Of a stretch of DNA of 64,000 nucleotides, positions 1-64,000 are shown in pieces (position 1 is the stretch's first letter; every line of letters begins with the position of its first letter). The position numbers and the translations under genes are program-made. The notes under the pieces were generated by a model that saw only the letters and a program-made list of their open reading frames with translations, had not been told where the DNA came from and searched no databases. The stretch spans positions 300,957,402 to 301,021,401 of the forward strand of contig NC_085841.1 in NCBI RefSeq assembly GCF_035594765.1, read 5' to 3'. This stretch comes from Anolis carolinensis. Its lineage: Eukaryota.

Positions 1-10
1 ATGAGGAAGA

Positions 11-928
11 TGTAACACCCCTAGGCAGCGTGAACACTGGGAACCAACACAGAGGCCAATAAACAATCTAATATCTTTATTAAAGCAATAAAAGTTTCAA
101 ACAAAAATAAGCAGAATAGATAGTCAAACAGTTGACCTTTTAAAAAAGATCAGAATTAGTCCAAAGAATGAAAGTTTTATGTCCAATATTAGAGTCCAAA
201 GTCCAAAATCCAATAACCGAAACACACTCAAACTTATTGGAAGTTTGAGTGGGGAAAGGAGCAAAGTTCCTCAGGAAAGTACTTGAAATAATAGTCCAAA
301 ACAAGGTTTCAAGGCAAGGCAAGGCTGTTCATGGTGGATCTGAAACGCAGTCCAAACTTGGCAAGGGACGAGCCGCTACGCCCGGTCTACTCGAGAGTAA
401 GCGTGCCAAAAGGCCGCTTAAAAGCTCAGGAACAAAAGACGATGTATTCTTCCGTTAGAAGTCCAGTTGACACCGCAACAGAGATTCTCTGTGCAGAACT
501 TTTATTGAAGTCCAAAAGCTTCCCCCAAGCAGGTGCGTGACTCCCCAAATGTTCCCATGAGAACAAGCTGCTAACAATGAGGCGCCAGATGCCTGCCTCC
601 TCAATTCTTCCCAGGAGAACTGGCTTAGCCACAATCTCCTCGCTCCGCTAATCTTACACTTCTCCTTAAACTTTGTCTTCGAGAGCGATCTGTTTGGAAA
701 GTAGCCCTTCTATCAAATTCTAAACTCTCCAGTGATCCGGGAAGAGCCGGCAACATTTCAAGGGCATTCCTAATTGGCTCTGGCTCTGGCTCTGTAATGT
801 CAACAGGAGACATCTGGAAAGGGATTGAATCTTGCTGATCTTGCTGAGGTGAGAAAAAACCCAAATTCTCTTCATTTTGATCTGCAATGGCTGTTGGATC
901 AGGGGCCAAAGGTACCTGAGACATCACA
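11..928 (-). mobile_element. Solo LTR (Gypsy-like LTR retrotransposon), copy 1, 918 bp
   Basis: Begins TGTAAC (11), ends ATCACA (928); perfect 5-bp TSD GAAGA at 6-10 and 929-933; AATAAA on the minus strand near 76-81; left end homologous to the LTR at 34588. Confidence 0.9.
625..927 (-). CDS. LTR-internal ORF (100 aa, acidic tract then basic LRRSVRL motif); probable Pol/integrase C-terminal extension or U3 accessory ORF
   Basis: Open from LTR base 2 (VMSQVP...) to TAA; C-terminus FDRRATFQTDRSRRQSLRRSVRLAERGDCG aligns without gaps to the ORF at 35191-35502. Confidence 0.65.
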   Translation of the reverse strand: MMSQVPLAPDPTAIADQNEENLGFFSPQQDQQDSIPFQMSPVDITEPEPEPIRNALEMLPALPGSLESLEFDRRATFQTDRSRRQSLRRSVRLAERGDCG

Positions 929-1804
929 GAAGAACACATGAGGAAGAAGAGGCTGCAACAGTTTGCCTTTGTCTCCATCCCATCTCTCTTCTTCTATTCA
1001 ATTAATGCTCTGCAAACTGCATTTCTTTTTGAACTCTTTGCAATTGAAGTAAGTCAAGATGAAGGTGGAATGTGGAAGGAGGAAGTGATAGTGGAACATA
1101 GTAAAAGACACTAAATAGAATGACAGAGGATTAATTAGATAGTTGGAGGTTATGTCATAGGCAGAAGATCCTATAATAGAAAGGAATTCGTTTTCTATCA
1201 TAATGTATCCCTGTCCATTGAAAAATAGCACTCAGCCATAATTTAAAAGGCATTAAAATAAATTAAGCAAAGAAAAACTCACTGTACTCACTGCAATGAA
1301 AACTAAGTATTTAAAACATCACAGTAATAAATATGTGTACTTACTATGTAATATATACTACTTACCACATTACTGATGCACACTGTTCATAGTACAATGT
1401 GATATGCATTGCATACAGTGTACTATATACTAAAGTAGTGAGAGGATTTGATTTCCTTCAGTACCTTCAGGAGAATGTAACTGTAAGGGTCCTCTCGATA
1501 CGAAAACCCACCCGCAACTAAAGCAAGTGGGAGCTCATCTCGGCTCCTCCTCCCTTGTTCGGCATCACAGTTTACTCTTTTTTTTATTAATTCCAGAAAA
1601 CAAAAATAAAACCCTCATTCCCTGAAAACTACTACCACCTAGTTACCTCTCCTCTATTAGAAAGTAAAAACACCTCTAAGGAAGCATTAAAACCAAAGCA
1701 GAAAGGAGATTCAAGTGTGCCAAGAAAAAAAAGAAAGGTTTATAAGGCAGCCCAGGGAGGACAGCTCCAGGAAGTCATCGCTCTTCCTTACCTGGAAGTG
1801 GGCA

Positions 1805-2040
1805 GCCTCCTTAAAATGCCTTGGAAAGAGTATGTGGCACCAGGAAGAGAAAGCGTGCATGCCTGTCTGCAGCGCCTCTTCTCCTCTAGAGTAGGAAACA
1901 GCTTTAAGAACTTGCCTCCTTTAAATGCCTTGGAAAGAGTGTGTGCGTAGGGTGCTGACCTGGGAGAGAAAGTGTGTGCACTTGCCTGCCTGCAATGCCT
2001 CTCCTCTCCTCCTCTAAGTAGGAAACAGCTTAAATGCCTA
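1805..2040. repeat. Degenerate ~110-bp tandem duplication inside an unclassified repeat-like segment
   Basis: AAATGCCTTGGAAAGAGT...GAGAAAG.GTG...TGCCTG.CTGCA..GCCTCT...AGTAGGAAACAGCTT occurs twice. Confidence 0.7.
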
Positions 2041-3574
2041 AAATGATGGGAAGGGGAGCCTGGGAAGCCCCCCATATTGGGCCAGATAGAAAATGAATCT
2101 TTTGACTCCTCAGAGTGAAAACAGATACCTGTCCTCCCAAATTTATGAGGCTCCTGAAAAAACAGATTGAGGCCCCACCAAAACCCAGGACACCAAAACA
2201 GATCGTGATTTACTCAGATTGCACAAGCCTACCTACCAGATTGTTGATGCTGAAGTATCAGTTGTTATAGTTTATTTTCCTTTGAATTTAAATTATTTTC
2301 AGTTTGGATGTAAACAGGATGTAAAATTTTTGGAAGGAAAATTCCTTAAATGGGCTTTATTATGAAACACCCAACAGTTAATTTTCTCCCAAAACTATAG
2401 TGTAAACATTGCTGTACATATTATCTTTGTCCATACATTGTCCATATAATGTCATGTTCAGCCTTTTAAAAGGAAAAACCCAGAACAATGTCCGAAGAAT
2501 TAATACCCTTGTAACGGCGGCTTTAAAGATCTGTGGCTCAGTATGACACTTGGCAAATCACATCCAAAGAAGACAGAGAATCATATTTCTACAGCTGCAC
2601 ATTATAAAACAACAGGCCAACTAGTCTAAATCATTAGGCAAGAAAAACATCGGCAACAAAAGCCAGGTCACTGCATGGAACACACCATCTGTCATTCTTT
2701 CCAGTTGAGCCCTGAACTGGAGAACAATTTCAAAGTTTAGTTTTGATCTTTCACAGGATGAATACATGGAACACCATTCCTAACCTCTTATTCCTAACCT
2801 TTTATTGACCCCAACTTGACTGAAGATTGGATTAGCTGCTAAAATGAATAGCTGGGGTTATATAAGTCATTTATATAGCCTGTAGAATCAAAATATGCGT
2901 AATGTGTCCAACTGAATGAGTTATCAGTTAGTCAACTATTAACTCAGAGTCTTATAAACAAACATCACTTTGAAAAAGGATTTCTCATGTGCAGTTGCTT
3001 CTGCTTGTAGCATTATGTGCAAGCTTCAATGCTGATTTCATAATTTATTGGAATAAATGGCATCAAAGGAGCAGTTTAGGGTTCTACATCCTTGCCATGC
3101 TTTTTTTTTTTGCTAATTTATATTTTTCCATATTCTGTGATTTATTGTTATTTCCAACCTATGAAGAACCTAAGGCAAACCCATCACAATTGTGCACTTG
3201 CTGATGTCTGAGTTCTTTCTTAGTGCCCTTAACATAACTCTTTAAAATGTCTTTATGATCTGAAAATTAGTTACACAGATGAAAGGGAACATGCGAGAGG
3301 AGTTACTTTTTTTACAAGAGTGGCTTCCTAACTGAGCTGTGGTGGGATGCTCTGTTTTTAGAGTGTCAGTAGACATTTAATCTAGATACAGTGGCATCTG
3401 CCTTAGTTACTTTGTTAATTTCTGGAATGTGCTTCACCCACCCTGAATTTGCCAGATGAGCTAGGCTGTTGATAACAGCCTGCTGTGAAGGTCTTTCATT
3501 CATAGGGGACCATAAGTCTAAGTTAACCTGACAACACTTAACAACACTAATATATTTTAAAATAGTACTGCCTT

Positions 3575-3870
3575 TTAAGAGTGCTCAGAAACTTCAGGTG
3601 GTCTGAAAAACTGCAGTCAGATTGTCAATTTGGACAGGTTACAGAAAGAACACAATTTCCTTGTTGCAACAGTTCCATTGGTGGCTGAACAATTTCTTAG
3701 CATAATTCAAAGTGGTTTCTATGACATATAAAGCCATTACAACACAGTTTAAATATCTTTGATGGAGTGTATTATCCTATACAAACTCATCTATGTTTTC
3801 TGATCTTCTGGGAAGATTCTTCTCTCCAGCCCACCATTTGAGGACATGGACATCTGAGGCTTTCTCAGAT
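3575..3870 (+). mobile_element. Old L2-type LINE 3' fragment
   Basis: AGAGTGCTCAGAAACTTCAG.TGGTC and downstream sequence resemble 5611-5770 of the L2 copy; heavily decayed. Confidence 0.6.
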
Positions 3871-4914
3871 CCTATAAGTACAATTGTGCAAGTTTCCAGG
3901 ACTTGGGGGAGTCTACACTTCTAGAGGTCTATTCATATTGGCATATTGTCTCCCCTGACTCAGAGAGAAATGCTGGCATGTAGATGTCCAGGTAGGGCAT
4001 ATATAATAAGAGGCAGACACTGTAGAATGGTCCTAGAGACCCTTTAATAACATAACATCTTTTTCATGTTTAAATAAAGCTAATGGCATGCCTTCTGAAA
4101 GTTCAACACATAACTCCCTGGATGTTTGAAGGGGGCAGAGGAAATGTTTTTAACAGTGGTCTCTTGCCTTTGGAATCCATACCCCAAGAAACTTACCTTC
4201 CTGGTAGAGTTTCTTTCATGTTTTTGTACCGTTCCATCCATTCAGATGGCACAGAATGATACAACCTCCTCCAGAATGAAAGGAGCAGCAAAACGGAAAA
4301 AAGGGGGCAACAGTAGACATTTGGTAGGCAGATTTTTGACACTTGGCTGTAGGCCCTGGCTGTCAGGGCCTATAGCCAAGTGCCGGGTGCTCAATGCTTG
4401 TAGGCCTGGCAGGCAGGGCCTACAGCTGAGCACCAGGCCCACTCAGATGTAGGCCCTGGTGTTTTGCCGCCTACAGCCCAAAAATCTTTGGTTTTTTTGG
4501 ACCTTGGGTGGAAAAGCTCATTTATATAGGCACCCGTGGCATACAGAAATGGAAACGGGGCCATGCAAATGGGACAAATAGAAACGGGTAGTGATTCCAT
4601 ACAATAGCATGAGATTGCTTCGTCATGCCATCATTAGTCTCATCTAGACCAATGTTAATACAAATGGTGTCCCCTGGACTGTTCCCAGTCCTTGATCCAT
4701 TAGTTACCAACACCTGATAAGTTTCCAGAAAAGAAACAATTGTAGTTGATGACATAAATATGGTGACAGTCTCAGGTACTTTGGCGCAGCAGCGGTGGAG
4801 GCGGAGGGGGAAGGGTAACGACCAGTCGCCCACATCAAATAAGAGAAGCATCAGTTTAGGTCAGCCTTCCCAAACCCTCACCTGCAAGGTTTGTTGGATA
4901 GATCTATGTTAGAT

Positions 4915-6230
4915 CTTAGGAAAGAGCTATACAAGGGAGTATGTCTCTGTTAGTTCTCGTGGATCTCTCAGGGCTTTCAATGCCATTTATCATGGTATAC
5001 TTCTGAGTTGTCTCACTGGGATGGGACTGGGAAGCATTGTCTTATATTGGCTCCAGTCCTTCCTGCAGGGTTGCATCCAGAAGGTGGTGCTGGGGGACTC
5101 CTGTTCAAATCCCCGACCATTGACTTGTGGGGTTCCTCAGGGTTCTATTTTGTCTCCCATGCTGTTTAACATATCCATGAAACTGCTGGGAGAGGTCATC
5201 CAGAGTTTTGAGTATGGTACCACCTATATGCAGATGTCACCCAACTCTACTCCTTTCCACCTAATACCAAGGAAGCTGTCCTGACCCTAAAACAATGCCT
5301 ATCATCAGTAATGGACTGGATTAGGAAAAAATGAAACTTAATCCAACAAGACAGAGATCCAGCCTGTGCTGGATGGGGTCACACTTCCTCTGAAGACACA
5401 AGTCTGCAGTTTGGGGGTCCTCCTGGACTCGGCGCAGAACTTGGAGGTCTAAGTGTTGGTGGTGGCTGGCCAGGAGGGTTTTTGCACAATTGAAGCTTGT
5501 GCTACAACTGCACCCGTTCCTTGAGAAGCAAGGTCTGGCCACAGTGGTACATGCTTTACTTACATCCTGTCTGGAATGCTGTAACATGCTCTATGTGGGG
5601 CTGCTTATGAAGAGTGCTCAGAAACTTCAGCTGGTCCAAAGAGCTGCAGCCAGGTTTCTAACTGTGGCTGGCTACAGAGAGCGGACAACACCACTGTTGC
5701 AGCAACTAGACTAGTCTGTTTCTGGGCACAATTCAAAGCACTGGATATGACCATTAAAGCCCTAGACAGGTCCAGTCTATTTGGCTGTCCACATCCCCTT
5801 GAACGAACCTGCCTGGGCCCTGAGATATTCAGGGGAAGCCCTTCTCTCGATCCCATCTCCATCTCAAGCTTGGTTGTTGAGAACGAGAGAGTGGGCCTTC
5901 TCAGTGGCTACCCCTCGACTCTGAAACTCCCTGCCCAGGGAAGCCAGAATGACACCCTTCCTGCTGTCCTTCTGATGGCAGACTACAATCTTTTTATTTA
6001 GGCAGGCTTTTAAAGATGAAGGTTTTAAGACCAATTCAAGGGTGCTGTGTTTATTTAAACTTTGAATATGTTTTAATGGTTTTTAACTGGGATTTTTTTA
6101 AAAATTCTGTTTGTATTTAATGATATTTTAATGTTTGCATAGTATGCTGATACTTTTATGTTAAGCCGCTTTCAGTCTCCTGCAGGAGAGATAAAGCAGG
6201 GTATAAATAAATATAATAGTAATAATAATA
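4915..6230 (+). mobile_element. L2-clade LINE, 5'-truncated, frameshifted RT and 3' UTR
   Basis: RT motifs W..SFL.G..Q.V.LG....P..LTCGVPQGSILSPMLFNI, a YADV-like motif, and ATVVHALLTS.LE.CN.LYVGL..KLQLVQRAAAR; ends GGAGAGATAAAGCAGGGTATAAATAAA plus a (TAA)n tail. Confidence 0.9.
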
Positions 6231-7240
6231 TTAAGATGTAAAATTATAAAAACAAGAGATTATTCACTAATATTATACTACTTAAAGTAGCAATCCTTGC
6301 ACTGTATGTGTGTGCCTTCATGCTGCCTGTAGACTTATGGTAGCCCCATGAATTTCATAGATTTTTCTTGGGTATATCTGACCGTTAAACTTGTCAATCC
6401 TCTGTTTTTATATTCTTTTCTCTATTGCTTCTTTCAGAATTCTGAACACTGTGATTGACTAACTCTTCTCAATCAAGGAAGTGCCCCTTTTCACAGTGCC
6501 CATCATCCATGACAAATCAATGTTCATGTCTACTGGGGTGGTAGGCTGTGTAGCTCAACACATTACTGAATTAGTGAAGCTAGATTTAGGCCTTTATTAC
6601 TATCAACTTTTGTTGTCCTTATGTTTTTAAGATCAGTTGCTGTTTAAGCAAATGGTTGCTTATATTATTGCTTTCTGTTTACTTCATTGTCTCTTCCTTC
6701 TTTGCTAACTATTTTAGGAACATAAACAGAAGATGATGCTAAAAATTATGTAAATAAATAATAACCAGTCAATTTCAGTTGCCTTGTTTCATGTGAGAAA
6801 TAGAAAACATGGTCTGTTGTTGCACCCTAGTGGTATATCACAACCTCTACACTACAGTATATGTCTGTAGTGCTCACTTTTCAAGTGTGTTAAAATAACT
6901 TTTTTAAAAAGGAACAGTATTCCCCAATTTGCTAGTCTCAGCCTCATAATATAAATGAAAAAATGGTCAGAGGCATATTCTTGTGATCCTCACATGTTCA
7001 AAAGTTTAGCCACAGCTATATGACTATGTGCAGCTTCATCACACATTCTCAAAATGTCTCTCTCTTTATGCTGACCATTCACTACAATAGAACCTGGTAC
7101 AGTCAAAAAGATGCTGTAATCTTTGAAGTGTCTGATGTCAAAGATGCTGATCAACTGAATTAGTCCTTACTGTTCCTCTTCCAGCCTGAGTTGCTGCAGC
7201 ACTGAACGGTCTCCTCTTCAATAGGCTTTTCTCTCACACA

Positions 7241-7378
7241 GGTCCCTTCCACACTGCCGCTATATCCTAGGATCTGAACCCAGATTATCTTTTTATCCCA
7301 TATTATCTGCCAGTGGAGACTCATATAATCCAATTTAAAGCAGATAATCCTGGGATATAGCGCACTGTAGAAGGGGCC
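7241..7378. mobile_element. Palindromic MITE, PIF/Harbinger-like (TCTACAC/TCCACAC family)
   Basis: TIRs GGTCCCTTCCACA.TG / CACTGTAGAAGGGGCC; internal CAGATTATC palindromes. Confidence 0.75.
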
Positions 7379-7391
7379 TCTGTATTTCTAA

Positions 7392-7528
7392 GGCCCCTTT
7401 CATACAGCTATAAAATCCACATTGAATTGGATTATCTGGCAGTATGGAGTGGGATAATCCAGTTCAAAGAAGATATTGTGGATTATGTGCCTTGATATTC
7501 TGGATTATATGGCTGTGTGGAAGAGCCC
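7392..7528. mobile_element. Palindromic MITE, PIF/Harbinger-like
   Basis: GGCCCCTTTCATACAGC ... GCTGTGTGGAAGAGCCC; same family as 26063-26196. Confidence 0.75.
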
Positions 7529-7916
7529 TAACACTCACAGGAGGGAGGACTAGGAGCAGCTGATCTGACCTTGTGCTATCTTGCATGTGATGCCTATCCT
7601 TTTGAGTTGCAGGGGAGCCCAGAGTGCTGGCATGAAGGTGAGCCATCCATCTACCACCTCTTGACCAGGAAGCATGGGTCTCTCTGTGTGTATCCCTCTC
7701 ATTTCCCCCGGGACTAGGGATCAGGATTGGGCACCTAATTAGATACAGGGACAGATACTTTTGGAGACAAGAATTATCTCCACTTTGCATGCTCAAAGAG
7801 TGAGCACCAAATAGTACCATATGACTCCTTCGAGAAAGGAATTTCTAGGTAATTTAGTAATTTAGTTCATTTACGAATCTTTGAAAGAAGGTTATTCTTT
7901 GAAAAGAAGGACACTA

Positions 7917-8040
7917 TGACCCCATCTACACTGCAATATAAAATCCAGATTATCTTCTTTGAACTGGATTATACGGCAGTGTAGATTCAGATAAACCAGT
8001 TCAAAACTGATCATCCGGATAGATCAAATGTAGATCCAAC
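7917..8040. mobile_element. Palindromic MITE, PIF/Harbinger-like
   Basis: CCCATCTACACTGC.ATATAAAATCCAGATTATC ... TGTAGATCC. Confidence 0.7.
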
Positions 8041-8317
8041 CTGTATTGAGAGACCTTTGTCTTCTCATAGTTTATGGTATTAGTTTCCACTCCTCTTTAA
8101 GGGCTTGTTTACATGGACTAAAAATGTATTCACCTCACATTCACTGTGACCTGGAGAAATTATGTTCTTGACAATTCACTTAAAATGTTGATTTTTTAGG
8201 CTCCAAACCTGTTAAAAAACTATTTAAAATGTTTGGCATGTGGCTGGCCCTCCACGGTGTTATGGGGAGGATTGAATTGCGATGGAAGAACAGGCTGCTG
8301 GCAATGACCTGGCCCCT

Positions 8318-8677
8318 TAGAATCATATAATCATCGAGTCCAACCCCTGGCCAAGAAGCAGGAAAATCACAATCTCTGGGGCAGAGAGTTCAATTGCTGA
8401 ACAGCTCTCACAGTGAGAAAGTTCTTCCTAATGTTCAGGTGGAATCTCTTTTCCTGTAGTTTGAAGCCGTTGTTCTGCATCCTAGTCTCCAGGATAGCAG
8501 AAAAAACCTTGTTCCCTCCTCCCTATGATTTTCCCTCACATGGCCCTCATCATGTCTCTTCTCAGCCTTCTCTTTTGCAGGCTAAACATGCCCAGCTCTT
8601 TAAGCCACTCCTCATAGGGCTTGTTCTCCAGACCTTTTATCATTTTAGTTGCCCTCCTCTGGACACATTCCAGCTTG
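8318..8677 (-). mobile_element. CR1 LINE 3' end, with internal deletions
   Basis: (ATTCTATG)-like tail (AGAATCATATAATCAT on +); reverse strand encodes CR1 ORF2 C-terminal motifs [31 protein letters not shown] and RFHLNIRKNFLTVRAVQQ.N. Confidence 0.9.
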
Positions 8678-8690
8678 TGGTTCTTTAGGA

Positions 8691-9035
8691 CAGGATTTCT
8701 TAAGCTATTTCCACTTCTGAACCCTTTTCACCCAAGAACATTTTTCATGGCTCCGGGTCTATAAGTAAATAAAATAGGTATAAAAATTAAGTATTTACAG
8801 ATAACAAATCAGCAATTTCAAGGATTGCTTAAAAATGGATTTTCATTTTTATGAACTACAGCTGAAGCATTTTTTGCAGAGTCCACTGTAAAAACTGCAC
8901 ATTGTTGCTAACAGATCTGTGTAAATGTCTAGATGCCATTCAGAAACCTTTTATTGTTGCCAAATTTGTTGCAACCTCAACATTGAGCTAAGGGAACTCC
9001 ATTTGGGGTAAGAACCAACAGTTTAAGAAATAGTG
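8691..9035. mobile_element. Non-autonomous hAT element
   Basis: Imperfect TIR CAGGATTTCTTAA / TTAAGAAATAGTG; 8-bp TSD CTTTAGGA / CTTTAGGG. Confidence 0.75.
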
Positions 9036-9746
9036 CTTTAGGGGAATGTGGTAGACAGGGATCACTGGGAAAGTGAGGAGGATGCCAATAATTGGGAAAA
9101 GGGTTTAGAAAGTGATCATCTTTGTATTAGGAACATGGTAAATGGAGTGAGGGGCTGGCCCTTTTGCAGGACATGGAAGGACAGAAGGTGTGCAGCAGGA
9201 GGAGTAAGGTAAGGAGGTTGAGCTAGTTAAGCTGTGGCGATAAACTTACAATTAAGCACATCCTTTGATTGACAAGAAATACATGCATGCATGATGAGAA
9301 GCAAGTGAAGTAGCCACGGTCATATGGTCAAAAGAGATGTAAAAGATTGGAGATTGTTGACTTCTCCCTTGCACTGAGTTGAGTTTGCCAGGGGAAAATA
9401 TGTGGCCATTTATGGTGATCTCCCCACAATGTCTATGATGTGTGTGCTGTTAACAGGGTTCCTGCAAGGTCACTGCAGACTGGGAGACTGCAGAGTGAAA
9501 CAGATGTTTTTCATCAGTGTTGACATAAGAATATGACTCAGGCAATAATATAACATTTCCACCAGCAACTCTGTTTTCACATTTTTCTGAGACACACATA
9601 CAGATTGAGAGAGAGAGAGAGAGGATATTCATACCAACTGTGCAAATTGTTTTGGTTTTTGACTTCGGCATAGATTTAGCTAACTTTCAGTATGTCAAGT
9701 GCGTTGTACATTGGTGCTACTCCAGAATAGAATTCCTTTCCCTCTA

Positions 9747-9964
9747 GGGTGCATCTACACTGTAAAATTAATGCACTTTGACACTTCTTCAACTGCCATG
9801 GTTTGATGCTATGGAATCCTGGGATTTGTAGTGAGACACCAGCACTCTTTAACGGAGAAGGCTAAAAACCTTGTAAAACTACAACTCCCATGATTCCATA
9901 GCATTGATCCAGGCAGTTTAAGTGGTGTCAAACTGCATTAATTCTACAATGTAGATGTGTGCCC
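9747..9964. mobile_element. Palindromic MITE, PIF/Harbinger-like (GGGTGCATCTACAC subfamily)
   Basis: Near-complete fold-back; paralogous full copy at 38648-38873 and a partial copy near 32325-32485. Confidence 0.8.
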
Positions 9965-10054
9965 TTCATGATCAGGAAGCTAAACAACCCATGGAATTTC
10001 AAAAAGGTTTCAGACATGTGTGATTCTCGATAAGTTCTAATGAAGCCTTTGGCT

Positions 10055-10200
10055 GTAATACACTGTCATATAATTCAGTCTGAACTGCTTTATTTGAGTC
10101 AGCACAGACCCATATAATGCAATTCAAACTGCGTTATGTGGGTGTACACTGACCATATAATGCAGTCTAAACTGAATTATATGGCAATGTAGATTCATCC
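10055..10200. mobile_element. Palindromic MITE, Harbinger-like (CATATAATGCAG subrepeats)
   Basis: TACACTG.CATATAA ... TTATATGGCAATGTAGA; paralogues at 28848-28947, 39376-39474 and 46869-47075. Confidence 0.65.
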
Positions 10201-10558
10201 TTAGACAGGACAGAAATCTCAGGAAGCATATGACTTCAAAGGGTAAAACCTACACTTTAATTTGGGCTTTACAAAAGTGACAACCAATGCAGACCTTTTG
10301 GTACAGTATCATCATTGCTCTTAATTAAATGCCAATTCCATCATTTTTATTGCATTCTACTTTACTTTGTCTCGTTTATTCACATTCCCATTGGGCTAAA
10401 GCCTAGCAACAAAGCTCTAATTAAAAGACTTGGTTTTGCAAAATTAAAAACAGAACATCTATCAAGAGACTTTTAATCTCATGTGAGTCCCCAAAAATGC
10501 TAAGTGGATAAGAAAGGACTTATAATGATCTCAGTGGAATATGTTGTTTATAGAAGGC

Positions 10559-10712
10559 CAGGATAGAAATTCATGACTAATAAAGAGTCATCTCGATTGG
10601 GAAGATAACTAGTAGCTCTGAATTCTTTCCTTAATTTTTAAGAGGTGGAAAATTTAGTCAAAAAAACCGACCCCTCCCCCCAACTGCTTCATCTTATCCA
10701 TGGTCAATGTAA
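10559..10712. repeat. Left copy of a ~150-bp direct repeat (long TSD) flanking the RTE LINE
   Basis: CAGGATAGAAATTCATGAC...CCATGGTCAATGTAA recurs at 11691-11841 with about 4 differences. Confidence 0.95.
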
Positions 10713-11690
10713 CTTCTTAAGCGATCCCTCATAGGCCGAGGATGATGGCCTTCCAGTCGTGGGGTCCTGGGGATGTGTCCGTAGATGGCTGAAGAGACCT
10801 ATTCTTGATCTGCATGTTCTCCCGCAGTGAGGACATCGGTTTCCAGGTAGAAGGCAGTCCCGGTCAGGGTTGGCTTGATGTTCCTTCCTCTTGGCACGTT
10901 TCTCCCTTAAGCCCTCCATTCGTGCCTCTTCGAACTCCGCAGCACTGCTGGTCACAGCTGACCTCCAATTAGAGCGCTCAAGGGCCAGGGCTTCCCAGTT
11001 CTCAGTGTCTATGCCACAGTTTTTAAGGTTGGCTTTAAGCCCATCTTTAAATCTCTTTTCCTGCCCACCAACATTACGTTTCCTGTTCTTGAGTTCGGAG
11101 TTGAGCAACTGCTTTGGGAGACAGTGATCGGGCATTCGGACAACGTGGCCAGTCCAGCGGAGTTGATGGCACAGGAGCATCGCTTCAATGCTGGTGGTCT
11201 TTGCTTCCTCAAGCACGCTGACATTTGTCTGCCTGTCTTCCCAAGAGATTTGCAGGATTTTTCTGAGGCAACGCTGATGGAAACACTCCAGGAGTTTGGT
11301 GTGATGTCTGTAGACCGTACACGTTTCACAGGCGTAGAGCAGGGTTGGGAGGACAATGGTTTTATAAACAAGCACCTTGGTATCTGTACGGATGTCCCGG
11401 TCATCAAACACTCTCTGCTTCATTCTGAAAAATGCTGCGCTCACAGAGCTCAGGCGGTGTTGTATTTCAGTGTCAATGTTGACTTTTGTGGAAAGGTGGC
11501 TGCCAAGGTAGCGGAAATGGTTGACATTTTCTAATGTTACACCATTAAGCTGTATTCCTGGCATTGCAGAGGGATTGGCTAGTGCCTTTTGGAAGAGCAC
11601 TTTGGTTTTTTCGATGTTCAATGAGAGGCCGAGCTTCTTGTATGCTTCTGCGAAGGTGTTTAGAGTGGCTTGTAGGTCTTCTTCTGAGTG
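10713..11690 (-). mobile_element. RTE-clade LINE (RTE-1/Expander type), 5'-truncated, reading frame intact
   Basis: Uninterrupted frame HSEEDLQATLNTFAEAY.KLGLSLNIEKTKVL...FRYLGS...PTLLYACE...LRWTGHVVRM...C-terminal CPHC..HLRTH zinc finger; truncated just after the RT YADD motif. Confidence 0.95.
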
Positions 11691-11841
11691 CAGGATAGAA
11701 ATTCATGACTAATAAAGAGTCATCTCGATTGGGAAGATAACTAGTAGCTCTGAATTCTTTCCTTAATTTTTCAGAGGTGGAAAATTTAGTCAAAAAAACG
11801 ACCCCTCTCCCCAACTGCTTCATTATCCATGGTCAATGTAA
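11691..11841. repeat. Right copy of the ~150-bp direct repeat flanking the RTE LINE
   Basis: Matches 10559-10712. Confidence 0.95.
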
Positions 11842-11916
11842 GTACTCTAACCTAATTCTTATAAAAATGAATTACCCACTTCTGTGAGTAGAATGGAGAA
11901 AGGTGAGAACGTAGAC

Positions 11917-11963
11917 CAGGGGCCCTCAGTCAGGGTCCTAAGTCTGAAACAATTTGAAGGCAC

Positions 11964-12012
<49 letters not shown>

Positions 12013-12243
12013 CCCTGATTCACTTGACCATCTCATTAGCCAAATGCAAGTCCACACTTCCCATTGAAATACGGATAAGTTTATATTGGTTAACATTGTT
12101 CTTCATTTAAATATTGCATTGTTCCTTGATGATTTTTTGCACTACAAATAAGATATGTGCAGTGTGCCTAGGAATTCATTTATTTATTTATAACCCACCC
12201 TCTCTCCCTGAAGGAACTCATTTTAAAAGTTTGAGGACCCCTG
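11917..12243. mobile_element. hAT-Charlie-like non-autonomous element containing a SINE tail with (CAA)n
   Basis: TIR CAGGGGCCCTCA / TGAGGACCCCTG; imperfect 8-bp TSD ACGTAGAC / GTCTAGAC; (CAA)n at about 11966-12013. Confidence 0.75.
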
Positions 12244-12297
12244 GTCTAGACCATCTTGCGAGAACCTAAAAGAAGCATTAACTCCCTCTATGCAGGC

Positions 12298-12442
12298 AGA
12301 ATCTACACTGCCCTATATGCCAGGATCTGATCCCAGATTATCTGTTTATCCCAGATTATCTGGCAGCATAGACTCATATAATCTAGTTCAAAGTAAATAA
12401 TCTGGGATCAGATCCTGGGATATAGGGCAGTGTATCCCAGCC
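12298..12442. mobile_element. Palindromic MITE, Harbinger-like
   Basis: TCTACACTGCCCTATAT.C.CAGGATCTGATCCCAGATTAT and its inverse; same subfamily as 7241-7378. Confidence 0.8.
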
Positions 12443-12710
12443 TCACACACCATAGTGCCAATTCTGGGTTTTAAAATGCCTGGTTATTAAAATGGCAGTG
12501 ATGATTCTATGGATCTTATCACACTTGGACATTTGGCTCCTTTCTCCTCTTTGGGGATGTGGCCAACCAAATGCCATCAGACAACGCTGGCTTGGCCCCA
12601 CCCCATTGAGCCCCAAAGTGGCGAGGAAGCATCACAAGATGCATCCTCACCCATGATGGAAAGTGCCTGGGCAGGGAAGTGGTGATGACAACAAATGGTC
12701 AGCCCCTTGA

Positions 12711-12860
12711 GGCCCCCTTCTACACTGCCATATAAAATCTAGATTATCTGCTTTGAACTGGATTATATGGCAAAGTAAACTAATATAATCCAGTTTAAAG
12801 CAAATAATGTGGATTATCTGCTTTGATAATTTGGATTATATGGCAGTGTGGGTGGGACCC
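12711..12860. mobile_element. Palindromic MITE, Harbinger-like
   Basis: GGCCCCCTTCTACACTGCCATATAA ... TTATATGGCAGTGTGGGTGGGACCC. Confidence 0.8.
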
Positions 12861-13671
12861 GAGGCAGCACTAGTGCTTTCCTCCCTCCATAGAATAACAC
12901 TTGCCTTATCCATGAATCATCACAAATTCTATAATTTTGCCCCCAAAGCTACCCTGTGAACATATAGAATATTATCAATGCAGCTTTCATTATCAACTGT
13001 AGTGAGAATTTGAACATTCATCTGCCATTTACAATCCCAAGGGAAATATATTCTAGAGCAAGAGGACATTTTATATTGGCAAGATGCTCACCAAACAAAA
13101 GCCTGCTTGCTCAGGTGGCACAGTAGGTCAGGGCAATCAATGAAAGTATGAGCAAGAAGGCTTAATGTTAAAGAACTTTTGTTCATGGCTCTTCAGTGTG
13201 CACGGTTTGGGGCTCTTGCTTTACTGAATGATGACCCTGCTTACTCAGAACTGAATTTGACATTCCAAACTGGTGGAGACATTTTAGGAAATTCTGCATG
13301 ATTCATTATGCAGCTAAGCCTTAAGAGCTTGAAAAATTCACAGTCTAAATTAATTACTGACCTCGGTGGCAAGGGTAATTACCAGCACTTGAAAGTAACT
13401 GATTAAATTTAACCAATTATGTGCTAGCTCTTTTCCATATTCCTTTAATGTAGCTTCAGTCGTGAATTTCTTGGTTAATCGTACTTGTTATTCCTGATGT
13501 GCATTGAATAAAAGCATTTGCCTTATTATTCATCATGTATCTCACTATTTATTGGGGAATGTTCTAAGAGAAGGAAGGTTGGAGAGGACTGGGATTCCTA
13601 GAAACAGGAGGTGACATGGAATGGACTTGAGATGCTGGCTTTTTCATATTAAACATGTTCTCGGTTGTTCT

Positions 13672-13910
13672 GGCTATTGGGTGTCTTCGTCATTTCAGAC
13701 TTATGGTGAATCTAAGGCAAACCTATCAGAGAGTTTCCCTGACAAGATTTGTTCAAGAAACTGGGGGGGGGGGGGGCATAGCCTTCCTCTGAGTTTGAGA
13801 GAGAGAGTGGCTTTATCAGGACCACCCAGTGGGTTTCCGTGGCTGTATGGGATTTGAAACCCTGGTTTCCAGAGAATCCTTGTCAAATACCCAAACCACC
13901 ATTATGGCTC
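13672..13910 (-). mobile_element. Old SINE with CORE/MIR-like body and RTE-like tail
   Basis: Reverse complement of the family at 24180-24390; related copies at 6307-6372, 14389-14604 and 63775-63960 (GTGTGCCTTCAAGTC..GACTTATGG..ACCC end). Confidence 0.65.
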
Positions 13911-14388
13911 AAGCATTTATATATGCAGACTATTTATTGTGGTTCTACATGATTGGGGAGTGAGCAGGAGCAATTATTCCATAATAAAGCGAATATATTC
14001 TGCATACAGAGCTGATAAAAATGTCATCACTGGGGCTTACATTCAATATCAAACATGCCACTCTCTGTAAATCCCATGGCTTCTTTACAAACCCTAATGA
14101 TTTAATTTAAAAATTCTCACCTCCAGCATTTCATAGAGTTTGATCAAGATAGCAAATGTTATCGAGATACATACAAGGTAGGAGAGTGTGCAGCAGTTTG
14201 CTTTTGCCTGAAACTATGAGAAAGGGTGAAGATTTTGCTCCCTGCCCTTCCTATTGAGTCAACTGAGTGCAAAGCGTTTTGCGCTTTGAACTCATTTTGC
14301 AGTGGTTGAAGTCAGCTGAGGACAAACAGGACATGGAAGGACAAAAAAAAGGGGGGAGGCATTTTTAAAGCAGCTAAAAAAAGTGGAA

Positions 14389-14604
14389 TGTGTGTACCTT
14401 CAAGTTACCTGTCAACTTATGGCAACCCTATAGATTTCCTAGCAGTTTCTTAGGCACTAAATAATCCAAGGTGGTTTTTCTAGCTCCTCCTTCTGAAATT
14501 TAGCCCACAGCACCTGGTATTTATTTGTGGTTTCCCATTCAAATACTGACTAGGGCTGACCCTATTTATTTTACAAAGTGAGATAGGCTTTGGTGCCTTT
14601 AAGG
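14389..14604 (-). mobile_element. Old SINE-like element sharing the GTGTGCCTTCAAG/ACTTATGGC tail
   Basis: Tail shared with the copies at 6307 and 13672; the head CCCATTCAAATACTGACTAGGGCTGACCCT is different. Confidence 0.55.
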
Positions 14605-14625
14605 TATTGGGACATCAGAGGATTA

Positions 14626-14946
14626 AGGTAAGGGAAAATCTTTTCTCCCAACATTAAGTCCAGTTGTGTCCGACTCTGGGGGTTGGTGCTCATCTCCATT
14701 TATAAGCCGAAGAGCTGGCGTTGTCCGTAGACATCTCCAAGGTCATGTGGCCAGCATGACTGCATGCAGCGCCGTTATCCTCCCGCTGGATGGTAAATAT
14801 TGATCTACTCACATTTGCATGCTTTCAAACTGCTAAATTGGCAAAAGCTGGGGCTAACAGCGGGCGCTCACTCTACTCCCGGGAATTGAACCTGTGACCT
14901 TTCGGTCTGCAAGTTCAGCAGCTTAGCGTTTTAACACGCTGTGCCA
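14626..14946 (-). mobile_element. Sauria SINE, near full length
   Basis: Colinear with 17637-17967; tRNA-like B box; approximate TSD AGGATTAA. Confidence 0.9.
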
Positions 14947-15476
14947 GAAGGATTAATAAGGATTAATCATGAATCCTATGATTCTAGGACTCTCTCTGCC
15001 TAAATGGGACCACTAGAGAGGATTAATTAATTATTAAAATTCTACTTCTTTCCACACGGATGGAAACTATTTTCTCCATTTCTTGTTACCAATAGGAATT
15101 TATTCATTTTAATATCTAATACTCCAAGGTCTAGTGATTGCTAGTGAATACATTAACATCTTTACTTTTAAAACTGTGCTTGTTTTTCAGGAGTGTTTTT
15201 ATGTGTTCAGTAAAATAAACAGCTTTAAGTTCTCTATAAGTGCTGTAAGAATATAGAAGTCCTAATGTTTACCCTAGTGAAGGTTAGATATGTGGAATGT
15301 GACAGTTTGAAATGATTTCTGAGAACACCAGTGTTTTCAAAACTCTGTTGAGCTTTGAGGTGTAAATGCATTCAAGTGAAGAGTCTGCTCATCAGTTCAG
15401 CAAAAAATTCGATCATAGGAATTAAATGCCTTTTAAAAACTATTTCTTAAATAATGCAAAAAGGACAAATAATACT

Positions 15477-15658
15477 GTGTTGTCAAAGGCTTTCATGGCC
15501 AGAATCACTGGGTTGTTGTGCATGGCTATGTTCCAGAAGCATTCTCTCCTGACATTTTGCCCACATCTATAGTAGGCATCCTCAGAGGTTGTGAGGTATA
15601 TTGGAAAACTAAGCAGGGGGGTTTATATATCTGTGGAAGGTTCAGGGTGGGAAAAGGA
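15477..15658. mobile_element. Penelope-like element terminal fragment
   Basis: TGTGTTGTC.AAGGCTTTCATGGCC.GAATCACTGGG...TCTCCTGACATTTTGCC...GGCATCCTCAGAGG, recalled as the terminal/hammerhead region of squamate Penelope-like elements. Confidence 0.7.
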
Positions 15659-16244
15659 CAAATAATATTTCTCTTTGTTTGCATGACTTATAGCTGTTGC
15701 AGTACTGGAAGATTAATGGTTTCTGCATTTCGTTTGTTTTAAAAAAACCAAATTGATTGAGTCCTTGGTTATGATGACTGAAAGTCATCCAAGGAATGCC
15801 TATCTGATACTTGTATGACAGGGATTGGTCTCATCTGTCACATCTTTAGACATGCCAGTCTTTTAAAAGGAATTTAAGTGTTTGCTTTTAGAACTACTGA
15901 CTTGACTTATGAATCTATCATAAGAGCACTTGTGCACGAAATAACAAATTCACATTGGTAAGGCAGTTGTCACACTGAATGGAAATTGTGAAACAGTACA
16001 TCCATATAAAAAAGAAGTTATTTTGTCTTCTTGTGTCCCAGATACTAGGAGGAAGGGAAATTTGTATCAGATGTAAAGGAAGAAGGAAGGGTTCCTAGCA
16101 TCTTGCCCTGTGAGAGGTGGATATCTTGCAGCCTTCCAATTCTTGTGGAACTGCAACTACCATGAACCTTATCCTGGATAGCCAGTGATGATAACTATTG
16201 AGAGTAAGGCACGTCTGTTCCTTACTTCCATGGTGTTCTTAGTA

Positions 16245-16582
16245 CAGTATGACACCCCCCCCCCACCCCCCACCCCCGTCATGTCCATGGGACCAGTACC
16301 TACAGTTTCATTTTGTTGTAACTGACAAAGTATGCCCTCTCTAAGCATTTCCTAGATCCTCCAAAACATCTCCATGATATGCTTCCATTAGAAGTTGACC
16401 ACATAGTCATGCTGGAGAACCTAGGAATATGTATTCAGGTAGCTTTTCTAGGGCCTCTGGCACAACACTATGGTATGCTTCTGCTGAAAATCATGTATTT
16501 AATAGAGTTCACTATTATCCACAATTTTCACTAACCATGGTAAGACTGAGAATGCACCCCTGTTGATATAGGGTTTGTACTG
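16245..16582. mobile_element. Degraded Tc1/mariner (Tigger-like) MITE
   Basis: TA|CAGTA... ...TACTG|TA termini; related fragments at 17060-17240 and 54404-54530. Confidence 0.55.
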
Positions 16583-16735
16583 TATCTTGGAGTTCTCAAA
16601 AGTGGCATTGGGTTGGGATGGTCCTCCACTTACCACTCAAATCACTGTAAGTTTATAGAATATCACCCCACACTTCAAAGTCTCATTTGAAAACAAAGGG
16701 AGGAGGGCCACTGGTGATGAAAAATAATGACTACA

Positions 16736-16967
16736 GCCTGGGGCTGTGGCGCAGACGGGAGAGCAAACCAGCTGGAATTAACTGCAATGAATCACTCTGA
16801 CCAGGAGGTCATGAGTTCGAGGCCCGCTCAGAGCTATGTTGTTTGTCTTTGTCCTATGTTAAAAGGCATTGAATGTTTGCCTATATGTGTAATGTGATCC
16901 GCCCTGAGTCCCCTTCGGGGTGAGAAGGGCGGAATATAAATGCTGTAAATAAATAAATAAATAAATA
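16736..16967 (+). mobile_element. tRNA-derived SINE with L2-type tail (Anolis SINE2-like)
   Basis: A box TGGCGCAG, B box GAGTTCGAGGCC; tail GCCCTGAGTCCCCTTCGGGGTGAGAAGGGCGG plus (TAAA)n; tail paralogues at 21284-21346, 29140-29240 and 49440-49560. Confidence 0.85.
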
Positions 16968-17636
16968 CGTAGTGAGTCAAGCCATGTTTTGCACATTCTT
17001 AAATAGAAACTATAAATTTTCATTATAGAACAGTTTCTTTCCAAATTAGTTACAAAATATACTGCCAGATTCTATGGTCAGCTTCCAGTGGAAGATGGCC
17101 ATACAGTCAGACTGGAAGACCTAGATATTCTAAGAGAGTTTTCCCTCCAGTAAAATAATAGCAATTTTTATTCATTGCTTTTCACTTTCATAGGGGTCTT
17201 GTAACCTTAAACTCAGAGAATGTGGAGGGCTGACTGTACTTGAGCCAGGAGTATACAATGGAATTTTACTGGAGGACCCAAAGAGGACCAAAAACACTTA
17301 CAGGAGGCAATAGCTTTTGGAGAGAGGATAAGTGAAACTGTAGATATTGAATCCATGAATAAGGATTTCTTCAGAATGAGAGTGGTAGTGTGAGTTTGAC
17401 CAATCAAGTTCTACTTTTGGAGTTTCAACCTGCCTGTCTTCTCCTCGGTCTGATGCAATCATTGGTGTCATGCCCCTTGTTGCCTAGCTATAGCCTTGCC
17501 AACTCAAAAAAGACTGAAAAGAATAGAAAAACTTAAGTGAATGAATAAAAGAACATATCCACTATATGTTAGCAACAACAACAACAACAACAACAACAAA
17601 CAATAACATGCTGTCTCCAAAAACTTGCCTAGAGAG

Positions 17637-17967
17637 GTAAAGGTAAAGGTTTTCCCCTGACATTAAGTCTAATCATGTCCAACTCTGGGGGGTTGGTGCT
17701 CATCTCCATTCTAAGCCGAAGAGCTGGTGTTGTCAGTAGACACCTCCAAAGTCATGTGGCCAGCATGACTACATGGAGCGCTGTTACCTTCCCGCCGGAG
17801 CGGTACCTATTGATCTACTCACATTTGCATGTTTTCGAACAGCTAGGTTGGCAGAAGCTGGGACTAACAGCGGGAGCTCACCCTGCTCCCTGGATTCAAA
17901 CCTGCAACCTTTTGGTCAGGAAGTTCAGCAGCTCAGTGGTTTAACCCACTGCACCACCGGGGGCTCC
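17637..17967 (-). mobile_element. Sauria SINE, full length
   Basis: Head GGAGCCCCCGGTGGTGCAGTGGGTTAA, (ACCTTT)n tail; perfect 12-bp TSD TTGCCTAGAGAG at 17625-17636 and 17968-17979. Confidence 0.95.
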
Positions 17968-19382
17968 TTGCCTAGAGAGAGTGAAGAGGAAATCCATACA
18001 TTTGCTATTCAGCATCTCTCCTGAAAAAAAATTGTACAAGTAGCAAAGGAGTGTCACCACTATCTTACATTTACAATTTTGTGTGTGTTTTCACACCTCA
18101 GATGTTGCAGTTTTTTGTCATTTCCTAAAATGATGAAAACAATAATACAGATTAGGACTAGTTTGAACAAAACATATCTGTGGACTCTGATCTTTTAAAA
18201 ATCCCTTTCTGTGTAAACATACCACTATAGACAAATATGCGGACCAGGGAGCAGATGAAGGCAGAATAAGCCATTGGATGAAAAAGATTCTCCCTCAATG
18301 CTACACAAACAGCAAACACAGTAGCAGCTGCCGTGTCTTTTATTTTAATGTCTTATGTTTATTTATATCCTGCTTTATCTCTCCATACGGAGACTTAAAG
18401 CTCACAACTAAAAACATTTCAATACAACTTAAAATATACAAATATACAAATATTAAAACAGTATTAAACAAGATTAGTATTAAAACAATCCAGATTTTTT
18501 TAAAAAAACATAAAAGCCTATAAAATCACATCACAAATCACAGCAGCCCTTGATGGTCTTCCACCTAGTTGGTTTTTGTAGCCAGACACACAAGGTCCCA
18601 ATTCATATAGCCATTTTTATACAAACAGGTGATCAGTCATATCTAGCACCACTCAAATGCTCAAGAAGTGGGCTTTTTATTTGCTTAAAGGTCAAATAGA
18701 AAATCAAATCCATGAAACTAAGAGATATTATTAAAGTAAGAGATAAAGAAACACTTGTGCATTTGGTGCCTGAAAATAGAAGAGAAATCCAACAAAGGAC
18801 CAACACTTGTCTGGATGGTTCAAGGGTTGAAATGAAACCGTTCATTTCAGTTTTGCTATTTTTGCTATGGAAAAGAGATGGAAAAGTACCACCATAACAA
18901 ATCCAGTTCTTTTCATCTTCTTTTTTCAACATTGGAAAGCTAGTTAAATAGTTTGGAAATGAGTTTGAAAAAAAGAATAAAAGAAAGAAGTTATAAGTGC
19001 CAATCTTAATTTTAAAACATAATTCAGATTATGGGGGGTGTGTGTCTGTTTTCAATACATGATTTTCCTGACATTGTAGTAAGTTACATGAGTAACTTAC
19101 ATAGGACTGGGCTGTTAAAAACGCAAATGACATATCTAAATTGCAATTTTGTGTGAACAAACAATAATTTTCTGCTTTAACGTCTTGATGCTGGGTCTGT
19201 CTGGTCTTGTTCAGTCTATTGTATTTGGCAGGAGGTTGTACATAATCTGTTGATGATGAATACCCACTCTCCCACTTCTTTATCTCTCGATCCATTACTG
19301 GAAAATATTATCCTAAACTTTATGAATAACTTAAATAACCTCAGTCTCTTTGTTCATGTTTTCTGTGGGAAGGGGGTTTGCA

Positions 19383-19712
19383 CAGGTTGAGTATTCCTTA
19401 TCTGGAATTCTGAAATACTCCAAAATTGCCCAGGTGGGTGACTGAGATAGTGACACCTTTGCTTTCTGATGGTTTAATGTGTATAAACTTTGTATCATAC
19501 ACAGCATTNNNNNNNNNNNNNNNNNNNNNNNNNNNNNNNNNNNNNNNNNNNNNNNNNNNNNNNNNNNNNNNNNNNNNNNNNNNNNNNNNNNNNNNNNNNN
19601 NNNNNNNNNNNNNNNNNNNNNNNNNNNNNNNNNNNNNNNNNNNNNNNNNNNNNNNNNNNNNNNNNNNAGCACCTTTGGTTCTGAGCATTTCAGATAAGGG
19701 ATGCTAAATGTG
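19383..19712. mobile_element. Tigger-like MITE spanning an assembly gap
   Basis: TIR CAGGTTGAGTATTCCTTATC / GATAAGGGATGCTAAATGTG; colinear with 31921-32249. Confidence 0.8.
19509..19667. other. Assembly gap (159 N)
   Basis: Run of N. Confidence 1.
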
Positions 19713-21370
19713 TAGTTTGTGAATATTAGCAGTATAAATGTTTTAACTTTGTGTGTTTTGTTATTTATCTTAAAGAAAGGAATATATACATAGTGCCTGT
19801 TTTTTTTTTTATTATCAGAACAGAGTTTGCAGATGCAAATAGGCAAAAGGTCAACATAATAATTTGATTAAATACACACACACACATCCCTGGATGATAT
19901 TGTGATGAGATGGCACTATCAATACATTTGGTGTTCTAGGTGGTATGTAATGTGAATCATTTATAAAGCTGAGTATGCTAGTGAAATAGATAAATAGTGT
20001 GTTGAATGGTCATGGTGATGTTATATTAGTTTCACTCTATTTCTGTGAATCAAGCAAGGGCGAATTACCTTTTAAATTCAGAATGTTTAAAGGTTGGTGG
20101 GTAAAAGGAAAGCTTGGAAATAGAGTTTGGCAACCTGATGTTTGCTCAGCCTGATGAAATGTCGTGCAGAATTCAAATACTTGCTTACAGCTTCATGAAA
20201 AATTTGTTCGAGCCTTATGAGGGTTGGATCCAAGATCTGCTTTCTGTGGGTGAATTAGCTTTGCTGATCAAAGGAGCACCCATCCAATTTTTAAGATCAC
20301 ATACTATCTAACTGTCTCAGTTTGGCAAGAATAAGCCTGATTATTCCTACTGATCTCCCACTTTGAAATGTTCCCGTTTCTCTCTCTTTCTCCTCCCACT
20401 TCTCCCATTTGTCCCCATCTTACTTCAATTGCCACAAAGTTCAAAATGTGAAAGTAATTTGCACTCAACTCAGTAGAGGGAAAGTGGACCGGGAAGAAGG
20501 GAGAAAGAAGAAGTACAGTGACATCACTACAGTAACTCATTGTGTCCCCTATATGGATCTCCTCCTATATCAGACTATATCACAATATTGAAGCTAAAGT
20601 TCCAGAATCTTCAAGTAGCCATATCCTCCTCACCTCCTGCATCCTGAGATTATACATGTGTGTGCACTCCAGAGAGTTACCACTACTGCCCAGAGAATTA
20701 TTGGATACCTTCTCCCCTCTTTGGAAGAACTTTCCACTGCCTTAAGAAAGATCTATTTAACCCTAGATATTCTTTTACCATCTGGAAGATGGTATAGGAT
20801 GATTTAAAAAAGGACAAATAGGCTGAGAGATAGCCTTTTATTCTAGAGCTGTGACCATATTGAACTCTATGGGCTCACACTGATGTAGCATTAGGGGTTG
20901 TGCAATAGTGATTAGAATGTGGAAGGATGAGTGCTTTGTTTTGCAATTCTACATATATTATGTGATTGGGAATGGCATTTGATTCTATTGTATTCTAAAC
21001 ACATATACACATAAAAAAGCATATAGCTCCCACTGCAGCAGCTGCAGTGTGGGGTGGTCAGCCTGTAAGACAGCATGGAAAGAGCAGGAAATTTGAAGTG
21101 TATCGGTAGCCCATTCAGCAGCAGAAATGTGTATCTCAATAATCAGGAGTGCAAATTAAGCCCATGTTTATCTTCACATATTAAAGCACACTGCACAAAA
21201 GACTGTGTGTTGGCACACGATGGGTAAAACACGGACAGCCGTTGCTGGAGTCAAAAGTTGCCTTAGCTGCTGGGAGAGCAGTTTATTTATTTATTTATTT
21301 ACTTACAGTATTTATATTCTGCCCTTCTCACCCTGAAGGAGACTCAATTGGGTATATGGGGGTTTATTTC

Positions 21371-21621
21371 CATGTCAGGAGTGACTTGTGAAATGGCAAA
21401 TCACTTCTGGTAAGAGAGGCTAGGCTGTCTGCAAGGACGTTGCCCAGGGGACACCTGAATGTTTGATGTTTTACCATCCTATAGGAAGCTTCTCTCGTGT
21501 CCCCGCATGGGGAGCTGGAGCTGACAGAGGGAGCTCACCAACTTTCCTGGGATTCGAACCACTGACTTGTCAGTCAGCAGTCCTGCTGGCACAAGGATTT
21601 AACCCATTGCGCCACTGGGGG
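21371..21621 (-). mobile_element. Sauria-head SINE with alternative 3' body
   Basis: Reverse complement of the family at 35778-36037 and 47788-48044; B box GGTTCGAATCC. Confidence 0.85.
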
Positions 21622-22779
21622 TGTGGAAAGAAAAGAAGAGGGTGTAAAAGGAGAGGTGAAGGGCAGAAACACTGCAAATGTGTGGGAAAGAGCCAAGGGA
21701 GCAAAGATGACTGTACAGCATACTTGGCTGCTGCTGTCCTTGCCACCTTGCCCACCTCTGTCCCCCACTGCTCATGGTTGGTGCCACACCCTCTGATGAG
21801 GTCCCACACCTTCCACACCACTGGAGGAGGGGGTGGAATCTTATCCTTACCATCAAAAGTAAACAGCTGCAGACTAGCTTGTGTGTTCTTCCTCGTTTAT
21901 TTTGCCATCCTGCCCATCTGTAACCACACATATTCTGCTTTTTATCTGTTAAATGTTGAAGGTTGCCTAATGTGCTACATTTTCAAAGGCAGGACAGAAT
22001 AGGCAAACCCAATTTCTGTATTCCTCAATCTAGTCCCAATTTTGTATTTGCATGTTTACTTAGCAAATCCTTCTGCGTTCACTCAGATTTATTCCCAGGT
22101 AAATGTGGAAAGAAAGATAGCTATCCCCCAACATTGTCCATCATTTCCACCACTGTCTCAGTTCTGCAATACCTTCACTATGCCTTCCACAACTATGGAA
22201 ACTCTCTTCTTTCATTCCTTAGATTAATCATTCCAACAGAAAACTATATTGTAAGAAAGATGTACTTTATCTGAATTGCACTGTCACATTTTCCAATGTT
22301 TGTTTTTTCTCCAGGTCTTTCTGTTATATTCCTAATATAAGATGTTTGTGTTTGAGAGAATGGGAGATGTCAGGTATGCAGAGCAACAGAAAGGAGATAC
22401 TAGAATTAGCATTGTGTATATGATATTTTTGTACAAATGAACTACAACAAAGTGGCAATAAGGTTGGAGGAAAGTATGCCATAGACCACTGAATCTGGTA
22501 TCCACCCAGGGATGACTGGGATTTTGTACCGTATATTGTTGAAGTGAAACAAAGTGGGTGGCTCGACTATTTGATATGCTGCATTTTGTTTTCATATCAA
22601 ACAATAAGACTTATTACAGAGATTTTAGCCAATGTTGTTAAAACAAAATAGCCTATAATGAAAATAGACATGTGCAGATCTTTAGTTTTAAAAAAATTGC
22701 TTTCAGCACCATCTCTTTTGTGCCTTCTTTTTTATTACAGTTCACTTCTCTTAATAGCCATACCCCTGTAAAATGAAAT

Positions 22780-22782
<3 letters not shown>

Positions 22783-22815
<33 letters not shown>

Positions 22816-22836
22816 ACACACATACACACACACACA
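22783..22836. repeat. Compound (CT)n/(CA)n microsatellite
   Basis: Direct reading. Confidence 0.95.
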
Positions 22837-24179
22837 TATTTAGAATACAGTAAGTCATGTTGTTGCAATTGTGCTGTGCTTTTGTTTCCTAGGATCTTTA
22901 AACTAGATGCGGTGTCTTTTCACCTTTTTGTAATGAGGGCACAGGGTTACAGCAAGTCTCCAAGGTGCCCTGCTCCTCTAGCTTCCAATATTTCATGAAA
23001 TTGCATCAGAGTGACTACAGTTTTCAGAGACTATAGTGTCGCACATGAGTTCAGCTCCTAGAGGGAGCGGAATTGGATACGTATGACACATTACATGCTG
23101 TAAAATGAAAGGCCTTGCCCTGCAGGGGTGAGCTTTTTGTTTCAAAGTGATAATACTGCAGTCTGCTCCTACGCACACAGAGGGCTTGAACTCCATTTAG
23201 TTTTTACTCTTGTGTCTTCATGGTATCATCACTCACCAGAATGGAACTGCCTGGTTGTACGGCACCTTTCCCTATGCACATGAGCACCATTAGTTTAATG
23301 AGCTCATGATGAGCAGTAGATAGCTTGAAGACCATTCCAAACTAAGGCTTTAAAATAATCCTGGCTAAGCTTATCTGAGGCCAAGAGGTCTCCGAACTTT
23401 GCATTCAATGTGTTTTTGGAGAGCCTTTGCAAAATCGTTCCCAGCAGGGCTGTTGAATCACACAAGGAAGAAATTATCTTGAAGAACAACCGCAAGACCT
23501 CTGTCTAGATTAGATGCCAGAAACAAATGTGTTATCCCCTCACTTATTTTCCCTCTCATCATGCATTCCTTGCTCAGAGTTAATATTTGGGCACACTACC
23601 TAGCTGTGATTTCTTTGTTTGTAATTTGTCGTGAATCATACTGTGATAGGTGACCCCTATAAACTGAACCTCAGCTTATGGTGACAAATGACTCTATTAC
23701 CTGCTGTCTTAACACACCGTGCAGGTTGATCCTAACACATCTTGGAGAATGGAGAAAGAAAACCTCATCAAGGAGAGCAAGGGGGCTGAAATGAGGTCAG
23801 ACTCCAGTGGCAGGACATTGCGACAGATTAGATCTATAAATGAACCTTGATGAAAGGCAGAGCTTTCTCTTTGGACTCCCAAGATTTAAAATAGGCCAAC
23901 TAAGACCTTTGTAGAACCACACGAGGGCGCTAATCACTTGATAATGGCAGTGATAAGTTAATTTGATAATATTGCAGCTGCCAAGCAATCAGGTCAGGCC
24001 CACTGCTTCCCATACAAATTCTTCTGTTGAAATGTCCTAACAAATGATGGTGTCTGATAAATCTACATTGCTCAGAGTTTTGCTTTATCTTGACTCAATT
24101 CCCAGTAATGAGAGTGGAGGAATTCATTCCTTCGCATCCTTTCCAGTATTTGTGACTTCCCTTAGTTTCTGAGGTTGTG

Positions 24180-24390
24180 ATACAGTGTTCTGAACATTGA
24201 AAAATGACACTGGGGACTAGGATTTGAATTTCAGCTCAGCCATGGAAACCCATTGCATGACCTGGGCCAATTGTACTCTCTCTGCCTCAGAGGGAGGCAA
24301 ATGCAACCCCCTTTCAACAAATCTGGCCAAGAAAACCTCATAATAGGTATGCCTTTGGGTTACCAAAAGTTGGAAATAACTTAGGCACAC
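24180..24390 (+). mobile_element. Old CORE/MIR-like SINE
   Basis: GGATTTGAATTTCAGCTCAGCCATGGAAACCC...TGACCTGGGCCAA...CTCTCTGCCTCAG body; tail ends GGCACAC. Confidence 0.65.
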
Positions 24391-24429
24391 ATTATTATTT
24401 TTTTTCCTTTTGACTCAACTGTCCTCCCT

Positions 24430-24556
24430 TGTGGGAACACGAGAGAAGCAGGATGGTAACACATCTGGGCATCTCCTGGGTAATGTCTCTGTAGATGGCC
24501 AATTCTTTCACACCAGAAGCGACTTGCAGTATGTTCTCAAATAGCTTCTGACACAA
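24430..24556 (+). mobile_element. 3' half of the alternative-body Sauria-type SINE
   Basis: Matches 35905-36026. Confidence 0.8.
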
Positions 24557-24660
24557 TTTAAAAACATCTGTATCTCCATCATTGTTGGCTTTTCCACAAT
24601 AATTTGCAAATTATATCCATGTAGAATATAATGAATTGAGCCTCCTATTCCAAACATATG

Positions 24661-24880
24661 CAATGGGCCTTTGGTGTCTAATTTAGTTCCAGGGACCCTA
24701 TGGATACCAAAATCTATGGATGCGCCACACTCATGTATACAATAGTGTAGCAAAATGTCATCCCTTATATAAAATAGTAAGATCAAGGTTTGCTTTGGGG
24801 ATGGGGGGATTTGAAAAATGTCAAGTCTTGGATGGTGGCATTCATAGTTGTAGAATCCATGGCCACAGAGGGCTGACTGT
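24661..24880. mobile_element. Tigger/MER2-like MITE
   Basis: CA.TGGGCCTTTGGT... ...GAGGGCTGACTG termini; GGATACCAAAATC.ATGGATGC core. Confidence 0.65.
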
Positions 24881-26062
24881 GTGCAAGAGAACATTTTATT
24901 ATTTTGAGAGCTCTACATCAACAGGCTGCTGTTCATCATTCAAAATTACTCCCTCTTCAAAGCTTTCAATCTGAAAGGCTTACAGGATAACTCTTAACTT
25001 CTCAAGTATCTCTTCCTGAATGTTTTGGGACTTATTCCGTGCAAACATGCATAATATTGGTCTTTAGAAAATGCAGGGGGAAAAGAGGGAAGACATCTAT
25101 GTGAGACTGCTTGGAGCAGAAGTAATGGTAACAGCTATTTATACCGGCCAGCTAAGCTAGCATCTTCCTTTCATTCTGGAAAAGTGGAAGTGGTACCTCC
25201 CAGACAGCAAAACTATAAAGTCCTTCCTGAGCAAGCTATGGTTGTGGCAAGGTTAAGTTCTCAACAATTAGTAATATGATGACTTGCCAGGGCCTCATTA
25301 TAAAGGCCAGGTGAAGTGTCCCGCTTTGCCTGGCAACTGGGAGAAAAGAGAGAGATAGTGTGTTGAATCTATTGCCCTGTGCACAGCTCCATCTCAGCAA
25401 TGGTTTCCCTATCACATGGGGAAAGAGCTGTCCTCCTGGCAAGGCCCAGTGCTATCTCCATTGGAACCAGCACAACATGGAAAGCCTTCCCTGTTGGGAG
25501 AAAAGCATCCAGTGATGCTTTCACCCGGTTGTGGGCGGATCCCCTGCCATTGTGTGATGGCTGATGTGGGGCTCCATCCTGAAGATGGTGCCCTAGGATG
25601 CTGATTTCAGTAAGTATGATGAGGTCCTTGGTCTTGCTGGGGGGAGATAGAAGTGGACTTGCAATTTCCCAGGAGCCCATTAGATCAAAAGGTATTTTTG
25701 TCACAGACAAACTGAATTTCTGAAGTACTCTTCAAGAAGATTCTTGAGAAAATAACTGTTACTCTTACCGAGCACACTATGTACATACTTTGTCAGCAAA
25801 TGTTCTTCATGGATTTCATGGTTTGGTTATAAAGCAAGGATAATAGCAGCTAGTTCAGAGAATATTGGATATTGAAGACTAAGAATGTTAGCCTTGGCCT
25901 ATTCAGAAAGATTCCTCCTCCACAGAGTAGCTATTGATGTAAAACTTCATACATTGTAATTCAACACTTGAAACCACAAAGGAGAGAAAATATCTACATT
26001 GGTGAATAACCAGTGGTGTCTTCCCTTTTGTTTCCCTATTGTTTCTTGTTTAGTCCACTCTT

Positions 26063-26196
26063 GGGCTCCTTCCACACAGCTGAATAGAATCCCACATTAT
26101 CTGTTTTGAACTGGAATATATGGCAGTGTGGACTCAGATAACCCAGTTCAGAGCAGATATTGTGGGATTTTCTGCCTTGGCTGTGTGGAAGGGCCC
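26063..26196. mobile_element. Palindromic MITE, Harbinger-like
   Basis: GGGCTCCTTCCACACAGC / GCTGTGTGGAAGGGCCC TIRs. Confidence 0.8.
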
Positions 26197-29139
26197 TGTG
26201 TGCTCAGGTTATGTACTACATATTTTATTTCTTTAAAAATACATATTTATCTTGTCCTTTATTCAGTGAAGTCAAGGCAGCATACATGGGTTTTCTCCTG
26301 ACTGTAACCTCATTAAAACAATTTGCAGGAAAAGAGATTTCACCTAAACATTAGGAAGATTTGCCCATCAATAGCGAGGGATGGGTTACCTGTGGGGAAG
26401 AGACAGAACAGCAGTGGGTTGCACAAAGCGTTGTGCGATAGGGACCACGACCAAAGGTGAAGCTCAAGCTTCAATGTCAGCTTGCATGTCTTGTCCGTAG
26501 TCTATAGAATATTGTTTGAGAGTCAAAAAGATCTCAGTAGTAGTTCAGAAGTATACAAATATTTGATCTGCTCAAGCATTGTATGGATGGCAGAAATGGG
26601 AACATCACTTCATCTGGTGAATGTTCAATTATTTCAACAGTTTGAGGGCAAGGAGCAGACCAGTCCATAACCCATAGAGGGGAAGCATATCTATTTTAAA
26701 TATCTATTTTAAGCTACCTATATATGGCAAATGCTGTCTTTTAAAACTCAAACTATACTTCCTGCCCACTCCCATTATCCGTATTTATCTCTGTTTCCAC
26801 AGACATTTATCCTAATTCTGAGTTTTGTCTCTTATCTTCTATGGCAAAGCACTCTTTCTGTGACTAAATGTGCTAATTTTGCAGATGTTGTTCCCTGTAA
26901 CTGTTTATCATGAAGATTAATTGTCTTTCATTAGACAAGTTCCAGGTGTTGCATTAACTAAGCTCCTTCTCAGAACTGATTCTTCCTTGTGTTAACGTCT
27001 TCCTTGTTCTGCAGAGCATCCCAAATCAAATCAGTAAGAATCACTGCTATGTAGTGAATAAAATTGCTTTTCATTTTAAGAGTTTAAAACTGCCCATGAT
27101 GGAAGTGAAAGGGGGCATCTCGGGAGCTGTGGTTGACACCCTCAAAAATTTAAAATAGATTATTAAAGTGAAATAGATTAAGAATCATAACTGTGGTTAT
27201 ATTTTCAACATCTCCTTCATCCAAATATGTTAGACCAAATAAATATAAAGGGGTGGCATGAACTCTCTGCCATACACATCCACCTTAATCTAACACATTG
27301 GAATAGCCACGGTGACATAAATGATTACTTGCTCCATGTTTGAAAACTGAGCATATGTTAAACTGGTTTGGACAGACATATAGAAAATCAGACCCCAGCT
27401 ATGTGGCATATTATGTCTAATGCAGAAAATCGCAGTGTTGGGAGGCTCTGCCCTCATAAATTGAAGATATTTTGCATAATTTTGAAAGATGTTGTTGTTT
27501 CAGCGAAGAAACAACCACCATGAACACAAAGAAAACATTGGAAGCTAGATTGCACCAGTTACAAAAACATTGCTCAATTCAGTCCCATGGTGGCATAGTT
27601 TCACAAAGACACAAATTCATCTTTCCACAGTCCTGAATGTAAAGCAGGGAAGTGGTTCAAAATATGGGTCTAAAGGTTCTGCACCAAAAACTAAATTTAT
27701 GCTGGGAATCTTTCAAAAGGAACAAGATTACTTTTGACCAAAAGGAGAGTGCCTTTTGCTCAGTGATAATTTACTGTGACCAGCACCAACTTATCGGCAC
27801 GGGTTTTTAATACAGAAGAGCACTGTAGGACATCAGAATAAATTAAGGCTATATCTGTATTTGAAAGGCTGATAGTATAAAGGAAAGAGAAAAAAAGATC
27901 TAAGGGTCTCTATAGAATTGAGAAGAAGTACAAGTTCTGAGACTGAAATGCTGCTGTTGCCAGTTGTAGGGTGTTTTTGTAAGGGACATCAGCACATTTC
28001 AACTGCATCTTACAATAATGGCTCTTGGTAAACACGTCTCTTCTTATTAGCAAGACATATTTGTATAAGGACCTTGTCATACGTGCCACCAGAAGGATGC
28101 TGTTTTGCCCCACTCCGTCATGGCTTCCGCCCATCTCATCACATGCAGAGAAGAGAAGGAGATGTTGCAACTAAAGTTGGACCTAACATGGCAGTGGCAT
28201 CTCTTCCCCACTTCCACCTAAGGGATGCAGATGCTGAAGGACCTAACAACTGTAGTTACCACTGTTAGAGGCTGGTCATAGAAACCTGTATGTGGCAGAA
28301 GCAAAAACCCTGTCATGATCGGGTAATTATACATTTTCCCAGCACCTGGTTGTCCACATTAATCACCCCACTGAGGGGATAGACCTTGTTTCTTCCCACA
28401 GTTACTTTCAAATTGTAAGCTTTGAGCCTCCCTTCCTTAGCAACAGTAAGGAAGGAAGCTACAAGTGCCGTAGGCCCATTGCACAATAACAAAACCAGGC
28501 TTCTCGCCTACTCAGTTACATAATAACCTCACTTGGAGGACATTCAAAAAATAATAGCATTACTGAGGAAAGCTTGGAAAGAGAACCAGCTGAATTGGGA
28601 AAGATCCACACATTCTAATCCAGTAGCAAGGGGCTGAACAGAAACAATGGTTTCTTGGCCCATCACATATATTAAAACATGAGTTCTTGTCACAGCTAAA
28701 GGTGTAATGAAATAAACCTGCTTTGTGACAATGTTCTACTGTTTCCATACTTATTCGTCGAACGTATCACATAAAGATTTTTATCCACTAAATATATTTG
28801 CCTTCTTGATCTGTCTCCCACTTCAAACCTTTTGACAATTCTTTATGACTCCATCTACACTGCCATATAACACAGTTTCAAACTCATATAATGCAGTTCA
28901 ATGTAGTAAAACTGCATTCTATGAATCTATGCTGTGTAGATGGGACCTATAGCTATCATTATCTCCAGCGTGATACAACATTTGTGTGAGAAATAGAAAT
29001 GGCATCTAGACACCATCAGACTGCCACTGTTTTAACAATTACTGCCTGCACTGCTGAAAGGGTCTTCTCAAACTTGAGATCAGGTCTGGCTGGTCCATTC
29101 ATATAAATGAAGAAAGGAATGAGGATATATATTATATTA

Positions 29140-29430
29140 TTTTATTTATTTATTTACAGTATTTATACTGCACCCCTCTCACCCCGAAGGGGACTCAGGG
29201 CAGCTCACAGAACACACACATGGCAAACATTCAATGCCAATTATACAATTAATAAGGACAAACAACACAAACAGAGATAAAGGAAGTTTTCCCCATCTTA
29301 TTTCCAGCATCTTAGAGGCTGTGCTCGACTCTGGCCATGGTGTGTGTGTGTGTGTGTGTGTGCGTGTGTCCTGTTGCTCCATCTTCCAAGCTGAGGAGCT
29401 TTTCCTCTGATTGATGTCCTTAAGGACGTC
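29140..29430 (-). mobile_element. L2-type LINE/SINE 3' end with embedded (TG)n
   Basis: (TTTA)n plus CCCTCTCACCCCGAAGGGGACTCAGGGC, the same tail as the SINE at 16736, with a different upstream body. Confidence 0.7.
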
Positions 29431-29480
29431 TTTATTATGCCCTTAAGGGTAATATTAAGGGTGTACATGAGGCTGTAAAG

Positions 29481-29615
29481 CAATGGTTCCCAACCTTTGG
29501 TCCTTCAGGTATTTTGAATTTCAGCTCATACAATTCCTAACAGCTGATAAGCGGGCTGGGATTTTTGGGAGTTGAAGTCAAAAACACCCAGAGGACCAAA
29601 GGTTGGGAACCAAGG
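29481..29615. mobile_element. hAT-Charlie-like MITE
   Basis: Long TIR CAATGGTTCCCAACCTTTGGTCC / GGACCAAAGGTTGGGAACCAAGG; 8-bp TSD CTGTAAAG / CTGTAGAG. Confidence 0.85.
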
Positions 29616-31920
29616 CTGTAGAGGGAAGAGGAGACAGACTGGTCCTGACCATGATTGGAATGTATACGCTACTCATGGAAGAAAGTCATCGCTAACTTTT
29701 CTCTTTTTAATTAGATGGAAAATAGCCATTTCCTTATATATCACAAAGCACTCAAATACATAACAGAAAGTAAACTTTACCAGGAAGCATTTTCTAAAAG
29801 TAAGAAAGAGAGGCAGAAATCAAAACCTCTCCCTCATAGTCTCTGGACAGCATGGACTTACAACAGAGTTACTCTAGCCACAATTTAGATACTTCAGTTT
29901 GATTCAAAGATGTTTAGTTATTTTTTTAACTAAATGGTAGCTATAAATCAAAATGCTTAGCAGAATAGAGACACTGACATTTATACTTAGAATGTTGATG
30001 AAGAAAACCTCAAACAATTGCTTTAGAAGGTGAAATGGGCAGATTACATTAAGCTTTCTCTTTATCTACAATCTGTAATTTCCTGTTTCATCTCTGTTTT
30101 TTCAAAAGCGGTAGGTAGAGCCAGCTGGAGATATATTGCCTGAAGCAAAGAACAAAATGGCACCTCTCCCATTCTATGTACAAAAACTGATTAGACTGGG
30201 AGTTGGTGATGGGGCAGCTTTCTCTCCTACAAAGACCATTCTTTATGCTTAAGGCAGACTGTATGGTACATACTTCTGTCCTCCATCACCTTCCTGCGAC
30301 CTCCCAGCAACTGTTGTCAGAAGCAACTGCCTCACACCTCGTAATTCTGATCCAGCTCTGGCAATAGAATTAAACCCTGAATTCACTGTGTTGACTAATA
30401 TTGGATAACTAAAGTTTGATGCCAACAGTGTTACCCACATAGGCCTCATCTGACACAAGGTTTCCCCATTCCCAAGCCATTTTCAGATATTATCCTAAAT
30501 GAGAAGTTTGTAGTTTGCATCTCTTTTATTATATTGAAGTCATACCCACATTGTTGAACAAAGATCAGCATTACATTACTGGGGTTTCATACAACTTTCA
30601 ACTATTCTGGCTCCATTCTGTGGAATCTCTGAACTTGTAGTTTGATGAGGTTCTCAGAACTTTCTGCAGAGAGGTAGAGCTCTCCAGCAAAGAATTCTAA
30701 GGACTTTGGGTATCATGTCTTATGCATGGATCTAACTAATTAGATCTGACTTTACAACGGAGAATTGAAATTTTGCACAGCCTTACTTCCTAATTCTTTT
30801 TTTTTCCAGTAATGTTAACCCAGAAGAACCTTTAGAGGGCAGCAGAGGCCACAACAGATAGTTACTAGGCAAACTATGAAAACGGCTTAAATCTATGATG
30901 GCAGTTATGATTAGAATAATAGATTTATTTGGCTTTTTAATTGTTGACCTTACATTGCTTTAGATTAAAGTCTAAGGCATTAAATGTGTATCTCCCTTTC
31001 ATAAGTAATTTATTTTTAAGAGCATGGATGAAGGTGGCAAATAGAATCCCCCTCCCAGGATTCTTCTCAGATTGGCTTTGAACCTATTTATCCTCTCCTT
31101 TTTTATTTTCTTTCATATGAAGGTTGTGGAAGTATGAATTCTTAGGAATTCATTGGAAAGAGATAAGTTCCTTTTTTCGGGAAAGGCATAATTAGGAATT
31201 GTGTATTATATAAAGAGTAAATGGTGTAAAAATGTGCAGCAAAATACAAATCATTCAAGTGTAGTATAGAAATGGAAGTCATAGCCATCTGATTTTCCTG
31301 CTCTTTTTATGCCATCTGTTCCACTTTCTCAGTTATCACAGTCAGTTTAAGCTGGGCTTCGAAACAAGCCTGTTTTTAAATCCTGAGCTGTCCTTAGTAT
31401 GACACTGAGAAATCACAAAATTTGCTATGGGCGGCAGTAATGGTTTTTCAATAGCAAAGATCTGGAGATTCAATAAGCAATGCATGGAACAGTGGACTTG
31501 TGCTCTAGTACTCATTTTTCAAGGCATTTCTCAGTTCCTGAGGTTAGTAATTCAACTCCTAGAATGAGGAGTAACCCGTTGAAAAGCCTTCAGTAGACTA
31601 TGGAAGATTTCCTGAAGCTCCCTGTTGAATTATTTTTACAGCACTGTTTATTCCTACTTCTTATGCTGAAGATATATGAAAGCAAACAGTTTATCTGAGG
31701 GCCTAAGCTCATTCCTGTCCTCAAGGTTTACTAATCCCCCTGCTCAGTAGGACCTATTTCCAGAACAACAAGTTGTGTAGTAACACAGGATTATGCTATC
31801 GAGAAAAGAAAGAAGACAAGTGGCTATAGTAGATGGAAGTATCATGAGGCACAGCTAAGGTCAGACATACGAAAGATATTGTGGATACTGGTAGCTATAT
31901 ATTACACGGCATTGCTTAAA

Positions 31921-32249
31921 CAAGTTGAACATCTCTTATACTGAATTCCAAAATACTCCAAAATCCAAAATTGTCCACATGGGTGGCTGATATAGTGTCA
32001 ACCTTTGCTTTCTGATGGTTCAATGAACACAGCTTTACTTCATACATAATTTATATATATATGTATATTGTGTATAAAATTACCTTATGTGTATAACGTG
32101 TCTAGGAATGTAATATTTGACTTGGGTCCCATCGCCAAGATTTCTCATTACATAGTTATATGCAAATACAAGTACCCCAAACTCTGAAAAAATCCAAAAT
32201 CCAAAGCACTTCTGGTCCCAAACATTTCAAATAAGAGATACACTACCTG
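31921..32249. mobile_element. Tigger-like MITE, complete
   Basis: TIR CAAGTTGAACATCTCTTAT / ATAAGAGATACACTACCTG; same family as the copies at 19383 and 55733. Confidence 0.8.
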
Positions 32250-32894
32250 GACTGAATATTAAATAATGTAATTTTCTACAGTCCCCCATCAGCTCTTTAA
32301 GAGGTGCAAAGGAGGAAAGATAGAGAGTGCATCTGTAGACTCCACTTTATGGCCCAATGCTTCAATGGCTCAATGCTATTGAATTATGGGAGTTGTTCGT
32401 TTACAAGGTCTGTAGTGTTCTCTGCCAATAGTGCTGATGCTCACTAAAATACAAATCCCATGACTTCATAGCACTGAGTTGTTAAGGCAGGCCTTCCTTT
32501 AGATATTTTCCTGGCCTTGTTTCTCAATTAAGATCAGGATTGATGAGATTATAAATTACATAAGTTTTATTACTGCAGTAAAAAACTAACAGGTGCCTCT
32601 GGAATAGCCAGGTGTACCATGAAGAACAAAGAAAATGGCAGGTCACACGGAACATCACACAGAAACATGCTAACATTTCTCTCCTAGCCCCACCTCTCAA
32701 CTCCTAGTGCTACTTCCTGGTTGTCCCTCCTAGTTGCCACACTGAGCATGTCCAAGATTTTTCAGACCAAATTTTAATGTTTATTCAGACTTTGCAACTG
32801 TCTTATCTTATCTTTTTGGTTGCCTTTACAGGCCGAAACCTAGTTCAGAGTGTCCCATTGCTGTGGAAACCTAGCTCTCCACATTCCAGCCAAG

Positions 32895-33644
32895 TGACAC
32901 ACTCTAGAGCAGGAACCCTCTGATTTGAACAGCACATAGGTTACTAAAATCAGCAAGCAGTTTATTGTAGAATATATGTAACCAAAGCAATAAAAGGTAG
33001 AAAACAGTATAAATGCAAAATCCAAGATAATCCAGAATCTTTAGCAGGAAACCAGGTCCACCAGTACATAGGAAACCATACAGCAAGGCACATGAAAACA
33101 AGAGATCAAAATAGCAGGAACTCACAGGCAAAAAACTGAATCTTGGCAATAGCTTGATACATGAAACATGGAGCGCTTGGAAATGAAACCAGCATGGATT
33201 AAAGATGTTGACTTGACTGAAATATTAGTCTCCCATGAATCAATATAAACCCTTTCCAAAAGCCGAAACTGACAGGAAAGCATTCTTTCTCACTCTCCCA
33301 ATAGATAACGGGTTGCTATCTTTGCTGTAAATGAGCAGAATGCCTGAGATTCTGAAAGTGCTGCCTCTGTTTACTAAAACTCTGCTTTCTGTTCAAGGTT
33401 TCGCTATCCTCTCCCCCAGACCTGGCAAAGCAATTTCAGTGTCATTTTCAGGCTGCTGCTTTGAGAAATTCAGTGAAAGGTCTTTCCCAGCAATATGACC
33501 TTGCTCAGGCTCTTGCTCAGGTCTCTCTTCTGAACTTAACTCTGACTTGAGCCCATCATCAGGCCCAGCAACCCCATTACCTCATCATCATTGCCATCAT
33601 GAGCGTCAGACACAATCACAGGCTGAACAGGCTGACATACAACA
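32895..33644 (-). mobile_element. Solo LTR, older and more divergent relative of copies 1 and 2 (750 bp)
   Basis: TGACAC...ACAACA termini; TSD CCAAG / TCAAG (4 of 5 match); minus-strand AATAAA near 32961-32966; decayed ORF with LNRKQSFSKQRQHFQNLRHSAHLQQR. Confidence 0.8.
33316..33643 (-). pseudogene. Frameshifted remnant of the LTR-internal ORF
   Basis: Starts VVCQPVQP at LTR base 2; acidic tract with at least 2 frameshifts; terminal motif aligns without gaps to the ORFs of the other two LTRs. Confidence 0.65.
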
Positions 33645-34545
33645 TCAAGATTCTTACTCTTACCAACTTATCCCTGTTGTGTTACTGAACCAACATTTCA
33701 AAATGACCATTTAATATAGAAATTATTCTTCTAATAATTAATAACAATTATATTATTCCGGCCAGGTGCATCTTCAGAGTCAGGGCAATTAAAGTGTCAA
33801 ACTGCATTAATTTGTCAGTGTAGATCATTCAGACTTTTAAAGTATTAATAATGTATCCATCTGCTTACCTAGGCACAACACACAAACATAATACAGGTAG
33901 TTTGGCAGGTTGGAGTCTGTCAAAAGATGTGTCTTGAGGCCCAGCCTCAGACATTTTGCTGCCTAAGGTAAAAGATGGCCATGAAATACTATGGATACAT
34001 CAACACTAACCATTTACATTGTGTCGGGTAATTTCCAAGGCCTTAGCAGAGTGCTGGAAATGTCTCCAAGCCCCAATCCAGCTAGGATCTAAGCTTCCTC
34101 TGTGTGGTGTAGGAATTACATTGCAAGAACAACATATATTCCAAACACAGTTGCTCTTTCTTTAAGCAGGAAGACTTTATCTTCAATAGTTGCAAACAGC
34201 TATATACAATCCTCTCTCTCTCTCTCTCACTTCACTTACATCCGCACTGTCATTAGTTCCTTATCACCATCATCACTGAGCCCATGCCAGTCACATGCTT
34301 TTATACTCTCCCCCATCAGCCACTTGCTTGATCATGGTGACACTGCACTTTACTAGGTGACTATGTCTAGGCCTGAGTGACACAGCACTTTATAATGTGG
34401 CTAGGTCTGAATGACTCAGCAATTTACAATTTTAATATGCCAGGTAATTTTACAAATCTTGATACATTGACACAGTGTAATTGGCCCCATGACAGCTTAA
34501 TGTCCTATGGGTTGATCCAACTTTACCAGGATCAAGGGCACTATA

Positions 34546-34587
34546 ATGCTACCTTGCCCTGTGTTATGCTACCTTGCCCTGTGTTAT
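34546..34587. repeat. Perfect 20-bp tandem duplication abutting the LTR
   Basis: ATGCTACCTTGCCCTGTGTT twice. Confidence 0.9.
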
Positions 34588-35503
34588 TGTAACACTCCAA
34601 GGCAGTGTGAGCACTGGAAACCAAACAGAGACCAATAATCATATAATATATTAAAACAGTTATAAATTCAGGAAAGAATAAGTGGAAAGGGTGAGTGAGC
34701 AATAGTCCTTTATGATATGGTATGAATTAGTTCAAAGAGTTGAAGAGAAATGTCCAGTATTATTGTCCAAAGTCCAGAAACCGAAACATGCTCAAAACTG
34801 TTGAAAGTTATTGAGCGGGGAAACACAACAAGGAAGCAAGAGTGAAATAACAAGGTCCAAAGAGCAAGGTCCAAAGAACAAGGTCCAAAGTCACTAGATA
34901 GTCTTTGTCATCAAGGCAGGAATGAGACGGAGTTAAAACCAATCTGGATTCAGGAACAAGGCAAGGAAGTGAATTTACTCCGGTTCAATTGGGAGACGCT
35001 ATTTGGCTTGGCTGCCAGGAAACAGGAGGCTCAGCTTGGTGAAATCAGGGAACTGGAGTCGGTGAAGTGTTCTCAAGGGAGACGCTACGTTGACACCATG
35101 AATTGTTCACAGTGTAAGACACTTTTATGGAACTTGGATGTAATCACAGTGAAAGGAAACCAACTCCCCAAAGATTCCCAAGGGAATCTCCTATCCAGTA
35201 TCCCCTCTAGATGCCAATCGTTTACTCCTGCGAAGTTCCTGTTTCTGTGATCTCTGGCGATACAAAACCTCCCTTCTATTAAAGGATACATTCCCTGGGG
35301 AACTTGGGACATCTGGTTCTACCACGGGAGTAATGTTTTCAGTATCTCTCCCAATTAAGGAAGCATTGGAGCTATCCACAGCTGGGGTCTGTAATTGAAA
35401 GGAGCTCGTAGAAGAACTGGGCAAAAGGTCAGAATAAGCTTCATCCTGGTCGGAGTTCATTTCTAAATCAGGTTTAGAACACAAAGGCGGCTGGGGTATA
35501 ACA
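34588..35503 (-). mobile_element. Solo LTR (Gypsy-like), copy 2, 916 bp
   Basis: TGTAAC...ATAACA; perfect TSD GTTAT at 34583-34587 and 35504-35508; first ~250 bp clearly homologous to 11-300. Confidence 0.9.
35191..35502 (-). CDS. LTR-internal ORF (103 aa, acidic/Ser-rich then LRRSKRL motif)
   Basis: Open from LTR base 2 (VIPQPPLCSKP...) to TAG; homologous to 625-927. Confidence 0.65.
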   Translation of the reverse strand, partial: VIPQPPLCSKPDLEMNSDQDEAYSDLLPSSSTSSFQLQTPAVDSSNASLIGRDTENITPVVEPDVPSSPGNVSFNRREVLYRQRSQKQELRRSKRLASRGDTG

Positions 35504-35777
35504 GTTATGCTAATTCAAGGGAAAGCCCAAGATTTTCTAAGTGTCACCCATCCTTCAGAAGTATATATTAAAGATGTAGAGGAGGTTGTGAAGGGAAGAG
35601 GATATGGAAATTTGACCAGATTAACAACTAACTCTTCTTCACTGGTCATGAGACAGCATCCTCTATGACAACTGAGGGTAACAACCTAGTGTGTGGCAGG
35701 GATGGCTACAAATATGTGGCATAAAACTCTATGCTCCAACATTACACTACTTTTTCTTAGTCTTCAGCATATGCCGC

Positions 35778-36037
35778 AAGAGCCGCAGTGGTGCAATGGG
35801 TTAAACACTTGTGCTGGCTGAACTGCTGACCTGAAGGTTGGTGGTTCGACTCTATGAGACCGGGTGAGCTCCCGTTTGTCAGCTCTAACTTCCATGCAGG
35901 GGCATGAGAGAAGCTTCCCACAGGATGGTAACATATCTGGACATTCCCTGGGTAATGTCTCTGTAGACAGCCAATTCTCTCACACCAGAAACTACTGGCA
36001 GTATATTCTCAATTCACTTCTGACATGGTTTTTAAAA
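35778..36037 (+). mobile_element. Sauria-head SINE with alternative 3' body
   Basis: Head GAGCCGCAGTGGTGCAATGGGTTAAA, B box GGTTCGACTC; TSD AGCATATGC(C/T)GC at 35766-35777 and 36038-36049. Confidence 0.9.
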
Positions 36038-37291
36038 AGCATATGCTGCCTGAGGCAACTACTTTGCTCTGCTTCATAGTAGAATCATTCTACTCTGGCT
36101 GAACTCATTTCACAAAGAAAATCAAACTGGTGCTTGGAGACATAGAAAGTGGAAAGGCAGACTTCCTTTTTTGTTCTGAGAGGTAGACTTTCTTGTTTAC
36201 TCCACCTTCCAAATGAGCTCGTGGAATAAACCCCTTGGCCTCTTCTCTGTCCTCTTTGTTCATTTGAATTTTCTTTTACCTTTCAGTTGTACCAAAAAGT
36301 TGAAAGAAAGAAATACATGGCCCTACATAAAACATAAAGGATTGCAGCCAACATAGGATGGTTGGTTTTTATCCATTGTTGAAGACAAACGATTAATATA
36401 TGAAAAAAGAGGGAAAGCCTGGCATTCTTGATACTTCATAGCTGAAATTTTAGACATGCATTTCATCTGACTTTGTATTAATTATTGATGAACATTTCTG
36501 AAGTGCATCATGTTGATGACATTGTTACATTAAGTATGAGTGGTCTCAAAATGGGGGTGGAAACGGATGTCTCATGTCTCTTTCTATCCATTTCCATTCT
36601 GATTGCCACCTTTGTCCGCATTTTGGAAAATAAAATTGCCTTTCAAAAATGGAGTAAACATATTTAAAATTGTTTGACTGATTGAAAAAGATGAGTGGAA
36701 AGATAAACTGACCCGTTCAGGTTTTCTGCAAGAGTATAATATCCTTAAATGAAGCGCTGTCTCAGTCAGACACTGAAAACATTCTCACCTTATTTAACTC
36801 TCATTTGATTCATCACAGGAATGGATTCCATCTATCTTTCAATCTGCAATTGATGGACAAAATAATTTTTCAGCTAGGGCAGGTAGCTACTGTGGTACAC
36901 TCCATTTGCCATATTGAGAAGAGCTTAGTGCCATCAACTGCAGAGTTAGTTCAGAAATGTTTTCTTTTATAGCTTGACTTCAATGTGAGCATGATGTATG
37001 TTCAAATGTGGCAGATTGGTTGGACAAGAAAGTTGTTGAATACATGTGAAATTGAGCTCCCTTGCAGGTTTCTGTCTTTTTAACGGCCCAGGGAAAAAGT
37101 GACAAGCACTGAAATAGAGATTTTGTCTATTTTTCATGATGATAGGAATGAAAACTGGGCTGAAATGGACAAAAAGAAATTCCATTGAGACATAAGGCAA
37201 GTTTCAAATTTAGGTAAAATAACAATAATGAAGATGACATAATCATAAGGCTTGGTATGTGATACCTGACGTATCGGTTGTACATACAGAT

Positions 37292-37346
37292 GTGGAACGG
37301 ATCTCAGGATTGCTATTGGACCACAAGCTGATCATGAACCAACAGC
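37292..37346 (+). mobile_element. Tiny CR1 ORF2 fragment
   Basis: Decayed ERDL.I..DHKL.M.QQ motif. Confidence 0.5.
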
Positions 37347-38647
37347 AACACAACAAGGCTGAACTTTGGCTTGATTCTGACATGGAGGTTCAGTGCAAAC
37401 TGTAGTTTTCATTCTACAGGTCTTCTTTTGAAAAGCCATGGAAAACTTCAGCTGGGCCACAGTCATGCGGAGGGATATCACTATATACTTGATATACTGT
37501 ATTCTGGTTATTATTGGATATTGTACAACATACTCATTTTACAGTGGTTGCACAGGTTACTAGTTCATGCCTTTTCACAATTGATGGTCCTGGAAATTAC
37601 CTTTAGAGATAGATTGATGAATCTATCAGCATCCATTCCATGTCACGTATATTAATCATAACGTTTCAAGCAATTTCCCCCTTCAGTCTTATTTCCTTTT
37701 TTAAAAAACAAACTATATGAAACATCACATCAATATTGGTATGCACTTCCCCTTAATATAATACATTTGTATAGATGGTCTTTATACACACTCCAGTGCA
37801 CAATTTCTCAGTTGAGAAGGATATTGTCAGATTTAGAGAGGTGCAAAATCAGAAAGGTAATTGTGTTCCAATCTGCCTGTTAGTCTGGAAAATGCAAATC
37901 AGGTAGATTTCACAAATAAAACGTGACACATTTTTTCTCCAACACAACCTTTAAACCTTGTTTTGTTAAAGCTTTGTTTCAGGCTGTGTAAACAACTTTT
38001 CACCTTATATTGCTCTGCTTCAAAAGTACTTTGTATCCTAACAATAAATGCATATCTCTCAGAGAAACAATTGATTTTATTAGTTCAGAAAATGCCTCTA
38101 AGATTGCTTGTGTAGAATGGGCAGTAACATCATACCATCGCTTCATCACCTTTGCTGATCTTAGCTTTCAGGCATTCATTTTTACTCTTTACCATTTTTT
38201 GTTTTAATTATTGCTTCTTGTGGCTGAACTTTATTCTTATTTTATCCAAATCACCTAAAAATCTAAATAAAGAAAGCAAATGTATGGGACCAAACTTTTT
38301 TCGACTTGATATTTTGATTTTTAAATTGGTTTGTAAATAAACAATCATTTTGTTTAATGTGAACTGCCCTAAATGCTGGTTTTGCTGGGCATTTCACTTT
38401 ATAAAGATGAATGAATAGTGCTTGAATTATACTAGAAAGTGATTTATTTGTGGCCTGGTGTTGCAATTTTCAATATGTTTTTTACCCCTGCTTTGGTTTA
38501 GTTATCTCCCCATTTAAAATCATTGGAAGCAAAAAGTATCTAGCTAGAGAGGAGTTTACAGTGTATCTTTTTACCTGACCTATATATGCACTACACTGAG
38601 TTCAATGGGAGTTACTTCCAGGTAAATAATATAGAATTGGAGCCTTA

Positions 38648-38873
38648 AGCTGTATTTACACTGTAAATCTAATGCAGGTTGGCACCAGTTTAACTAGCAT
38701 GGCTCAATCAACGCTATGGAATCCTGGGATTTATAGTTTGATGAGCCACCACCACTCTTTGGCAGAAAAGGCTAAAGACCTTGTAAAACTCTAACTCCCA
38801 AGACTCTGTGTCATTCAGTCATGGCAGTTAAATTGATGTCAAACTGCATTAATTCAACAGTGTAGATGTATTC
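38648..38873. mobile_element. Palindromic MITE, Harbinger-like
   Basis: Colinear with 9747-9964. Confidence 0.8.
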
Positions 38874-39942
38874 TTAGAATACAATCCTAACAGTCAGAGG
38901 TTTTCATGGGCTCTGTGAGTTGGCGTTAAGAAGCCAGCTAAAGTTATATTGAATCCGAATCCCCACTAACCTAGGTATGCTGGCAATTACTTAGGACTAC
39001 TTTCATCCTGGCACTGTGGCTGTGTCCATGGGCTGGAGGAGTCTGGCTCTGGGGAAAAAAATTGCTCTTCCCTACTCTATCTCTCTATGCCTTTAACACA
39101 TCTTCTGTTGGCTCTGTTGGCAGGTATCTGAGGTCAGCCAGGATAAGTGGGTTCTGTTGACAAAACGGTACCATTCTTACCACACCCCCAATTGCTGCAT
39201 CTCTGAATCAGAGTTGCACTGTTCAACTGTACATCGAATCCTATATATACATCTATGAAAGAAATAAATCTTGCTGAACTTAATAGGATTTGCATCTAAA
39301 TAAACATGAATAGGATTGCACTTTTTAATCCTTCTGATGTCTGCACTGTGAAGAGAATTAGGATCAGAAGAAATTGGGGCCCCATTTACACTGCCATATA
39401 ATGCAGTTTGAAGCTGCATTATATGGTCAGTGTAGACTCATATAATGCAGTTTAACTATATTAAATGAGGGACCCATAATTAGCTAAACCAGCCTGGGAC
39501 ATGAATTCCAATTCAATAATCAAAAAGAAAGCAAAGTTTTAATATTGACCAGCATATGAGTTGGAGCATTGCTCCCAATTCTTCAGGTTTAAATTCCCAA
39601 GTTTCGGTAGGAGTAGTCATGCACAAAGTAAGGCAAGATTACAAGAAAGCCAATTTCAAGTGTAGTATAAAATGGCTTCCCTGAACGAAGGAAAGTTGAT
39701 AACAGGAAAATCATGCCTTCTTTTTTCCTTTGCAGTGCAAGGTAGAGATTGACTAGCACATGAAGTATAGAGAAACTGCTTAAAATAGAATGAAATTCAT
39801 TTGAAAAAGGAACTTCTGGCTTTCCCATATCCTTCACTACATCATATTTAATTCACCGTTAACCTCATTTACATTAATAGAACTTCAGTTTAAGCCAGTG
39901 AAGAGCCCTGCACAATTTTGGGTCCGTTTGGAATATCTGGTC

Positions 39943-40006
39943 ATTCCCTGAAAGTTTTCTACAAATTCCCTGAAAGTTTTCTGCAAATTCCCTGAAAGTT
40001 TTCTGC
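39943..40006. repeat. 22-bp minisatellite, about 3 copies
   Basis: ATTCCCTGAAAGTTTTCT(A/G)CAA repeated. Confidence 0.9.
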
Positions 40007-40640
40007 TCTTTCCAGTAGAAGTTGGGACTCCTTTAGGCTAGGCTGGGCAGCTGTTATACTTGGCACTTAAGAGTGCATTGAAGAGTATGAGATTGCCAAC
40101 GTGTTGTTAACTGAGCTCGGCATTCTAAAAAAAATATAAACAAAAACCCTTTTAAAATATTCAGTTAGCCACTTATATTCAACATTTCTCAAAAGAACTG
40201 AGTGTACAGTCCACTGCAATGTAGATCAAGATGAGGTTGTTTTGTTTTGTTTTGTTTTTGCACTTAGTGTGTTGGTTCCTTTTGATCTGAGGTGGAAAGC
40301 ATAGATGCAAATAGCTAGGAAAATTGCTGTATAGGAAGTAGCAGTTTTGGCAGTTGAAACATCAGCACCTAAGAGAGTGTGCGAATTAGTTGCAAAATGC
40401 ACTGCGGACCATTCCCGTACGCTCCAGTGGGTTCAGATCTTTTGCTTTCAGGGAGCCTTTTGCACATCACAACTGATGAGATCTCACACTTTTGTAGCTT
40501 TGAATGCACAGTTCTTTTTTTTCCAATTGCTGGACAACTGTGAAACCCTGATAAAGTCAAGGACCGTCACCAGTGGGGAAGCAAAGTGGTGGGGGAGGCA
40601 ATTCAGGTCATAGAGAAGTGGCTGGTGTCAGTTCACACAA

Positions 40641-40643
<3 letters not shown>

Positions 40644-40681
<38 letters not shown>
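40644..40681. repeat. (TG)n microsatellite
   Basis: Direct reading. Confidence 0.95.
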
Positions 40682-40684
<3 letters not shown>

Positions 40685-40849
40685 ACATTCTCCTTCTCCC
40701 AGCAGCCAGATTTTTCTTTCCACCCATTTTCCCAAGACATTTTCCCTCCCAGAGCTGGATACTGATTGACAGGGAGGCTTTGGGACAAATCACAAGAACA
40801 TGTCTATAGTCTATCCAACATGTTACTTATACATATGTAACCTGGACTT

Positions 40850-41244
40850 GCCCTATGTATTCATGTATAAGTCTAGATATTTTAGTCAAAAGATTGACCG
40901 CCCACCCCCACCCCCCCCAAAAAAACTGGTTTGACATATCCATGGGTCAATGTGAGTACTATACCTTAACTTTCGTCAAAAACCATCTCCTTCTCTAAGT
41001 AGAATGGGAAAAGGCAAGAACTTAGTTTGTCCAGGGGGAATCATGCCATAGTGCCATTTCTGGCCTTTTAAAATGCTTGGGTAGAGACATGTCATGGATG
41101 GTTGGCACCTGAGGCAATATTGGTGCTTTCCCGTCTCTGTGGAATGACCTCAACTTATCTATGGATGATATAGCAATCCATAATTTTGGCCCCCAAACCT
41201 TCCCCCAACTTATATAGGAGGCTGACCTGTACATTAATATACAG
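40850..41244. mobile_element. Old Tc1/mariner-like MITE
   Basis: TTTAGTCAAA...TATCCATGGGTCAATGT.AGTACT...AGTAGAATGG and ATAATTTTGGCCCCCAAA segments recur, fragmented, at 10650-12960. Confidence 0.6.
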
Positions 41245-44200
41245 TATATGCTAGATTCATGTAAAGATCTTTAAAAGAAAGTTAGCCAAAATCTTTCTGC
41301 TGGGAAATCTCTACATATTGTGGAGGATTTTAAGAAATATTTTTGAACTCAGTTCACATATGGCTCTTGACAAGTTTCTTGGGCTTCTCTGTCACTCTGT
41401 ATGAGCTGGTTGTGTGCTTCAGACATCCCGCCCTCCCCAGTAGTTCCATGTGGTTGCGCACTGCAGGACAAGATTGATAGGCAAGCTATTTTTCAGAAGA
41501 GTTGATTTGCCAGCATTAGGTTACCTGGGGGCAGCTAGAGGAGATGAAAAAGATCTAGGGATGCCACAAAAGGAGCCATGAAAGAAATATTGTAAGCATA
41601 ACCCAGCAAATAACTCTTGCCAGCTGCTCTTAACTTGGTTGTTCTGACCCAAAATACACTCTAAATCACTATTAGATTTTGATGTGGTAAAATAAATGTG
41701 AAGTGATTTCCATTGCCTTTGACTGAAGTGATTTTCATTTTCTGTCGATTGAATTAGTCTCAACAGAAGCTATTGTTTTCCATGCCACAGTAAACCACAG
41801 AAAAACTAAAGCACTTTCAATGTTATAGTATCAGATTGAAGCTATTTAAGAGCAATTCTGTTTCAGCACTCAGTATGTTGGATGCAATACTATGTATTGG
41901 AAGTGGACCAACCATGTGTGTATGGTACTGTGTGCCTCAGGTCTCATATAGATTATGTTTAAATTAGCTTTGATTCTTGCAAGAATGTGGGAAATGATGA
42001 TGAAGTTGATGATGATGATGATTTCTTATCAGCAACATATTAAAATACAACATGAATCATTAGTTAAATGCACATAACACATAAACCAGGCAAAACATCA
42101 GTAAAAAGGAACATTAAACATCTATCCATATTAAATCAATGAGTATACAATATAACATTCTGAAAAATCATAATTTAAAAATTTCCATATTAGGGAGTAA
42201 ACCCTACTGAAGGCATAGACTTCCACATAAAACATTTAGTGGATTCCTGGTATCTCTAGGATCCAGTTCTAGGACCTGATGTGGACACTAAAATCTGTGG
42301 ATGCCCAAGTCCCATCCTTCACAAAGGCCTTTGCCATTTCCTTCTCACAAATGGAGAGGAAACATCTAGGCAATACAGTACATTCACATATTTTGGTGAG
42401 TTTTCCATACCAAGCAGAATTGATGTGTGAATTGGGTCCAAGGTGCTCCTCTGGTGAGGTATTTATTTGAATTCGCACTGCCTGCTACCTGTAATTTTGC
42501 AAAGGAAACAGATATTATCTTCCATTTATAATCCTCTTTTACTTTTGCTCATTTTAAAAATCATTTTTATTGCTAGAAGATTTGTTGAGGAGAGAAGACA
42601 GATTTGGTGCTAATAAGAAAAAAAGGAGAAAACTTAGCAACCTTTCTCTTTGTGTACGCACAGAAAGAAGAGGGTAGGGGGAAGAAGTTTGTATTCTCGA
42701 TACATTAATTTTTCTGTGTTAATCCTTAATATTTGATGTACATCAGTTAACAAAGCCTCTGATAAAGAATCTTCTTTTTACATTGTTTTCTTAGACTCAG
42801 CAAGCCTCCTCTTCACTCTCCTCATTCTCCATCTAGTTGGAATTTTTAGAAGCATTAGCACTGGGGAGGATGGTGAAATAGGGGTGCAGAAATACATATT
42901 TCTGTGTTTCAGCAGCATGTCTGCAGCACAAAGTCAGAATATAGCTGAAAAAGATTATATACTCGCCAGAAGCAACTGTGGGTCGTGAAGAGTGCTAGTG
43001 GTCTATTCATGGTGAGTACGGGTTTTTGATCCAGGCAAACAATCCGAGAGTGAAATAGTGTTAAAACTTAAAAGACCATCGATAAAGCAGAATTGGTGAA
43101 AGCACAAACATCCTGACATTGACAGGTTAACATATGTGACAGGACAAAACTGAACTTCCTAATAAATTGTAATTAAGTAGTTTCACTATGAAATCCCCCT
43201 TTGAAATTCCTTTGTTTAAGAAAAGCATTTTTAAAGTCACTGATGGACTATCTTTTCCAAACCATGCCTCCTTTCCATTAGGACAACTGCCTGACACCTC
43301 TATTCTTCTCACAACCTGCTGCTCTTTTTTTACTGGACTGGCTTGCATTGCTTTCCCCATCTCCCAATTCATCAATAAGAAGTGCAGTGTATAGATGTGT
43401 GATGCATTGCTAGACATTAAAGACGTTCTTTCTCTCTCTAATGCACTTAATACATTTGGGTATTTAATTTCAAGCTTGATGTTAAATTTAATAAGTTCAA
43501 TAATTCTTTTAGAAAATGTTCCTGATAAAAAAGCTTTAAGTCGCTATTTAAACAGCTTTCCAGTCTCTTTTTGAAATGTTGTTATGCCTCCGTTTAGCTT
43601 GAGCATTAAAGCTGTAATGGCCTGTGAGACAGTAGCCAACACACTGTGACATTCCCAGTGCTTAATATTCACAGTTCTTTCTTTCTTTTTTTGGGAGTGG
43701 TGGGAGGGAGAATTTGATTTGTAAACAAATGAGTGACTTGTATATTAATGAGAAGTGCTGAACTCAGGAGAGTTTTTCCATCTGACAAGGGTAGTGAATG
43801 TATTGTTAATGGGATGCTCGCTCTTCCTCCCCCCTCCCTTTTGCTTCTTCGAAGCCTGAAATGATCTTTCAAAATCACCCCAGGAATTTCTAAGTCTTCA
43901 ATAAATACAACACTTATTCCTTGGATTGCTGGTTTGTATACAATTCTTCAATATTATTGCACTGAAGATCAGGCCCAGGCATCTGGTGTATGTGGTGGTT
44001 CTTTTGATCTTGCAAGTCATATCCTCAAGCTGTTTTTCATTAAAGGGAGGAGAACAATCTATTTCGCTTTCAAAAATGAAGCACAGCAGTAAAGCCCAAA
44101 TGTTCTATGAAGGAATGCAAGTTGTGAAGATATTACCTCACCCCACCCCCCACCTCTTTATACATAAGAATACCTGACCTATCTGCTCTGAATCTAAGTA

Positions 44201-46868
44201 TTTGTGGGTTGGTCCTACTACAGTGATTTATACAATTTGGAGTGCTGCATGCTTGCTATTTACAAATTAATTTTGTGTCCATGAAGGTTTCACTAGTGCC
44301 ACACACCATTCCCTTAGTACCTTGTTACATAGCTGTCGAAAGTGTCCCATGTTGCTCTGCTTCGCCACGGGGCATGTGGAAGCAGCCGCCCCATGCCCCA
44401 CATCACTGGGTTCCTCCGGTAACTGATCCCATGAGGGGAAGCATGGTGCACACATAGAATGTGCGGCTTCCCCCCATTAATGTCAATGGCGACATGGGAG
44501 CCTCCCGTGTTGCCGTGGTGGCGGTGGCATGCCGGTTCCACACTCACCCACAGAGCTGGCACAATGTCATTTGATGGGAGCTGGCTGGCTCCATAGGTGA
44601 CCAGGGCTAGATTGGGATATGCCATTGATTTTGGCCCATATGATGTGTTCTTAGACATAAGCAGAGGATATGCACCAGTGGAAATAGTGTTTTGGTGCAT
44701 TTCACCAATTTTAAGTATAGATCAAGCTTTAAAGCTATGGACAGCTTATGAAGCTCTGATCATAAGATGTGAGTGAACTTATTCAAAGTATAACTTTTCC
44801 TGAGCATTCCTAGCAATACAATCTATGTTTACAAGAATGGAGACTAGTGGATTTGTTATAAGTTTATTGGAATACTTCCATCACAATCTTGATCCCAAAG
44901 ACAGCTAGCAATGTAGCATTGAAATCAATCATGAAATAATTCAAAATAATACTCTTGAGATAACAAAATTTATAGCAACCTCTCAAAAAGGGTATTAAAC
45001 TAGTGGGGCAATAACAATAATCCTCACTTCTTCCCTTTCATCCCAGTGAAATGCTGATTAAAGTAGACAGGGCCTTGCTGCTTCCTGAAAGGCTGGCACT
45101 GGAAACGTCTTTTTGGGAAGAGCAATCTCCAGTCTAGATGCCCTGTGTGGTACCATTTCTCAAGTGGCAGAGAATACATACGAAGACCACAAATTCTTGG
45201 TCTCAATGTCCAGATACATTTGCATAAAGGAGGCCAGTTCTTAAGGTGGTCCTGGGCTGTAGAGGTTTGAAGGGTATTAAAGATTTTTCTCCAGAAATGA
45301 GGCCAGTGGAATTTAAGCAACACCAGAATTATATTCATTTTTGATACTTTTTGAAGGACATTTCACATTGAGTGTTTTACAACAGTGAGACCAAAGGCGT
45401 AATAGCCAAAGCCTTCTCCAAGAAGTAAGCACACCAGATGATTCTGCTGCAAAATGTATTGGGCTGCTTCTACTATTTGGATGTTGAAAAGTAGCCTGCT
45501 GTCTCGTTGAATACTACATTAGGCTGACTGTTTCATCCTGCCTTTGGCTTCTGCAAGTACATGATAAGTGCCCTTTTCAAATTTTACTTTGTAGCCCACC
45601 CCTACCTGATTTGCAGTCAGGCAGAGTAGTTCCTGAGGGAAGAGTATTTCTTAAGGATGACATTGTTCTTAAGGAGGAGAGATGGGAATCCAGCATTGGT
45701 TATTACAAATCTAATTTAAGAAGCATAAGAACGGAGTCTGGTCATTAACTTTCAGAGCATAATGAGAATGGGCTGGAGGCTGGTATTTTTCTGCTTTATA
45801 GGCACTGTTGCCCCAGTTTCGAGTGTGTGCCCTCTCATTTCTCATTCACCCCATCCCATAAAATATTTTAAGAGCATACACTCCAACTTTCCTGATTTGG
45901 CAGGGATTGTATTGGTCAACCCTCTCATCCCACTTGTTCAGCTGCTTTTAAAATGTTCCAGTCCCATCCCGACCCCCACCACCCAACCCTCCCTCTCCTA
46001 TCCTTTCATGTTGTCCTCAGCTTACTCCAACTGCTGCAAACCGAATTCAAAATGCAAAATAACTGTAGTTTTCAGAGTTAGCTCGGCAGCAGGGAAAGGA
46101 TGGATTGGGTAAGAAACTTATCTGTAGGCTCAAGCAAAAGTAAACCGTTTCAGCTTCTTCTAGTTTTTGCATTCTTCCTCATTTATAACTTGCCATACCA
46201 TCTAAACCAAACACTGATGCTGCTTGGCCACATGTATATTTATTTTTATTTGTAAATGTTGGAGGGTATCTATCAGTAAAGGGAGGAGATATATTTCTTA
46301 TTCTGTCTTCAAGCTTGGTTTGTCTAAATGGGTTGGGGGCACCACTGATGGAAAAATTATAAATGGGAAATATGTGTATATGTGTGTGCTTGCAAAGGGT
46401 CAGATTCGATATTGACTACAGAAAGGAGGAAGCCCATTAAAGAAAGGATACCAATTTAAAACACAGCATGTGTGAAAGGTTGTTGATATTTCAAAGGTAT
46501 CTTCTTTCTGAAAGCAAGAGAAATATCCCAGTTCTGAAAAATATTACAGGGGTCTTCACTGTCTTAGCCTATTACTATAAGAACAACAAAGAGTATTATG
46601 GGGATTTAAAAGTGAGTAAATTGCATTGTGGCATACACTTTTATGAAGAGTAACCCACTTCATTTGATGTATCACCCATAACCTCAGATTATTATACATA
46701 TTTGGGTGTGCTGTGATTGAAATATTGCATTCAGTGCGATCAAAGAGAACTGAAAATGCAGAAAGCGCCATAATAAAAAGTAATCAATAAGCACTATTTT
46801 GATATTTTCTCTTGCTCTCCTTGTCCTAGAAAGAACATGTTGGGGGTAGGAGAAGAAGACACCAATGA

Positions 46869-47075
46869 GACCTGCATTATATACTCAGAGTAGACTCATA
46901 TAACAAAGTTCAATGCAATTAAACTGCAGTATATGAATCTACACTGACCATATAACACAATTTCACACTGCATTATATAGCAGTGTAGATGGGGCCTGAG
47001 GTGCATTATATGGGCCTACATTGACCATCTAACACAATTTTATACCACATTACATAGTAGTGTAGATGGGACCCA
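46869..47075. mobile_element. Tandem or partial Harbinger-like MITEs
   Basis: Two right ends: CAGTGTAGATGGGGCC and AGTGTAGATGGGACCC. Confidence 0.65.
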
Positions 47076-47787
47076 AGGTTCTGAAATATACAATCCAAAT
47101 GGCAATTCACTTCCTTCCTGTCTATATAGGCTGTGACTTTCTTTTGTGAATTTCTATTTCGGAAGTAAGGTGACTATCATGGTAGATATTGTATGTAGGA
47201 ATTTCTCAATTTTTTGATTCCCTGCTTTGGGGAATTTAAATTGCTTTTACTGCCTCAACTTAACAGGCTTTTTTGCCACTGAATATGATTGTCTGAATAT
47301 GTTTGGAACTGACAGTGGAGTCAGTGAAGTGAGGCTTCCCTAACCACAGTTCTGCAGTCAGAAATTGCAATCAGGGGTGATGGACCCGGTCAGAAATGAA
47401 TCTATATGTGTCACTGAACTATCAGCTGTCAGACCAAATTCCAGTCTTTCCATTAACCTATGCAATGCTGAGAATTTGGATATTATTTTTTTCACCCTTA
47501 AAGCAACATTATAAAGCTGGTATGTGCAAGGAAATTTCTTCTTAATCCTTTCCCTCCAAATCCTTTATCTACTATCGCCTATAAAATTAGTTGTACCCAG
47601 ATTAGATATACTAATAAGAGCATTGGATAGAGAGAAGGAAGAAGAAGAAAAGAAAGAAAAAAATTGTATTTTATTTTACATAGTGAAATCATTTTGATTG
47701 TGCTTTAAAGATGTTGAGACGCTGGAATACCTTATTTGCAGGGCTAAAGAAAAACACAAGACAGTCATTTATAGGTTAAATGATCTC

Positions 47788-48044
47788 AGGAGCCCCCAGT
47801 GGCACATTGGTTTAAACTCTTGTGCCAGCAAGACTGCTGACCCAAAGGCCAGCACTTTGAATCTGGGGAGCATGGTGAGCTCCCATCTGTCAGCTCCAGC
47901 TTCCCATGCGGGAACATGAGAGAAGCCTCCCACAGGAGGGTAAAACATCTGTGCGTCCCCTGGGCAACATCCTTGCAGATGGCCAATTCTCCCACACCAG
48001 AAGCAACTTGCAGTTTCTCAAGTCTCTCCTGACATGAAAAAAAA
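47788..48044 (+). mobile_element. Sauria-head SINE with alternative 3' body
   Basis: GGAGCCCCCAGTGGCACATTGG head; ends CTCCTGACATG plus A-run. Confidence 0.9.
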
Positions 48045-49568
48045 CCTCAAACTGCTTTATGTCTTCCTTATTTAAGTGCTTCTTCCCTAGCTTTTTTTAT
48101 TAAAAGAAAAATGGCATAATATAACAGTCCAGTGCAACAATAAAAGGAGACAAGGCTCTATGTGCTGTGGTATTGTCAAAACCTTTCATTCCTTAAAAAG
48201 TCTTTAGTTTCAGCCATTTGCAAAACCCGTCTCTTTAGATTTTAAAGCCATTCCCCTTGAAACTAGAGCTTGGTTTCCTTCTGAGAACATCAGTGTTAAT
48301 AGCTTTTCATTTGATGGTGGTGGACTAGGGAAAACTGCCATTTACAACCGTGATGGACCAAAATGTCTGAAGATATCAGACATTGTTCAACTGTGGATCA
48401 TCCTCTATAGATCTTTGTGGCAGTTAGAGAGGGAGTTGATCTAGTTATATTTTGCAATTTCAGTTGTGCATATTTGCCAGATAATTTGGGTGCCTCTAGT
48501 TTCCTTCTTTCCCATGATGTTCAATAAATATCCTAGTATTTCAAAGGCTTGCTACCTTTTTCTTTGGACATCTACTGAGGTTTTTGTCTTGTTTTCAATA
48601 AACTGTTAGTTACTTTGAGAAATAATATTTCTGGCTCTTAAATTACTCCTTTAAAAATAAGTTTGATCCCTTCTTCATTCTCTGTTAATCATTTTCTCCT
48701 GGTGTCTACGTTTTCATGATGTCTTGCTCTAAATGGCTCAGACAACCCTATGCCCTTATCTTCAAATTATATACTGAAAGAGTCTTTGGGCACTTTAGGG
48801 ACTAAATGATTTATTGTGGCATAAGCTTTCATGGACAAGAGGGTACTTTGATGCATGAAGTGTTGTCCTCTGTAAGTATATCTATACAAAGATACAGGGG
48901 CACAGAGAAAATAAATTGTAAACAATGAGGCCAAAGTAAAATAAAATACATAGATTGGAAACACATATGTGCAAAACCCCAAGGAATTCTATGCAAAGCT
49001 GAAATGAATATGACATGAGAACAGTGTCCATTCACACCTGTTATTGCCATTTGTGTTTGCTTTGCTATGTACTGGGAGAGGAATCAATTAAGTCATTTTT
49101 GAGTTATGGCAACCCAAGCTAAACCTATCATGGGTCAGATTTATGACATAATTCATTTGTTATTCTACCCCCTTTCTTCTGCTCCTTGACAGAGATTTGT
49201 GTCTTACATTATTCAATTATATGTGTAATGAATATCTCAGAAAATAGTAGTAGAATTGTTAGCTGATATGCAGTACATTTCCCACACAATATGGGGCACA
49301 GTCCAATCAGTCTCATAGTTAGTACTGGTGATCCAAGAATTTGGAAGTACCATGTTATAAGTAATAAAACTTCCTTTAATGTTTGACTCTATAATTAGGT
49401 TTCTTCTTAGCTGCAAGCTGAAAAATGTTAAAATTGCCTCTGTGTCTCTGTCTCTATGTACATATGGCATTGAATGTTTGCCTTGTATGTGTACATTTTG
49501 ATCCGCCCTGAGTCCCCTTCGGGGTGAGAAGGGCGGAATATAAATAATGCAAATAAATTAATATATAA

Positions 49569-50047
49569 GGCCCCTTCTACACAACTGTATAAAATCTACA
49601 CTGAACTGGATTATATGGCAGTGTAGACTCAAGATAATCCAGTTCAAATCAGATACTGTGGATTATCCTGCCTTGGCATTCTGGGTTATGTAGGTGTGTG
49701 GAAGGGCCTTGAGTCTACACTGCCATATAATCCAGTTCAAATCAGATAATATGTATTTTATAGGCAGTGTGGGAAAGGCCTGAGTGAAGATGCCCTGAGC
49801 TCCACTGTTGCTGAGTAGGTTGCTAGGAGACAAAGTGGGCGGGGCCTACCCTTCTAACTGGCAGCTAGGAAAAAAAACAGCTTTTCCTGGTCCTCTAATT
49901 TGGACTTCATTTTTCTAGGGTTTTTTTTTTTAATTGAAAGACATATTTTTTAATGACTATGTCTTTTGTGGCCAAATTTGGTGTGATTTGGTTCAGTGGT
50001 TTTGTTGTTTACTCCATAATAAAACGCACATTACATTCTTATATATA
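49569..50047 (-). mobile_element. Non-autonomous Helitron-like fragment carrying a Harbinger-like MITE
   Basis: Reverse complement homologous to 60410-60630; minus-strand start ATATATATAAGAATGTAATGTGCG resembles a Helitron 5' end. Confidence 0.7.
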
Positions 50048-52502
50048 TTCATTATTCTCTTTGTTCCACTACCTTCACAGGTGCATCTGGTGGGAACTCA
50101 GGATAAAGCCTTCTCAATGGTTCTTCCTATATTCTAGCCCGATAAAGAAAGCAGTGCAGCGTTAAAAGCTTGCATGATGCATTTTCTGATTGTCCAGTAA
50201 AGGTACCTTTATCACTTTTCTGTGGCTGTTGGATTTTGTATATAGGGAAAAACACTCCCTCAGTATTGTGGTCCCAAGACATTTAAATCTTTAAATGTTA
50301 TTGCCAACATTTGAATTCAGACCAGAGGGAGGAGGAGAAGGAGACACATGGTGCTCTCCAGAACTATGTGTTTCCCTGTGTTTCCCTATTGAGTCTTGAG
50401 AAGGTGGACTGCCTTCCCAATGCTCAGAGAAGGGGAAACACGGTGCTGGTGAGAGCCCTTTTGCCAGTGCCGTGTTTCTCTCCTGCTTCTCCTCTGACAC
50501 TACTCTGAGCAGCTTGTCACTAGCCTTCCTCAGCTTGACACATGCTCAGAGGAGGGCCAAGGCATTCGGGGGCTGGAGGGAAGAGGCCAAAGGACCGCAT
50601 CTGGCCCACGGTCCTGAGTTTGTCCATGCCTGATGTGGATGCACCCTTTGTCAGCAATCCAGCTGCTGCATTTTGTACTAGCTACATTTTCTAAATTGTC
50701 TTCCTTAAACTATGGACTCCAGTCATTATGAAGTTCCTTGTAAAGTTTTTTTCTTTTTTTTCTTTAACATATCTGCTGTATTGACAACATTATCAGCAGC
50801 AATTTCTTCATTTCTCTCACCAAGGGATTTTGTAATAGAAATCATCTTTATTTGTTACAGAGATCTTGAAGACATAATACTTAGCTACTGACTTTATCTG
50901 ATTATTTCTACTTGTATTTTTTATTACTACGTAATGTCTTAGTACATTTTGGTATACCACGCACACACCCCTAAAACACCGAAAGATAAAAAATGCTATT
51001 CCTATTCCCCTGTAAAATCTAATATGTTTGTTTTGGCTTGAGATTTTATAAACACCACTTTGACCATTAATCTTAAAGTGAATTTGAACTTATAAAGACT
51101 CATATTGCAATAAATTGTCAGTCACTTCAATGCCACAGCGCTTTATATTTGTCTTTTGTTGGTGTATAATGTTTCAATAGAAGGCATTTGTTGTCCAGCC
51201 TCACCCACAGATTTATCACACTGCATCAGTCCATGTTTTTTGCTGTTCCAAGCAGGTTTAGCTACTGTTCGGAAAGTTAGATTGTACAAACATTGACTGA
51301 TGCATATAGAAACCAAGTTAACTGCAGTGCTGCAATGTTACATTTTAATTGGACTATTGTATAGCTTAGGGGATGAGCCACAAGAGAGTAGCCAATTACT
51401 CTGTATATCTGTCTGAAAGCCTTTCCATTATAGAATGCTGATTGAGATTATATAGCTCTATATTGTTCCATGTTATTGATTTCTGTGCCTTCTCCCTCCC
51501 ACACACGTGAGCCGTCTCGTTAATTGACAATTACCTTTTCCCTGTGCTTGGGTAAATTGACGTGAGCAAGCTGAGGTGTTAAGTTTAATTTGAACCAAGC
51601 ATCTTCACGTCTGTTTAATCTTTAACAAGATCCATTAGATTTCCTGTTTTTAATTTGACGCGGCCATAAAAGTATCATGGCAGTAAGGCTGTGACCCATT
51701 TGGTATGAAAAGAAGAAGAAGATCTATGCAGAAATAATGGTCTATATCTCTGCTTGGGAATTTTGTTCCTTTTGTTATGTCTGGCGGGTAGAATCAATAG
51801 GCAAAGCTTTGGATATGAAGTACAGTTTAGGTCTATTAGGTGGTCCCAATGCTTGCAGTTTTATCAGTTTTATTGGACAATTGTAGTCTCAGAGTGCTGA
51901 TTAATTGCTCTTTGTCACACTGTGGGGGAGATTTGAATAGGGTACCTAGAGATTCTCTCTTGGACCTGGTGGCTCTTTTGCATTTTAATCAGCAACTTAG
52001 ATGAAGGAAATCCTCATATGACATGCAGATCACAAAATTGGGAGAGATGGCTGAGACCTCAGAATAGTGAGGCAAATAAACTAGCCTTGACAGATAAGAA
52101 AACTGGGCCACTCTTAATGAAACAAAACTCAACAAAGACATACTTTCCAACTGTCCCAATTTGGCAGGGACTGTTCAGATTAATCCTCTCTCATCCCACT
52201 TTTTGAACTGTTTCTCTCTCTCCTCACTTTCCTGGGCTTACTTCCATTGGTGCATTAAATGCATTACACTGTTAATTCAGCCTGCATTTTCACATCAACG
52301 ATTGCCAAGCTGCTCATCCCCATCCTATAGCTGGTGTATTCTATTTTATTTTGTCTAAATGGAAAATAAGATTTCCATTGTCTTTGCATTTCCTCCAGCT
52401 TTTCACAGATGAAAACTGGGATACATGTGGCTAAGCAACATAAAAGTGTAGTGAAGATAGCAAAAGTTAACAGGCTGAAAACAGTGGACTTCTGCAAAGC
52501 GC

Positions 52503-52685
52503 TTTACATTGGGAAGCCTTTGTACCAAGTTCGGAAACTCTAGTTGGTTCAAAATATGGCAGTCAAATTGGTTGCAGGAACATCTAGGAGTGAACGTATT
52601 ACACCTATACTAAAGCCACTCCACTGGCTATCAGTTAGTTTCTTGTCAAAGTACAAGGTATTGATTTTGACCTTTAAGCCCTACA
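52503..52685 (+). mobile_element. L2-type LINE ORF2 C-terminal fragment
   Basis: LVQNMAVKLVAG.SRSERITPILKPLHWL.V.F..KYKVLILTFK. Confidence 0.8.
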
Positions 52686-54165
52686 TCAGGTATGTTCAAA
52701 GTCTGGTCCGTCCGGGGACCAAATGCAGCCCCTGTTCAAATTTACACCTGCCCTCTCTCTTGAGGCTTCCCTTCCTTGACTTCCTCCCTCTCTCCCTTTC
52801 TTGACTTCCTTCCTCCCTTTGTTCGTTTGTTCATTCTTTCTTCTTGGGGAATAGGGACCTGGAAAAGGTGGGCTCCTCAAGAGGAGAAAAAGGGAGATGC
52901 AGCCTCTTGCATCCCTTCACCTCAATTAAGCTTCGCCTTCTCCTCGGGTGGCTCCGGCCTCAGGCATCCTATCTCAATAGCCGAAAGTCTCTCTCTCTCT
53001 CTCTCCCCACAACTTTTTCTTTATTTCTTTGTAAAGGAAGGCTCCCCAATCACCTTGCTTGCCCCAGGCGCATGCTGCGACAACTGTGGGTGTTACTGCT
53101 GCTGGATGGCATTGGCAGACAAGAGCAGGCCCTGGACGCCGAGCACCTGCCTGGCTTCCCTCTCTCTCTTCCTTCTCCATCCCGCCTTTGTCCCATGTCA
53201 CCACCCCACGTTTTCCAAAAAGGCTACCCTTTGCTGAGGCTCCTCCCTTGGGAAGTGAATGGGAGAGTCAGACGACAACTATAAGCCCCCCTCACCACCA
53301 CAATCAAAGCCCTCCCGACAGATGCCCATGCCACCTCTGGGAAAATATTCCAGAAAAGGAGACTCCATCGGACTCTGAGGCAGCATATGCCACTGTCTGA
53401 AATAACTTGAAGGCACACCACTTCTATAACTACAACTTCTATAAATCCCTCCAGACTTCCGGTGTTTTTTTTCTTGGTCATGGGGGTTCTGTGTGCCATG
53501 TTAGTTCCAGGTCCATCGTTGGTGGACTTCAGAGTGGTCTTTGATTGCAGGTAAACTATAAATCCCTGTACTTACAAGTGCTATAAATCTAGGTGAATTC
53601 CCCCCAAACTCCAGTATGTTTTGTTGGTCATGGGGGTTCTGTGTGCCAAATGTGGCTCAGGTTCATTGGCAGTGGGGGTCACAGTGCTGTGTCTTGATGC
53701 AGGGTGAACTACAACTTCCATCCTGTGGAGTCAGTCCCCCAACCCCCTACAGAATATTCAGTTGCTGATCAATTCCTCTGTTTGCTGTGTGCCATAGTAA
53801 AGGGTTAAGGGAGAGGCAATGGATGGGGTCATGCAAATTCCACAACAATGGAGAGAGAAAGTAATCCTGGGAGGTGTCTTTGGCAGAGGAAAAACAGCAA
53901 ATCTAGGATGAAATTGTCCCCATGTGAAAGTCTTCACTTGAGTGGTGGGTATGATGGTATTTGTGGAGGACATTGGCAGGGCTCTTGAACATGTTCACGG
54001 TGTTCTCTATAACCTGCAGTGTCAGTTTTGGGAGGGTCATGGGTGTCTCCTGCTCAGTGGGAATTATAACCTGTTTGTGGAGGTGGGACTCTGTGTAAGC
54101 AGACACCCCTGCCACATACACACATACACATTTTGACTTTTATTATGTGTATAGATATAGATAGA
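52686..54165 (-). mobile_element. Composite non-autonomous Helitron-like element, 3'-truncated
   Basis: Minus strand starts A|TCTATCTATATCTATACACATAATAAAAG (5' TC terminus); internal ~165-bp tandem subrepeats (TTGGTCATGGGGGTTCTGTGTGCCA at about 53475 and 53625); no CTAG end seen. Confidence 0.6.
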
Positions 54166-54578
54166 TGGGACTCACAGAGAGTAGTGTCCGAGGTCATGGG
54201 TGGTAGGCTCATGGGTGAGGGTTAGGAGGGTAATGATTGGATAGAATATTGCAATGTATTTGTTTGGGGGAATGACATATTTGTATTTGATGTATTTGAT
54301 TATCTCTAGATGTTTCTCTTTTTATATTATGTATCCTATCAATTTCACTCAATAAAAAACATTTTTAAAATAAAAAAAACATTACAGTGTAGCAAAATGC
54401 AGGAAATACAATCATACCTCCACATTTGCAGTTTTGACTTTTGCAGATTTGATTATTCATAAATTTGATTAAAAATATCATCTCTTGGAATCTCTTGGAA
54501 CTTAGAAAACAGTTCTTTAGAAATCTCTCTAGGTCAGTAATGGACAAACTTTTACAATGTTGTCAACACAAAATAAAC

Positions 54579-54581
<3 letters not shown>

Positions 54582-54614
<33 letters not shown>
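54582..54614. repeat. (CA)n microsatellite
   Basis: Direct reading. Confidence 0.95.
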
Positions 54615-54615
<1 letters not shown>

Positions 54616-55732
54616 CTTATTTCAAGACCTAGATGAGGCAGCAATACATTACTGGGGGGAAAGTCATATAGAAATGGCAGGACCATGAGTCTTTTTTGTC
54701 CAGTCCAGAACTGCTCCACCTGCAACCTATGTATCATTTGTTTTACCCAGGTTGTTCTTTTCCCTGCAGATAAGCCCTATGGGCAATTGAAACAACAGAC
54801 TCTTCTCTCTTTCTTTAGAGCTTAATTCCCAGTTAGAATAAAATTGCTGTATCAGGTTCACATATTAATAAAGTCTTGCTATGAATATGAAACAGAGCTT
54901 TTGTTGTTCTTGATTGGATCTAAATCATATGGTGTATGGTGTCATTCTACCCTAAATCTCAATGTGACTTTTTGTTCAACAAAAGGATTTGTCTCTGTAT
55001 CCAGTCTGAAATTTAATCTTGCATACTAGTTGGATGAGGGACAGCCTCATGCTGAGATACAAATTCTGCTTATTTTCTTGACAGAATAAGAATATCAAAT
55101 ACTAATATTAATATACTGCACCTGCAGGAACTGGATTCTTGTGGGTCTTTATTGATATTCAGGGTGGCTCTTATTACCATAATGACCTTGTTCTGAATGC
55201 ATTATGCTTCAAAGATGGAAGTATCTAGGTTCATCAGTAGTAAAATATGGATATGAGCATGGCTGGATAATATATAACAAAATATATAAGAACTTTGTAT
55301 GGCCACCCTGAAGGAATTTCAGGCATAATTCCCAGTGGCTGTGATTGGAGGAGATACCATTTATTGTGGTTAATTACAAATTTTTTATTTTATTTTCTTC
55401 ATTGATTGTGGGCTTTTTTCATAGTTAGACAGACACAGGGTTGTTACAGACACAGCAGGGTTGTAAAAAGCATTAAAATGAAATTTTAAAATCACATTTT
55501 AGTGGAGATGTGCTGAGGTCAAGTTGAATGGTATTAAAAGAAAAGGGCATGACACAAGATCTAGGGATTTCTGTATGTATCTCACAGTCACACAATCACT
55601 AACATCAGTGACACGATAACAAAAAATACTGATTACAAAAAAGCTCAGCAGAACATCAGAAGAAAGAGACAGAAGCTGGACAGATGCTATTGATGTATCA
55701 TATGCACCATTATTAAGATAGATGATATTGTA

Positions 55733-56345
55733 TAGATTGAGTATCCCATATCTGAAATGCTTGAGACCAAAAGTGTTTTCCCCCCCCAGGTTTTGGAAAA
55801 CCCGTATTTGCATATAGGTAATGAGATATCTTAGAGATAGCCCCCTATATTCATACGCTTTATACACATAACCTGAAAATAATTTTATATACAATATTTT
55901 AAATAATTTTTGCACAAAACACATTTGTGTACTATCAAAGAGCAAAGTTGTCACCAAATGGGCAATTTTGGATTTTAGAATACATGCAGCCCACAAGTTA
56001 CGAACAAGATAGGTTCTGTATGTTGTTCTTAAGTTGAATTTGTGGTGTTTGTTTTGCTGCCTATGCCTGTTCAGAAGATTTCACCTCACTTTCTGTCTTT
56101 ATGATAATTGGATTTTGAAAAAAATTGCTTGTTGTAGAAACAAGAATTAGTGGTAAAGCTTCAGTGAAGACACCTTTTTCTCCCTGATAACGCTTTCAGG
56201 AGTGATTTCCCTTTCCTAGGGATAAATTTATATAACTTCCTGTTTTCTTACCCCCAGTCTTAACGATTGATTCATTTGTAAGTCAGTTTTTTGAAACTTG
56301 GGATTGTCTGTGTTTTGGATTTCAGAATTCTGGGAGGAAAGCCCA
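55733..56345. mobile_element. Tigger-like MITE interrupted by a second mariner-type MITE (~55984-56310)
   Basis: TA|TAGATTGAGTATCCCATATC start, reverse orientation to the 31921 copy; inner element CAGCCCACAAGTTAC... ...AAACTTGGGATTGTCTG. Confidence 0.7.
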
Positions 56346-58398
56346 GTATAGATTGGCTGCAAGTATCAATAACATGGAATAAGATTATGGCAATTGCCTT
56401 ATTTTAACTCTGGAAAACAGTGAAGGAGCATAAACTGGGATGGAAGGCAAACATATCAATCATGGTTCAAACTTTCTGGAATATATTGTTTGTGGCAGAC
56501 TGAATTTCATCAAGAGATAATTAATATTTCTTAACTAATAGGGCTGAATCTTATTGTTGGTTGCACATTGTGATTTTAGCAGAGGCATATGTATTCGTTA
56601 GGAGCTTGCATGGAGCTCCGTCCTCAGCTAGGAGCAATGGCCGCATGCAGAGGAGGTAAGATGTGCACTGCCCAAAAGGAGTGGCTGTGATTCCCAGTGT
56701 GTGAACAATGAGCTCTTGGATAACCTCTTTTCTTTCCAATTTTTCTTTGATAAAAATTTCTTTCCAGTTTTCTTATGATAAAATAAACAAAAGTGATCTG
56801 TTAGGTACAAATCAATATGTATTGAAGAAATAGTCCATATGTGCTACAGCAAACAAATCATGTGCCACAGCTCAAATAAATATTTGGAATCATTATGGCT
56901 TGTTTGTCTGAAAATGTCAGCCAAATGTTTTAAGAGAATAAATAGATATTAGGAAAAAACTTGGCATACCTCACAAGGTGAAGAAAAAGCTAAGAACACT
57001 GAAAGTAACTTGAGATTTCAAAGTAACCTAAGACAACTATAGAATATCCTAAATGCTTTGTGTATCCTGTCTCAGAACAGATATCACAGGAACTCAACAA
57101 CTAAGAATCAGTTTATTCTTGACATGTATATGAATAGAAAGCAATGGTAAAAATCATGGGAATTATTATTATTTTTTTGGGACTGAGATAGTTGGGGTTG
57201 GAGTAAGGGATATATCTGAAATATATGCAAATATAAACTGTGGATCAATGAATAGCAAACAGCTTTTTATTGCTTCACATAATGCTAGAGGGTCCCCAAT
57301 GAAATTTTATGTTGTTTAGATATTTAATATGCCCCATCCCCACAACTCTTAGGCAGGTCACAAGCATTTCAAAACCAAGGTAATAAAATCTGACTGAACA
57401 ATAAAATAACAGTAAAACATGTCAAAGATTAAAAATTTCCACTTAAAACCTTCAAGTACCTATTTAATTCTAGGAAAAAGCAATCCAAAGGTATAATAAT
57501 AACCTTTATACTCAATGGAATTCCCAGTGTTGGTATTTAAAATCTGACTGGTATGTCATTTTTAGTTATTGTCACAAGCAAAATTTATGTTAGGCCGGAG
57601 GCCCTCAACTGCTGAATTTGTCTAGAGTATGAAGAATCTCATTACTGCAGACAAATCCTGCTGTGTGGGGTGTAGCAGGTCTGATGACTAACTGAGGGTT
57701 AACTCCTCCAACCTCTAAGCCAGTGTCATCAGTATGCTTAATAGCTACATTTCAGCCACTGTTCACAGTCAGTCATGTACTTGAACATTGGCAGATGAGG
57801 ATGATGACTCATGTCTGGTTTTATTCCTGATCTTTTCCTCCCTCTGCATTCATGGATCCTATATTGTATCTGAGTGAGCAATTACTGAAGGAGCCTGAGT
57901 GCAAAAAGCTGGTGGCGATGCTGGGTGTTTTCTGGAAGGAAAATTAATGTATTTTCTTCCCTTTGTGTATGATTTTTTTTTAAAAAAAGTGTTTGTTTAT
58001 ACATTCTGCCTGACCTTCAAAAATACTTAAAATCAAGAGCGAGACTACACAAATACAAAAACAAATCCTCATATACTCACTACAAAGCTGGTACTGGCAA
58101 CCATTATAATGCACAATGGCAAGAATCCAGATCTTTTACCTCTTAGTCTGACCTTGCTCCACAGCAAGCAAAGTTGGAGGATGCTCCAGTGTCCAGAAAA
58201 CTACAGACAGCCGGGTCAGGTTCCATTTGGCCTGATCCATTGTCCACACACATTCCATGGCCATCACCCTTCCCCTGATCAGCACAGGAAAGGGAATGGG
58301 TTGTCATTGTGTCACTATCACTGCAGACTCACTATAGTTAGGGAGCCTCTTCTGAGAGCCTGGCCACTGCAATTGCATCTGCTGAAGTCAGAATGGAG

Positions 58399-58522
58399 CA
58401 TTGGTTCTCAACCTGGGGTCCCCAGACGGTTTTGGCCTGTAACTCCCAGAAACGGCAGCCAGTTTACCAGCTGTTAGGATTTCTGGGAGTTGAAGTCCAA
58501 AAACATCTGGGGAGAACCACTG
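58399..58522. mobile_element. hAT-Charlie-like MITE
   Basis: CATTGGTTCTC / GAGAACCACTG TIR; TSD GAATGGAG / GAATAAAG; same family as 29481. Confidence 0.85.
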
Positions 58523-58680
58523 GAATAAAGCATCTAGCCATGTGATCAACAAGGACTGGGTCACTTTGCCCACTCCTCACTGATGACATACACTCTGTTA
58601 TCGGCAGACACAATAGGTGAAGGGTAAACTTTTCCAGAGCTTCTGACCAGGAAGAAGCAGCAGTGGCATCATGGGGACAA

Positions 58681-58976
58681 GAGGATGAGTCATAAGGGAA
58701 TGGGCAGGACTGCCTGGACACATCCAGCAGGTACGTGGACAGTCCCAGCATAAATGACCCTGATTAATTTTTCCTGATGGATGTTCTCTGAGTCTCTGTT
58801 CCCTGCATCTTTATTTTGTTGCCCCACCCTGGTCTCCTTCATTCATGAGGATGGGTCATAAGTGGGTAGGCTGGACTGTCTGGACACATTCAGCAGGTAC
58901 GTGCTGGGTCTGGGACAGTCCCAGCATAAATTACCCTGATTAACCTTCCCCGGGTGGATGTTCCTTGAGTCTCTAT
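58681..58976. repeat. Diverged direct repeat, two ~120-130-bp units
   Basis: GAGGATG.GTCATAAG...GGACTG.CTGGACACAT.CAGCAGGTACGTG...GGACAGTCCCAGCATAAAT.ACCCTGATTAA...TGGATGTTC..TGAGTCTCT at 58681-58798 and 58847-58975. Confidence 0.85.
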
Positions 58977-60643
58977 AACTAGACCAGGGTTAGGGAACAA
59001 AATAAAGACTCCTTCATTCAAGCAATTGATAAAAAAATATATTGATGGAAATTATGGTGGCAGTAACTGCATTTTACTAGAGGGCTATAGTGACAAAATG
59101 TTCATTGAAGTTGGAATAGAAAGAACATTTACACCAAAAGTTGGACTGCAACTTCTAGCATTCCTCAACATTGGCTATAGAGCCTATGCTGATGGAAGTT
59201 GCAGTCCAGCTTTGCTCAGTCCCACCATAAGGGAGTCTAATGGGTACCTATGTTTTTCTTGCGAGAATAGAGACTGTTCTATGAATCATTCAAATAACTG
59301 ATCTGTACCCTGGGAATGTACTCCTGAAAGTGTTTCCAATCGCCTAACTATGTTAATGAGATATAGTGTTTGAATTCTCCATTATGTTACCCCTTATAGA
59401 ACAGGGTGATTTTACGATAAAGTTGGTGGTTTGAGAACGAAAAGCCCTAACCGTGAAATAATAATTTAAACTCATGGAATTGCAAAAAAAGGAGCATTGT
59501 ATAAGATGGCTATAGAAATACATGACTGGTGAAATCTGAAGTTCTGCATGTTGCAGTAATTTAATTACATAGTTTTTCATTCATTTAGTGCCTTTTCAGA
59601 ATAATAAAGTAGACTTGCAACTTCTGGAGGATTTTTTACTGGATAAATGAACTGCTTATACTGAGGTATATGACAATGGAATACTTTTTGTAAATATATT
59701 AAACCAATTCTTGCTAAATGCAGACATGGGACCAAGCATGAAATGGAGAAATGAAATAAGCATTCATGTAAACAGCATTCATGTAAATGGCATTTGCTTA
59801 AAGTGGACATAACAGCCATTTAATCTACAAAATAATTTCCCATAAATTTGGTCAACGTTTGTCTGTCTTTTAAACAATTTTTTATAAGTTTATTTGAGCT
59901 ACCAGACATTGTTGGCTAGACCATAGATTAAATGGACCATGAGTCTTATGTTGGTATGCCATTACTTAGGACTTCTGCCCACTCCACATATACTAATAAT
60001 AATATGTGCATAGATAACAACCCATGCCATTGTTAAAGTTGCATAATTTGCCAGAGCGTACTTTAAATTGTCAATGTGATGAGCCTAAATCTCCCCTCAA
60101 GGTCTGAAGAAAGAAAATAGTGTATGAGAGAAAAGAGTGGAATACAAAATATTTATGAAATTCACAAAATGCAACACTGCTTCAGTAAGAAACTTTATGG
60201 ATGTTTAACTGCATATTTATTTGTTTTGTTGCAACCACATTTTTTTTTCACCTTTGTGGACATGATCTTTGGACTTGAGGTCCCAAATCATTGGTAATGA
60301 AATTTCAGCCTAGGACAAAACAACAAAACTGCACATCCCAGAAACACTAAACTTGGCAGCACAACCCCTCATCCATGCCTCTATGTTCATACAACAAAAA
60401 CAAAAGAAAAATAAAGTCCTAATTAGGGGGAGAGGAATAAGTGTTTTTATCCAATTGCTGCCAGTTAGAAGGCTAAGCTCCGTGCACTTGGTCTCCCTGC
60501 AACCCACTCAGCCCAGGGGACGGGCAGAGTTAGGCCTCACTTAGGCCTCTTCCACACTGCCTATAAAATACAGATTATCTGATTTTAACTGGATTATATG
60601 GCAGTGTAGACTCAAGGCCATTCCACACAGCTATATATATTTA

Positions 60644-61096
60644 TCTATATATATAAAAGAGTGATGGCATCATGGCGACCCACAAAACAACAAAACTACA
60701 GGCCCTCCAACCTCAAAATTTGACAACACAACCCATCATCCACGCCTCTAGGTTGATACAACAAAAAGAAAAGAAAAATAAAGTCCTAATTAGAGAGAGA
60801 AGAATAATTGCTTTTATCCAATTGCTGCCAGTTAGAAGGCTAAGCTCCTCCAACTTGGTCTCCTAGCAACCCAATAAAAATAATAAAAAACACTAAAAAA
60901 TTAATACAATAAAATACTATAATAACAGAAAATAACTAAAAATAATACAAGAAAATAATAAAATATAATAAATAAAAATATAACTTACAATAAAATTAAT
61001 TAAAAATGCAAATAAAGTCAAATAAAAATTACACAACAATTTTTAACCAATACCACCACCACTTTGCCACAGCAACGTATGGCCGGGCACAGCTAG
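60644..61096 (+). mobile_element. Short non-autonomous Helitron, complete
   Basis: 5' A|TC, 3' CTAG|T; subterminal GCCACAGCAACGTATGGC hairpin; no TSD. Confidence 0.85.
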
Positions 61097-61134
61097 TAAT
61101 CTTATATAATTATAATCTTTATAATCTTATTTAA

Positions 61135-61438
61135 GGAGCCCCAGTGGTGAAGTGTGTTAAAGCACTGAGCTGCTGAACTTGCAGACCGAAAGGTCCCAGG
61201 TTCAAATTCCGGGAGCGGAGTGAGCGCTCGCTGTTAGTCCAATTTCTGCCAACCTAGCAGTTTGAAAACATGCCAGTGTAAGTAGATCAATAGGTACCAC
61301 TCCAATGGGAAGGTAACAGCGCTCCATGCAGTCATGCCGGCCACATGACCTTGGAGGTGTCTATGGACAACGCCAGCTCTTCGGCTTAGAAATGGAGATG
61401 AGCACCAACCCCCAGAGTCAGGGGAAACCTTTACCTTT
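61135..61438 (+). mobile_element. Sauria SINE
   Basis: GGAGCCCCAGTGG head, (ACCTTT)2 tail, approximate TSD TAATCTTAT; small 3' internal deletion. Confidence 0.92.
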
Positions 61439-62689
61439 TAATCTTATATTATCTGCTTTGAACTGGATTATCTGGACTCCACACTGCCATATAATCCACT
61501 TAAGTGTGCATTTTATACAGCTGTGTAGAAGGGGCCTCATATAATCCAGTTCTGAGCAGATAATATAAGATTATAAATATACAGTAGAGTCTCACTTATC
61601 CAACATAAACACCCTGGCAGAACGTTGGATAAGCAAATATGTTAGATAATAAGAAAGGATTAAGGAAAAGTCTATTAAATGTCAAATTACATTATGATTT
61701 TACAAATTACAGGCTACTCTGTCCTATACAACCAGGCCTAGAAAGGATGCCCTATGTAGAAAGCAGCCAGGCTTTTAAGCTGCAAGACTATTCAGTGCAG
61801 TTCAAGCTGGCCAAACAAGGATTCCCCTACTAAGGAAGTAGCCATGGATCCTATCCACACCCACTTTGTGTTATGGGTGTGGATAGGACTGTCCAACCTG
61901 CAAAGCATCAGGGAAGCATTGATATCTCACCATCTATATGCACAGCAGCAATATGTAGTGTATAGTTCCCCACCATGCTGCCCCATGACATGATTGGTAC
62001 AGAATTTCATGCTGCTGTATCCAGTCACTCTATTCGCACAACTACTGTGATCCAGCTCTATTCTCTTCAGAGAGAGATCGTTGCCACATTGTTCTCTGTT
62101 CCTTTAAGTTATGAATGGTTCTCGTGAAAATTAAAACTGGTAAGGAGGGAGCAAATCTACAGACAGACCATTCTCATTAAAATAGCCTTCTTATTCCATT
62201 CACAAAACTACAGCAGTAGGAAAAGCACAAGACTGGTTAAGTGTAGGTGTTAAATTTTGTCAGGAGATTGAGCAAGACCATAGAAAATGCAATTTCATTT
62301 CTGTAGAAGGAATCTGATATTGCAGCTATTTTGATTTCAAGTGGGTCCTAATTGGTGTGTGTAAAAGAGTAGCCAAGAAATTATCATCCATAAAACTGAA
62401 GGTCAGGACTACACTGCTAAGCAAAGTCGTTAACTTCTGAACCCTGTTTGAAATCCTATTGTTGGAGGTCAGAGATCAGTGGCCAGAGCACTGTGGATGC
62501 TTCAAAGCTGTGAGACCTCAGCAATGCTGAAGGTCATCTCCAAAAGTTGCTAAGGGTAACTATATAGCCATATGGTATATCATACAAGTTAACAAAGTAT
62601 TTTAACTCTGAAATAAATACACACAAAAGTATGTTATAGGGCATGAGTATGTATTGTCCCCTAGGAGAAATAGAGCAGGTTAAAAATAA

Positions 62690-62690
<1 letters not shown>

Positions 62691-62755
<65 letters not shown>

Positions 62756-62762
62756 TTATTAT
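62691..62762. repeat. (TTA)n microsatellite; target and tail of the R4/Dong element
   Basis: About 22 TTA units directly abutting the element's 3' UTR. Confidence 0.95.
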
Positions 62763-63514
62763 GACACAGCAAAGAAGATAGACATGCTGGATTTCGTATC
62801 ACAAAATCACAAGTCGAACACTTCCCAAGTGTCTAGGACTGTGTGATGTATTTTCGGATGATGCGTGCAGATCCCAGTAGGGTGGCCTTTTGCAGTTGGC
62901 AGATCGTGATTTTGTCAATGTCTATTGTTTCCAAATGCTGGCTGAGATCTTTTGGCACGGCACCCAGTGTGCCCATCACCACCGGGACCACCTGCACTGG
63001 TTTCTGCCAGACTCTTTGAAGTTCAATCTTGAGGTCCTGATAGCGGCTGAGTTTTTCCTGTTGTTTTTCGTCAATGCAACTGTCACCTGGGATGGCAACA
63101 TCAATGATCCAAACCTTTTTCTTTTCCACAACTGTGATGTCTGGTGTGTTGTGTTCCAGAACTTTGTCAATCTGGATTCGGAAGTCCCACAGTATCTTTG
63201 CATGCTCATTCTCCAATACTTTTGCAGGTTTGTGATCCCACCAGTTCTTTGCTGCTGGGAGGTGGTATTTGAGGTATAAGTTCCAATGAATCATTTGGGC
63301 CACATAGTTGTGCCTCTGTTTGTAGTCTGTCTGTGTGATTTTCTTACAGCAGCTGAGGATATGATCAATGGTTTTGTCGGTTTCCTTGCACAGTCTGCAT
63401 TTTGGGTCATCAGCTGATTTTTCGATCTTGGCCTTAATTGCATTTGTTCTGATGGCTTGCTCCTGGGCTGCAAGGATCAGGCCTTCTGTCTCCTTCTTCA
63501 GGGTCCCATTTGTG
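62755..63514 (-). mobile_element. R4/Dong (Rex6-like) non-LTR retrotransposon, 5'-truncated
   Basis: Open frame 63513-62833: ETEGLILAAQEQAIRT, CCHC knuckle CRLC-x8-H-x4-C, RH, then PD...D...K restriction-like endonuclease (NTPDI..WIIDVAIP..EKLSRYQDL); (TAA)n tail. Confidence 0.92.
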
Positions 63515-64000
63515 TTAGAAATGGTCAGAACATTTATATATAGATAGATATATATGATGACCTAATTGCTTCATTAGAAAACAGAACTATGTGAAATATA
63601 CATGTGTAAAACTGACATTTCCTGGGGAACTGGGAGGACCTTACACCCTACTTCACCATCTGGGGAGATAAAACCCTATTTTGCTCCTCAACTGATGGAG
63701 AAAACTGCTTTGTATGGGTCACAAATATGGTCCTGGGAACACACCCTCCACTCTTAGTTTCTGCTATATTGCTGTTGTTGTGTGCCTTCTAAACATTCTG
63801 ACTTATGACAACCCTATCCATGGTTTTCTTGGCAATACATATTCAGAAGAAGTTTTTCTTTCTTTTAGGTTGAAAAAGTATGATGTGTCAAACGTCACTC
63901 AGCATATTTCCATGGTCAAGCAAGAATTCAAACCTTAGATTTCAGAGTCATAGTCCAATCCTCATCATACTGAAGGGACCATAAGCCAGAAAGTAGTAAA

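What the first reader, a model, noticed from the sequence alone, without database searches (positions are those of the whole stretch)
625..927. Divergent solo LTRs carry a protein-coding frame under apparent purifying selection
Seen in sequence: LTR1 (11-928) and LTR2 (34588-35503) are both open from base 2 of the minus-strand LTR (T|GTG ATG, T|GTT ATA), for 100 and 103 codons. Their last 30 residues align without gaps (FDRRATFQTDRSRRQSLRRSVRLAERGDCG* versus FNRREVLYRQRSQKQELRRSKRLASRGDTG*). 17 residues are identical, and 12 of those use different codons (R cgc/aga, L tta/ctt, R agg/cgc, A gcg/gca, G ggc/gga, etc.); the stops also differ (TAA/TAG). The upstream part is unalignable but stays acidic and Pro/Ser-rich. 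The frame ends upstream of TATA-like sites (~500, ~35125) and of the poly(A) signal, so it lies in U3. Inference: the parent elements translate this region, either as Pol/integrase reading through the polypurine tract into the 3' LTR or as a separate U3 accessory gene, analogous in position to HIV nef or MMTV sag.
Basis: partly seen in the sequence, partly recalled or inferred. Interest (0 to 1): 0.8.

Follow-up and report, generated by a model that had tools for sequence, protein, structure and literature searches.

The report
LTR-encoded protein tail, HMGN-like end
Three old, unrelated-looking copies of lizard retrotransposon end-repeats (solo LTRs) all begin with the leftover of one protein-coding tail that was kept by selection and ends in a short arginine peptide like the one HMGN proteins use to grip nucleosomes. 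It is most likely the end of the element's own integrase, but no full-length parent element could be read to show that.

Summary
LTR1 (928..11, minus) and LTR2 (35503..34588, minus) are solo LTRs with TGT..ACA ends and perfect 5-bp target duplications. Both are open from LTR base 2, for 100 and 103 codons. The last 30 residues share 17 identities, 12 of them through different codons. None of 100,000 column shuffles reaches that identity. A third, decayed solo LTR (33644..32895) holds a fossil of the same tail.

Contigs from public runs show that LTR1 is a very high-copy family with edges exactly at 11 and 928. Inside the frame they report only 6- and 9-base indels.

The best reading is that the tail is the C-terminal end of the parent element's last ORF, most likely pol/integrase, reading across the polypurine tract into U3. 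That architecture is known from plant CRM chromoviruses. The evidence here is indirect: all three LTRs share the phase, conservation starts before the first Met, and there is no conserved start codon. I could not fetch a full-length parent, so continuity with pol is inferred.

The conserved end (RRSVRLAE, RRSKRLAS) matches the HMGN nucleosome-binding core RRSARLSA. Binding is untested, and a nuclear localisation signal is a rival reading.

The scan noted the same kind of tail earlier on other DNA of this genome, the green anole according to those notes.

The parts
11..928 (-). LTR1, a solo LTR of 918 bp with TGT..ACA ends, from a very high-copy family
   Evidence: The target-site duplication is TCTTC at 929-933 and 6-10. 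Summed contig depth is 1e4-1e5 inside the LTR against about 10-70 in most of the flank (a few hundred just beyond the edge, 941-987). Loose ends with mixed flanks pile up at 11.
625..927 (-). Tail frame of LTR1: 100 codons from LTR base 2, plus the TAA stop
643..666 (-). HMGN-like core RRSVRLAE (residues 88-95), inside a predicted helix (residues 73-96, 640-711)
   Evidence: One search gives the coordinates and the helix (pLDDT 86-91). The motif comparison rests on PMC13347269.
853..873 (-). Second conserved peptide, EENLGFF: an acidic run followed by LGF[FL]
   Evidence: Paralogue contigs read SDEDLGFLPS, SNLGFFPS and LGFFPP, with GGG, GGC and GGT for the Gly. LTR3 has DDEVMGLLG at the matching place.
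34588..35503 (-). LTR2, a solo LTR of 916 bp with TGT..ACA ends
   Evidence: The target-site duplication is ATAAC at 35504-35508 and 34583-34587.
35191..35502 (-). Tail frame of LTR2: 103 codons from LTR base 2, plus the TAG stop
35209..35232 (-). HMGN-like core RRSKRLAS (residues 91-98)
32895..33644 (-). LTR3, an older solo LTR of 750 bp whose tail is broken by stops and two frame changes
   Evidence: The target-site duplication is CTTGA/CTTGG, 4 of 5. The frame from base 2 is open for 35 codons and starts VVCQP.
33316..33435 (-). Fossil of the tail's C-terminus in LTR3, ending ..NLRHSAHLQQR and then a stop. Two Arg positions now read His.
   Evidence: It is the best non-self hit of a profile of the two tails among 3472 six-frame pieces, E 0.027. 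It aligns to residues 60-96 of tail 1 and 72-99 of tail 2.
499..506 (-). AATAAAAG, followed about 35 bases later by GGTGTCAAC. The pair is shared with LTR2 (35129-35122) and is either a TATA-plus-initiator or a poly(A) signal. It lies downstream of the frame.
   Evidence: This is read from the sequence; the function is inferred.

Best explanation
The frame is the last ~100 codons of the terminal ORF of the parent LTR retrotransposons, most likely pol, that is a C-terminal extension of integrase. That ORF reads across the polypurine tract and ends inside U3 of the 3' LTR.

Reverse transcription copies U3 to both ends, so every 5' LTR and every solo LTR carries an unexpressed duplicate of these codons. 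The three copies in this window are such leftovers. The selection visible between them acted in the active parent lineages, not on these loci.

The tail has two parts. The first is about 66-69 residues rich in acidic residues, Pro and Ser and without predicted structure. The second is a basic end of about 30 residues whose most conserved piece is L-R-R-S-x-R-L-A-x-R-G-D-x-G-stop.

The R-R-S-x-R-L core has the same three arginines, serine and leucine as the HMGN nucleosome-binding core. My working model is that it acts as an arginine anchor, docking the integrase complex on the H2A-H2B acidic patch of target nucleosomes, possibly doubling as a nuclear import signal.

Shown: the LTR anatomy, the coding constraint and the motif match. 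Inferred: continuity with pol, the integrase identity, and any binding.
For: Protein-level constraint across unalignable DNA:
- Of the last 30 residues, 17 are identical and 12 of those use different codons. No shuffle in 100,000 reaches this.
- Identity by codon position is 16, 21 and 12 of 30.
- tblastn gives E 5e-8 where blastn sees nothing.

The same tail occurs in a third, decayed LTR.

Signs of read-in from upstream:
- All three LTRs are open in the same phase from base 2.
- The first Met falls at codon 2, 15 and 23.
- Residues before those Mets are conserved.
- A purine-only tract cannot contain a stop codon (genetic code).

Evidence from paralogues:
- Thousands of contig pieces lie on LTR1.
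- The only indels reported inside the frame are 6 and 9 bases, against 1 base outside it.
- None of the 9 listed variant places makes a stop.
- Variant contigs keep LGF with three different Gly codons.

Motif:
- The HMGN consensus is RRSARLSA, Dsup has RRSSRLTS and Dot5 has RRSARIAT, and the three arginines are essential (PMC13347269). The tails read RRSVRLAE and RRSKRLAS.
- The pattern RRS.R[LIV] occurs nowhere else in the six frames of the window.
- It appears in only 0.7-0.8% of composition-preserving shuffles of each C-terminal part.
Against: - No full-length copy of either family could be read, so the junction pol-PPT-LTR was never seen.
- No integrase or Gypsy domain is linked to these LTRs by my own data. 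Superfamily assignment rests on the 5-bp TSD and TGT..ACA ends only.
- Within-family variants listed inside the frame are 3 synonymous and 6 non-synonymous, so they give no clear signal of constraint in the disordered part.
- The HMGN resemblance is a 6-8 residue linear motif. Pfam's HMG14_17 profile does not match.
- AlphaFold2 puts the motif in a helix, whereas acidic-patch anchors usually bind extended (from my own knowledge, not checked here).
- Arg-rich C-termini of integrases are also classic nuclear localisation signals.
Confidence: 0.6

Rival explanations
1. The frame is a separate accessory gene in U3, analogous in position to nef or sag, translated from a spliced or subgenomic RNA with its own start codon.
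For: The frame lies wholly in U3. LTR1 has an ATG at codon 2. Bases 11-13 are CAG in all three LTRs, after a short T/C-rich run, which looks like a splice acceptor.
Against: There is no conserved start: the first Met is at codon 2, 15 and 23. Conserved residues lie upstream of the first Met in LTR2 and LTR3. The phase is fixed from LTR base 2 in all three. The acceptor-like CAG would sit just after a polypurine tract, which is a poor context for an acceptor.
Confidence: 0.1
2. The tail belongs to a terminal ORF other than integrase. It could be an env-like third ORF, or Gag joined to the LTR codons by splicing out pol, as an unchecked scan note (s1-552479) proposes for another anole Gypsy element.
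For: The same evidence for read-in from upstream applies. The invariant CAG at LTR bases 11-13 would fit a splice acceptor. From my own knowledge, foamy-virus Gag carries a chromatin-binding peptide that docks on the acidic patch, so a Gag with such a tail would make sense.
Against: Nothing in this window speaks for an env or for splicing. The published precedent for LTR-encoded tails is integrase. No RNA evidence could be obtained: the one run labelled RNA is a guess and behaves like DNA.
Confidence: 0.12
3. The architecture is as in the best explanation, but the basic end is a nuclear localisation signal or a nucleic-acid-binding helix, not a nucleosome acidic-patch anchor. On this reading the HMGN likeness is a coincidence of Arg-rich composition.
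For: The C-terminal 34 residues hold 9-10 basic residues. AlphaFold2 predicts a confident helix over residues 73-96. The Pfam HMG14_17 profile does not match. From my own knowledge, Ty1 and Ty3 integrases carry C-terminal nuclear localisation signals.
Against: The best-conserved positions are exactly R, R, S, R and L of the HMGN core rather than basic charge in general. The Ser and Leu are kept in all three LTRs, including the fossil. The pattern is rare in shuffles of the same composition, 0.7-0.8%.
Confidence: 0.3
4. It is not coding at all. The open frames are chance, and the similarity reflects a conserved cis-acting DNA or RNA element in U3.
For: LTR ends do carry conserved cis elements. 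The first ~30 bases and the U5 end are conserved at the DNA level.
Against: Identical residues are reached through codons that differ at up to 2 positions (CGC/AGA, TTA/CTT, AGG/CGC). No column shuffle in 100,000 reaches the observed identity. Open frames of this length occur in 0.3-0.4% of shuffles for each LTR. The alternative frames hold stops. Indels among paralogues are multiples of three.
Confidence: 0.02

Closest known systems
CRM-clade plant chromoviruses (centromeric retrotransposons, group A), whose integrase CR motif is encoded in the 3' LTR (Neumann et al. 2011, PMC3059260; Weber et al. 2013, PMC3605345)
   Same: A gag-pol ORF crosses the polypurine tract and ends inside the 3' LTR. 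The LTR-encoded C-terminal piece is the putative chromatin-targeting part of integrase, and it is the only conserved island in an otherwise variable tail.
   Different: The host here is a vertebrate (a lizard, by the scan's notes). There is no sequence likeness to the CR motif or to chromodomains (no Pfam hit). The conserved peptide is an HMGN-like arginine motif. Continuity with pol is not shown here.
HMGN nucleosome-binding domain and HMGN-like motifs of Dsup and yeast Dot5 (PMC13347269, PMC12480509)
   Same: The core is R-R-S-x-R-[LI]-[AST]-x, with the three arginines that are essential in Dsup and Dot5. It sits in an otherwise disordered, charged protein segment.
   Different: The tail is not a member of the HMG14_17 family by profile. 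The motif sits at the extreme C-terminus and is followed by a conserved RGDxG. It is carried by a mobile element rather than a host chromatin protein. Binding is untested.
Gammaretroviral (MLV) integrase C-terminal tail that binds the ET domain of BET proteins (PMC4027182)
   Same: A short peptide at the unstructured C-terminal end of an integrase tethers integration to chromatin.
   Different: MLV uses a host reader protein as a bridge, and its tail is encoded upstream of the LTR. The motif here would contact the nucleosome directly.
nef (HIV) and sag (MMTV), accessory genes overlapping or lying in the U3 of the 3' LTR (from my own knowledge)
   Same: Coding sequence inside U3, so LTR copies carry it.
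   Different: Those genes have their own start codons and spliced mRNAs. Here no conserved start exists and the frame is open from LTR base 2.

Membership tests
Solo LTR of an LTR retrotransposon (Ty3/Gypsy-like) | TG..CA terminal dinucleotides and short inverted ends | tested here: met
   The ends are TGT..ACA in LTR1 and LTR2, and TGT..TCA in the decayed LTR3.
Solo LTR of an LTR retrotransposon (Ty3/Gypsy-like) | Target-site duplication directly flanking a single LTR | tested here: met
   The pairs are TCTTC/TCTTC, ATAAC/ATAAC and CTTGA/CTTGG.
Solo LTR of an LTR retrotransposon (Ty3/Gypsy-like) | Multi-copy in the genome with sharp edges at the LTR ends | tested here: met
   1,528 to 3,351 contig pieces per run lie on window 1-1400, nearly all on the LTR. 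Summed depth falls from 1e4-1e5 to tens beyond about 990. Mixed-flank loose ends pile up at 11. This was tested for LTR1 only.
Solo LTR of an LTR retrotransposon (Ty3/Gypsy-like) | Internal region with gag-PR-RT-RH-IN in Gypsy order, plus PBS and PPT | not testable with these tools
   There is no full-length copy in the window. The only RT fragment (4913-5281, +) is LINE-type. Protein and contig collections gave nothing.
Integrase tail encoded in the 3' LTR (CRM-type architecture) | Protein-level constraint on the first ~300 bases of the LTR | tested here: met
   In-frame indels only among paralogues.
Integrase tail encoded in the 3' LTR (CRM-type architecture) | Frame enters the LTR from upstream: same phase at the LTR start, no own conserved start codon | tested here: met
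   The phase starts at base 2 in three LTRs. The first Met is at codon 2, 15 and 23. Residues conserved before the Met are V1, Q4 and P5/6.
Integrase tail encoded in the 3' LTR (CRM-type architecture) | pol/integrase ORF continuous across the polypurine tract into the LTR in full-length copies | not testable with these tools
   No parent copy could be fetched. Read laying did not list the loose ends at 928.
HMGN nucleosome-binding domain (Pfam HMG14_17) | Match to the family profile | tested here: not met
   There is no Pfam family at E up to 10 for either tail, and no PDB chain at E up to 10.
HMGN-like short linear motif (as in Dsup, Dot5) | R-R-S-x-R-[LI] core with all three arginines | tested here: met
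   The tails read RRSVRLAE at 643-666 and RRSKRLAS at 35209-35232. The reference motifs come from PMC13347269.
HMGN-like short linear motif (as in Dsup, Dot5) | Binding to the nucleosome acidic patch that depends on the arginines | not testable with these tools
U3 accessory gene (nef/sag-like) | Own conserved initiation codon and dedicated mRNA | tested here: not met
   There is no conserved Met. The mRNA could not be tested.
Chromovirus integrase chromodomain | Chromo domain profile match at the C-terminus | tested here: not met
   No Pfam hit.

The most novel reading that the evidence does not exclude
A group of vertebrate LTR retrotransposons encodes, inside its own LTR, an integrase tail that ends in a mimic of the HMGN arginine anchor. 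The integration complex would then dock directly on the H2A-H2B acidic patch of nucleosomes without a host bridging factor. The peptide has been kept across LTR families so diverged that their U3 DNA no longer aligns.
Probability: 0.3. Interest if true: 0.75.

Novelty: new variant of a known kind. Interest (0 to 1): 0.55.

Why it matters
Where a retroelement lands depends on how its integrase is tethered to chromatin. The known tethers are chromodomains, the plant CR motif, Sir4 or Pol III contacts in yeast, and LEDGF or BET bridges in retroviruses.

A direct nucleosome acidic-patch anchor on an integrase would be a further, very simple solution. It could be tested with a 30-residue peptide.

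The finding also shows that the 5' third of these LTRs is coding sequence. That matters for annotating LTR families, for dating them by LTR divergence, and for reading ORFs found in solo LTRs. Those ORFs are silent duplicates, not host genes.

Tried and rejected
- Pfam on both tails at E up to 10: nothing.
- Word-index protein search with each tail, which only sees candidates of 55-180 aa: nothing.
- HMMER profile of the two tails against 1.84 billion representatives, with no length filter: 0 hits at E 0.001. The informative part is only about 35 residues, so distant tails could not reach significance. The blank shows only that no close relative is in that library.
- PDB sequence search with the profile at E up to 10: nothing.
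- ESM Atlas by features: no usable hit.
- Exact-pattern scan for the conserved U5 end in metagenome and viral contigs: 0.
- Back-translated tail patterns in the same collections: no confirmed relative.
- Search for pol in the window: 105 stop-free pieces of 75 aa or more were scanned with Pfam. Only a LINE-type RT fragment appeared, so no parent element lies here.
- Read laying gave copy number, edges and variants. It did not list the loose ends at 928, so the junction with internal sequence stayed unseen. All runs were contigs, and the one labelled RNA is a guess, so expression cannot be judged.
- The search of earlier findings by sequence, and by several word sets: blank.
- LEDGF-binding motif, raised by scan notes for other LTR families. 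As I recall the consensus (E-x-E-x-F-x-G-F, from memory; not confirmed in the paper I opened), EENLGFF lacks the first Phe. I therefore do not file it as such a motif.
- Complex prediction with histones was not possible: references are limited to bacteria, archaea and phages.
The N run at 19509-19667 was left alone.

Full report
**What is there.** Read on the minus strand, window 928..11 and 35503..34588 are two LTRs of 918 and 916 bp. Both start TGT and end ACA. Each is flanked directly by a perfect 5-bp duplication, TCTTC and ATAAC, so both are solo LTRs. At the DNA level they share only a 250-bp block of 71% identity at the U5 end. The rest, including the region of the finding, does not align by blastn.

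A third, older solo LTR lies at 33644..32895. It is 750 bp long, has a TSD of CTTGA/CTTGG, and ends in TCA.

From LTR base 2 the frame is open for 100 codons in LTR1 (stop TAA at 627-625) and for 103 codons in LTR2 (stop TAG at 35193-35191). The other frames are littered with stops. Shuffles of each LTR give such an open run in 68 and 88 of 20,000 trials.

- 17 residues are identical, and 12 of those use different codons, among them CGC/AGA, TTA/CTT and AGG/CGC.
- Only 49 of 90 nucleotides agree, and identity by codon position is 16, 21 and 12 of 30.
- Nei-Gojobori gives dN 0.51 against a saturated dS of 3.9. The ratio should not be quoted as a number, but its direction is clear.
- Shuffling the alignment columns, which keeps every nucleotide pair but destroys the codon arrangement, never reached 17 identities or the observed BLOSUM score in 100,000 trials.
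- tblastn of tail 1 against all six frames of the window finds tail 2 at E 5e-8.

This is conservation of a protein, not of DNA.

**A third witness.** A profile of the two C-terminal parts, searched against all 3472 stop-free pieces of the window, ranks a piece of LTR3 (33435..33319) first after the two tails themselves, at E 0.027. That piece aligns to residues 60-96 of tail 1 and 72-99 of tail 2, and it ends at a stop about 330 bases into LTR3, the same place as in the other two. Its motif reads L-R-H-S-A-H-L. Two arginine positions are now His, as expected from CpG decay of CGN codons after insertion.

LTR3 is also open from its base 2, for 35 codons, and starts VVCQP. LTR1 starts VMSQVP and LTR2 starts VIPQPP. 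After that, LTR3 is broken by stops and two frame changes. I describe the pieces separately and did not join or mend them.

**Family context from reads.** Contigs of four public runs of the same organism were laid on window 1-1400 at 80% likeness.
- Between 1,528 and 3,351 pieces per run fall on the LTR.
- Summed depth is 1e4-1e5 inside 11-928, a few hundred just beyond the edge (941-987), and about 0-100 further out. Loose ends with mixed flanks pile up at 11.
- Within the frame the only indels reported are 6 bases (at 775, in the Glu-Pro repeat) and 9 bases (at 829). Outside it the reported indels are single bases (203/204).
- None of the nine listed variant places in the frame creates a stop. 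Three are synonymous and six are not, all in or near the disordered part, so this small sample does not by itself show constraint within the family.
- At several places nearly all family contigs read G or C where the window reads A or T (655, 731, 852, 894 and others). The window copy has therefore decayed by a few percent since insertion.
- Loose ends at 837/838 come from diverged paralogues. In the tail's frame they read SDEDLGFLPS, SNLGFFPS and LGFFPP, with GGG, GGC and GGT for the glycine. This is a second small conserved peptide (window: EENLGFF, 853-873; LTR3: DDEVMGLLG).
- All runs are contigs, and the one labelled RNA is only a guess, so nothing can be said about expression.

**What it most likely is.** The frame lies in U3. 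It ends about 120 bases before an ATAAAAGT element that LTR1 and LTR2 share, together with a GGTGTCAAC about 35-40 bases further on, and far before AATAAA at 81-76. U3 is present in the element's RNA only at its 3' end, so the codons can be translated only from the 3' LTR copy.

Three features argue that translation comes in from upstream rather than starting in the LTR:
- The phase is the same, from base 2, in three LTR families.
- There is no conserved start codon: the first Met is at codon 2, 15 and 23.
- Residues ahead of the first Met of LTR2 and LTR3 are conserved.

A polypurine tract cannot contain a stop codon in any frame, so reading across it costs nothing.

The arrangement has a published precedent. 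In plant CRM chromoviruses gag-pol extends into the 3' LTR, and the LTR encodes the integrase's putative targeting motif. That motif is the one conserved island in a variable tail (PMC3059260, PMC3605345).

I therefore read the frame as the C-terminal tail of the parent's pol/integrase, with 5' and solo LTR copies as silent duplicates. The intactness of the two solo copies needs no selection on these loci, because a few percent of decay over 300 bases usually makes no stop.

**What I could not show.** No full-length copy is in the window; the only reverse-transcriptase fragment, at 4913-5281 on the plus strand, is LINE-type. None could be fetched either. Both word searches, the full HMMER scan with a profile of the tails, the PDB, the ESM Atlas, and the metagenome and viral contig scans were all blank. 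So continuity with pol, the integrase identity and even the Gypsy assignment are inferences here.

Earlier notes of this scan, on other pieces of the same genome (named there as the green anole), report full-length Gypsy copies whose integrase reads into the LTR, with tails ending RRSAR (s1-519628, s1-539920, s1-519684). I take them as leads that agree with my reading, not as evidence.

**How it may work.** The tail has about 66-69 residues with 11 acidic and 1-2 basic residues and many Pro and Ser. These are followed by 34 residues with 9-10 basic ones. AlphaFold2 gives no structure and pLDDT 50-62 for residues 1-70, and a confident helix for residues 73-96.

The best-kept piece is L-R-R-S-x-R-L-A-x-R-G-D-x-G. 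Its core matches the HMGN nucleosome-binding core RRSARLSA about as well as the experimentally validated motifs of Dsup (RRSSRLTS) and yeast Dot5 (RRSARIAT). In those, the three arginines are essential for binding the nucleosome acidic patch (PMC13347269).

The pattern RRS.R[LIV] occurs nowhere else in the six frames of the window. It appears in only 0.7-0.8% of shuffles of each C-terminal part.

The tails are not members of the HMGN family by profile, and binding is untested. A nuclear localisation signal or a nucleic-acid-binding helix is a serious rival for the function. I put the nucleosome-anchor reading at about 0.3.

**Novelty.** Coding sequence in the 5' part of an LTR as the end of pol is a known kind (CRM). 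An HMGN-like anchor at the end of such a tail in a vertebrate element would be a new variant. In the paper library I found no report joining HMGN-like motifs or the acidic patch with retrotransposon integrases. The scan itself has already noted the same kind of tail on other DNA of this genome.

**Limits kept.** The N run at 19509-19667 was left alone.

Noticed in passing
window 916-918, 35491-35493, 33632-33634 (minus strand, LTR bases 11-13): All three LTRs have CAG at bases 11-13 after a short T/C-rich run (TGTCTCAG, ATACCCCAG, TGTATGTCAG). In the tail frame it is the invariant Gln4, but it also looks like a splice acceptor. A scan note (s1-552479) proposes pol being spliced out in another anole Gypsy.
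   Followed up: no
window 853-873 (-); LTR3 about 33575-33590 (-): A second conserved peptide sits in the tail: an acidic run followed by LGF[FL]. Diverged paralogue contigs keep it with three different Gly codons. It does not fit the LEDGF-binding motif as I recall it, because the first Phe is missing.
   Followed up: partly
window 32895-33644 (-): A third, older solo LTR (TSD CTTGA/CTTGG) carries a broken copy of the same tail. Two motif arginines now read His, as expected from CpG decay.
   Followed up: yes
window 499-506 and 35122-35129 (-): ATAAAAGT followed about 35-40 bases later by GGTGTCAAC is shared by LTR1 and LTR2 in otherwise unalignable U3/R sequence. It is either a core promoter (TATA plus initiator) or a poly(A) signal with its downstream element.
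   Followed up: no
window 4913-5281 (+), with further stop-free pieces at 4114-5998: A decayed LINE-type reverse transcriptase fragment (Pfam RVT_1, E 5.6e-9; GVPQGSILSPMLFN). It is unrelated to the LTRs.
   Followed up: partly
window 10707-11621 (-): The longest ORF of the window (305 aa) has one weak C2H2 zinc-finger match below Pfam's cut-off. A 154-bp direct repeat of 97% identity flanks it (10559-10712 and 11691-11841).
   Followed up: no
window 34545-34587 (-), just downstream of LTR2: The flank next to the ATAAC duplication holds a tandem duplication of about 20 bases (ATAACACAGGGCAAGGTAGC twice).
   Followed up: no
window 941-987: Contig depth just outside LTR1 is about ten times the single-copy flank (about 140-500, against about 10-70). 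The stretch is purine-rich on the minus strand. It is probably another small repeat in the target DNA.
   Followed up: no
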